Source: Vairimorpha necatrix
Taxonomy: Eukaryota
Direction of reading: 5' to 3'
Length of the DNA stretch: 64,000 bases
Assembly: GCA_036630325.1 (NCBI GenBank)
Contig: CP142728.1
Coordinates: 1,364,001-1,428,000 of the forward strand
Shown: piece after piece, positions 1 through 64,000 of the stretch
Numbering within the stretch: the stretch's first letter is position 1
Layout: every line of letters begins with the position of its first letter
The notes under the pieces: generated by a model
What the model saw: the letters and a program-made list of their open reading frames with translations, nothing else
What the model was told of the DNA's origin: nothing
Databases searched by the model: none
Position numbers and translations under genes: made by a program

Positions 1-10980: not shown

Positions 10981-13224
10981 AATTTTTTGTATTTATGTTA
11001 ATAAAGGAGAAAAGGAGACATATTTAGATAGATTAGGCAATATTTGAAGCTAGCCAATAATTTCATGAGTGATAATTTAATACAATCAAATTATAGCTCA
11101 ATTTTTATAATAGTGTCAGTTTAGTCTTTTTTATTTTCAATATAACTTTTTTGTATGATTTTTGTTCATTTGCCATATAAATTTAGGTAAATTAAGGACT
11201 TAGTTAACAATGTATAAATTTTAATGATAAAAGTTGTTTTCTTTGATATTCAGATTTCTGCAGATAAATTTCTGTGTGCATTACTTACAGATCATTCACA
11301 ATATTTTTATATATATGATATATTTGTAAGAATTTGACTTAATAGTAATTGGCATACAATCAATTAAATTAATTTTTTAATGATCGTCTATTTTGTTGAA
11401 TTGTAAAGATCATTTACCTAAGAATTAATCTGTTTTTGATAAATTACTATTTCGGGGGCAAATACTCATAAATGCTTAATTGGATGTTTAATTCTTATTA
11501 ATATATCTATTTTAATTGATTTACTTTTAGTTCTATTTATATTGTATTTATTAATATTACATGATTTCAAAAATCTCAGCGTCTATATAAAATCCAAGAC
11601 ATCCTTTGGAAAAGAATTTGATATTGGTAGATTAATGTCTCAGAAAGATGATTGGACTATTAAACAATCCATTTTTAATGGTTAGTTACGATTGTAAAGG
11701 GCTATAAAGGTATAATTGTTGTGGTAAATCCACATATCGCTAGCAAACTTTATAGTTTCTCTTTTTTTGATAGAGCCTTCGATGTTTTTGAAAAGCTGTT
11801 CAAAAAATCCACATAATTTTATACAGTTCACGACAAAGCATTAGGCTTCTAAAATATCTATATGCATAAATTTCCAGGGCACAATTAACCTATTATAAAT
11901 TAAAGAAAGAATTAAAATATGAATTTACATAAAAGGTATGCCAGTTACTGCTACAACTTTGCAAATAGATTTACCTAATAACTGCAGATTAAAACTCTAA
12001 CACTGGATTTTTTAAATCAACTATTAGAGTTCGAAAAAAGCTATAGCGGCGTTCTTTTCGACAATAATACTTATATGATCCATACTTAATTCATGCAATT
12101 TATTTTTTATGCAACACAATTAATTTTTTGTTCAAAATAAAATAGGGAACTCATATTTATAAAAATTATAGTTTTTTATTTTTGTTATTGACGTTATCAC
12201 TAGTATTTGCCCAGTTAAAAATACATTTCTAAATAATTTTTTATTTGAGGCTTTTCTGGCCTGTATTGGTCTTTGTTTAGTCTCGACCTGTCATGGCTTT
12301 GCTTATAACTTCTCTTCTTGTAGCTCATGCCCTTCTTTTCAAAAATAAATATTTATAAAAAATGATTTTCTTGACATTGGATAATATCACAAATATAAAC
12401 TTATAAATTTGGGTTGTATTTTTTATCTTCGAAACCCCTTAGTGACTTTTTTAATTTAGGGTTATTCAAAAAATTTATGATATATATTCATATTATTAAT
12501 ATTTATAATATTTTTCAATTCTTTATATGTATCTATTCATTGATAATTTAATGGCATTCTTTACTATTTAACTGTTTAAAACATAGTCGAGAATAGCCTC
12601 TGGTATATGCCATCGCGAAATAATAATTATTTTGTGTTACACAACATATAATTCTGTGGTCGCAGATTTTTATATGTTTTCATATAAATAGTTCAACGAA
12701 GTTAATATTATTGTTTCTATCGGCGCTCTAATTTTCAATAAACTTTAATGATTATAAAGTTTATTGTTAAGACCATCTAAAACAAACGTTGGATGAAAAA
12801 TATTATTGTCTTAGAAATATTATTGATATTCTAATGTAAATTCCGATGAGTACAAAACAATTCTAAATGTCTTCTTTCATTACTTGTATTTTAACATGAA
12901 ATAAATTCGCGTGATAGAAACAAATGATTTGTCTGATTATGCATTTCCATACAGTCAACGTAAATTTAATGAAGAATTATCTTTTTTTCTAATATTTTGT
13001 TTATGATTTTCTATAAAAGTTTTAAAAGAAAATATATACATATATTTGTACTATAACTTGTGAAGTTCTATAAGACTTATAAATGTCTAATTATAACTTT
13101 TGATACGCAAGAAGAAAACTCTTAACAAAAGCTTTTTTTTTTGAAAAAAAAAGAAAATGTGAGGATCTTTGCAAATGTTCTTACGATAGTTCTTAGATTC
13201 TCTTTTATTTTTATCAATAACTAA

Positions 13225-13463
13225 TGTCAAGTGACAGATCTCCAGTGGTCCTAAGATTACCCTGGAGACTAGAGAATACTATTCTATAAGTATTCTCCTC
13301 CTTTACCAAACTATGTTTATGGAAAGAAAATGTACAATACTTTCCCGCCTATAAATATAAAAGAAAATCATACCCTTGGGGGTATGAAGATGAAGAACAA
13401 TAAAAATTATAGTTTAAAACATTCTTCTCGGACTGATGGGAAACCATCAGTCCACAACTAACA
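13225..13463 (+). mobile_element. Solo-LTR-like element (TG..CA), rich in hairpins
   Basis: Starts TGTC and ends AACA. Flanked by TAACTAA on both sides (13218-13224, 13464-13470). Contains TATAAATA (13350) and AATAAA (~13399), and about six stem-loops. Confidence 0.6.
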
Positions 13464-16400
13464 TAACTAATATTGTTTTAAAATATTCAAAGACAATTAA
13501 AAAATTAAAAAAATATATCTGATAAATTTTGATTTAAGGTTTTGAATCAGATACACGTGTTTTGATTTTTACAAAATATTTTTTTAATCTGAAATCTCCT
13601 TAAAAACATGAAAAGTAGTTAGATTTAAATTTTACAAATTCTTATAAAACAATTTATGGGTTATCAGCATTCTCAATGTCCATATTTTTTTTATCTATAG
13701 AATTGTAAACAACAGTATTGGGGTTTCTAGTATATTATGCATACTTGAACCTTCTGTTTACCTTATCGTATGACCTAAATTGTCTTTTAAGCGTTTGTTC
13801 TATTTAAAGTTATGGTCATTAATCATAACGCCATATATATACTCGATATTGATTAATCCCTGCAATCTGCGAAGACTAAATATGTAACTTCCTAACATTA
13901 TATTTTTGCCTGATAAAGTAATCGCCAATATAATATCGTGATTTTTAGACTATTCATAATCATATATATCTGTTTTTTATATTAGGGTTATCAATATTTT
14001 TTATTAAATAAATGAAAATTTTGAACCCCTAATTGTTTTTATTTACTGCAGTATTGAAAGTATCTAGCTTTATAATCCATTGAAATTATGAAAATAATGA
14101 TATAAAGAGTTCATAAATTTGCTTAACAACAGTGAATTAATGGATGACAACAGAAATTATAAAGCGATCATATAGCTGCACCTTTTAATAAAAAAACCGT
14201 CACAGTTGATTATTATAATTCTGGTATGATAATACGCCGACTGTTAAATGTTTATATGTGTTGAAAAAAATTTAATTTGTTCCTAATAAAATTTTTAATA
14301 TTGTAATTAATTGGAAACTATATTTATAAGCATTTGATATTGTGTTTGATACAGTACTGTCTCATAAAGATATTATTGAAATTATATCAAATACAACCAA
14401 AATGGATAATAATCAGAACGTAACAGACTTGAGCTATTTTTTTAAAATATATGTTACAAACAAACTAGTCAACGAAAGTAAGTAAATCCTAATGGTCATC
14501 CTTTTGTAGTTTTAGCATATCATAGATAGGATTTAATTTTTTATTTATCTTTAGACGATTTAGAAGAAATTAAAAGATTAAAAAAGCTTGTTTGTGGATT
14601 TTTTTTTGTTTAATAAAAAAGAATTTGTCCATGGCATGTTACGCAATTATTTACCAAAAAAATGTATTCAACAGTGAAGATTAAAATTTACATGAAATTT
14701 CCTTCGCAGGAAGTTGAGGATAATGTATCAAATAATTGTTTTTTTCCACATAAATTATTTAATGTAAAAACTAAAATTTAAAATGGCTGTAAAAATACAA
14801 AAATATTAGAAAATATGAACAGTTATCTAAAATACGTTTACAGCATATGACATTTAAACAACTGTCTTTTTTAATTATTCTAGTATGTCATTTTGATATG
14901 TCAATATCTGATCTTTTTATATGTTACTATTTTTTATGAACTAAGCCTAATAAATTTTCTTAATGCAAAATCTTAAAGTTACATTGGTAAAAAAACCAGT
15001 TTTTTCTGTATTAATCTAAAAACATCCCCCTTAGCATATGAAGTGATATTATCGTAGTAAACAAATTTTTTACAAGTAAGAGGCTGAAGAGAATTTCCTA
15101 TACGAACAAAGAGACTCTCAGCTGTGATAATCTCAGTACCATACTGTATAACTTTACTTCCAAAACTTACAACATTGTACTTGCTAGCATATAAAACTCC
15201 GCGGGGGGTTTCAACAATGATAGTGTCATTATTTTACCTTTTTTTTCTAATCTAGATCAAAATGATTACAGAGAATATTTTTTAGCAAGATCAATGCAAT
15301 ATAAAAGTAGATTTTCTCTGTATGAAATAAAATCATGTATTTTACTCGCGTTAGATCCACCTTTTTCATTATATAACCATTACGAATGTTATGGCTTTGC
15401 ATTAATTTTTTTCATTGCATAAGTAATGATTGGCGTGTTATAAAATTGTGATCATGCATGTGTTCACTAAATCTACTGGATAAATCTCATAATTATACCT
15501 TAAGAAATTACCCTTAACGTGAATTTGTGTTTTTGATACGTTAAGTTAAATTAATTTATCGTGTTACATATTTTTTTTATGCTAGAGAAATTTATACATA
15601 AAGTAAATTTCATGCACCGTTTGGCCAGGAATTAATAAATCAATTCAATGAATATAGATAATTTTTTTTTTTACTATGAATATATTATACAATAGTATTA
15701 TAAGATATGTGAGTCTGATGGAAAAAATGAATTTTATAATAAAACACAGTGCACTGATTAAACCCATGAGCTCATATTTTTATGTCAAATATACAATAGA
15801 AAAAATTTATATTTTTTATACAAGCTTTTAAACCCCAAATAAAGTAATATTGTGAACGTTTAAAAGTATTCTAAATGTCTGTTAGTATAATTCAATTAAT
15901 AATTGTATATTTAATATTACCAAAACATTTTTTAGATCTCTAAAATACATAAAATTTTTATAAACGAATATTAACTCTACAATAATAAGACACGAATCTT
16001 ATTTAAACTCCAACAAAAATATTATTTATTACCATAATACAAAAAATTATTGATCGAGTGCAAATAGCATTAAGTTAAAATAATATTTAAATTAACGGCT
16101 ACGCTTTTTGTGTATAAATATGGAGAAATCATGCATAGAAATGGAAGTAATAATGATTATTGAAAACCAAAATTTCTAGCTTTGAATTTCCTAAAACAAA
16201 TTTTCCTTCTCATTTGCAAAAGTGTAGGTCCTGGGATTTATTGAATCTAGTTCTTTAAATCGCTAAAAGGTACTCATAGGACTTTGTATATTGTATTTAT
16301 TTAAAACAATAGATGGATGACTCAGGTGATATATCTGCACATATAATCTACTTCGCTTGATTTTTTAGTATGTTTGCAAAACTGCTATATTTTCAGAGAG

Positions 16401-17884
16401 ATATTCTTAACATTAATCATGATATATACAGAGGTAACGGACATTTATCGCCCTGTGAAACATCTTCTAGAAATCGATACTTTTTTTACAAATAAATTCT
16501 TAGGTTAGTTCGACGATCCTAAGTATATTACGGACAATGAAGTTTTATATTTAAAAACAGCATATGTTTGCATCTAAGTCGCGTTTTGAGATATTATTTT
16601 ACACCTATTAACTATATCACATAATGATCATGAAATCTGAATATTACTCGTGCCATCGCCCATTTGGTTACGTTACTTAAAATGAGTTGAAACAAACATT
16701 ATATTTTCCTTACGAATCAAGCTCTGTTTTTATATGTAAAATATTTTAAATTAACTATCTCTGTTGTTGATTAAGTATCATCATGTTTATACTTGTAAAA
16801 ATTCCTCTCTTTTAACAAAAATTTATGCATAGAATGAGTGATTGAATTATTTTGAAAAAATAAAAATACTATAACATAACGTTAACGTAAGGCAAGTTTA
16901 ATCATGCACTAAACATACAAAAGGTAATAAATCTAGCAAAATATTCAAAAAACTTGCCTTGTGGATTTTATCATAAAAAAATTACATGTAAGACTACTTT
17001 GTAATTTTCGATATTGTACATGGTACAAATAAGCTAATTTATCGACGATTTGCTTACTTCAAGAAATTTTCTAAAGAATTTTTATGTTTTACTTATTCAA
17101 TTAATTTTTTTTTTTGAAAGCCAATGCGATAAAAAATCTTTATAACTCTATGGTAAAATGTGTTTTTTGTGTTAATCGTTTCGTATGTAATTTCATAAAC
17201 AAATCGACTAGAAGTTGGCTTGAAATTATATAAAGAGCCAAAGTTAGATAGTAATAACAGTTTTTACACTACACAAGATACCTATCATGAAAATAGAAAC
17301 ATTGCGTAGAGTGGGATGAAATAGAAGAAATTGGGATTCAAAGGGAGAATATTACCATTGATGTGAATTTCACCTTTGCAATATAATTAGTTTTTCTCAT
17401 TAAAGATGAAAAATAATTTTTAAACATTAACTTTTACTTTAATATGATCAAAATTTCCCATTAATTTTTGTTTTAAAAAAATTACAAGGTTATTTATCCT
17501 CTTTAATATATACAGGTAGAAAAAATAAAGTCTTTATGAACATGTAAGTATATAAGAAAATATAAAATCTAGTTCGTAAATTACTAAAAAGTCAACTATT
17601 ATTTATAGAACCAAATTTATATTTATATGGTTGTAATTAAATAAAGTGATATTAGGTCAAAATGACATGACTGGAATTTTTATGTGGAATATTGTACCTG
17701 ACCCAATACTATTGTGTTTATTTGCTTCTTAAGTTATACTTTATATGTTATGTATAACAATTGCTCAATCTTATAAAAGTCCATAAATAATTGATAGGAT
17801 TCGCTCTCATGAGATTTTTTGTCTACATATGTTTTTACTATTTTGAAAAAAAATCTCCTAGTACTCTAAAAATACAATATTAAC

Positions 17885-18008
17885 TGTCGTAGCCGATCTT
17901 ATACTGACTAATCATCTTTTTACAAATGGACAGATTTGATTGGCTACAAAAAGTATTTAGAAACAATTCCTTAGAGGGGATGGAAAACAAGAATTAAGTT
18001 ATTGACAA
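17885..18008 (+). repeat. Dispersed repeat, copy 1 (copy 2 at ~60520-60645)
   Basis: The pattern TCGTAGCC.ATC..ATACTGA..AATCAT...TTGGCTACAAAAAGTATTTA...ATTGACA is shared by both loci. Confidence 0.65.
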
Positions 18009-18162
18009 TAACCATTTGTGTTTACGTGTATCTCTTAATCTATAAATTTAAAAAATTCGAATTGTACAATAAAAAAAAATAAATCACTTATCAGTATATT
18101 ACATAAACAGATGTTTAACGTCAATTATACATTATTAAGTAAAATTATATTGTTTTAATTCA

Positions 18163-18278
18163 ATTACGGCCATATCTACTGTAAAGCACCGGAACTCGTC
18201 AGCTCTCCGAAGTTAAGCCAGTAAGAGCCTTGTGAGTACTGAGATGGGAGACCGCTCGGAAAAGCAGGGTGCTGTAAT
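18163..18278 (+). rRNA. 5S ribosomal RNA
   Basis: ATTACGGCCATATC...GCACCGGAACTCGTCAGCTCTCCGAAGTTAAGC...AGTACTGAGATGGGAGACCGCTCGGAAAAGCAGGGTGCTGTAAT matches the eukaryotic 5S consensus. Helix I pairs (ATTACGGC/GCTGTAAT). Length is ~116 nt. Confidence 0.95.
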
Positions 18279-18306
18279 ATAAAAAAATATTGCTTTTAGT
18301 TACATT

Positions 18307-18535
18307 GGAAAAGAAGAAGTGTCCAGAGCTGTAATCGCACTAGTTAACATGGCGACTGTTAAAGAAGTGGTGTCGGCAAAGGGGACTGAAGCTGAAAAAG
18401 TCAAGTTGAAAAATATTAATAATTCCACAGAAACCAAAGTCTTTAAATTTGCTAATCCCATGAGCGATACCGGGGAAAGATGTGCTATGAAATTCTAAGC
18501 TTAATGATAAATTAACTCAATAAATCTTTTATATT
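18307..18535 (+). pseudogene. 3' fragment of an unknown gene, paralogous to 32810-33030
   Basis: Reads GKEEVSRAVIALVNMATVKEVVSAKGTEAEKVKLKNINNSTETKVFKFANPMSDTGERCAMKF* followed by AATAAA. Shares AATAATTCCACAGAAACCAAAGTCT and GAGCGATACCGGG with the second copy. Confidence 0.6.
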
Positions 18536-19511
18536 AGTTACATTCTATCAATTTCCAGTGCGTAATTTTCGTTTCTAAGTTTGTATCAAAAAATAATTCT
18601 TTTCGTTGATTCCCCTCCTATTTTAAATATCTTTATTCAACCCTTAACAACAACAATATTTTGTACAATCATTAAAAGAATAATTCTATGAGCTTTGCTT
18701 CCTATCAGATAGACAAAGCACATTTAATAATGTAGTTATATTGTATAATACTGGATTTTTTTATTGGAGATAACAAAATATAGACAATTAACGAATGTGT
18801 GTTGTTGTATACTTTATTTAAAAAAAACATCAGATGATCAGAATCTAATCATTTCTAAATATATACACCTATTTTATAATCCAGTGATCCTAAGTATATC
18901 GTTAATATTAAGCTGAGGATACAACCAGACGTATTTGGTAAAGTTTGAAGTAGTTAAAAACGTGTGTGCAGCGATCAACAAGTCAACTAGTCAAGAGTTA
19001 GGTTACAAAACAGGATGACCACTAATTTGGAGCTACGCAGTATTTATGATACCACAGAAATCATAAGCTAAATTGAGGGGGTTATGAGAGCAACCCCGAA
19101 ATTCGTCCTAATATGTCAGGAATAAAAAAGGTGTCCTGAGAATTCACCGAATAGCAATTGACATAAATCAATTCATCGAAAAATCAAAATATTAATTTCT
19201 CTTAGGAATATCCATTATATATATTTAAATTTGATTATGTATGGATTAAATATATATTGCATATTATAGCAGTTGAATATTATTAGAATGGATATCCCTA
19301 AAAAAATCATATTTTAATTTTTGGTTAATTGCTTATGGTGAGTTGCTTACGATGAATTCACAAAAACCAATAATAAACATACTCTTTCAATTTGATTTAG
19401 CTAATACATGTTCTATTATAGACAAGAGAATAATTGCTATGGTAATTTAGTTACAATATAATTAGCACAGTACGCATAAAATCAATGAAATTGAGTAAAA
19501 TCAAATAGGAA

Positions 19512-20181
19512 GGTACATGACCGTTTGGAACCCGCTTTGGAAAAATGAACCCGCTTTGGAAAAATCAAAAAACTGAAAAATAAAAAAAATTATAAAAAAG
19601 GGACTTGATGATTTATTTTAAATAATGACAGAAGACAATTTATCCGGTGAATTTTGTGAATTTGGAAAGCCCAGTGGAACTGTAAAAGGTACTCTTGTTC
19701 TTCTTTGTTTATATCTAGAACAATTATCTTTTATAGAAATGAGCCCAAACCAACTAAATTATATGGCGGACGGTGACTCAGAATCGCTAGAGGTTACAGC
19801 ATTTATGGAGTGATTCTTAGTACTGTGCTCCATCCCTTTGCTTAGCTAATGTGGCATCATATGCTACCCATTGATTAGAGATTATAATAGAAAGAGGTTA
19901 TACATTTTCTTGTATTACCTCAAGGAAAAAGCAGTATTTCTACTAGTTACAGAAACGAGCAAGGCGCACGCGCTCAGCATCAAATGTTTCCAAAATAAAC
20001 CTTTTATTATATTCCATGTATAAATCAATTCATCATTAAAAACCTCATCTGCCTAACAAACATTGTTTTTGCCAATTTTGCCATTTTTTTAAAAAGGGGA
20101 GTTTCTTTAAAATTTCAAACCGGGTTCATTTCCCCAATGCGGGGTTATTTTCCTAAAGCGGGTTCCAAACGGTCATGTACC
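19512..20181 (-). mobile_element. Non-autonomous (internally deleted) Merlin element with TIRs and 8-bp TSD
   Basis: TIRs GGTACATGACCGTTTGGAACCCGCTTT / AAAGCGGGTTCCAAACGGTCATGTACC, with sub-terminal repeats of AACCCGCTTTGGAAAAAT. TSD AATAGGAA at 19504-19511 and 20182-20189. Minus-strand remnant VIQENV*PLSIIISNQWVAY...NHS. Confidence 0.92.
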
Positions 20182-23100
20182 AATAGGAATTTACTGTCAT
20201 GTGAAAAATTACATTTTGTAAATAGTAAATGTTTCTGTAGATATATATCATGAAATTCACTATGGTTTTATAGATTGTGATTGGGCATAATAAAAATAAT
20301 TACCACAAAAGGTCCAAAGCGTGAGACCAAAATAGACAATAACAGTACAATTGTTCAGGCCACACAAACTTATAAAATTTATTTTGAAAATGTAGAGATC
20401 AGACGGAACTTATAAATTAGGGAAACATTATAAATTTATAAAATTTAAATATGTAAAGCATTTTTCTAATTTTTCAATTCTTTCTATATACACAAAATGC
20501 TTTATGGATCAAATTCTGTAGAAAAAATATAAAACATAATATAAAAAAGTCTACATTCGTATATTTAATTATAAAAATGTCTGTTATCGAAAATACAATA
20601 GAAGCAAATATCTGGAAAAACTATGTTTTTTAATGTATGATTATAGTTAATTATATTGTTCATAAACAATTACCTTATCAACATAGAACAACTAAAGTCT
20701 GCATGTATTCTAAAACTTTATATTTTTTGTAATTTTTTTAAATAAATATGAAATCGATGTATGTACATATTGATATTTCAAATTACCCTTTTTAAGTTAT
20801 TTAGTAATCGAAAATACTACAGGCAGCTTAAAACAAACATTTATTACAAATTTTAGTTGAAGCTTAGGCATCGAATGAGTTCAGATAGATATAAAACTTT
20901 CAACAAGTACACTGTCTTTATGTAAAAAATATGCTTGCCTTTGTAAAACAATAAATGTACTTATATTTATATAAATAGAGAACTAATATTTCCTATGATG
21001 AGTTTTTAATGCAAGAATCCAAAAACAAAAATTTAGAGCTCATAAATTCTTATGCTAATTATTATTTTTAAAAAATACATATATTTAATTTATGTAAAAA
21101 AAAATAATAATTATAGAACATAAACAACAAACAATTTATTTTTTTTAAATAATCTAGTTTCAACGGTGCGACAGAAACCTCGTCGTTCAAGCATCTACAA
21201 TGGAAGTTTTTGTAATTCTTTCTATTGCTATTTACCTAAATTTCTGTTGATATATTAAAAGTCTTTTATTTGGGGGTAGGAACATTCTCTCCTATTTTAA
21301 GCATCATTATCTCTTCATGGTTCTGTTTACGTAGAACCCGAAACTTTCTGAGGTAATATATAACGAGAAATTACTAACAATATTTTATAGAAAAGAATAA
21401 TTGTAAAATACAATATAAATAAATAATACAAGAACTATAAATATACCATATAGCATAACTTTATATCTATACATAAATCTAAAGGTTTTTTTTCTCATAG
21501 TTTAAATACATTTATAAAGTTTTTGTGTATTATAAACTAGAATTTTATACCTTGATCTAAAAATGTAATTGATCTGCAAAAATATTTTAAAATAAATTTT
21601 AAAACAGTATATCGTTCGAGTCATATACAACCAATTTTTTTAAAAACTCGAGTCTAGACGATAACAGATCATATTCTTCGTTAGATATTAATATTTTAGA
21701 TTTCTATATTAAAATTTTTATTAAAATGGTATATGGGTTAATAAGAATGAAAAAATACAATAAAATATATATCACAAGACAAATATATTAAGATTAATTA
21801 CGTACTTTAAAATTTTAGTCTAAAATTATGATCAATTGAAATATAAATTATAGTTTTACCACTTTCTCATCAAGATATAACATTTATATCTATATATATT
21901 AATAAAAAACGGATATATAATCTTTCAAATTAACCTATAATTGACAATAAAAACCATGGCGTTGGAATGACCTTCAATTTAGTATAATGTAATTTTATAT
22001 AAATGAGAATATTTTACTCTATTCTAATATCTAAAAGAAACTGAAATTTGTATTTGTTCATAAATAAGCATCTGCAATACGAAAAGTTAAATAACAATAC
22101 TTTGAAAAGCTATATGGGGCATTATATGTGTTTATGCTTTACTAAATAATAAATGGCTATATATGCGAATTTTTAAAGGTAAGTAGTAATATATGAAATG
22201 TATGAGATACATTTGAAACTGTGATTAGTATAAGTAGAAATGTTTTTGCCTATACAAAAAATAAATCTACAGTTGACAATATAATCTAAATGAAAGAGAA
22301 GTTGTAATGTTTTTAGATTTTTCAAATATTAATTCAATTGTGCTTTTATATGATTTATATTATCAGGGATAATATCAAAGTGCGGAAGAGTTTGTGTTCA
22401 TACATTATAATTAATACATCAATTATAGTTAAGACGTATTGTATTTTATTCATCTATAAAAAAATATATGAGGCAAGTAATAAATTACAAAAACACAAAC
22501 GAGAAATTTTAAATTTTACTGCCTATATGTTAAAGGGCTTTTCTTTTAATGCCCTTTTCTTATTAAGATTTAAGAAATTAGGGACATGTTTTTAGTAAGC
22601 AATTACATTTGTAATATTTTTACATCATAGAATTTTATACAACAAATCTTGTCATATGGAGTTTGCATAAATCATATTGAAAAAAAACAAAGATTAAATA
22701 TCCAAATTTTTTTTTTTAAATCAATTATATATTAAACTAGCACTATTTTTTAAGGTATACATTATAATAAGCAAAAATTAAAATGAACAATGAAACTAAC
22801 ACTTTTAAATCCAGATAAAAACAAAACAAAAAATAATTTTAAGAGCATGGAACATTTTTACAAAATTCTTAAAGATAAAGACTTAGTAAAAAAATTTACA
22901 TAAGCAGAAATTGTAATGCAACATTCATTATTTGCAATTGTCCTAAGTGACGCTATGATGTTCTAGCTAAATGTTTCTAACAAATTACATATTTATTATG
23001 ATTATAAATATTTTTTCAAACATTATTAACAAACCAAAATCTGCATCAAAAACGATTTTGTCGTTTATTGTCGTATGAGAAAATTTACGATATATAGAAT

Positions 23101-26100
23101 ATTTTAATTACGCAAAACAAATATAATGAAACGAACATTACAGAACAACAAAAAATAATATCAGATATAATAGAGTCTCTTTATAAAGATAATAATTTTT
23201 ACTAGCCGATAGTTTACTCCTAGAAACAAACATATGTAAACAATAAATCTTTTAAAATATAATATTGTTGGGTATATAAATTTTTAACTGAAATTATTGT
23301 TTGGTTTGTTTTATTCAGTTTGCCCACACTGCCGCGCACTATTTCTGGCCACCCCCTTCTTAAAGCTCTATTATGTTCTTGATTCCGGATTTACCTCGGA
23401 AAGTTTCTGTTCATGGTCAAAGATGATGCTCTTTAGTGTATTCATTATAATTCATTTTTATGTAACTTCAGTATTATTCTATAGGCCAATGGCATCAACA
23501 TAATTGTTGTAATTTGTTGTCTCTATTCCGTAACAGGTCATTACTTATGGTTTTTTAAAATTTAAATTTATGAATTAGGGTTAATTTATTTGAAAAATAT
23601 TGTACTTTAAAAAAAATTTCATGTTATACTTTGTGTAAAGTTTTCAGGTAAGTTATTAGTATTTCGTTAGTGTTATTTTTTTATTTTTCTTGTCCAATAC
23701 ATGTATATTAGGCATTTTAAATTTTTTATATTTCAGTAAAGATCCTCTTGTCTACCCAAATTCCTGCGTTATTATTAGTTATTTTTACTTGCACTCTGTT
23801 CGTGTACCTTTTTTAATTTTAAGTCCGTACTCTAAGCATAGTTCGAGGTAAATGGATCTAATTCGTCATTTTGTCTTATAGTAAAATCGAATGATAGCCT
23901 ACGATCGCATCATATTGCTAGATGATCTACAGTCTTCATTTTTAATTTTACGCTGTCGACAAAATATTGCTAAGCATAAATGATATTCTTTATAGCCTAT
24001 ATGCTAGAATTTTTGTCTAAATATAATCGTCTTTATTTAAAACTAAGGGCACTAATATTGATGAAAAACATAGAATATGTTTGTATATTTAATTTACTCC
24101 GTTTAGTAAGATTGCAAATGCATATAATTTACTCTTTTGTGAAATGAAAATTTAGTTATAGATAAAATTTGTAGTGTGGTGATTATATACAAACTTTCGA
24201 TCTATAAATATCTTGAAATACTTTTTATAAAAACACAAAAAAAAAAAAATAAAATCCTTTTAAATTTGGTCTTGCATTAGAAACTATTATGAAAAACAAT
24301 AAAATTAAATAATAAATTAACAGAATAAAAAATCAAAAATACAATAGAAAAGGAAAAATTTTAAAAGGATACGTAATTAAAGCAAAAAAAGAAAAGTTAA
24401 ACATGTTTTGAGGAAAATTAGGCAAATAATTTATCAGAATAGTCATGCTGAAAACGAAAAATGGAAAATCAAATTTCAAATTAAAAATTTGTTTACATGA
24501 ATAAAAGAATGTTTAATAAACAAATAAAAAATATTTTAATAGATAGATTCATACTCAGATTAAAACCATACTTCAGTATTTTTTAAAAAATCGTCAGGAA
24601 TGTTTTATATATCGATAATAAATTTACTCAAAAGTAAATTTGTCGATGGGGAAAAAAAAGTCAAAATATGAAAGGATGTTGGAATTTTTAAAATAAAGGT
24701 TTAATAAAATAAAAATTTCAGAATATAAAAATATCGTGAAATTATTTCAGATATATTAGATTCATTAAGAAAAGAATAAAAAGATTAATTTAAAATTTTT
24801 TATTAGATGCGAATATAAATATGGGTACAATTAAGAACCGATTTAGTAATATAAATGGGCTGTAAATAAAGCGCCAAATGTTTAGTTCTTATTCTATGAG
24901 CTAGTTTTAGCAGTTTTCTTTTTTGTTTCGTTGAAAACTAGAAAATAATTATTAGAAAAATTAATGACAATAAAATTCCTTAGATTTTATTATGTGTCTA
25001 TACCAAATAAATAGAGTGTGGGGCTGTTTTTTCATTACTTATATTGCCTTTCTTAAAAAAGACTAATTTTTTTTGTTTCACGTTCATTTTCAAAATTCAT
25101 TTTTCGAAGTATTTTAGAAGAAAGCAAAATTATGTATCACAAGCAATTTTATAATTAGAGCCATGAAATTAAATAAATTGAAATATATCGAGATGAGATT
25201 TATTCATAACCCAGTATTTACTTTTCTTAACAAAAGCAAAAATCCAAAGAATAAGATTGATAATTGATAAAAGTACAAATTATGAAATATTTCTCACAAC
25301 TATTAGAGTTGACGTGGTAAAATCTTGAAATTATTTTTTTGAAATAATAAATTCTAATTTGAATTTTTTTTAGTATTGAAATGCGGTGTTATATCTAATA
25401 TATTATCTAATCTTTATATCTAAAAACAACTTAAATTTTGCTGCTTGCATGAATTGCATTTTTTTATCAAATAAATTATCATAGTGTATTGAAATATTTT
25501 GTTTCTGTCAATTGCCTTTTCTTTTTAATAGTATCTTTAAAAATGTTTCTAGATAATAAAGTAGCCAACCAAATCTATTCATTTGTATTATATGAGTGAT
25601 CACATCTATTTAGCTGCCAAGAACTCATTATTTTTCACCTTTCTTTTTTTCGTGAGATCAACATGTTTAGATCCTTAATATTAAATTAAAAAAAACGAAA
25701 ACCCTTATTACATAATGGATTTTTGCCTCAACAAATTTCGTAAAGCCAGACTTTTTTAGAAATGACAAACACACTTTTTTTTTAAAAAATAATTTTTAGT
25801 TTGTTAAGACAACATTATACAAATGACATGCATAAAAACATCATATAATCTTCTATCTACTACTTTACAAAGATCTTAATATATAATTTTTCTTTGTTTT
25901 AAATTACTAAACAAACTATTATAATCTTATCTTTTGTTATAATATTAAATTTATATTAAATGTTTTAATTTAAAATTATGTGTGCGTATAACATAACATG
26001 CATTGACATTTTTTAACAAAGTTTTTTTTAATGACCCTACTTCAAAAATATAACTAGAAAAGTTTTTTAGAATTTATTAGACATTCATAAAAAATTATAA

Positions 26101-26105
26101 AAATA

Positions 26106-26140
26106 CTAGCGTATGCTTTTCCATGTAAAACGAGATTTAA
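26106..26140 (-). mobile_element. Helitron 3'-end remnant of the same family as 33556-34594
   Basis: The reverse complement reads ...CTCGTTTTACATGGAAAAGCATACGCTAG|T, sharing the exact AAAGCATACGCTAG terminus. Confidence 0.7.
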
Positions 26141-26302
26141 ACAACATGTTTTTTATACCTAATCTTTATCTTTTTTGTATTATTTATATTGGGTTTAAAT
26201 AATAAAATGGGCTTAGGGTCTAATCCTGGTATTTTTTTCTTAAAGAGAGAGCCGAGAGCCTTAAAAAAATTATAGAGAAAGAAAGAAATTAAAAGTTTAA
26301 TT

Positions 26303-27172
26303 TTAATGTAAAGGTTTCAAATGTTTTAAGTGCACCTATATAGGACTTTTAATTATGAATTTTTATTTTACTCTTCTCGGTTTATATTCTTCTATCTATC
26401 CGGCATTAACCACCCGGTATCTAATCCCTCCCTTGAATATCAGATTTTAAAAAAGACTACTTCATTCTTGGAAATTAGTGTAATTCCATCAGCATTGGCA
26501 AATCCTTTTTCATGCTTCACGATTTTATGTTCTTTACCATTTCAGCAAAAGCGTATGAGTAAGATCTGAGCCCGACAGTTATAAAACAGACCTGGAGTGT
26601 TTGTTTTTAGCAAACAGTCAATGAAAAATTCTTTTTTACCATTAGGTATAACTTTAAGTAGAAGCTTTTACGTTTTTTTCAACTCACCAATTATCCAAGT
26701 AGATTTACTGAGCGAATCATACATTTTGGAGGTGATTTTATAAGTTTCCTTTGATTATAACACTCTCATCCACTTGTATGGGGTGATCAGGCCCTTATTT
26801 CCTTCATGTTGTTTTATTGTATTCAGATATTACTCCTATTATTGTACTTTTTAGTTTCATTAGTAATTAATTCACTATAAAATTTCTATGCGTATTATAT
26901 TCATAATTTTTTTTCTTGCCACGAAGACATTATAATTATGTAGTCGCATATGTCTACTTTGAGTTGGTTTTTTTTAGACCTCCAAACTGATTTATTTTTA
27001 TACACACCAAGTTAAACATCTTTGTCGAAAATTGTTACAATACGTAACATCGTGTATAAAACAATACTCTAAGAATATTTCAGACATATTGCTTTCTTCA
27101 AGAAATCCATGGCTGCTTTATTAGTAGAAAAATATCCGATCTTGAATTTCTTAGTTCTCCTAAGTTTCTCAT
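26303..27172 (-). pseudogene. Heavily decayed Merlin transposase, related to element B
   Basis: CCC motif plus ATG gives MRNLGELRNSRSDIFSTNKAAMDF (compare MEPLDSRSKIFQDPHEAICW). Also YDSLSKSTWIIG...LKVIPN and EHKIVKHEKGFANADG...LKSDI. No matched TIR pair found. Confidence 0.7.
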
Positions 27173-29175
27173 TTTAGGGTTGTAATTCCCAAATTTAGAT
27201 CTATTCTCGCAAACCTTCTACTTTTTTACGTTCAACGCCAAGGAATGAGCTCTAGCTTCGACTTCAAATTACCCTGGTGTATCTCTGCGCGGAAAAACGC
27301 AAAAAGTTACTCAAATTCTAACAGATAGATTATTTAATAAGAATACTGATGCTAAACAATAGCTGACTGTCTCATCCATTGGATAAAGGTCTATGAAGGT
27401 TATGAAAAAAAATCAGTACTAACATGGTCCAATAAAGAAAACAAGGCATTTTTACTCTTAGTTATTCATGTAACTGCATATATTTTAATTAAAATGAGCT
27501 TTTTGCTAATCACTTGTCGCATACTGTCGTGTAGAATAAAACAATAATTCTGAACATTCGAGAAATTGCTTCTAAATACAAATATATTATATAATAAAAA
27601 ACATATTAGTAAACATTATTTATTGCAAAAAAAATATTTTTTACATTTTTTTATAATGTTTTCTATGAATTTTAATGTTTATGTACTAAAAAATATTTTT
27701 TTAAAATACATTTTGTACAAAAGAATTCTTATACTGATAATCGTAAAATTTTTTAAGCAATATCAAGAAACCACTTCATATGAAGATAATTTTTGTAAAT
27801 GACACAAAAAAAACTAGAGAACGATAGTAAAACCAATAATAAACAATAATATGTAGAACGTTTACGCGTTTGGACATTTGTTTAATGATTTATATTTCAG
27901 ATTCTATGGATAAAATCTCATATAAGCAATATCAACCCATGTAGTTATAACGTATATAGATGATTAATAAATATAAGCTCGTTTCCAAATAATTTTTTCA
28001 TGTTTTTATAAATATGTTGTACAATATAGACAACCATTTCTTTATTTGCATTTGACCCGTACGGTATTATGATCATATTTTACGAATTTAAAAAAATGTC
28101 TTTTTTGATTATTAATTTTTAGATCAATGTTTGAACTTGGTTCATACTTGTTTTCTAAAACATACTTTTAATGATATTTCTCTTTACTACTACTGCATCC
28201 GTAGATTTTGTTTTTATCCATTCATACACGTAATAGAAAGTTTTTATAAGCATTTCGATATTTTTTCAAATATTAACGTAATTTTGTATCGTAAATACGA
28301 ACAATTGCTATTATAAAGATACATAATATACTTTTAATAATTTTTTTCGTTAAATTCATATGAAATATAAATAATAAATTATAAGATGTATTTGTCTCAA
28401 TTATATTGTATTGGACCTAAAAACCCTGCATTGCTTATAAAATTGTTCTTAAAACTTTTATTATCGTGGGATATTTACGCTTAAGCTATATTTTTACTAG
28501 CTTTATCATCACGACGCCACTATCTTTAGAATTTGCATTTTGTACGTTTATCACACTTAGTCATATTCTATCAGCATCTTCTCAATTTTATCATTTGCTC
28601 TTTTGCATTAGACAGACTCCAAAATCCTTTTCTCCATATGGACTAGACGAATACTTTGAGAAAGGATTGTATCGCTTGACCTTGCTAGTAATACATGTTT
28701 TTAATGTCAACAAATTCAAAAGCAAATATTTTGTTCGGATTTATGTGTTATGCTTAGTTTATTTAAAAAAAATTTATTTGCGTTAAATAAAAATTTGCAC
28801 ATCATTCTCTGTTGTTATTATTAATAATTTTATATTCGTAGCCTTTTGTTTATAAAAATGTTATGAAAAGTAATTGCTAAAATAAAAAAAAAATATAAAA
28901 AAGAGATACGTGAAGTATGACTATAAATCAAAAAAAGACATTATAATGATTTTACAAAAAGAGACCATTGATAAATTTAACAGGAAGATTATAATGTTAA
29001 AATTATAAAGGTTATAACAAAATCGCTTAAAAATCGCCAAACAAGAATACCTCTAAATAAAGTAAAATCCAACAATATCCGTAATTTCTATGATGGAGAT
29101 AGCGAATTGCTGTATGAACGATATCATGCATTTTTGTAAAACAGCTTAGAAAATAAAATAAAAATATTTAATTGA

Positions 29176-31418
29176 TTATTTAAAGGCATCTAAAGCTTTA
29201 GTAAATGATTCGTGCATTTTAATTCCTTCGGTCTTGTTCAATATTTCTAGAATTATTGTTTCATCTAACATCATTTTAACATTTTGAAAGATTTTTCTTA
29301 ATTTTACCTTTTCTACGTGACATATTTTCATTTCACTTTCGAATAAATTATTAAAAGCTTTAGGTAATTCAATCGAGGCCTGTTTTCTTAATCTAACTTC
29401 TATATTATTTCTCAAAATTTGTATAAAATCATCTTCTATTTCATTTTTATAATCATTTATTAATTCTTCTTGTGTTTCATTTTTTTTATAAATTCATTAA
29501 ATATATTTTCGATGATTATTTTTCCTTTTTTTATTTGTTCATTTTCATAATATGTTCTAATATCTTCGTCGAAAATATCTTTAAGCTCTTCTTCCAAGGG
29601 ATTTGATTTGATTATGTTTAAATCATAATCTAATGATGAGTTTTTTAACATTTCTCTTATTTTTTTTGTTTCTTGCTCTTTTAACTTTCTCTTTTTTTCA
29701 TATTCTTCATCTTCATCTGTGTTTTTTTGTAGATTATTTTTTATAATATTGGCCTTTTCCTCTATCTCATTTCCATCAAGTTGAAAGTTTTCACAAATTT
29801 CATTTCTTATGAAATCTTCCTTGGTATCTTTGTATACAAAACGCGAACTAGCCAATCCTGTAAATAATGATGTCATTTTGCATACATTTTTCAAAACTTC
29901 GTTTTTATATTTTATAATATTTTGGATATGGTAATTTTCTACTTCCTTTATGATTTTTACGATATTAATACATCTGCTATTTCTATCTGAACGAGATATC
30001 TTTTCATTATTTTTCTCTTGTATATATTCATTTATATCTATTAATATTTTCCAAATATATTCGTTGTTTATGTTTTTTTTATTAATATATTCTTCTGCTT
30101 CCAAAAGTAGGAAAATTTTTATTAAATAACAATCTGAAAATTGAAGCCCTGACAATCTATATGATAATTTTTTTATAATTTTGTTTTTATTATCTTCTTC
30201 ATTGTTTGATCTAAATATTATCTCACCTGTTGTGTAATCCAATTCATCTTCCTCTACGATGTACATATGTTTAATAATAAAATTAAAAATTAATTTTAAT
30301 GCAGTTTCTTGTTTGTTCATTATTCTCATTATGAGAAATTCAACTTTGTTGTAATTTTTTAGTAAAGTATAAAAAAATTCAACACATTTATAATCTTTTG
30401 TATTTGCTATAAAATTAATCTTTTCCAATATTTTCTTAATTTCATCAAAAAAATTATTGTTTATAAATTTTTTTTCACCATCGTCCTTGTTTGATTCATT
30501 TTTTAAATATACAGAATTTTTTGTATATCCATTAAAAAAGCTTATAGAGTCTAAGTGTACCTCTATTTTGAATTTTTTAGGCATTATCTTTTCGATTTTG
30601 TTGCGTGAAATTTCTAAACATCTAATTTCGCCCCTTGCCTCAATATGATACAAATCATTGACGTTGAAAATCTCATATATTTTTTTTAGTATTTTTGCAT
30701 CGTGATGACCCATATTTCTTGTATTTACTTCAGCAAAAGTATTAAGTTCTTTATTGTCAAGATCGTTTATATCGAATTTAAACAAATAAAACATGTTATG
30801 TATTATAACGCATAATCTAAAATAGTAACTAATATCGTCTTCGTTTCTGCTGTAACTTATCATGAATTCTGGTTCACGAAACTTATATCCGTTTTTTGAA
30901 TTGAAATTTTCTATTTCCAATAATATTTTGTCAAAATAACCATCCGCTGCATAGATATTCTCATAATAAATTTCAATTCCTTTCTTTTTAACTCTTCTTT
31001 TAGCATTTATTTGATTTAATTTTTCTATAATTTTTTTCACGATACTATTACTTTCTCTATATTCATATTGTGAGTATGACAATAAAATGTAGTCAATGCT
31101 TAAAGTAGATGTAATCTTCTTTATGAATTTTTCTATTTCTTCAATAATATTATAAGTGGATTTGTTAGCATAATCAATAATTATATACCCAAATTCATTA
31201 GAAATAGTTTCATTCAAAATATTATTCACAAGCAAACAACATAATTTCTTATTATTTTCATTACAAGTAATTTGTATTTGCGTATATTTCTTATTTAGGT
31301 TGAAAACTGTATACTTCCTATTCTCAATTTGCTTTAGTATAATTCCATTTATTTTGTTATAAATATTTATATTTGATTTTACAAACCAAATTACAACAAA
31401 AAATTTGATTATATTCAT
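29176..31418 (-). CDS. Uncharacterised, probably secreted protein (652 aa as assembled; 747 aa if one frameshift is corrected)
   Basis: Long ORF with CCCCTA immediately before the ATG, a short hydrophobic N-terminus and a charged, helical-looking C-terminus. One extra A in the 8-nt run at 29480-29487 joins it in frame to ORF 29176-29415. Confidence 0.85.
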
Positions 31419-31771
31419 TAGGGGAAAAATAAAATTAGTATTTTAATTGTTTTAAAAATTAAAAAAAATTTCTAATTTTAAAGAAATCGTAAAATTAACT
31501 GAAAATAAATTATCAAGGTTTTGAACTTAACATTTCAAAAATCTCATTTGGGTTGTACAAATCTTAATGGCTGTCAATAATTTTTTAAATTTTTTTGCAG
31601 AAATTTTAAAAAGAACAATATAGAAAGTAACTCGGCCAAAGTGAACTTTAGACAATATCTATTATAGACTTATAAGAAAAATTGAAAGGGTTTTCATTTG
31701 ATTCTAGAATCCGTGTAAAAATTATTATCATATTTTTTTTGTACGTGTTGTACTCAAAGCGGGGGTTCAAG

Positions 31772-32724
31772 GGCAGTCTGGTAGCCAAAAATCCCTTAAA
31801 AGGAATTTTTAAAAAATCACCCCAAAAATGAAAAGTCCAAGGGAAAAATTTAAAAATCATTTGAATAATTTTATCAAACAAATCCCCTTCAAAATTTCTT
31901 CTAAGCATAAATCTTACCAAAGAACTCTTTATTAATCTTTTCGTTCTATTCCTTATGGAAGTTTCACTTTTAACAGCGCTCCAATTACCTTCGATAGTAT
32001 TAGTATGGCATGAATTATTATTATTAACAAATTCTTTTGCATGATTAACCGTCTTATGTTGTTGAAAAATTGAACACAACCTAGAATATGAAGAGAAGCA
32101 ATCACTATGTATGATAGATTCTGGGTGAACATATTTAATTAAAAGTTCTTCAAGTGTAGTTGCTCTTCTATTATCAACAGAGGCAAACACAATTTTCCTT
32201 TGAGGTGTTCTTTCTACCATTCCGAAAATCCAAACAGCTTCTACCCTATGGCCTCTATGTTATTTTACTTTACCAAACTTACTTTCATCTATTTCCACAA
32301 CAATCCCAGGTCCTCCTATTATACCTGTTTCAACGTAAACAGAATTTTCGATGGAATTTACTGTTAAAGAAATGATTTTTCTTACACTTTTAATGCTAAT
32401 TCCAAGAAATTCCGCAATAGATTTATACTTTACATTAACAGACCATAATTTAATAATTAATAACATAGTATTAATTCGAAGCTTGTTATTGTAGAATGGA
32501 GTGTTTTTTAAAAAGACCATTTACTTCTACATTTAGACCAAGTACATCGAAAAATAAAATTTTCATTATATTTTTTACTTATAGAACCACATTTTATACA
32601 TGATTTGCTTGTTTTTTCAATATATTTTAAAAAAAATTTCAAAAAGTTTTTCCTCTTGACTTTTCATTTTTGGGGTGATTTTTTTAAAAATTCCTTTTAA
32701 GGGATTTTTGGCCACCAGACTGCC
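31772..32724 (-). mobile_element. Merlin transposon with ~66-bp TIRs and a frameshifted transposase
   Basis: TIRs GGCAGTCTGGTAGCCAAAAATCCCTTAAAAGGAATT... and ...GGGATTTTTGGCCACCAGACTGCC. Transposase from ATG 32667 contains CIKC, VEIDESKFGK, IHSDCFSSY, TVNH and HTNTIEGNWS. No matching TSD. Confidence 0.92.
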
Positions 32725-32739
32725 ATAGCTCCCATTCAT

Positions 32740-33030
32740 TTTAATGTGATGAAGAAAACTCCAGAGTACATCTCTTTGGAACGACAACGAAGATATGATA
32801 AAGAGGATGCAGGAGAGGAAGAAGTAACTAGAGCTATAAGCGCACTAGCGAATATGGCTTGATAAAGAAGTGTGTCAGCAAAGGAGAATGAAGCTAAAAA
32901 TTTAGAGTTGAAAAACATAAATAATTCCACAGAAACCAAAGTCTATGAAGAGCCGAATCTAGTGAGCGATACCGGGCCAAACTGTGCCAATCTAACTTTA
33001 ATGATAAATTAAGCTAATAAATTTTTTATA
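32740..33030 (+). pseudogene. 3' fragment of an unknown gene, paralogous to 18307-18535
   Basis: Reads GEEEVTRAISALANMA*...SAKENEAKNLELKNINNSTETKVYEEPNLVSDTGPNC. It lies next to the Merlin TIR. Confidence 0.6.
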
Positions 33031-33555
33031 TGTTGTCACCACTAAACACAAACATTGGCGTACTTACGAATGTAGTAACGACCATGCAACTTTCGTTTGA
33101 TTGTGTGACCCAACTTGACATGCCATCCGAAACGGTTGACATATTTTTGACATCTGTCCATGTGTTGTAGTAATGTACATCACAGTATCTAAGAAAAACA
33201 AAATCTCAATAAAGAATATTAGTTTAATCATATAAATATGTTTTTATTATTTTGTAGTTGAAATTATTAAAAGAATGTAGTTCATATATAGTTGTAGCAG
33301 ATCAAATACATATTAAACATATTCTTACAAATGACAGTTTTAACTTGTTGAAAAATTTATTTAAAAACATTTACTTTAGAGTGTATGGAAAATAAGAATA
33401 ACAAAATTGCCAGATATAATAGAGAAATTGAAATACGATGCCAGTAAATCTTAAAATGTACGGTCACATATGAAAGTATTTTGCATATAATATAGGATAT
33501 ATACTCGTTTTTGCCGCGTAAAATGTATATTATTTTTTAGTATAACAAGTATATA

Positions 33556-34594
33556 TCATATATATAAAAGAATTCTTTTTTAATTTTTTGCCCCTCCTTT
33601 TTGTAGTTTTGAAATCTCTAAACTATTTATTTTGGTCTTATTAAGATATTATAATATAAAATATAAACTTAATGAAGGATTTTGACTATCACAGGTCCGT
33701 GTACTGTATGTTAATGCATTTTTATTCTTATTATTATTTTTGTAAAACTCAGTTCCAAAATATCGTCAGAATCGTTTTTTAGAATTTATTTAACCCTTCT
33801 AGAAAAAATTCACAAAACAATTAACAAATAAGAAATTGAATGTAAGTGTCAAAAACTGAGCTGTAAGAGTTTTAAACATATCTCATTAAGATTAATAAGT
33901 GTTTTCAGCTTCATTTTACTCTTTAAATGTTACTAAAAAGTATTTCAAAATCATGTCTAAACTCTGTCAAATTCAAAAACCCCAAATGGAAACTTAAAAA
34001 AATTTAAGGATGAAATACATATTAGTAAAACTAAACATTTCGATCCCGTTTTCAAAACGGGAAAGCATACGCTAGTCATATATATAAAAGAATTTTATTT
34101 AATTTTTTACCCCTCTTTTTTGTGATTTTGTAAAATCTAAACTTCATATTTTAAACTTATTATGTTAATATAATATCGGTTTTCGATTTAGTTTTTCAAT
34201 TTGATAATTGTAAGTGTGTATATTATGTGTTAATGCATTTTTATTCTAATTATTATTTTTGTTAAACTCAGTTCCAAAATATCGTCAGAATCGTTTTTTA
34301 GAATTTATTTGACCCTTCCATGAAAAATTGTAAAAACATTCATGTGAAAACAATTTCTAATAAGTGTCAAAAATTGAGCTTAAAAGTTCCCAAAATTATT
34401 TCAATATGACTCATAAGTGTTTTAAACTCAACTTTACTCCTTATATGTCACTAAAAAGTATTTTTGAAAACGATGTCTTCATCCTATCAAATTCAATCAT
34501 CCCAAAATGGAAACTTACTAAAATTTACCGAGGCGGGACATATTAAAACCCTAAACATTTAGATCCCGTTTCAAAACGGGAAAGCATACGCTAG
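33556..34594 (+). mobile_element. Head-to-tail dimer of a ~520-bp non-autonomous Helitron (33556-34075 and 34076-34594)
   Basis: Structure A|TCATATATATAAAAGAATT...CTAG|TCATATATATAAAAGAATT...CTAG|T. Each unit has a CCCGTTT(T)CAAAACGGG hairpin ending 10 nt before CTAG. Inserted between A and T with no TSD. Confidence 0.92.
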
Positions 34595-34815
34595 TATATT
34601 AGAAAGGTATATTTAAATCAAAGAAAATCTTATATAATTTTATTTTATATAAGAAAGCATAGAACTAATATTGTAAATTGTTCTATTATTTGGTTAAATC
34701 GCTTAATGATCTTTCAATCTGACTAATATGAAATGTTTCTTTATGCATAGAAAAAAAAATAAAAGAAAGTTAAACTATAATTGGTTTTCGTAAAGGATAA
34801 CAAAATTTTAAATAA

Positions 34816-34887
34816 GTGTGCTTGGCAGAATGGTTGCACCTTGATCTGTGATATCAAAGGTCCAAGGTTCGATTCCCGGTGGCAATA
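34816..34887 (+). tRNA. tRNA-His(GUG)-like sequence, probably a pseudogene
   Basis: D arm GCAG-AATGG-TTGC. Anticodon arm TTGAT-CTGTGAT-ATCAA with GTG at 34848-34850. B-box GGTTCGATTCC. The T stem has mismatches and the acceptor stem does not pair well. Confidence 0.65.
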
Positions 34888-35589
34888 TAATTAAAATTTA
34901 TATTCGCTGTGTAGAAATAGATGCTGTTGGGCATATATATAGACGTCAATAAAAATAATATTGCAAAATTGATAGACTAAACAAATATTATGAAAAGTAT
35001 CTCTTGTAATAAATTGATCATTAATTTCTAAAATATATTAACATTTTGAATTCTTATTACATATAATTTGTCCTTCTGTGTTTCATAATACCATAGCTGT
35101 ATATTCTATAGGAATCTAAAAGCCAATTATGGCATTCTTGATGTAGAAATTTATGAAGTTTGTTTTTATACAAACAAGATATAGTATAAGATGGAGATCT
35201 GTTCAATTATTTCATTAGTTACAAAGAAGTTTAATAAGTTTGCTTTTAGTGTTCTGTGTAAGAGAAAGAGCCATCTGGGATCCAGATGATTTATTTTTAT
35301 ATAGACATTATATTAATCTGATAAATCTATACAGAGGTTTTAAAACCTTCATTTTAATATATTTTAATGATTTAATGACGCGATTAGAGGCTTGTATATA
35401 AAAATATTCTCATCAAATCTAAATGGTTACGTCGGAGATAGTGAAGCGCAAGTATTCGGTAATAGTTAAGTGAGTAGAAATACCCTATTTTAATTGGATT
35501 GTTAACTCAATTTCTTTTATGTTTATGTATAATATTTCATCTTCCCTTCTACTCGCCAAGAATATGAAATTTTAAAGTAAATATAGGCT

Positions 35590-36030
35590 ATAAGTCAAAA
35601 TTTTGTTTTTTGAACTTCCAAATTTTTAATTTTTCAAGGATGACAAGTAAATATATTCAAATACCAAGAATAAGAATAAAATCATGAAAAAATAAATTAT
35701 CTTAAATGACATAATTTTGATTTACTTTTTTCATGATGAAAAGAACATATACACATTTATAAAAAATAAGAAGTTGATATAAATCATGAAAAAATATTTG
35801 TCTTAATTGCAATAATTTCTAATTTTAGAGTTTTGACATTTTCATTTTTAAAATGAGGAAAATTTTATATATATATATATATACAATAAGACAAAAAAGA
35901 AAATTATGAAAAGATAATTAGTCTAAAATGCAATAATTTCTAATTTTAGAGATTTAAATTTTAGATTTTCAAACACAATAAGTAAATATACAAATGTAAT
36001 AAGATGAAGAAGAAATCATGATAATTAACT
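35590..36030. repeat. Degenerate tandem repeat, ~100-120-bp unit, about 4 copies
   Basis: AAAT(C/T)ATGA recurs at ~35680, 35781, 35901 and 36014. TGCAATAATTTCTAATTTTAGAG occurs twice. Confidence 0.55.
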
Positions 36031-39000
36031 GAGGAAAATAATCACCCCAAAATAATTCATTACAAAAGAACTTAGCTATATCATGAAGTCTTGAAAGTAA
36101 TTATTAATGATATTTTAAACGACTAACTAATTATTAAGAAGAGATGTATTTGTATATGTATATATATTTAAGAAGAGATAATAATATTGACAAGACGAAA
36201 ATAATCTAATATTAAAATTCAGAATAAACAGTATTGTAAGTACCAAACTTAAAAAGTAGATTTAATATTCTTTGCGATTGAAAAATTATAATTGTATCTA
36301 TCGCTTGCAAACAAAGTAAAGTTAGTATATATACTAGAGAAACATAAAAAATTAGTTAAATCGTTTATTCAAAAAACACTTTATAATACATTGTTTTGGA
36401 AATATTTATATATATAACAGAACTTAGATGATCTAAGATATTTTTATTTCGAACAGATTCTATATCAATGCTACAGAATTGTTAAACCATTTGTGACGAG
36501 TCATTTGCATACTTAGACGTGCCCTTCCCTGAGTATTAGCCATTATTGACTGGCACATCGATAGACTAAAGAAATCATTGACTTTAGATGGCAAAATGAG
36601 CAGGTATATATCTGTAATGTTGACATATAAAGATTTATATAACAAATGTCTCTTGTGTTATAAATATCTCCATATAGCCATTGAAATTTTACATAAACAA
36701 GACACTTTTAGTAAAGACTAGGAAAGATATAACATTAAGGATCGAAAAGCTCAGAAAAAATGAACAAATTAAAAGAAAACAACAAGATTCCTTATTTAGG
36801 GCGTAAATCAAACTCGAAGTCTATATATAAAATAAAATAAAAATTATATAATACTAGAAATTCAAAATACCAACAAAATTTATAAAATTTTACTAAGATA
36901 CGTGTAGATATGATTAAGATGCCAAGTGTTTAATATAAATATACATAAATATACTAAGAAATTAAAAATAATATTAATAAGTTTGAGTTAATTGCAACAA
37001 TCAGATGTATATATGTATAAAAGAATGAAATACCCCAGAATCAATTACTTCATATATTTTATTCGTACAGACTTAACATAATGAACAAAAAAGTTTTTAA
37101 TGATATATAAAAAGAAATTATGTTGGTTTCTGAGTTATGATAATTTCGATTAATGAATAAAGAAAAAATATTTCATATGTAAAAAGAATAAACAAACTAT
37201 ATTAAAGAACCCAATCGATGGAAATTAAGTATTGTAAACAATCAAACTATTGTTCTTTTTGTCAAGACAGATGGCCAAAAATTTAAAAATAAAATAAAAG
37301 ACAAATTAAAAAATAAAATTCACGTATCTTATATATTCTAAAAATATAATGTCAGTGTAAATATACCATTAACAATATTCTATAGGACTGATAAAGTAAT
37401 TTTGACTTACAAAACCAAAAAATAGAAGAGAAATAATCAGTTATTTAAGATAGTAAAATGAACAAAAGTTAAGAAATAAAGGAAATATACAGTGAAAAAA
37501 ACGAGATTAAAATTATTTGTGATTTTGATTATAAGAAAAATTATTTTTTACAACATATATACAATAGAGTAATATAATTCAGCAATTTAATATTTGATAT
37601 GTTTAGATTTCATTACGTTAACATTTTATTGTAAAATTATATAATCTTAACAATGGAAAAATTTTATTTTGGGATACTATATTTTTTGAATATTCCAGAG
37701 ATAAAAGTATTTTTCATAAGATGAGGTGAATGGTCATTTAAATATAACCTTTCTAAAAAAACAATTGAATAGATTATTTTTGAATTACACCCCCTAATAG
37801 ATATACTTTCTGTTTGCAAATAATTAGACTATCTAAATCATTCATAATATACACAGATAAGAGGACGTTGTATATAATAGAAAAGAAAACAAATAAAAAG
37901 ATTACAGATCTAAAAATAGTTATAAAACTGTACACTAAATCAAATTTAATGTTCACATTAGATATTATACCATGGATTCAATAATTGCAGACATAAATTT
38001 TGACTGAACCTTTCTGGGATTGATTTGGTTGCAAATTAAATTTTTATAAAAAATGCACATATTTTATTTATGTTCTATAAAAAAAAATAAAAAGACATTA
38101 TATTCACTTTATAAGTTACTTTAAAAATAATTTGACAAAAAATAAAGTATGCATGAAACAAATTAACTCGTTTGTTCCTTATTTCTAATTTCCAAAACCA
38201 AAATTAGTACACAAAAATTTTTTGGCATAAAAACAAATCCCTAGATGAAAGATTATCGAAATGTCGTTTCTTACAAAAACAATTTTGATGTTATGTTCAA
38301 GCCATTTATAATATTAAGGGCGAAAATATATATATGCGAGAAATTAATATTTACAAGATTAAACAAACAATTTCTTTGAAAAAACAGTCCGATATTTATT
38401 TTAGATTAATCAATAGCTTATTTCCTCGTATAAAGGACAAGGATCAAATATATCATTATTAAAATAGCAATACTGTCATTGTTATTTGTTTTTTCCGTAA
38501 ATCCGAACCAAATCCTCTATCGTATAACAAAACATAAGGTTACACATTTGATAATCTTTATATATTTTTAGATTGGAATGGTACTGTTTCTTTAATAGAT
38601 ATCTTGTTTTAATAAATCTCAGTTGTAGATAAAATCTAGACAAGAAATAAATATGAAAATTACCTTATAAAACCTAGATGAAATACGCTTAATACGTACA
38701 ATTAATGTCGAATTAATATAATCAACTTGTTATAAGTTTAGATTATTATGTTAAGCTGCATGATTCAATGTATCTGTGTAAAATTAAAAATAAGATAAAT
38801 TCTTAGTTAAAGAATACACTATGTTAAATTTAATAATTCAAGTATTTATATTTTTTAATTATTATTTGAAAATGACAAGAAACGTATCCACAATAAAAAT
38901 ATAATACAAGGAATAAAATGATGCAAATCTAACACACTCGTAAAAATAAAACAACTTGCATTATAGACATAAAACTATCTATGTAGAAATTTTTAAGTTA

Positions 39001-40589
39001 ATAAATTGAAATTAAAACTTGCATCAGCAATATATATAGAGTGGATAAAAAAATATTAAGTTTTAAACAAAACAACAAACCGTTTTCTGATCAATTTTAT
39101 AATAAATAGTGTAATATAAGGAAAATTTACATATAGAGTATTAATAAACTGAAAACGAATGTTTCTTATATAAATTAGAGATGGGTTTTTTATAGAAAAT
39201 AATAAGTAATATTGTATAAAGTAGCTTTTAACATCTATTTTTAAATTTTTAATTTTTGTAGTAGACACTGAATATGTAGAACATTTTGAAAATACTTATG
39301 AGATATAAAATGAATATCCAGTCCTTTTTATTTAAGATATACGTCACTAGAAAAAAAACATTGTAACTAAGCCTTTTCTACAATGACTATTAAGATTTAC
39401 TTTTTTTGAAAATTTTTTTTGTTCCCCGCACGACGAAGTTTATTTTGGAAATCATTAAAAAATTTTATGTAACAATGATCTTCAAAAAATACAAAAATAG
39501 AACTTTACTATTAATGAACAACTTCACTTACAACTAGAAATAAAATTGATGTTTACATCGACCGTGTATTCAAAGAGAGGCCAGTTTTTTAAAAAAACAT
39601 TACTGATGCAGTGTTTTGAAATTTGTAAATGGTGAATTAACGACTAGAAGAATTTTATATAGGAGCATCTTCTTTTCTTTTATACGAGTCTATATTCCCA
39701 ATTTCCAAAATTCGAATAACTGGTGGTCAAAGAAGTTCGTAGAAAGCAGGATCAAATTTTAGTAATGTTAGAAGTCGCGTAAAAGAATCATGTAATGATA
39801 GATGACATTCGTGTAAGTTAATATTGTACATTGTTTAGCAATTTAGAAATTATTTAAATCTTAGTTTCTTTTCAGCAGTGAATCTTGACGATGTAATATA
39901 AAGATAGATAAAAACATATGTTCTGAAACAAAAAAATTGTACAAAATGTACTTTTTGTAGTTTTTATAAGAATTCAAATTGGTATTTATCAATAAACTAC
40001 CTACACTAAACGTATGAGGTTAAATTCATTGTTAACAAAATTCTATGTAGTGGTTCTCTGTTTTCTTACATGGAAAAAAATAAAAATTAGGAAGAGAGTA
40101 ATATTATGAGAAAAGTAGAGAATGTCTAGAAATATTATCATATGAAGGATAAATAACATTTACGAAAAATTTTTAACGATCGAAAAGCGAAATTATTATA
40201 TAAGAAATTTAGCATATAATAAAATTTGAAAGTTTGTGCATACGGTAATTGATGTTTATAGTATATTTTTCTCAAAAAAACACATTGTAATAGCATGATG
40301 ACAAAGCTTCTATATCGGATTTTATAGCCTTTATTATTTATCTTACAATTCTAGATAATATATCAGTAATAAATAGGTACCAATTTATCATATAAACTGT
40401 TTGATAGATTAAAGATGAATCAGTTGAACAAAATATTTCAAATGTAAAGTTAAAATAATTAGAACATTATATAAATGCCTAATTATAGACTGTCATTCTA
40501 TTATAATAAATAATTAAATGGGCTTAATAAATAAAAATATCATAAAAACGTATATATGATATAAAATTATATAAATAAATAAGAATGAT

Positions 40590-40595
<6 letters not shown>

Positions 40596-40639
<44 letters not shown>
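40596..40639. repeat. (TA)n microsatellite
   Basis: Uninterrupted TA run of about 22 units. Confidence 0.95.
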
Positions 40640-40642
<3 letters not shown>

Positions 40643-41098
40643 TAAAAATCTAGAGTTTAGTATAAATAAAATATATTTAGAAAAAACATGTTGGCCATGT
40701 AAAAGAAGGTGTGTAGTAATTTAATTGTCGACAATGAATTTTGCTTTTTTAGAGATAAAGATAATTAAAACAACGGATCAAAATACAATAAATACTAAAT
40801 GAAAGATAAATCATCAGATCAAGCCTTGACGAATTCAAATATTTTTTATCGATGCAAGGTTCATAATAATTTTGTCTATTATATTTAATAATACTAATCT
40901 TTTTGCTATATTTAATTTATATATTTTGGGATCTGAAATTATCTTCATTTAAGGAAAATATTTGAAAAAAAATATTTTTAATATATTATGATTAAACAAA
41001 AATGATATATAAAAAAGTAAATAAGATAGTTTATAGATTATAATAAAGATGATAAATATACATTTGAATAAAAATAAAATATAATATTAATATTGTTG

Positions 41099-41413
41099 TG
41101 TTATATAAAATAAAAAATAGGTTAAACTATTAAATACTCTAAGAAAGTAGAAGCGTACATCAAGATGATTAACAGAGAAGGCAAACATAATCATTCCAAC
41201 AGACTACCGAAGAGATGTACATGTTCCGATTTGAAAAGGACTACGAGACGAGAAGCTGCCCACAAAACAGAAGATGCTAACGCGGAACCTATTCAGAATA
41301 TACTAGAAATATAAAACACTTTTAGCATATCCCGTTATAATTCATTTTTATTAGAAAAATAATAGTAATTATGTTGTATATATTTGTAAAATTTGTTTAT
41401 ATATATTATAACA
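41099..41413 (+). repeat. Dispersed LTR-like repeat family X, copy 1
   Basis: TGTTATA...TATAACA ends. The core GTAGAAGCGTACATC..GATGAT...GCTAACGCGGAACCTA...AAATATAA...AGCATA is shared with the copies at 54440 and 60778. Confidence 0.65.
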
Positions 41414-41474
41414 ATGGTATTTATTATGTTATTTTCTGAAATAAACTATATTTTTTCCATATTAAATATGAATT

Positions 41475-43427
41475 TGTGGTATTATTTACCACATTATTAT
41501 ATTTTCCCTCCAAATGAATTTTCTAGAATTTATTTTTACCCTTACCAAAATATGTCAAGAAGAACAGAGGAGTCTAGAAATCAGCAGTATCAATCACTGC
41601 ATCCCCAGAAGAGGAAGATAAAGCCCAAGGAGTCAGATTTAATTTTACAACTTTAATTGAAAGAAAACTTTAATACCCGGGAGAAGCATTATCGAATGCT
41701 ATCTGAGGAGCAGCCAACTCCCGGGTAATACCTCAATGAGCTCATTAGTATTAGAAAAAAGTAATAATACTGAGAAACAAAATGATGATGAAGCATATAT
41801 CACAGTTGATAAAACCATAGAAGTAACTACAATAGTGGTTAAAGATAAAATTGAAAAATGTAAAACGAGACTGCACCATAAAGCATCTCGAGTTGTTTGA
41901 AGAGTTAGGAACGGCCAATAAATGGACTGATGAGCAGATGGGACTCATCTAACATTCTTTGATTGAAGATTTTAAGGTGAAAGATAAGCTAAATAAGAAA
42001 AGCTTCAAAAAACAAAAAAAAATAACTACTAGAATTTAGATATCCAAAAAATGATGTAGCTTTATTATTAACAGAGATAAAAACTGTAAAACAGGTAAAT
42101 TATAGAAGTATAGCAGATTACTATGAGAAAATAAAATTGATGATTAGAATATACGGACTATCTATGAACCTATCGAAAAAGGAATCTGATTTTAGCTTGA
42201 AACAGATTTTTGAGAGAGGATTAGGCAGATCAACTGCCATTGAAGTTTTAAAATCAGGAATGAAAAACAAGGGATGGACGAGCTTATAAAATATTCACAA
42301 GATCTGGAAGAAATGATTATTTTAAAGGCGAAACTGGAAGGGACACGAATATCTCAATTTATATCTAAGAAAGAGAATTATGAAAGACCTGAAGAAACAG
42401 GAAGATACTTTATAAGTGATAAGTGGTGCTCTATACATAGAGCAAGATCACATGATACACGAGATTGTCGCTACGAAAACCAAAAGCCAACGATAGAGAA
42501 ATAAAAAAAGAAGGAAAATCGTTAATGATAAAAAAAATTCCTAACTATGAATTGGATGAAAAACATAAAAAAACTGACTGCCTATTAATTCAGAAACAAA
42601 AAGAAAAAAAATCATCAATAAACAGAAATGTATAAATGAAAGAATAAATAATATAGATAATTGTATTAAAAGGAATTTGAATAAAAAATAGCAATCTATC
42701 AGCTAAAGTCTTAACTAATATAGTTGACTTTGTGAAAAGGACAGGGAATACGATACCATCAGATGATATATATTCTAGAAATATTAAAATAAATAACAAA
42801 GAAAGAAGCAAGCCTCCTGATAAAATTAAAGATAACCATCAACAGGTAAAAGATTTAGCAACATCTAAATATGATAGTTATTAGAATAAAAATAAATTAA
42901 ATCTTGGAACTTTCATAAATCATTGCCTCAAAAATTTAATGCAGCAGATGCCATTTAGCATATGTAGATATGAAGTAAACGGTGAATCTGAGAAGCTCAA
43001 ATATGATAAGTTGAACTCATACCCTGATTTGAGGTTTAAAATATCCAACCCAGCTATTACTAGGAAATGGCGGAAAGAACTATTTGATGATTTCGAAGGA
43101 ATCCGTATTCTAATTTGCTGACCCTTTAGAGGGGATTGTATGTGGTATTATTTACCACATTATTATATTTCCTCCAAATGAATTTTCTAGAATTTATTTT
43201 TCTATAAATATTTTTTTTTTATTTTAATCCCCCTTCCAAAATATGTCAAGAAGAACAGAGGAGTCTTGAATTCTCCAGTATCAATCAATGCAACCCCTGT
43301 AGAGGGAAGATAAAGCCCAAGGAGGCAGATTTAATAATACAACTTTAATTATAATAAAAATCTTATACCCGGGAGAAGCATTATAGAATGCTATTTGAGG
43401 AACGGCCAACTCCCAAGTAATACCTCA
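41475..43427 (+). mobile_element. Non-autonomous gag-only LTR retrotransposon
   Basis: LTRs at 41475-41735 and 43141-43427 (TGTGGTATTA...TAATACCTCA). 5-bp TSD GAATT at 41470-41474 and 43428-43432. PPT-like AGAGGGGA shortly before the 3' LTR. The 1.4-kb interior has a decayed gag with WCSIHRARSHDTRDC and no RT motif. Confidence 0.92.
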
Positions 43428-46400
43428 GAATTAAACATAAAAACAAGAAATAAATATATGACAAATTAATAATTTTTTTTTTATGGTGTATATACACATC
43501 TTATGATCTAACATGTAGCCTGATCCGAAGTAGAAGAGAGTGAGTCTAAACTTACATATTGATTTATATTATTTGTTTGTTTTGCTGCTCATCGGAATTG
43601 TAGGTCAGGGATAAATTCCGTTTAAATAGTTAATAAAATTAACTATCAAACTCTTTGAGATATAAACAAATAAACAAGAAACCGAAGTTCTACTAAATAC
43701 GTAGTACTTCATGTGACGTGCACTTGTCTTACTTTTAGTTTGTGAATGTCAAACATGTCTAATGTTTATTTACAATACTCTTAGACGTTTGACAGTACCA
43801 ATAATCATTGTATAATTATAAACAAGATTCGTCAGTGCAGGTCTGCAGCCTCACACATCTGAAGAAAATATTAATATTGTTATTTTGAAAATTATTTCTT
43901 GCACAATTTAGTACATTTTTTAGAGGTTGCCAACGTATGTATCTGTATAATTAATATTTTAAGAAATTTAGATTTATTTGTCTTTTCATATGAGTACGTA
44001 AGTATATAATTTGCTGTATATAAAATAATTATGAAACGCATTATGTGCAGAATCGACATAAAAATAAAAAATTGATGTAAAGTTAAACATATTAATTCGG
44101 CTTTGGACAAATACGTTAATTAAACGATAATTTATTTCTTTTTTCAAGATAAAAACATATTTTTCAAACAAGTAAATTAGATTCTTTCAAAAAGAAATTA
44201 AAACACAATCATTGAGTGATTTAATTACAAGAAATGTCTGAACTATATTTATCAATCATTTAAGACACATAATTTAGTCTAACAATCTATTTTTTTATTA
44301 AATTAGGATGTATTTATATACAAGAAATAAGATACTAAATCATACTAAAATAATTTAAATATATGCATTAAAGTATTTAAATAAATGTTAAAAAACCAAA
44401 TTTGATAAACTAAAGTCAAAGGTTTCTTGGAAACGTGTATTAACGATTGCATCATAAGGACATTGACGAAGTTTATTATTAAATATTCACCAACAACGTT
44501 CCAACACACCAATAATACAACAAAAAATGAAAAATTTACAATATGTGTTTATCCATGCAAAATAATTAACCTTTAACTTACGTGGCTAAAAAATTATTAC
44601 AATAAAAATAAAATTTAAAAAAAAAGTTTGTATATGAAGGGCAAGGAATATCTATGAAGCAAGTACATAATCTTAAAGTTATTAATAGCGAAATATTTTT
44701 TGCCTTCTAACATAAAAGTAGCAAGTTTTATCTGTGAAGAACAGAGAAAAAAAGGAAAAATAAGAAGGAGTATATTGGTTATAAGAAAAAATATTTTTAA
44801 AACGAACTCTACAATTTATCTAAATTTACAACGTAGGTAATAACAAGATAATTGTAATTTGATCTTTCGCTTTTTCATTTGGTATAAATACGAAAGCAAA
44901 CAAATAAAATTTCTTTTACGATCAATATAGCACTGTTTTAGAAGTGATACAAATAATATTCATTTATTATAACTAGATAGTAAAGGTATTATAAAGAAAA
45001 GATATACATATGATTCATACATATTGCTTTGCAAGATAAATACATAAGAATTCAAAATAAAGATATACGATCAAGATATTATATGAAATATAATTTTCTT
45101 TTATATAAAAATCTACGCCAAGATAAACAAAAATAAATCCCAATGTTGCATATAGTATAATTTAAATACAATTAACACAAGCAATGAAGTTTTTTTTAAT
45201 TATCTAGAACATATCAGACGATTTTAAAAATGAAAATTATACTAAAAAATCAACTATATTATATTTATATATGACCAATATGTACACGTTATTAAGTATA
45301 ATAATTACTAATGGTAAAAAAACGAAAACAAATATTATATAAAAATTTTAAACGAATTAAGATTGACCTCGTATATTACATTTTTTTGGTTTATAGAATT
45401 CTAAAGAAGTTTCAATTATAAAACATTGTAGACTTTTGAAATCGAAGTTGGTAAAAAACAATTGTCACAAATATTAATTTGTTGTTTACAATCATATTGA
45501 CCACACAAAATTAGAAATTATGACCAAAAAATTCTAAAAAGTAAAATCATTAATACTTTTATCATATTTATAAAAATATATTATTTTATTATTAATTGAA
45601 ATAAAAAAATAAAACAATTCAAATATCTATCGGTTAAATATTTGATAATCGCTCTTTTGTTATATATATACTTTCTAAATCCGTTAAGTATAATATTTTT
45701 ATATAATAATTTGATCAAAATTTAAGTATGAAAATCGAAATATTAAAAAGAGGTCATTTACGAAAGAAAAAAAAATCCAAATTCAATCAACAATATCGTA
45801 AAATTATATATTCATTTAGAAATCATTTATTTAATCTATAATTAGAAGAATTGAAGAAAATTATATTAAATTAACAATATAAAATAAGACCTATTCATTG
45901 TAAAATCGTTCAGTGAAGGTAAAAAGAATTTTACTTAGAAACGACATTTATGTTATTGATTTTAAAAATCCTAGGGAAAACCTACTTGAAAACATTTTCC
46001 ATATTTTTATATAATAAGAAATAATAAGTAAATTTTCAATTATGAATAATTAAATAAAACAATCGCACATACAATTTAATACAAGGTTGTTGTGAATAAA
46101 ACGTTTTCGAGATTTTGAAAAAGGCGTCGCATTATTAAAAAAAATAAAACCAAAAATACGGAGCGAATAGAAATGCATATAAATCCAATACAGTTAATAA
46201 CAACAATAGAATTAAATATGAAATGCTATATTTATTGTAAAATCTTGTATAGAATAGTTACAAGCAAACAAAATATAAATTTCAAAATAAATATATTTAA
46301 GCAGAAAATAATTTTAATTTATATTAAGAGTAATAACATAAAATAAAATGTTTATCACTAGCTAATTTAAATTTAAAAACTTACTTATGACATGTTAATA

Positions 46401-47829
46401 CAAGATAAATATTTTTCAATAATAATACTATATAATATTTCACCTGGACGTTTTTAAGATTATTTACAAAAAAAAATAAAATAAAAGTCTAAAAGTTAGA
46501 ATTGGATATATTAAATATTAACAATATGGTAATACTTCGAAACAAAAATTGAATCTTTGAAAAAACACCTAAATAATATTTATATATCGTTAGTCTCAAA
46601 ATTTTAAAAGTATTCAAAAGAAATTAAATTTTAGAATATATAATAACTCATTTACACATATTTAAATAAAAAAATAAAAAACTTTTATATTTAGCAAAAA
46701 AACGAAATATTATAAGTTAAAAGACTAAACTTAAAAATTACTCTTATAAAGTAAAAAATTTCGTTCTTTGTCTTATAATTATCAGATATTTAAAATTTAA
46801 TAATAAAAAATTTGAATATAACCGTTATAGTCAATATTTTTAATGTTAAATTAAATTTAATTTTGATATTATATATTGTCTATAATTCAATAAAAGCGTT
46901 AGATTAAATCTAAGCATGATAAGGTCAAGAATATTTTTGACTTAATATAAATTTTATAATACACAAAGATTTATCAACATGTAAAATAAACATATTGCCA
47001 ATAAAAATCTTTGAAAAAACTAATATATTTCAAAATGCAATTTCAATAAAGATAATTGAGGTTAATATTACAAAAATAATTTTTAAAAGAAAATATATTT
47101 AAAGTAGTAGGATAACATTTTAAAAAAAAAACGTATTGGACTAAAACTCGTTTTGAAAATATATATGTTTTCTAGAATAGTTAATAAAAACATTCAAACT
47201 AAACGTTCGAATAATTTTAGATAAGTAAAAAGAAGAAAATTTATATACAATTAAATTTTCACGACTATTTAATCAGAAGTCTCAACCACTAAAACGAAAA
47301 TAATATTTTTTGATCATTAAATTATATTTTATATTTTCAAATTTCTCTCTTAATAATACACATACGACTGATTGAAAAAAGTAATAGTTTTAGAACATAT
47401 AACGAATTTTTTTTAAAAAATAATATATCAATCACAAATTTAAAATGCAATATATTACACCTACATATTAAACATGATGACATATACAACCTACACGAGA
47501 AACATATGATTTAATAACGAAAAATTTAACAAAATATTAAAAATAATCTATTAAAGATTTTCATATATTTGTATTTCAAAAGAAACCATATCATGGAGGG
47601 TTTTAGAAAATTGTAAATTAAAGTTACTAAATTACAATCAATATTTCATAAAGTTTTATAAATGATTTAAATCGTTCTTATACAAAAAAATTAATACTAT
47701 TTATCGCAAGGAAACATTGGAAAGTCCATCATATCTAAAAACTCATTTTTTTATGCTTAACTTAAGTTTTTAAAATTATTATAAAAATGTAGCATATATA
47801 AACCAAATAATATCATGAAAATTCATAAT

Positions 47830-48071
47830 TGTGGTATTATAAATACCACAAAATATTTATTTTTATTTTATCAATTTTCACTTTTTGGAAAATAGACCAT
47901 TCGACCGGTCTATTCCAAAAATCTAATATTTATTTCTTTTTTGCCCTGACCCCCACCGGATCATGAAACAAACTAACGATCATTACCCTTGGGAACATAG
48001 ACCAAGGAAGGGCTACCAAGCCCGGGATCAGTATCCCGTAACAGATGCCCAACGAGGCTTATTTAATAACA
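47830..48071 (+). mobile_element. Solo LTR sharing its terminus with the 41475 LTRs
   Basis: TGTGGTATTA...TAATAACA ends. Flanks ATAAT/ATAAA match at 4 of 5 positions. Locally GC-richer, with several hairpins. Confidence 0.7.
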
Positions 48072-50061
48072 ATAAAATCAATAATTACATCGAACTATAT
48101 TTATCCAGAGGTAGCTCCTCTGGACTACGTCAATAATGAAAATTTAAAGTCTCAAAGAAACATAAGACATACGACAAAAATAAAATATAAACATCTATAT
48201 AGGAACACAACAACGAACATTCCATTCTGTTATTCTATATTAAAACAGTATTTTGAAATTATTGGTTATAATCTGTAAAAATATTATAAAATAAACTACA
48301 AAAAATTATTCAAATGAAAATAATTATAAATAATTAAGAAATAAATCTAATAATGGTCAGAAAACAATATAAATACATTTCGAATAATAAGATAATCAAT
48401 ATTTATACAAATTGTAAATTTATACACAAAACTAAGCTGGAAATGAATTTCGTATTTCTTAATATGAATTTTTCTAGTAAATATCATATATTCCACGTAT
48501 TTATTATTTATACTAAAATTATGATAAAAATAAAATCAAAATAAAACAGAATTAGTATTTTTACGAAAAAAAACTACACTAACCGAAGAATTTAAAAATA
48601 TAAATTAATAAGAGCTAATAAGGGTTAATAAAAAGTATAAACAAAACCCAATGCAACTAATTATTAGATAAAAATATATATCTGAGGATAATATAATGTA
48701 AGAGCGTATAAATTAAAAAAACAAATCTTATCTTTAATAATGACAGAAAATAGTTTAATGCATAAACCCAATTACATATTAAACATAGATGCGGTTGACG
48801 ATTAATATTAATTATTAAATAATATTTAATTTAAATATTAATTGATAAAAAAAATATAATAATAAATTGGTAAATTAAATTATAAAATTTTAACAAAAAA
48901 ATTTTTATGAATTTTTTTTGGAATAAACATTTTGATTTTCGTAGAATGAAATCAATCTAATGATTTAATTAAAAATTGGAATTTTTCAATAATCCATGAA
49001 AGTGTTACATCATAAAAAATACATTTTAATATACACATTATGTAAAACATTTTCATAGATAATGATAGGTTACTTTTAAACCATCCGCAATTTTTTACGC
49101 AATAATTTTGAATATACAACATATCGGAATCGCAAAAAATTTATCAATATTAACTGGTTATCAAATATATAAAACTGGTTCTCCTCATAATTGAAATTAT
49201 ATGAAGATCAATCAAGAAGTAAATCTAACGGTTATAACAGAAAATATAAAAACATATCTAGGAGATTATGATCACATAATCAAATATATTTCTTATAGAA
49301 TGTATTTTTTAATTATCCAATATTTTCACTCCCTCTTATTTTTAAAATATTATATTTTCTACCATAAAAAATTGAAGTCCAAAGAGAACATAAAAAATAG
49401 ACACCATATCATTTGTAATAATAAAAGAAATCCTGGACAGTTCGGCAAATACATAGATACATAGAATTGTACATTAGAAGAAGACGCATCCCTATGCAGC
49501 AGCCAAGTAAATATAAATATTCGATAAAAATTTAAAAAAACAATTTTTTTTCTAAAATTTCTTATGTTATAAAAATAAATTAAATCATATTAATTTATAC
49601 ATAAATCTTAATTACTTTTATTGATCTATTTTTATATCACGTAATTTTATAGTGAAATATTCAACTGTAATTAGTTATTCGTATTGTATTTTTAAACAAA
49701 CACTGGAATCTAGTCCTTAATGTTTCCAAATTATCACGTCATTTTACTTTCTTGGAAAAATGATTCAATTTTATTATTCAAAGTATTTATCATAAGCTTT
49801 CCTAAAGATTATGAGCTCCTATGTCTGTATATATGCGTTAGTAAGCTTTCGAGATTTAAGTTATTTGTATAATATCCCTAAAATATTTTTTTTCTATTAT
49901 AATACGAATATTTCCAGTAAGAAATATGTCAAAACACAAGAATGACATTTTTTACAATAATATATTACAAAATAAAGACATGATTCAATACTTTTACAAT
50001 ATATTTTTACATAAATTTATTCGCAGAATTACACCAAAAATACTTTGTGTTTTAATTATAA

Positions 50062-53000
50062 TGTTAAAGTTGAACCTCCTATTAAATAAATGTATAACAT
50101 GGCAAACACAAAAGATGAAAGGGTAAAAGTGAGACCTGTGTTTAAGAGAAGAGAAAATTACTAAAAGAAGCCCAGAGAGTTGAAGCAATCATCAGAATGC
50201 AGAAAGATGTAAAAGATGTGACAACAAAGCAGTCGATAAAACAAGTAAGTTCCTGAACTTCAGGATTTTATTATTGATAAAAATTTGATCAGTATGATTA
50301 ATTGGAATGATATTATTGATGAAATTGATAAATTAGTTGTTGAAAAGAAAGAGAATAAGAACAAGGAAAAATTAAGGAGTAGAGAACTCGAAGATATGGT
50401 AGAGGTTATGAAAGAAAAATTAAAAAGAAGATTAAAGAATAACTGACTAGGACTGTAGCAGTACCGGGAAGAAACTTTCAATATCAAAGACGAGAAGAAA
50501 ACCATTGTTTTATATGTGGAAGAATTATACATATAGCTAGAGATTGTATGGAGCGTAAAGGAAGACAGGAAGAGAATAATGAAAATAAAAGGGAAAAATA
50601 TTTTGGCATTCGTGATAATAGAAAATTGAAAATATTAAAAGGAAATGATTTTAAATTGAGACTACCAGTGGAGGTAGAAAGAAGAACTCAAGAAACAGTT
50701 TTTATGTAAAAAAAACGAAACAAGATAAAAGGGGTAAATATTAATAAATTAGAAGAAATGAGAGGAAAATTTCCAGAAGTATTAGGAAATGACGAAGAGT
50801 AAATAAAATACTTAACAGGGGGAAAATATTCTATCAAAACAAAACAAGGAGTGAAAGTAGTTATAAAAAGACAAAATATTTCTTATAATTCGAGAAAAGT
50901 TAGAAAAGTATATTAATTTAAAAGAAAGTAGAGGTATTTTCAGAATGACAAAGAGCGAATGGAGAAGCCCAATAAGTACTATAGAAAAACTAAATGGTGA
51001 AGTACAATTTAGAAGCAATTTGATGGCTTTAAACGAACTGGTGCAAAAAGATCCGTATGAATTGTCATTGATTAGAGACATTATTAGGGCAACATAAGGT
51101 TCTATTGTATTTATGGTTATAGAACTAAAGGAAGGATTCTATCATATAGAAATTAAGAAAACTCAAAAGCATAAGAAAGCTTTTGAGATAAATGTTAGAG
51201 TTTACAAAAAGAATAGCATGGTAATGGGATTTAAAAATCTTCCTATTTTATGTAAAAAGTGATGAACGGAGTTTTAGATAAGTTTAGAGGCAAGAGTGTT
51301 GAGGTGTACATGGATGATATTATTATTATTCATGCAAGAGATAGTAATATACACGAAAATTTATTAAAACAAGTAATTCGATTATTTAACGAATGTGGAT
51401 AAAAAAAACTTAAAAAAAATACAATATAAAGGAGAAGTAAAACTACTTGGAGTAACAATTAACGGAGAAGACATTACACCAAATGAAATTTAAAAGCAAG
51501 AGACATTAGAATACAGAAGGCCTAACAAGATGAAAGAGCTTAAGAGATTTGAGGACGTGCAGGCTGGTTAAGAGATTTTATTCCCCATTATGCTTATGTT
51601 TCAGCGCTTCTTACAGAAGCACTAAAAAAAGATGTTAAATGGGAATGGTCCGAACATATGGAAAGAGCTCTTATGGATATCAAAGAGGGTTTAAAGGATG
51701 TGAAAAAATTAAAAATGGTAGATAGTAAAAAAATGTGTAGAGTAAGGACAGATGCATACGATACGGGAACTTGAGCTATACTATTGCAAGAAGACAAAGA
51801 AGGAAGGTGGAATCAGATACAATGGGCATCAAAAATGTTAACAGCAACAGAAAAAAGGTATATGATTAATGAAAAAGTGATGTTGACAGTGTTATTTGGA
51901 ATAAAGAAATTCGAATCCGATTTGAGAGAAGCAAATTTCATTAAATGACAAATCATAAAGAACTGGCTGAGATTAGAAACAAACCGTTTCGCAAAACTAA
52001 CAAAAATAATAGATGGATAAAAAACATACAAGAGTTCGATTTTACTATTGAATATGTAAAAGGAGAATGGATGACGGATGTAGATGCTCTTAGTAGACAA
52101 TTTAAAAATAACAAAGTTATAAAAAAAGCAGCGAAAGATAGAAACGGACTTAAAAACAGATGAAAGGGAGAGAAATAAAGCGCATGGTTAAAAGAGAAGG
52201 TAAAAACTATTTGAAGTTCTCAACAGGAGAAATTAAAGAACTACTACACAAAGAACTAAGAGAGACAGAAATTCCAGAGTTCATGAGGATTTAAATCATC
52301 GAGGAGTGAAAAACTTATTATAAGGAAAAACAAAGACTGTACTGGCAAGGTATTGGACCAGATAACCACAACGCTAAAAAATTGTAAAGTATGTAGCATT
52401 AATAACATAAAAACGACTGGAGATCCAAATTTGTAACAACATTTAAGAAATTAGAAAAAGTAGCTTTAGACGTAATGGATATTGAGGAAAAAGAAAAATA
52501 CGTGCTATTAGGGACTGACTCCTTTACGAGAAGAGTATGGGGCGCAAAGATGGAAAATAAGGGAAATGATGTTATTACGAAAATTTTAGGATAATGGATA
52601 AATGAAGATGGATGCCTAGATGAATATTTCGGATAACGGTAAGGAATTTGTCAGTCAGAAGTTTGTAACTTGGTGTAAAGAAAATGGAATAATGCAATGG
52701 AAAGTATATTTAGAAGCTCATAGGGTTAATTGGAGAATAGAACGATGTATTTGAACAATAAGGGAACCGATGATCAAAAAAAAAGAAGGAAACCCAGAGG
52801 AAAAACTAGAACAAGCTGCAAGAACCTATAATAACACTCTACACACAGCGATTAAATGTACACAAATGGAAGCATGGAAAGAACAAGGAAAAGAAGTCTT
52901 AATTGAAAACAATAAAAAGAATGTGTATGCAAGTAAGTTTAAACAAAAGCATAGAGAAAAATTTGAAGTAGATCAGGCTGTGAGAATCGCAAGATAAAAA

Positions 53001-53233
53001 ACTTGGGTAAATAGATGAAAAGTACAAAAGGAAGATTTACAAGTGTCGGTAAAATATTCGGAAAGTATAGAATGATTCTTATTTTGTAAGGACTGATAGC
53101 GGAAGATACATTAAGAAAGACATTATGACCTAGAATTTTATAAAAATGATAAATTAGAAGCTTGTAACCTGAGACTACCCGTTTGAAGGAGAAATGTTAG
53201 GGTTGAACTTTCCTATTAAATAAATGTATAACA
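50062..53233 (+). mobile_element. Full-length degenerate Ty3/gypsy retrotransposon with 38/39-bp LTRs
   Basis: LTRs TGTTAAAGTTGAACCTCCTATTAAATAAATGTATAACA (50062-50099) and TGTTAGGGTTGAACTTTCCTATTAAATAAATGTATAACA (53195-53233). TSD TATAA. TGG follows the 5' LTR. PPT GAAGGAGAAA. Gag knuckle CFICGRIIHIARDC, RT YMDD (~51307), RNase H RTDA and TNHK, integrase HEDLNHRG/CKVC, DNGKEF and RIER. Confidence 0.95.
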
Positions 53234-53396
53234 TATAATCATTAATCTGAAAAAAAAATAATTGAATAAAAAAAATAGTTAGATAAATTTTTATTAAAAA
53301 TTTTCTTTTTTTATTTATTTTAGTTACATATTGATTTAACTGATAAATTTTTTAAACAAAAGATTGAGGAAGTTTTGAGGGCTAAAAGCTTACGTG

Positions 53397-53446
53397 TTAG
53401 TTAGGTTAGGTAGGTAGGTAGGGTAGGTAGTAGGTTAGGTAGGTGT
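53397..53446 (+). repeat. Degenerate TTAGG/TAGG telomere-like tract
   Basis: TTAGTTAGGTTAGGTAGGTAGGTAGGGTAGGTAGTAGGTTAGGTAGGTG. Confidence 0.7.
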
Positions 53447-54439
53447 ATCTGTTATATTAAAAAATGTAAAGTTTGAAAAAGAGAAAAACTAAACTTTAAT
53501 TTATTTTTGAATTCTAGCCATAAAATTAGAATATGTTGCACCGAAAGCATTATATACCTTTTCTATATTCTTTAAATAGACTATATATCGACTCTTTAAC
53601 ATTAATCAAAAATTTATCTAGAGAAGCCTAATAAAGAATAGAAAGAAACAAATAGTAAGTAAAATCATACAGTAAAATATAATATGACAAGTTTTTCGCA
53701 AATAAATTTTTAATTTTATAATTACGCACTTTTATTCGAACATAAAATGTTATTTGAAAACATTTAAAAAAGAAAAATAAATTAGTAATTTTTTATCCAA
53801 CACATGACAAGAATAATATTTGTTTTGTTTTTCGTCCCATTGAGTCATATACTAAGATCTAAAAGATCTATCAATTTCATAAAAAATTTGTAATATATCA
53901 AAATAAATTTTAAAAGAAAACTTATCGCAAATTGTTTAAAAATTTAGCATTTAGAACTTCATACTATAGGCATAATTTCTCAAAGTCAAAAAATGATGTT
54001 TATACAAAAAGGTTTACAATTAATAATTATTAGAAAATTATCTAGAATTAAAAGCAATTTTTTTAGATTAAAGTTTTCTTCTTAGAAAATGAGTTTAGTT
54101 TTTTATGTAAAAGCTATTTAAATATAAAAATTAATATTTTTTTATTAAAAAATTTCAGTCATACGAAAATAGTAGAATATACAAATTTTAATAATTTAAT
54201 AATAGTATATCAATAAATATACTAAAGAATATAATCATTACGAAAAAAAGAACCTTCTAATATGTTTAATTTGATATCATTAGTCACAATTCAATATTTT
54301 ATAAATGATCAAGCTTATTATCATAAATAAACTAAAATGAAAAATATAGAAAAAGATTAAATATATGGTTTAATAACAGAAATAATTCACTACTTAATCA
54401 CTTGAAACGGTATAGTGACCAAGTTCCACAAATCATATA

Positions 54440-54672
54440 CAACAAGACTTGGAATCCCTAAGAAGGTAGAAGCGTACATCCAGATGATAACGCTAAAGAA
54501 GACGCTAGAAAGCATTCTCTGGACTACCAAATGAGAGGTGACGAAGCCGTTGTGGAAAAGACTTTGGAGCCACAAAGCTATTTACAAACAGGAGACGCTA
54601 ACGCGGAACCTACCCCTGTTAAACTATAAATATAAACTACAATAAGCATACCCTAATTATATTCATTTATTT
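54440..54672 (+). repeat. Dispersed LTR-like repeat family X, copy 2
   Basis: Shares the core with the 41099 and 60778 copies, including CAGGAGACGCTAACGCGGAACCTA and AACTATAAATATAA. Confidence 0.7.
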
Positions 54673-57600
54673 AAAATAAGATGAATATTTATCAAAATAA
54701 TTAGATTAATATAATGAAATTATGAATCAAACGAATTACAAAATATAATTTAATATTATAATAAACGGTAAATATATAAAACAAGACACGGAATAAATTT
54801 AATTAACGTAAAAAATTATGCTTATGATAAAGTATTATTAATAAAGATGAATTTTAGAAAATCAGATTTTGTTATGTATATAACGTTAGAACTATAAAAT
54901 AAAACAGATTCCTAATGAAGGATATTTTAGATCTACCAATAAATTATAATCGATTTGACAAACAAAGCTGTTCTAGTACATCTATCAAATAAATTCTTTA
55001 AACCAAATAATATATTTTATGTAAAATTTACATAATATTTTTAAAATTCAGAGTTAATTAAAAATAAACAACCAAGATACAACGATGATAATACAAACAC
55101 AAATTGATAGAATTTAAAATAACTTATTCTAGTACCACAATTAATCTTTTGATATTATTGACAAGTCTAAATATATTCAAATATTTCGGTTATACATAAA
55201 TCAGATAGAATACTTTTTTTCTATTAAATAACAAATCCCAAATATTAATATATTTAGATCTGCTATAATCCATCTTATCATCAAATAAAACGTAAATATT
55301 AAATAGAATCCTAAAAATATAAATCTTAGGCCCTAAATTATGTTATTTTTTGATTCTACTAATATTTTATCAATATCACATTAAGACTCAACTATTTCGC
55401 AATTAGAAGCAAGTTATCTATATATTATCGCCTTGTTTGTGAATTTAATATTTTTAAAAAATGAATTCGTTACTAAAATATGATCACAAAGATCTTATTT
55501 ATATTTATTAAATTTATTTGATTCAAAATAGAAAAATTATAAAAATTCAATATAATGGTATAAATTATATATAAAGCTGAAGAATATATAATATTCAAAA
55601 ACATAACTTTTTCCAAAAATTTTATTACAACACAAAACAAAAAAAAAACTAGTTACTTACAAAAAGAAATTTATTGATTTATTTAAGCTATCACGAAAAA
55701 TATTAGAAATGTCAACTAAAAGATTTAATAAGTATTATTAGATATATATATATATTGTTATTTTTTAGGTTAATGTGATCATATTAACAAACTATAATTA
55801 AAGTTATATAAAAATTCAAAATTCTACATTTATATTCCTCTTATAAAACCTAATCATTTTTACTTATTATCATGATTGACACACCTCAGGCTTTCCAAAA
55901 TCCTATCAATTATGAATAAGTATTCACGGCTTTACGGTTCTCAGATATAGGTCCATAAAATGATATATCTAAAATATTACATCTTAATAATTTAAAATCT
56001 AAATTAATTATGTTTGCTAAAACTTGTTATTATGATTTTTTTACAATAAAAATTAGTTCAAATTTTTAAAAAGAAGTTTTAATACTTTAATAAGACATAA
56101 GATTTTTGAATTTAATTGTTAACGAAATAGTGTAATGGACTAAATCAATAATGAACATTGTGTAATAAACATAAACCTTACATAAAGAAATTTATAATCA
56201 ATAAATATATTAAGGATAGATAAATATAATATGCTCATGTAATGATAAAATAATATAGACTCCATAATAGTGCTTTAAATATAACTTTAGTATGTGATAA
56301 GCATACAATTGATAATTTATTTTTTTTCCTTAAGATGAAGTTAAAAACAAATATAAAAACCTACGTAGTTAGAATTTGGAGAATTAGTTTTTTGATGATA
56401 TAGGTAAATGACTGCTATAGATAAACATTTTAGATTTAAGATTCTTATTTAATAATTTGATTGATCCAACAAAATTTATAAATAAAAGCAAAATTAATAT
56501 CATATGCTACATTTTATAATTTATTTTTGTTATCCATATAAATTTTTAATAGCAAAAGATATACTACAACTATACCTTTAAATACACCTTACATTCTAGT
56601 TCATGTTACTGTGTATATACCAAGAATCAAAAAGTAGAAGATCTCATTATTTAACTTTATTATATTGAAATTCCGAAAGTTTTCTAATTAAATCATTTAA
56701 AAGACAAATAACAATATAGATACAAGTTATGGGATTTAAAAAAAATAGATTTAATAAAAAAATGTGTTCTAGGAAATAACTAACAATAAATTTATAAAAA
56801 ATGTAATAATAAATTATCCTTCTCATAAATCTAAATTACAAAATAAAATTTTTTTGATTCAGATATAGCTTACATTTATATATTAATAGATAAAATATTT
56901 TACTAATGTTATATATGCTTGTCTTTGCGATCGTTTACTAGAAGTTTAAACAAATTTATAAATTTATCCTATAAAGAGTAATTTCTTTTCATATCGCATT
57001 ACCAAACTAATTCGTTTATAAGTTTTATTATCAAAGAATAGTATTGTAGAACATTTTAAAATTCTTGTATAACACTGGTCTGTATAGATGACACAGTTTA
57101 AAATTTAGCTTGGGTCTATTGCATATATTCTCAAATATTACATTATTTAGATTTTAAATTACGTTTCCTAAATAAATAGTTGTAAACTAGTCGACAGAAC
57201 CTTTGATCATAGATTATATTGCATTGTTTTCATAATATCATAATTTATTAAATACAACGTATGTTTGAATAATATTTATATTAGTTTAATCGAAGCAAGA
57301 ATTTAACTTGTCAAACAATTATGAGTATATTTTATAACTAAGTGATATGATAATATAATAAAAAAAAAGGGATGGAATTTAATTTTGTATATTAAGTCAA
57401 TTTTAGTGTTAACTGAAAAAAACTTTATTGAGAATCGTTTTTCTTGTAGGTTAGGTAAGTATGTTAGGTATTTTTTATTTAGAAAAAGACCAATTCTTAA
57501 CTTAAGAAACAATTTAAGTCCGCAAAACAAAGGGATGAAAGTATTTATTATTTATTTATATTTTTGTATATTTAGATCATTAATTATGGTTTGTTAGCCC

Positions 57601-58101
57601 TTTAAGTTTTTAGATGATCGATGTATGAAGAAGTTGTGCCAAAGAATTAACCATAATTTTTAATAGTGTAAATATAGAAATTCAACCTTTTAAATTGTAC
57701 TTATAAAACAATAATATACTATATACACTATGAAGCCAAATTATTAAAAAAGCTTTTACATAACGTATTTTAACAACAAAGAGAACATACTGTATCGAAA
57801 TATTGGTTAATATATTCAAATCATTGAGGTACTAAGAAAAACAGAACTTATACTCTTTTTAAAAAATCAATTGAAATATATATATGTATATATAAGAAGG
57901 ATAATGAACTTGAAAGAAGAAGAAAATTAACTTTACTTCATAACAAAAAAAATTAACATGTATAGTATATGTATGTAAAGTTAAGAAGTATTGGTTTTCT
58001 AGATGATATTTTTAAGAGAAAAATAATTTCAAATAATTTTTATAGATAAATCACTATAACTTTATAAACATATAAGAAGGAAATAGCAATGTAGTAAAAT
58101 T

Positions 58102-59415
58102 TAGAACATCTTAGACTACATATAAATCTATATTATTGTTATATAAGCAACACTTGAGTATCTTTATTTGATTTTAAAGCATTTAAAAGATTTGTTATTT
58201 TTTCTTCTCCTTCTTGTATATATATATAAATAGACAAATCTTGAAAAATTTGAATAAATTAAGAACTTCTGAAAATGCTTATAAATTCATATTATTGTTA
58301 TATAAGTGACACCTGGGTACTTTAATTGTTTTTAAAGCATTTATGAAATTTGCCATTTTCCATCTCCTTCTTGTATATATGTATATAAGAAGACAAATCT
58401 TGAAAAATATGAAAAAATTAAGAACTTCTGAAAATGCTTATAAATTCATATTATTGTTATATAAGTGACACCTGGGTACTTTAATTGTTTTTAAAGCATT
58501 TATGAAATTTGCCATTTTTCATCTCCTTCTTGTATATATGTATATAAGAAGACAAATCTTGAAAAATATGAAAAAATTAAGAACTTCTGAAAATGCTTAT
58601 AAATTCATATTATTGTTATATAAGTGACACCTGGGTACTTTAAATGTTTTTAAAGCATTTATGAAATTTGCCATTTTTCATCTCCTTCTTGTATATATGT
58701 ATATAAGAAGACAAATCTTGAAAAATATGAAAAAATTAAGAACATCTGGACTACATATAGATTCATATTATTGTTTTACAAGTACTTTTTGTATATCTTT
58801 TTTTTGTTTTTAAAGCATTTATGAAATTTGCCATTTTCCCATCTCCTTCTTGTATATATATATAAGAAGACAAATCTAGAAAAATATTAAAAATATGAAA
58901 AAATTAAGAACATCTAAGACTACATATAAATTCATATTATTGTTTTACAAGTACTTTTTGTATATCTTTTTTTTGTTTTTAAAGCATTTATGAAATTTGC
59001 CATTTTTCCATCTCCTTCTTGTATATATATATAAGAAGACAAATCTAGAAAAATATTAAAAATATGAAAAAATTAAGAACATCTAAGACTACATATAAAT
59101 TCAAATTATTGTTTTACAAGTACTTTTTAACATTCTTTATTTGTTTTTTTAGCATTTATGAAATTTGCCATTTTTCATCTCCTTCTTGTATATATGTATA
59201 TAAGAAGACAAATCTTGAAAAATATGAAAAAATTAAGAACTTCTGAAAATGCTTATAAATTCATATTATTGTTATATAAGTGACACCTGGGTACTTTAAT
59301 TGTTTTTAAAGCATTTATGAAATTTGCCATTTTCCATCTCCTTCTAGTTTACATATATATGAAGACAAATCTTGAAAAATATGAAAAAATTAAGAACAGC
59401 TGAAAATGCATATAA
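58102..59415. repeat. Satellite array, ~159-bp unit, about 8 copies, two subtypes
   Basis: Unit starts (AAGAAC) at ~58102, 58261, 58420, 58579, 58738, 58906, 59075, 59235 and 59392. Confidence 0.95.
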
Positions 59416-60519
59416 TTGTACGGTCTTATGTGATAACAAGGAATGTATTTATATATATGCGCACTTATTAGTTTATATGATTTATTTTTTCTTTAAGTAA
59501 ATCAAAGTATGTTATTATTATGAAGATTTTGAAACAGAATGATTCTAAAAGTTTCTAGTGTAACCGTGGGCGTTTTACGATTTAACATTCTAACATAAAA
59601 ATAAAATTAACAAATGTATACTAATTGATAAAAATTTTTATTATTTAGAGTAAATATTTTAAAAACTCTCTAAAACAATCTATATTTTATTTACAATTAC
59701 ATCTAAATATATATACAAGTCTTTAACTATCAGCAATATTTCTAATTTTTTTGGCTAATAAAGTTTCTATTATATTTGTACATGAGAGAGATAATGAACA
59801 TGAAAAAAGGAGAAATTGACATCTACAAAAAACTAGTAAAAATAAAATATGTATATATGTAAGTAGATTGCAAAGTTTTTTTTTATTCTAATAAAAATGT
59901 TTGTACATACATGATTTAAATTTTTTTAAAGAGTATCTATCTGCATATATATATATATATAGAAGTACAAAATAAAAAACTTAAAAATCAAGAAAAATAT
60001 ATATAAATATTAGTGCAGTGAAATTAATTGTATTGAAATAATAGAACTTTCTATATGGTAACAAATAATATATAAGTATTTTTATGTAATTAAAACATTC
60101 AATTATATAATTATTGCCGGTATCAACACATAGAATTAATAGATTTTGAATTAAACAAATAAGAATATAATTTGTGTATAAATCAATAACAAAGATTTTT
60201 TGAATTTTAAGATGAATTCTTGTTATTGGAATACATTAGGTACATTAGAAAGAATATAATCGTGGATAAAAAAAACCAATACCTCATTGGAGAACAATAC
60301 TGTATAAAAATACGACACTTTAATATAATATAAAACGAAATTTAAATATCATGAAGATTTTATATTTTATTTATTTAATACGAGAGAGCGATTATATAAA
60401 TGTATCGAGAATAAACACAATTTCTGTTAAGAATAATAGCAAAATCTCATAAGTACGTATGTATGAATTTAACATTGAAATTATCTAAAAATTATAATTT
60501 TTATACAAAAATGTAGATA

Positions 60520-60645
60520 TTATCGTAGCCAATCAAATACTGATCAATCATATTCTTACAAAGTGGCAGAATTAATTGGCTACAAAAAGTATTTAAAAAA
60601 ATTTCCAAAAGAAGGCATAGAAAAGCAGAATAAAGAAATTGACAT
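60520..60645 (+). repeat. Dispersed repeat, copy 2 of 17885-18008
   Basis: TTGGCTACAAAAAGTATTTA is identical and the flanks are collinear. Confidence 0.65.
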
Positions 60646-60777
60646 ATTTCAAATAAATAACATCTTACAAAATCAAGATACTTATATTATATAATTATAT
60701 ATAATTTTTTTGCATAATTTAATGAGAACTTCTAAAAAAAAAAACTTGAATAAGAATTGTCATATTTATAAAAAATA

Positions 60778-60995
60778 TGTTATGTCTAAATAACATCCAG
60801 ATGATCACGCTAAAAAGCATTTCTCTGGACTAATGAAGGAGAGAATACGAAGCTGATGTGGAAAAACTATGAAGATAAGAAGCAACCTACAAGCAGGAGA
60901 CGCTAACGCGAACCTATCCTTGTTAAACTATAAATATAAGTTACAATAAGCATATCCTAATTAGATTCATTTATTTTTATGTCGAAATATAACTA
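60778..60995 (+). repeat. Dispersed LTR-like repeat family X, copy 3
   Basis: ACATCCAGATGAT...CTCTGGACTA...CAGGAGACGCTAACGCG.ACCTA...TGTTAAACTATAAATATAA...ATTCATTTATTT. Confidence 0.7.
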
Positions 60996-63055
60996 TATTT
61001 CAACGATATCTTATTGTACCATAACATAGAATTTCGCGACCCAATATAGGATATAAAATTAGTTATAACATCTTGATCTTAAGATATCTCATGATTTTAC
61101 GAGATCAAAATTACTTTTAATAAAGGATAGTTTTTGAAAAACTTACTTTCAATATATGATAATATTGGCAAACCTGTTCAGGAGATGAGTAGACCACCTG
61201 AAATTAAAACGAAATATATATAAATATATCTGATTGTTATGTTAGTATCTTTCTATTAGAGAAAATATTTTACATCTGATCGTATAATATTTACTCGTTA
61301 AATCAGTAGTAAATCAAAAAAAAGTAAAAAGGATTCAACATTTTGAACTGATATTTTTTGTATATATTTTATATAGAAACCTCATTAATAACAATTTCTA
61401 TTGTATATATAAAATACTTTTTTGTTTAATATTTTGTTTTCGATATTTCTAAAATTTTATCCTTATACATCTGTTTTAAATTAATAGCAAATTGAGAATT
61501 AGGGATATTTATGCATACTTCTTAATTAAAAATATTCATTGTTAATCGTATAGTGTTATAACACTTAATATGATATCGTTTTAAATTTTATCATTTATTT
61601 ATATCAGTATATGGAAGGGACACATAAAATATTAAGCATTTTAAAAGTTTTCATAAATTATCTTTTTAAATTCTTATAATCATTAATTAAATACTAGAAT
61701 AATCATCAAAATATTCTTGTTTTTACATATCACACAATTCAATGTTATGTATCAAATTCATCAGACTGATGTTCTATGAATAATATTAGTAAGTAGGATT
61801 ATTAAAATACTCGAAATGTCTAAAATTGCACCTTTATTCTACGTAAAACTGTTTCTAAATAGTCTAATATTTATAATTTGATCTTAATTCTAATATCCCT
61901 TTTAATAATTGAATTATTTATTCAGATAATGCTAAACTTATATCTATAGAAGTTTTCGCATACATTCATCACAATGATTATGTAATAATCATACTTATGT
62001 TTGATTGGCAATAATTAGGTATAAATGCGATTATTAAAATCATTATTTTCTACGGACTAAAAATATATGACCGGAGAAACCTTATGTTTATCAATAGATT
62101 ATATGACTAAATTTAGTAAAGCACATGTAGCGGAAGAGCTTTTTTATAATTATAGTAAAAAGCTGCGATTACAATTCTTGTGACAGCCCGTGTTTTTTCA
62201 CTGTTAATGTAATTTTTTTTTACTTTATGCTCATGATCTTATTTATCAGCTAATGATTTTTATACAATTTAATACTTCGGAAATTTGAGTATACATCTGT
62301 ATTCCAACTTTTCAACTTCTCGCGACACGTGGGATGCGCAAGCGCTATAAGGTCTTGTCCATTGAAGTTGGTATAACTAACGGTACTCAAATTTCTGAAG
62401 TATATAATTCGTATAATAATCATTTGTTGATAGAAGATCATGAGCATAAACTATAGAGATTATTACACTATCAGACAAAAAATTGACTGTCTTGTGATGT
62501 GATATTGTATAATACTCTATTTATAGTAGTATTAATTTCACAAAACTTCATTGTCATTCCAAACTTGTCTTATCTCTTTATTGCACCAATCCAATCTTTG
62601 ATTTCTCATTGCCCATAAACAAAAAAATTTTATTTAATATTTTAGGAGGGAAATTTAAAATAAACAAAAATTTAAAAGAGCGTAGATTTTGAATTTAAAG
62701 GATTTAATAGCAAAAATAAAACAAATTTTTGTTATAAATTAATTAAAAATATACAATCAAAAACTAAACAAATATGTTAATTACTCTTTATTCAATGATC
62801 TTTATTTGAAATTTATTATTAATTTTTCTTTGTCTATAGAGTAACAACTCAATTAAAAAGATGACCAGATAATATTTTTTGAAATTTAATACGGCCTTTA
62901 AATTTTTTAAATTCTCTGGCATTTTTGAAGAAATTCAAAATTTAATTAAATTTTTTCTAAAAATCAATCGTAATGTCAAACTAAAATATTTTTTCCATAA
63001 TAATAGTTACAGTTGTAAAATTTTAAGAGTTTAGGAATTCATTATTTCGGCTGAA

Positions 63056-63880
63056 GATGCCCAAACACCCCCCCCTCAGAGGGTGTTCACTTTATTTTTT
63101 CGAACCCCAAAATTGAAGTGCAAAATAAAGGAGGAGCAAAGAAGAGACAAAAATTACTAAGTACTTATTACATTAAAAACAAAAAATAAACATACGTTTA
63201 TGTACAGAATTATATTTTAATTTAAGTTTGTATATTTATAACAATTGATAAGCAGTTTTTACCCTTCTGATTTATTAGAATTGGGGACCAAAATGCCTTC
63301 CTCTGAGGGTGTTCACTTTATTATTTTAAACCCCAAAAACGAAGTGCAAAATAAAGGAGGAGCAATCATTAGCATTCAAATTACTTGCATCTTTAAACAG
63401 TAAAAATACCAAATAATTATATATTTGTATACGAAATTTAATTTAAAAAAAGAATATAATCATAAAACTACAAAATTCTAAATAACTTGGCATCTTTCAA
63501 ATTAATTTTTTTGATTTAACAATCTGTATAGATCGTTGAACATTTATTTAAATTTTCTTATATAAATAATATTTATAATTTTAATTACTGGTTTATTATA
63601 AAAGTAGATTTTTGAAGAAAATCTACTTTTATAATAAACCAGTAATTAAAAAAAAATTTAGAAAAATAAGAAGGGCAAAAAAGATACAACACTTTAAATG
63701 ATTATTAGAACTACATTTAAAATTAATTTTTGTATACAAGCATATATTTATTTGTTATTTTTAATGTAATAAGTACTTAGTAATTTTTGTCTCTTCTTTG
63801 CTCCTCCTTTATTTTGCACTTCGTTTTGGGGGTTCAAAAAAATAAAGTGAACACCCTCTGAGGGGGGGGTGTTTCGGATC
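63056..63880. mobile_element. Non-autonomous foldback/MITE-type element with ~170-bp TIRs
   Basis: The left arm AAACACCCCCCCCTCAGAGGGTGTTCACTTTA...GGAGGAGCAAAGAAGAGACAAAAATTACTAAGTACTTATTACATTAAAAA is mirrored at ~63710-63880. A third partial arm lies at ~63283-63365 and there is an internal perfect palindrome. No TSD seen. Confidence 0.85.
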
Positions 63881-64000
63881 CTTCCTCCATTATTTCTAAA
63901 CTATATTATTATTGTGTACATATATATTTATATTTTAAAATCTTATTTGATTCTGCAGGAATCTTTTCATTTCTTTAAGCATACATCCAGTCTAATGTGA

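Follow-up and report, generated by a model that had tools for sequence, protein, structure and literature searches.

A decayed Ty3/gypsy element bounded by 38/39-nt long terminal repeats and its compact relatives

The window, that is, the whole 64-kb stretch of DNA analysed here, contains at positions 50062-53233 an element of 3,172 bp (el1) that, as read from the sequence, is of the gag(CCHC)-RT-RNase H-integrase type. Its 5' LTR on the plus strand has only 38 nt (TGTTAAAGTTGAACCTCCTATTAAATAAATGTATAACA, 50062-50099) and is homologous to the LTRs of two relatives described below, el2 and L004; its 3' LTR on the same strand has 39 nt (TGTTAGGGTTGAACTTTCCTATTAAATAAATGTATAACA, 53195-53233). Both repeats have TGTTA...TAACA ends, and the element is flanked by identical copies of TATAA at 50057-50061 and 53234-53238 (no strand assigned). 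A polypurine tract, GAAGGAGAAA (53185-53194, plus strand), adjoins the 3' LTR, as homologous tracts precede the LTR in L004 and el2, while TGGCAAACAC, which starts with TGG, adjoins the 5' LTR from position 50100. Within the 5' LTR lie CCTCC, TATTAAATAAATG (AATAAA) and an in-frame ATG at 50090; AATAAA is present in each LTR copy. The preliminary description had claimed the direct repeats with their inverted ends, the exact 5-bp target-site duplication, the purine tract, the TGG and the internal AATAAA, and the reading bears these out, the repeats to the base.

The two el1 LTRs are identical at 35 of 39 aligned positions, including an exact core of 24 nt. A 22-nt core occurs twice in the window against an expectation of 0.03, none of 100 shuffles held two or more matches to it, and the expected number of occurrences of the 39-nt pattern is 0.00; these counts rule out a chance origin of the repeats. 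Beyond the repeats no relationship is seen, the identities of 56% and 51% comparing with shuffled means of 50.6% and 51.0%. Because of the TG...CA ends and the 5-bp duplication, el1 is shown to have been integrated with the boundaries 50062 and 53233. These ends also bear on the idea that el1 is a processed copy, produced from a gypsy mRNA by machinery not its own, so that the repeats would be only R. According to a passage of the RetroTector paper (PMC1976444), LTRs that are missing or very short hint at processed pseudogenes. In el1, however, the repeat is joined to TGG without an intervening U5, and the purine tract to the repeat without an intervening U3; the ends are TG...CA, the 5-bp duplication is integrase-like, the 3' repeat carries no poly(A) tail, and this structure recurs in three families. 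These features lead us to reject the processed-copy reading as extremely improbable. Folding of the RNA from 50062-50180 gave no more structure than shuffles (z=+1.53), and an nhmmer search of the window and 25 loci with a profile of five LTR copies found no further (solo) LTR, the sole extra match having E=3.7.

The coding interior of el1, all on the plus strand, begins at the LTR itself. A start codon spans the junction between the LTR and the primer site (A|TG) and is followed by the PBS-like TGGCAAACACAAAAG (50099-50115); the frame MANTKDE... begins here. The proteins of relatives start with MAS... instead. A profile search recovered domain fragments in the order zf-CCHC, RVT_1, RT_RNaseH/RT_RNaseH_2 and rve. 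The Gag zinc knuckle, CFICGRIIHIARDC (50503-50550), was read by eye, its zf-CCHC score (E=0.0026) being below Pfam's cut-off; a CCHC knuckle was also found in the relatives P0007, P0010 and P0020. The reverse transcriptase (50777-51550), with YMDD at about 51310, is represented by RVT_1 fragments interrupted by stops and frameshifts, and tblastn with the L004 protein aligns it at 46-50% identity. A broken RNase H follows at 51553-52160 (RT_RNaseH, E=1.7e-10, RT_RNaseH_2, and tblastn with the L004 protein), and then a broken integrase with its zinc-finger region, DDE core and C-terminal part at 52142-53056 (rve fragment, E=0.0002; tblastn with residues 557-864 of the L004 protein). With many stops and at least six changes of frame, the reading frame is broken and this copy is dead.

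A second element, el2, occupies positions 5452-8760 of the window, also on the plus strand, and is a diverged, decayed member of the el1 lineage with its repeats 3,270 nt apart at the expected ends. Its 38-nt 5' LTR (5452-5489) matches its 3' partner at 30 of 39 positions, as compared with a maximum of 66% in 300 shuffles; the 39-nt 3' LTR (8722-8760) is preceded by the purine tract GAGGATGGGA and is 74% identical to the LTR of L004. The interior (5490-8721) encodes a zinc knuckle (zf-CCHC, E=1.1e-5), RT, RNase H, and the H2C2 and core domains of integrase, with stops and frameshifts. The flanks of el2 read TTTTA and TTCAT, so that only el1 has an intact duplication. The domain fragments of el1 and el2 both stand in the RT-RNase H-integrase order of a Ty3/gypsy element.

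The third family is represented by L004, a public contig with an uninterrupted frame of 911 codons and intact YMDD, RNase H and integrase motifs. It is without its 5' end; its 3' end reads ...GGAGGAGGGGA, a 38-nt LTR followed by an unrelated flank. The three elements are only about 66% identical in DNA, and all carry homologous repeats of 38-39 nt. Between families the 3' LTRs are 74% identical, above all 300 shuffles, compared with 62-68% in the adjacent interior and with 52%, equal to the shuffle mean, in the 60 nt downstream; the similarity ends exactly at the last base of the L004 LTR. These comparisons argue against the reading in which the repeats are leftovers of conventional LTRs of at least 100 bp after deletion. 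In its favour, relatives at a greater distance carry LTRs of 125 to about 286 bp, and two Anncaliia algerae consensus ends show LTRs of about 190-215 bp by our own count. The same deletion, however, would be needed twice, sparing the TG...CA ends at the purine tract and the TGG as well as the 5-bp duplication, and the 38-39-nt unit is common to three diverged families, including the one with an intact ORF. We regard the deletion reading as very improbable. Since homologous 38/39-nt repeats are present in el2 and in the intact-ORF L004, the short LTR is shown to be a trait of at least three families and not a deletion remnant, which upholds the earlier proposal of a miniaturised LTR family: no long LTR of which these repeats are remnants appears in el1, el2 or L004, and similarity between copies does not extend past the repeats. 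Among these 38-nt families no copy with both LTRs and an intact ORF was found, el1 and el2 being decayed.

On sister contigs the LTRs of related elements measure 58, 75, ~125, 172/176, ~286 and >270 bp, the two copies of the 58-bp pair, from the next relative measured, being 100% identical to each other. The 38-nt LTR is thus the extreme of a continuum from 38 to ~286 bp in related elements and not an isolated oddity. The design is shared as well. As in el1, the start codon lies across the LTR/TGG junction in each of the five such junctions located on sister contigs (L008-L012), and the stop codon of the ORF falls within the 3' LTR in L004, L008 and L010. Intact relatives have one ORF, which runs from the A|TG junction through gag, RT, RNase H, integrase and the polypurine tract to a stop in the 3' LTR; a single ORF is found in L006, L008, L010 and L011, and the L006 protein contains RVT_1 (residues 165-324), RT_RNaseH (414-517), Integrase_H2C2 (592-647) and rve (664-745). 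On the metagenomic contigs of relatives no target duplication was seen, perhaps because their flanks are chimeric.

A pol tree of 17 proteins joins L004/L006 to a protein of Vairimorpha necatrix (SH-aLRT 97) and places the element with 58-bp LTRs in the same major clade (support 100). Two of the six closest proteins looked up carry a name, from Vairimorpha necatrix and Nosema granulosis, and one relative is annotated as 'Pol polyprotein from transposon 17.6'. Taken together, it is highly probable that el1 inserted long ago, has since been inactivated and is an autonomous-type Ty3/gypsy element of extreme compactness. It would come from a lineage with microsporidian named relatives, in which the LTR has been reduced to 38-39 bp and almost all of the element is coding.

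Canonical Ty3/gypsy elements have LTRs of a few hundred bp and a length of about 5 kb. With these (Metaviridae: Ty3, Tf1, 17.6) el1 shares the LTR-PBS-gag-pol-PPT-LTR layout, the TG...CA ends, the 5-bp duplication and the RT_RNaseH and Integrase_H2C2 domains; it differs in having 38-39-bp LTRs in a 3.17-kb element, no protease match, and an ORF that overlaps both LTRs. The microsporidian Ty3/gypsy elements described by Parisot et al. 2014 (PMC4202319) likewise encode gag, RT, RNase H and integrase, in this order, within one polyprotein ORF, and share an AT-rich host genome and Merlin/IS1595-type transposases alongside; the closest named proteins are microsporidian. However, no protease is recognisable in the 38-nt clade, and the two A. 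algerae gypsy consensus ends compared, from Supplementary File S1 of that paper, have AGTTGG...CCAACC ends, whereas the 38-39-bp LTRs of el1 have TGT...ACA ends. LTRs below 100 bp are also a property of plant TRIMs, which, according to a passage in PMC10741241, LTR_Finder misses with its default minimum of 100 bp; in contrast to TRIMs, which are non-coding and 250-1,500 bp long, the el1 family encodes gag, RT, RNase H and integrase. Full-text literature searches turned up neither a coding LTR retrotransposon nor a microsporidian element with LTRs below 100 bp, and an earlier description may exist.

How 38 nt might serve as an LTR can be proposed from the arrangement of its motifs, in which a CCC-like promoter, a poly(A) site and an R/U5 layout are putative. 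The first bases TGTTA and the last bases TAACA would be the att sites for integrase. CC(T/C)C at LTR positions 14-18 may represent the microsporidian CCC-like promoter signal, with transcription starting a few bases downstream, and AATAAA at positions 24-29 of the 3' copy could direct cleavage at or just past the LTR end. AATAAA is only 9 nt from that end, so close that a cut at the customary spacing would be made outside the element. Such start and cleavage sites would leave R and U5 together only about 10-20 nt, which might still let the minus strand transfer once its synthesis has been primed at TGG; the plus strand would be primed from the polypurine tract. TGG adjoins the LTR in el1 and in L008-L012, and the bases after it are coding and differ between families. 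A tRNA scan of the window found 0 tRNA genes, so no matching primer tRNA was found there.

The space for a protease is also small, since the knuckle and RVT_1 are only ~120-135 residues apart. At E<=0.01 no protease family matched L006, P0007, P0010, P0020 or P0030; residues 32-164 of L006 gave no protease match even at E<=10, and no D-T/S-G motif was found there by eye. Protease matches were obtained in 4 of the 14 proteins scanned (P0058, P0060, L010 and L011). No retropepsin-type protease between gag and RT is thus detectable in the 38-nt clade, and because of this the family may not be truly autonomous.

In a rival reading the structure is real but the 38-nt LTR has no working promoter: transcription would come by read-through or from a flanking host or coding-region promoter, R would extend over the whole LTR, and the family, lacking a protease, would rely on other elements or on host enzymes. 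The mere ~18 nt upstream of the A/T-rich block, the position of AATAAA near the LTR end and the lack of a detectable protease in the clade would all agree with this, as would the transcriptional overrun that a passage of PMC2803860 describes as frequent in E. cuniculi. On the other hand, the succession of CC(T/C)C, an A/T-rich stretch and ATG is kept in the three families despite their divergence, CCCATG recurs in the longer LTRs of L010 and L011 and fits the published microsporidian start-site signal, and conservation of the LTR is no lower than that of the coding sequence. We therefore consider an LTR without a promoter unlikely. Tentatively, and with somewhat less than even confidence, we propose that the clade may have the smallest design yet among self-encoding LTR retrotransposons: about 3.2 kb in length, without a protease of its own, with an R of ~10-20 nt and with a 38-nt LTR in which a core promoter of CCC type, the poly(A) signal and the codons that end integrase and begin gag would lie superimposed on the two att sites.

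Since the LTRs have only 38-39 nt, standard LTR finders with a 100-bp minimum would overlook this family, and counts of intact LTR elements, dating by LTR divergence and censuses of solo LTRs would be biased in such genomes. Should the 38-nt LTRs be functional, the minimal set of cis-signals for transcription, strand transfer and integration would be far smaller than in textbook LTRs, and genome compaction would have acted on a selfish element as it has on microsporidian host genes, with their tiny UTRs and overlapping signals. If the clade does have the smallest design, it would set a new lower bound on the necessary content of an LTR, and intact LTR elements would be systematically missed in microsporidian annotations. 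In organisms without genetic tools, so short an LTR, its layout being known, would also be convenient as a natural minimal promoter/terminator unit.

Wider searches added little to these families. Searched for the 5' region of el1 and for el1-type LTRs, the MAG G001 gave only the already-known LTR and one 30-nt match at chance level. A scan of metagenome contigs gave only three short contigs, without element ends, and a word-indexed protein search only three weak matches; scans of viral contigs and blastn against a phage collection gave no match. The contigs of four public runs were uninformative about the boundaries, and no loose ends at 50062 or 53233 were seen among the matches listed. One run, X2, is without cover over 49531-50061 and 53602-53955, from which we draw no inference. 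The el1 family is multi-copy in two public sequencing runs, where 449 and 392 contig pieces match with a likeness of at least 80%.

The coordinates of the Ty3/gypsy element el1 (window positions 50062-53233) and all the structural details given in the preliminary description proved correct when read directly in the sequence. Its 5' repeat (50062-50099) is 38 nt long and its 3' repeat (53195-53233) 39 nt; 35 of the 39 aligned positions are identical, with an exact core of 24 nt, and both copies start with TGTTA and end with TAACA. TATAA flanks the element at 50057-61 and 53234-38, the 3' repeat is immediately preceded by the purine run GAAGGAGAAA (53185-94), and TGGCAAACAC directly follows the 5' repeat. 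A 22-nt core of the repeats occurs twice in the window versus 0.03 occurrences expected from shuffles, while the flanks just beyond the repeats resemble each other no more than shuffled sequence does. The structure is a real feature, and el1 integrated with these ends. The junction between LTR and interior, TAACA/TGGCA, yields a start codon that opens the frame MANTKDE, and an in-frame ATG is present at 50090. Within el1 the coding signal lies on the + strand throughout, with Pfam fragments in the order CCHC zinc knuckle, RVT_1, RT_RNaseH/RT_RNaseH_2 and integrase core. Relative to an intact relative at least six frame changes are needed and many in-frame stops occur; this copy is dead.

Searches with blastn and tblastn retrieved one further relative in the window, at about 5450-8760. 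This element, el2, is decayed like el1, with 64% DNA identity to it over 1.3 kb and protein pieces 31-62% identical. Repeats of 38 nt (5452-5489) and 39 nt (8722-8760) stand at exactly the expected ends, identical at 30 of 39 positions, where 300 shuffles reached at most 66%, and the purine tract GAGGATGGGA precedes the 3' copy. They align with the el1 repeats through TGT..., a C-rich motif and TAATAAATAAATG. The el2 flanks, TTTTA and TTCAT, no longer form an intact duplication.

With a 166-residue RT/RNase H piece of el2 as query, HMMER detected relatives sharing 48-60% identity; two of the six closest carry names, both microsporidian (Vairimorpha necatrix and Nosema granulosis). Scanning prokaryotic genome contigs gave a match in a bin titled Clostridium sp. 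(G001), which almost certainly contains eukaryotic contigs mis-binned by their A+T content. The V. necatrix gypsy polyprotein has 44 matches there, spread over numerous small contigs of this bin (C340, C261, C375, C373, C351, C348, C232 and others). In its contig L004 (3,024 bp), 911 codons can be read without interruption, and the YMDD, RNase H and integrase motifs are intact; the DNA identity of L004 is about 66% to el1 as well as to el2, so it represents a third family. At its 3' end the purine tract GGAGGAGGGGA is followed by a 38-nt LTR homologue (2724-2761, TGTTGGG...CCCCTATTAAATAAATGACTAACA) and then by unrelated sequence. The L004 3' LTR is 74% identical to that of el1 and likewise to that of el2, above 300 of 300 shuffles, and in the next 60 nt identity between families falls to 52%, the shuffle mean. 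The preliminary description had read el1 as a member of a true short-LTR family, as opposed to one whose repeats are remnants of long LTRs or belong to a longer shared stretch. That reading holds: no long LTRs were seen among the members of the clade that were compared, all three families have homologous 38-39-nt repeats, and the combination of LTR homology with unrelated flanks thus speaks against both alternatives. The 38-39-nt unit has been inherited across three families, and its conservation at least equals that of neighbouring coding sequence.

How so short a unit might function can be proposed from its motifs. TGTTA and TAACA would be the att ends, and a CC(T/C)C motif, present as CCTCC in el1 and as CCCC in el2 and L004, may be the CCC-like signal reported to stand directly before start codons in microsporidia, where 5' UTRs are <7 nt and AAUAAA occurs close to the stop codon (PMC2803860). 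Transcription would then start between this motif and the ATG, and cleavage, directed by the AATAAA of the 3' copy, would fall at or slightly past the LTR end, leaving some 10-20 nt of R/U5 for minus-strand transfer. A weak point is the short distance, only 9 nt, between AATAAA and the end of the LTR. The main alternative is transcription from an outside or internal promoter, with the entire LTR serving as R.

Seven contigs of G001 with long open frames, L004 (also numbered L006) and L008-L013, were examined. Only the 3' LTR (38 bp) is present in L006; L008 and L011 have two 100% identical copies each, of 58 and 75 bp, and L010 has two of 176 and 172 bp. One collapsed copy is seen in L012 (~125 bp) and in L009 (~286 bp), and in L013, where the 5' junction was not located, the LTR exceeds 270 bp. 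All five contigs with a readable 5' junction (L008-L012) share with el1 an LTR end ...CA followed by TGG, so that A/TG forms an in-frame start (MVENN, MENIN, MATAIK, MATATK and MVKQD). MAS stands at or near the N-terminus of two related proteins (P0020, MASAVNK...; P0007, ...DMASPDEN...), and in L010 (3' LTR) and L011 a CCCATG lies inside the LTR, a few codons upstream of the junction. The frame passes through the purine tract and stops within the 3' LTR in L004 (TAG at 2735-37), L008 and L010; that of L011 ends 12 nt short of the LTR. The ORF thus overlaps both LTRs. No target-site duplication is seen in any of the examined contigs (L006, L008-L013), for which chimeric or nested flanks may be the reason. 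By eye, DNA directly outside the 3' LTRs of L010 (~4025-4174) and L011 (reverse strand, ~3751-4011) translates to protease-like and integrase-like peptides of other retroelements, pointing to nested insertions or a chimeric assembly.

A maximum-likelihood tree of 17 pol proteins, built quickly and midpoint-rooted for drawing only, places L006 with the V. necatrix protein and P0008 (SH-aLRT 97), within a clade of support 100 that includes the 58-bp-LTR element; elements with LTRs of 75 to ~286 bp form the other clade. Protease families were matched in 4 of 14 scanned proteins (P0058, P0060, L010 and L011) and had no match in L006, P0007, P0010, P0020 or P0030, all of which possess the knuckle-RT region. 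The knuckle and the Pfam RT domain are only ~120-135 residues apart, and L006 residues 32-164 gave zero protease matches even at E<=10 and show no D-T/S-G motif on reading. The 38-nt-LTR clade has no recognisable aspartic protease between zinc knuckle and RT, whereas the more distant L010, L011 and P0060 have one.

el1 belongs to the Ty3/gypsy type and to a microsporidian-associated lineage; all structural features of this type that were tested are present except the protease. To our knowledge, the shortest LTRs described for coding elements are ~70-80 bp. No coding LTR element with such short LTRs emerged from our full-text literature search; a prior description is possible, notably for Nosema bombycis. 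PMC4202319 describes microsporidian elements as single-polyprotein gypsy elements; two Anncaliia consensus ends in its Supplementary File S1 show LTRs of roughly 190-215 bp by our count. LTRs of <100 bp are reported for plant TRIMs (PMC10741241), but those elements are non-coding.

The surrounding window has a G+C content of 19-33%. Its upstream flank of el1 at 49000-49353 is multi-copy in the sequencing runs X1 and X2, with the same variant letters in 6-13 contigs, so el1 is embedded in other repeated DNA. A short TAGG/GTTAGGTAG array (53396-53444; ~11 copies, 4-nt period), 160 nt downstream of el1, resembles TTAGG-type telomere repeats, and in run X2 the summed contig depth peaks in the bin containing it. 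IS1595/Merlin-like DNA transposons are reported to be abundant in microsporidia; an IS1595/ISXO2-type transposase is present here as fragments at 2645-4577 (+), assigned by eye from translations, and as a 190-codon ORF at 31648-32220 (-; Pfam DDE_Tnp_IS1595, E=5.8e-11). The latter is one of only two ATG-started ORFs of at least 150 codons in the window. A 652-codon ORF at 29460-31418 (-) matches no Pfam family; its N-terminal part looks similar, on visual comparison, to the left-edge open frame 2-913 (-), and the two may belong to a lineage-specific gene family.

Follow-up and report, generated by a model that had tools for sequence, protein, structure and literature searches.

The Window and Its Decayed Element

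The DNA analysed here, which we call the window, is a stretch of 64,000 nucleotides from Vairimorpha necatrix (contig CP142728.1 of assembly GCA_036630325.1, positions 1,364,001 to 1,428,000 of the forward strand); coordinates are positions within it. At 50062-53233 it carries a decayed complete LTR element of 3172 bp, which has LTRs of 38 and 39 bp and a 5-bp target-site duplication (TSD). The following features were assigned to the element.

50057..50061, plus strand: 5' TSD of 5 bp; the identical 5-mer lies at both flanks of the element
50062..50099, plus strand: 5' LTR, 38 bp, TG...CA; direct repeat of 53195-53233
50100..50112, plus strand: primer-binding site, which is also the first gag codons; it agrees with the 3' end of the host tRNA-Arg(ACG) at 12 of 13 bases
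50099..50505, plus strand: mini-Gag helical region, with stops and frameshifts; found by tblastn with the N-termini of P0001 and P0002, E ~1e-5
50506..50547, plus strand: CCHC zinc knuckle, seen in the sequence; Pfam zf-CCHC E 0.0026, below the curated cut-off
50548..50769, plus strand: knuckle-to-RT interval of 222 nt, holding a charged linker and the first RT helix, without a protease
50770..52097, plus strand: RT and RNase H, both broken; partial Pfam matches to RVT_1 and RT_RNaseH_2, and tblastn with the intact relative L031
51307..51318, plus strand: YMDD motif of RT
51748..51759, plus strand: TDA motif of RNase H
52083..52097, plus strand: DALSR motif
52154..53159, plus strand: integrase (HHCC, DDE core and C-terminal domain), broken; tblastn with L031 at 42-51% identity, and motif positions
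53181..53194, plus strand: polypurine tract (PPT), degraded in the window copy; a G-run in intact relatives
53195..53233, plus strand: 3' LTR, 39 bp
53234..53238, plus strand: 3' TSD

The gag start codon (ATG, 50099-50101) takes its first base from the last A of the LTR, and Gag runs from there to the end of the knuckle at 50547, a broken frame of about 150 codons, as originally predicted. The central claim of the original prediction, that no recognisable aspartic protease lies between gag and RT at 50500..50830, was borne out, as D[TSC]G is absent from all six frames of the 222-nt interval. From the CCHC knuckle to the RT start at 'FPEVL' we measured 74 codons, all in one frame but interrupted by a stop, close to the ~70 that had been estimated, and about 10 of these 74 already belong to the first RT helix. 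A protease profile of 104 positions, derived from 17 elements of this genome that carry a protease, reached a maximum of 2.4 bits on this interval. The longest stop-free stretch in the element is only 88 codons, so this copy alone could not exclude decay; it is a dead, inert witness, and the interest sits in the clade.

A DNA search with the window element returned at least 44 matches, with 40 of 204 candidates scored, and the best 30 of the 44 were fetched. In 28 of these 30 the flanks and the TSD were those of the window copy, and 20 of the fetched copies lay within 4 kb of a contig end with the 3' LTR toward that end; identity to the window copy was 85-98% (L001-L029). The 28 copies go back to a single insertion that was duplicated as part of a subtelomeric repeat (48500-54700), and because they have flanks and TSD in common we rejected them as independent evidence. 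For the same reason, the consensus of genomic copies that had been proposed as a check would be pseudo-replicated, with 28 of the 30 fetched loci sharing one insertion site. Two independent insertions were found, L017 with its own TSD and a 224-nt interval, and L030 with a 202-nt interval. Overall, 28 of the 30 fetched family loci, L001-L028, had a knuckle-RT interval of 219-226 nt, with L030 at 202 nt and L029 at 1090 nt; D[TSC]G was present in this interval in none of the 30. A minus-strand DCG in another locus, L034, was set aside, as it sits in a 1252-nt interval lengthened by an insertion.

Another member of the clade lies upstream in the window, and is referred to here as the first element.

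5500..8690 (ends approximate), plus strand: first element, a decayed member of the protease-less clade; knuckle at 5877-5918, RT from ~6312
5923..6155, plus strand: nested LTR-like repeat of ~230 bp from another gypsy family, just after the first-element knuckle

The RT-RNase H of the first element was 59-66% identical to that of L031 over the main segments, and 34% identical to that of a protease-bearing sister, L087. The absence of D-T/S-G that had been noted at about 5920-6320 holds here too, with no D[TSC]G in the knuckle-RT interval. The distance from the knuckle end to the CxIxT motif of RT is 426 nt, seemingly longer than in the other copies because of the ~230-bp repeat nested at 5923-6155. 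Matches to this repeat were paired ~3.95 kb apart on contigs C2, C6, and C12, and the related copies L186 and L187 are contiguous across the site. The donor family of the repeat is a gypsy family of ~4.2 kb whose ORF seems to begin inside the repeat.

Intact Protease-Less Families in the Genome

Intact single-ORF copies of about 1000 aa, which the original prediction had proposed to look for, were found in five protease-less families of this genome, L031, L075, L162, L164, and L167, with ORFs of 1006-1042 aa. In L031 and L032, each 3.08 kb long, two identical LTRs of 38 bp flank a single ORF of 1006 codons, and the TSDs are of 5 bp; the L031 element has ~62-67% DNA identity to the window copy. 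The L075, L162, L164, and L167 families (1017-1042 aa, LTRs of 48-49 bp, 3.14-3.22 kb) follow the same plan, the LTRs of the L075 family having the ends TG...TA. Intact members as a whole are 3.07-3.22 kb long with LTRs of 38-49 bp, 5-bp TSDs, and a PPT. Their single ORF makes up ~98% of the element and encodes, in order, mini-Gag, CCHC knuckle, charged linker, RT, RNase H, and integrase; apart from the linker, the ORF is assigned to Gag, RT, RNase H (RH), or integrase (IN).

A protease domain with DTG or DSG in intact copies would have contradicted the prediction, and was sought with both Pfam and the profile; no protease was found. At E values up to 10, Pfam detected no protease in L031 or L075, while zf-CCHC, RT, RNase H, H2C2, and rve were found in L031 and the protease was detected in both controls, L085 and L087. 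The caution that decay might be masking the motif can thus be rejected, as intact single-ORF relatives share the layout.

In all five intact families the start codon takes its first base from the end of the LTR and its TG from the primer site. Over 13-14 bases the primer site matches the host tRNA-Arg(TCG) or tRNA-Pro(AGG) at the 3' end, with 13 of 13 matching in L031 (tRNA-Arg(TCG)) and in L075 (tRNA-Pro(AGG)), and it is translated, such that the tRNA-Arg families begin M-A-N-T and the tRNA-Pro families M-G-A-I-P. One further locus, L175, has LTRs like those of the Pro families together with an Arg primer site, which suggests a primer switch. Just upstream of the PPT (~53167-53194 in the window), a motif of ~15 bases is common to all intact families despite their different LTRs; by eye it could form a 5-bp hairpin, and it may be a cis signal.

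The N-terminal 241 aa of L031 had at least 34 genomic matches at 98-100% identity, of which at least 15 lie within open frames 1003-1011 aa long. Of 30 fetched loci, the LTR junction could be placed in 29 (L152 was left out of the flank count), and the 5' flanks of these 29 all differ. The L031 family has therefore spread recently to many sites. A single contig of run X1, which is possibly not independent of the assembly, covers the gag-RT junction of L031, an element for which no RNA holder was listed.

The Protease-Less Clade

The original suggestion that the family may be protease-less was supported, and it applies to a whole clade and not to one family. A protein search with L031 residues 1-330, with candidates limited to 553-1761 aa, returned at least 47 proteins. 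Among the best 28 of the 47, three are named for Nosema granulosis and many are proteins of ~1000 aa on contigs of ~3.1 kb, and a few may derive from this genome or a close one. These 28 database homologs are also without a protease. Since proteases are often missed by Pfam, according to PMC3248453, we relied on length and on a local profile. The distance from the knuckle to CxIxT was 57-105 aa in 25 of 25 scorable members, ~30 aa of which are RT, compared to 136 and 139 aa, protease included, in the sister families. The scorable members were 23 of the 28 homologs plus L031 and L075; P0017, P0020, P0021, P0027, and P0028 were dropped as being truncated or having no knuckle. None of the 25 had D[TS]G in the knuckle-CxIxT segment. 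The variable part of the linker is just 27-75 aa long, and its composition (44% charged, 25% hydrophobic) differs from that of protease domains (27% and 39%); the linkers are homologous, with knuckle-RT linkers ~16% identical between families.

A protease profile built without the sisters recovered all three sister families, with E values from 7e-11 to 4e-4, as well as five outside controls (7e-8 to 0.03), and in a six-frame search it found no protease among 280 protease-less clade targets. The locus L039 was left out of the protease profile. Weak profile scores in L011, L013, and L014 (E 0.002-0.004) were rejected, as they map to the integrase with the catalytic motif excluded. These data indicate that the missing protease is real and not an artefact of decay.

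In an RT-RH tree of 65 sequences (FastTree), the 30 clade sequences were monophyletic (support 0.97) and sister to L087-L089 (1.0), and the clade RT was nested among protease-bearing gypsy-type elements. IQ-TREE analysis of 32 of the 65 sequences gave UFBoot values of 99 for the clade and 100 for the sister grouping. For rooting, the midpoint or a distant gypsy element was used, with no copia/BEL outgroup, and P0033 and P0041 were dropped for their short core. The simplest reading of these sequences would be that the protease was lost once, on the clade stem.

The other domains are conserved. All 14 catalytic and zinc-binding sites of RT, RNase H, and integrase were invariant in 17 of 17 full-length members, and zf-CCHC was matched in 20 of the 31 alignment members. 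Between intact families, uncorrected pN was 0.15-0.23 for RT-RH, 0.19-0.30 for IN, and 0.29-0.40 for gag, with pS of 0.60-0.88; pN was below pS in gag, RT-RH, and IN for five of five family pairs, and the linker was the least constrained region. A metagenome scan gave three loci, L182, L183, and L184, the last of them broken. L182 (50-2578) and L183 carry the same protease-less ORF, the 5' end of which is fused in frame to part of the RNase H of a different element, as insertion into that element would produce.

The Mini-Gag

Gag upstream of the knuckle is 114-155 aa long in protease-less members and 165-256 aa in 15 protease-bearing elements. The clade Gag is about half the usual size, with room for about one capsid lobe. 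Structure models of two mini-Gags, one from L031, have four helices, the first three short to medium and the last long (pLDDT 75-78). Foldseek searches with the two models gave no matches at E<=0.001, and a VIA fold search with them found no capsid, the best matches (Z 6.3 and 7.0) being generic helical hairpins; a capsid lobe is still compatible with both results.

Profile comparisons were similarly faint. Aligned by hhalign to the second capsid lobe of protease-bearing families, the mini-Gag gave a weak in-register score of 18.8, compared to at most 11.3 in 30 column shuffles; the profile link to this lobe without the knuckle is weak, with a probability of 1-4%. Against the sister Gags the probability was 92%, mostly from the knuckle, and fell to 1.4% when the knuckle was removed. 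When the sister trio was used alone, the mini-Gag aligned to the first lobe instead. L050 was left out of the Gag profile. Language-model matches of the mini-Gag to Retrotrans_gag (0.84-0.86) are a lead only; Retrotrans_gag was not among the 25 families listed for the 31 members, and it was found in six of 12 controls.

Relationship to Known Elements

The clade has several hallmarks of Ty3/gypsy elements: LTRs with a TSD, a primer-binding site and PPT, the order RT-RNase H-integrase with intact residues in intact members, the RT phylogeny, and the CCHC knuckle. An aspartic protease between Gag and RT is not among them, and for this reason we file the clade as a Ty3/gypsy-derived lineage and not as a canonical member. 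It is of Ty3/gypsy descent, and Ty3/gypsy-like in its priming and integration. The closest relatives, the sisters L087, L088, and L089, resemble the clade in having a single ORF, with ~40% identity in RT-RH, but differ in having a protease, a Gag of 170-201 aa before the knuckle, and the junction motifs described below. In these sisters the protease runs almost straight into the CxIxT of RT, and the first RT helix, kept in the protease-less clade, is missing; judging from this layout, PR and RT may stay fused.

The best solved-structure match of the clade profile was Ty3 of Saccharomyces cerevisiae (7q5b, E 1.6e-100), with which the clade shares the RT-RH-IN order, a tRNA primer site, a PPT, and a 5-bp TSD. 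Ty3 itself encodes a protease and a two-lobed capsid, joins Gag and Pol by a frameshift, and has ~340-bp LTRs; the clade has none of these in that form. Small elements with short repeats and a missing canonical function are known in TRIM, LARD, and BARE-2, which possibly depend on helpers and which lack either Gag or most or all of their coding sequence. In contrast to these, the clade has RT, RNase H, integrase, and a mini-Gag that are intact and conserved, unlike the TRIM/LARD type, in which the internal region is non-coding or has no RT and integrase.

Two other lineages were considered as identities, and rejected as both encode a protease. Troyka elements are described in PMC12440569 as having a retropepsin, LTRs of 100-400 bp, a CX2CX8-10HX4C finger, and mostly a single Gag-Pol, so that LTR and finger differ as well; the Kuafuorterviruses are described in PMC11673190 as an unusual LTR lineage with an encoded protease. 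Microsporidian Ty3/gypsy groups, each with one polyprotein, were treated as ordinary elements in the main text of Parisot et al. 2014 (PMC4202319), in which the words 'protease' and 'proteinase' do not occur. Most other complete families given there are 3.6-4.3 kb long with LTRs of ~100-270 bp, and Table S1 records as complete the Anncaliia algerae element retro L, with a 50-bp LTR and an ORF at 32-3049 in 3127 bp. By eye, the first ~600 bases of retro L have the LTR-end start codon, the G-Q-E and A-S motifs, and the knuckle position seen in the clade. Going by text order only, its entry in Fig. S1 falls within the Group 1 part, and its likeness to the clade is one of size and of inspection by eye. 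PMC2474625 states that 'nearly all' Nbr elements have five domains, and an exception may be recorded there. Our literature search, which had subscription journals, Repbase, GyDB, and bioRxiv supplements outside its scope, found no paper describing protease-less gypsy elements in microsporidia.

How the Polyprotein May Work

We hypothesize that this is an old, monophyletic, microsporidian lineage derived from Ty3/gypsy elements, which would have lost its protease once and, with it, roughly half the capsid region and the greater part of the LTR. The polyprotein would be translated from the element's own RNA and would bind that RNA via the knuckle, and priming would occur on tRNA-Arg or tRNA-Pro. 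Reverse transcription and integration would then be carried out by one multimerising Gag-RT-RH-IN chain, in which the charged linker may serve as a flexible tether, with the mini-Gag binding RNA or oligomerising instead of forming a closed icosahedral capsid. A single ORF would yield Gag and Pol at 1:1, which, with so short a Gag, would be a poor fit to a normal capsid. The original prediction had offered trans-complementation, a host protease, or an unprocessed polyprotein as explanations; the evidence leans to the last of these. We give an even chance that the polyprotein works largely uncut.

The main evidence on cleavage comes from the junctions between domains. In the three sister families, [VI][NH]E[VI] is present at both the Gag/PR and the RH/IN junctions. 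This motif resembles retropepsin cut sites. Its looser form, [VIL][NH]x[VIL], was found at RH/IN in three of three sister families, 10 of 18 protease-bearing elements, and one of 26 scorable protease-less members (P0006 and P0022, which were misaligned, and L184 were dropped from the count), where it should be borne in mind that the motif was picked post hoc from sister sequences, that eight of the 18 protease-bearing elements are without it, and that the rows share descent. Protease-less members have a conserved, apparently structured block of ~60 aa at this junction. The motif was not enriched in the knuckle-RT linker either (6 of 29, shuffled mean 3.9, p 0.17). Its loss at RH/IN together with the lack of linker enrichment favours an uncut chain, at least for RT-IN. 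Some observations count against this. The L031 subclade retains V-N-K/R-L just before RT, and N-[YF]-x follows the knuckle in eight of 25 linkers compared to 1.5 in shuffles (also post hoc); either could be a retained cut site. Ty1 and Ty3 elements with a mutated protease are not known to transpose. Further, intact protease-bearing gypsy families, the sister group included, are plentiful in the same genome, such that a helper protease is at hand.

In the main alternative, which we consider possible but less likely, the elements are partial parasites. Their polyprotein and RNA would be co-packaged in the particles of protease-bearing gypsy elements and cut in trans by the helper protease, with the mini-Gag docking on the helper capsid and RT and integrase acting in cis. 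Besides the helpers at hand, the weak in-register alignment of the mini-Gag with the second capsid lobe and the candidate cut motifs in some linkers count in its favour. This is countered by the 25 of 26 scorable members that are missing the sister motif at RH/IN, and by its lack of enrichment in the linker. All of the enzymes are also under purifying selection across families that are ~55-60% identical in RT-RH, and the full-length members examined have not drifted toward a non-coding parasite.

Improbable, in our estimation, is cleavage by a host (microsporidian) protease or the proteasome at exposed basic linkers, freeing Gag, RT, and IN. The charge and the low identity of the linkers are those of reachable, exposed tethers, but a conserved recognition site was not seen and RH/IN carries its structured block. 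A hidden protease that is very divergent, of another class, or elsewhere in the element is more improbable still: the variable linker is too short a stretch to be promising, being modelled in L031 as one helix and low-confidence coil, the rest of an ORF that nearly fills the element is assigned, and the six-frame profile search was negative with its controls working. Decay, a private deletion in the window copy, or an assembly error can be dismissed despite the heavily decayed state of that copy, as the layout recurs in the independent insertion L017, in five intact families, and in homologs from other organisms, and the X1 contig, subject to the reservation above, crosses the junction in L031.

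The uncut reading can be taken further, and we do so tentatively, granting it somewhat less than an even chance. The clade may be an autonomous lineage without proteolytic maturation or a closed capsid, in which one chain of ~1000 aa forms a cis-acting ribonucleoprotein, is tRNA-primed, makes two strand transfers across LTRs of 38-49 bp, and then integrates. If this is true, the clade would be a minimal ortervirus-type replicon, and protease-driven particle maturation would be dispensable for LTR-type replication.

To our knowledge, protease processing inside the Gag particle is treated as required for LTR retrotransposons and retroviruses. An old loss of the protease, with the other enzymes under selection and a family still bursting (at least 34 near-identical copies), makes this assumption directly testable: either an uncut Gag-RT-IN replicates, or helper dependence spares only the protease and half of the capsid. 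At ~3.1 kb, these elements would also indicate how small an element capable of LTR-type replication can be. LTR finders have a default minimum LTR length near 100 bp, and with such a minimum they would miss the elements of this clade.

Other Features of the Window

Several other repeats were observed in the window. Remnants of IS1595/Merlin-type transposases (Pfam E ~1e-12) and elements bounded by inverted repeats occur at 1653-4856, 19512-20181, 31648-32733, and 63053-63884, and a tandem array of about eight units of 157-169 bp lies at 58096-59415. On the minus strand, 29460-31442 is an open frame of 660 codons with a weak match to DUF6960, below the cut-off. Another gypsy-like remnant at 41265-43427 has repeats ~1.69 kb apart and a knuckle of the form C-x2-H-x4-H-x4-C, and related repeats are found at 54586-54679 and 60910-60976.
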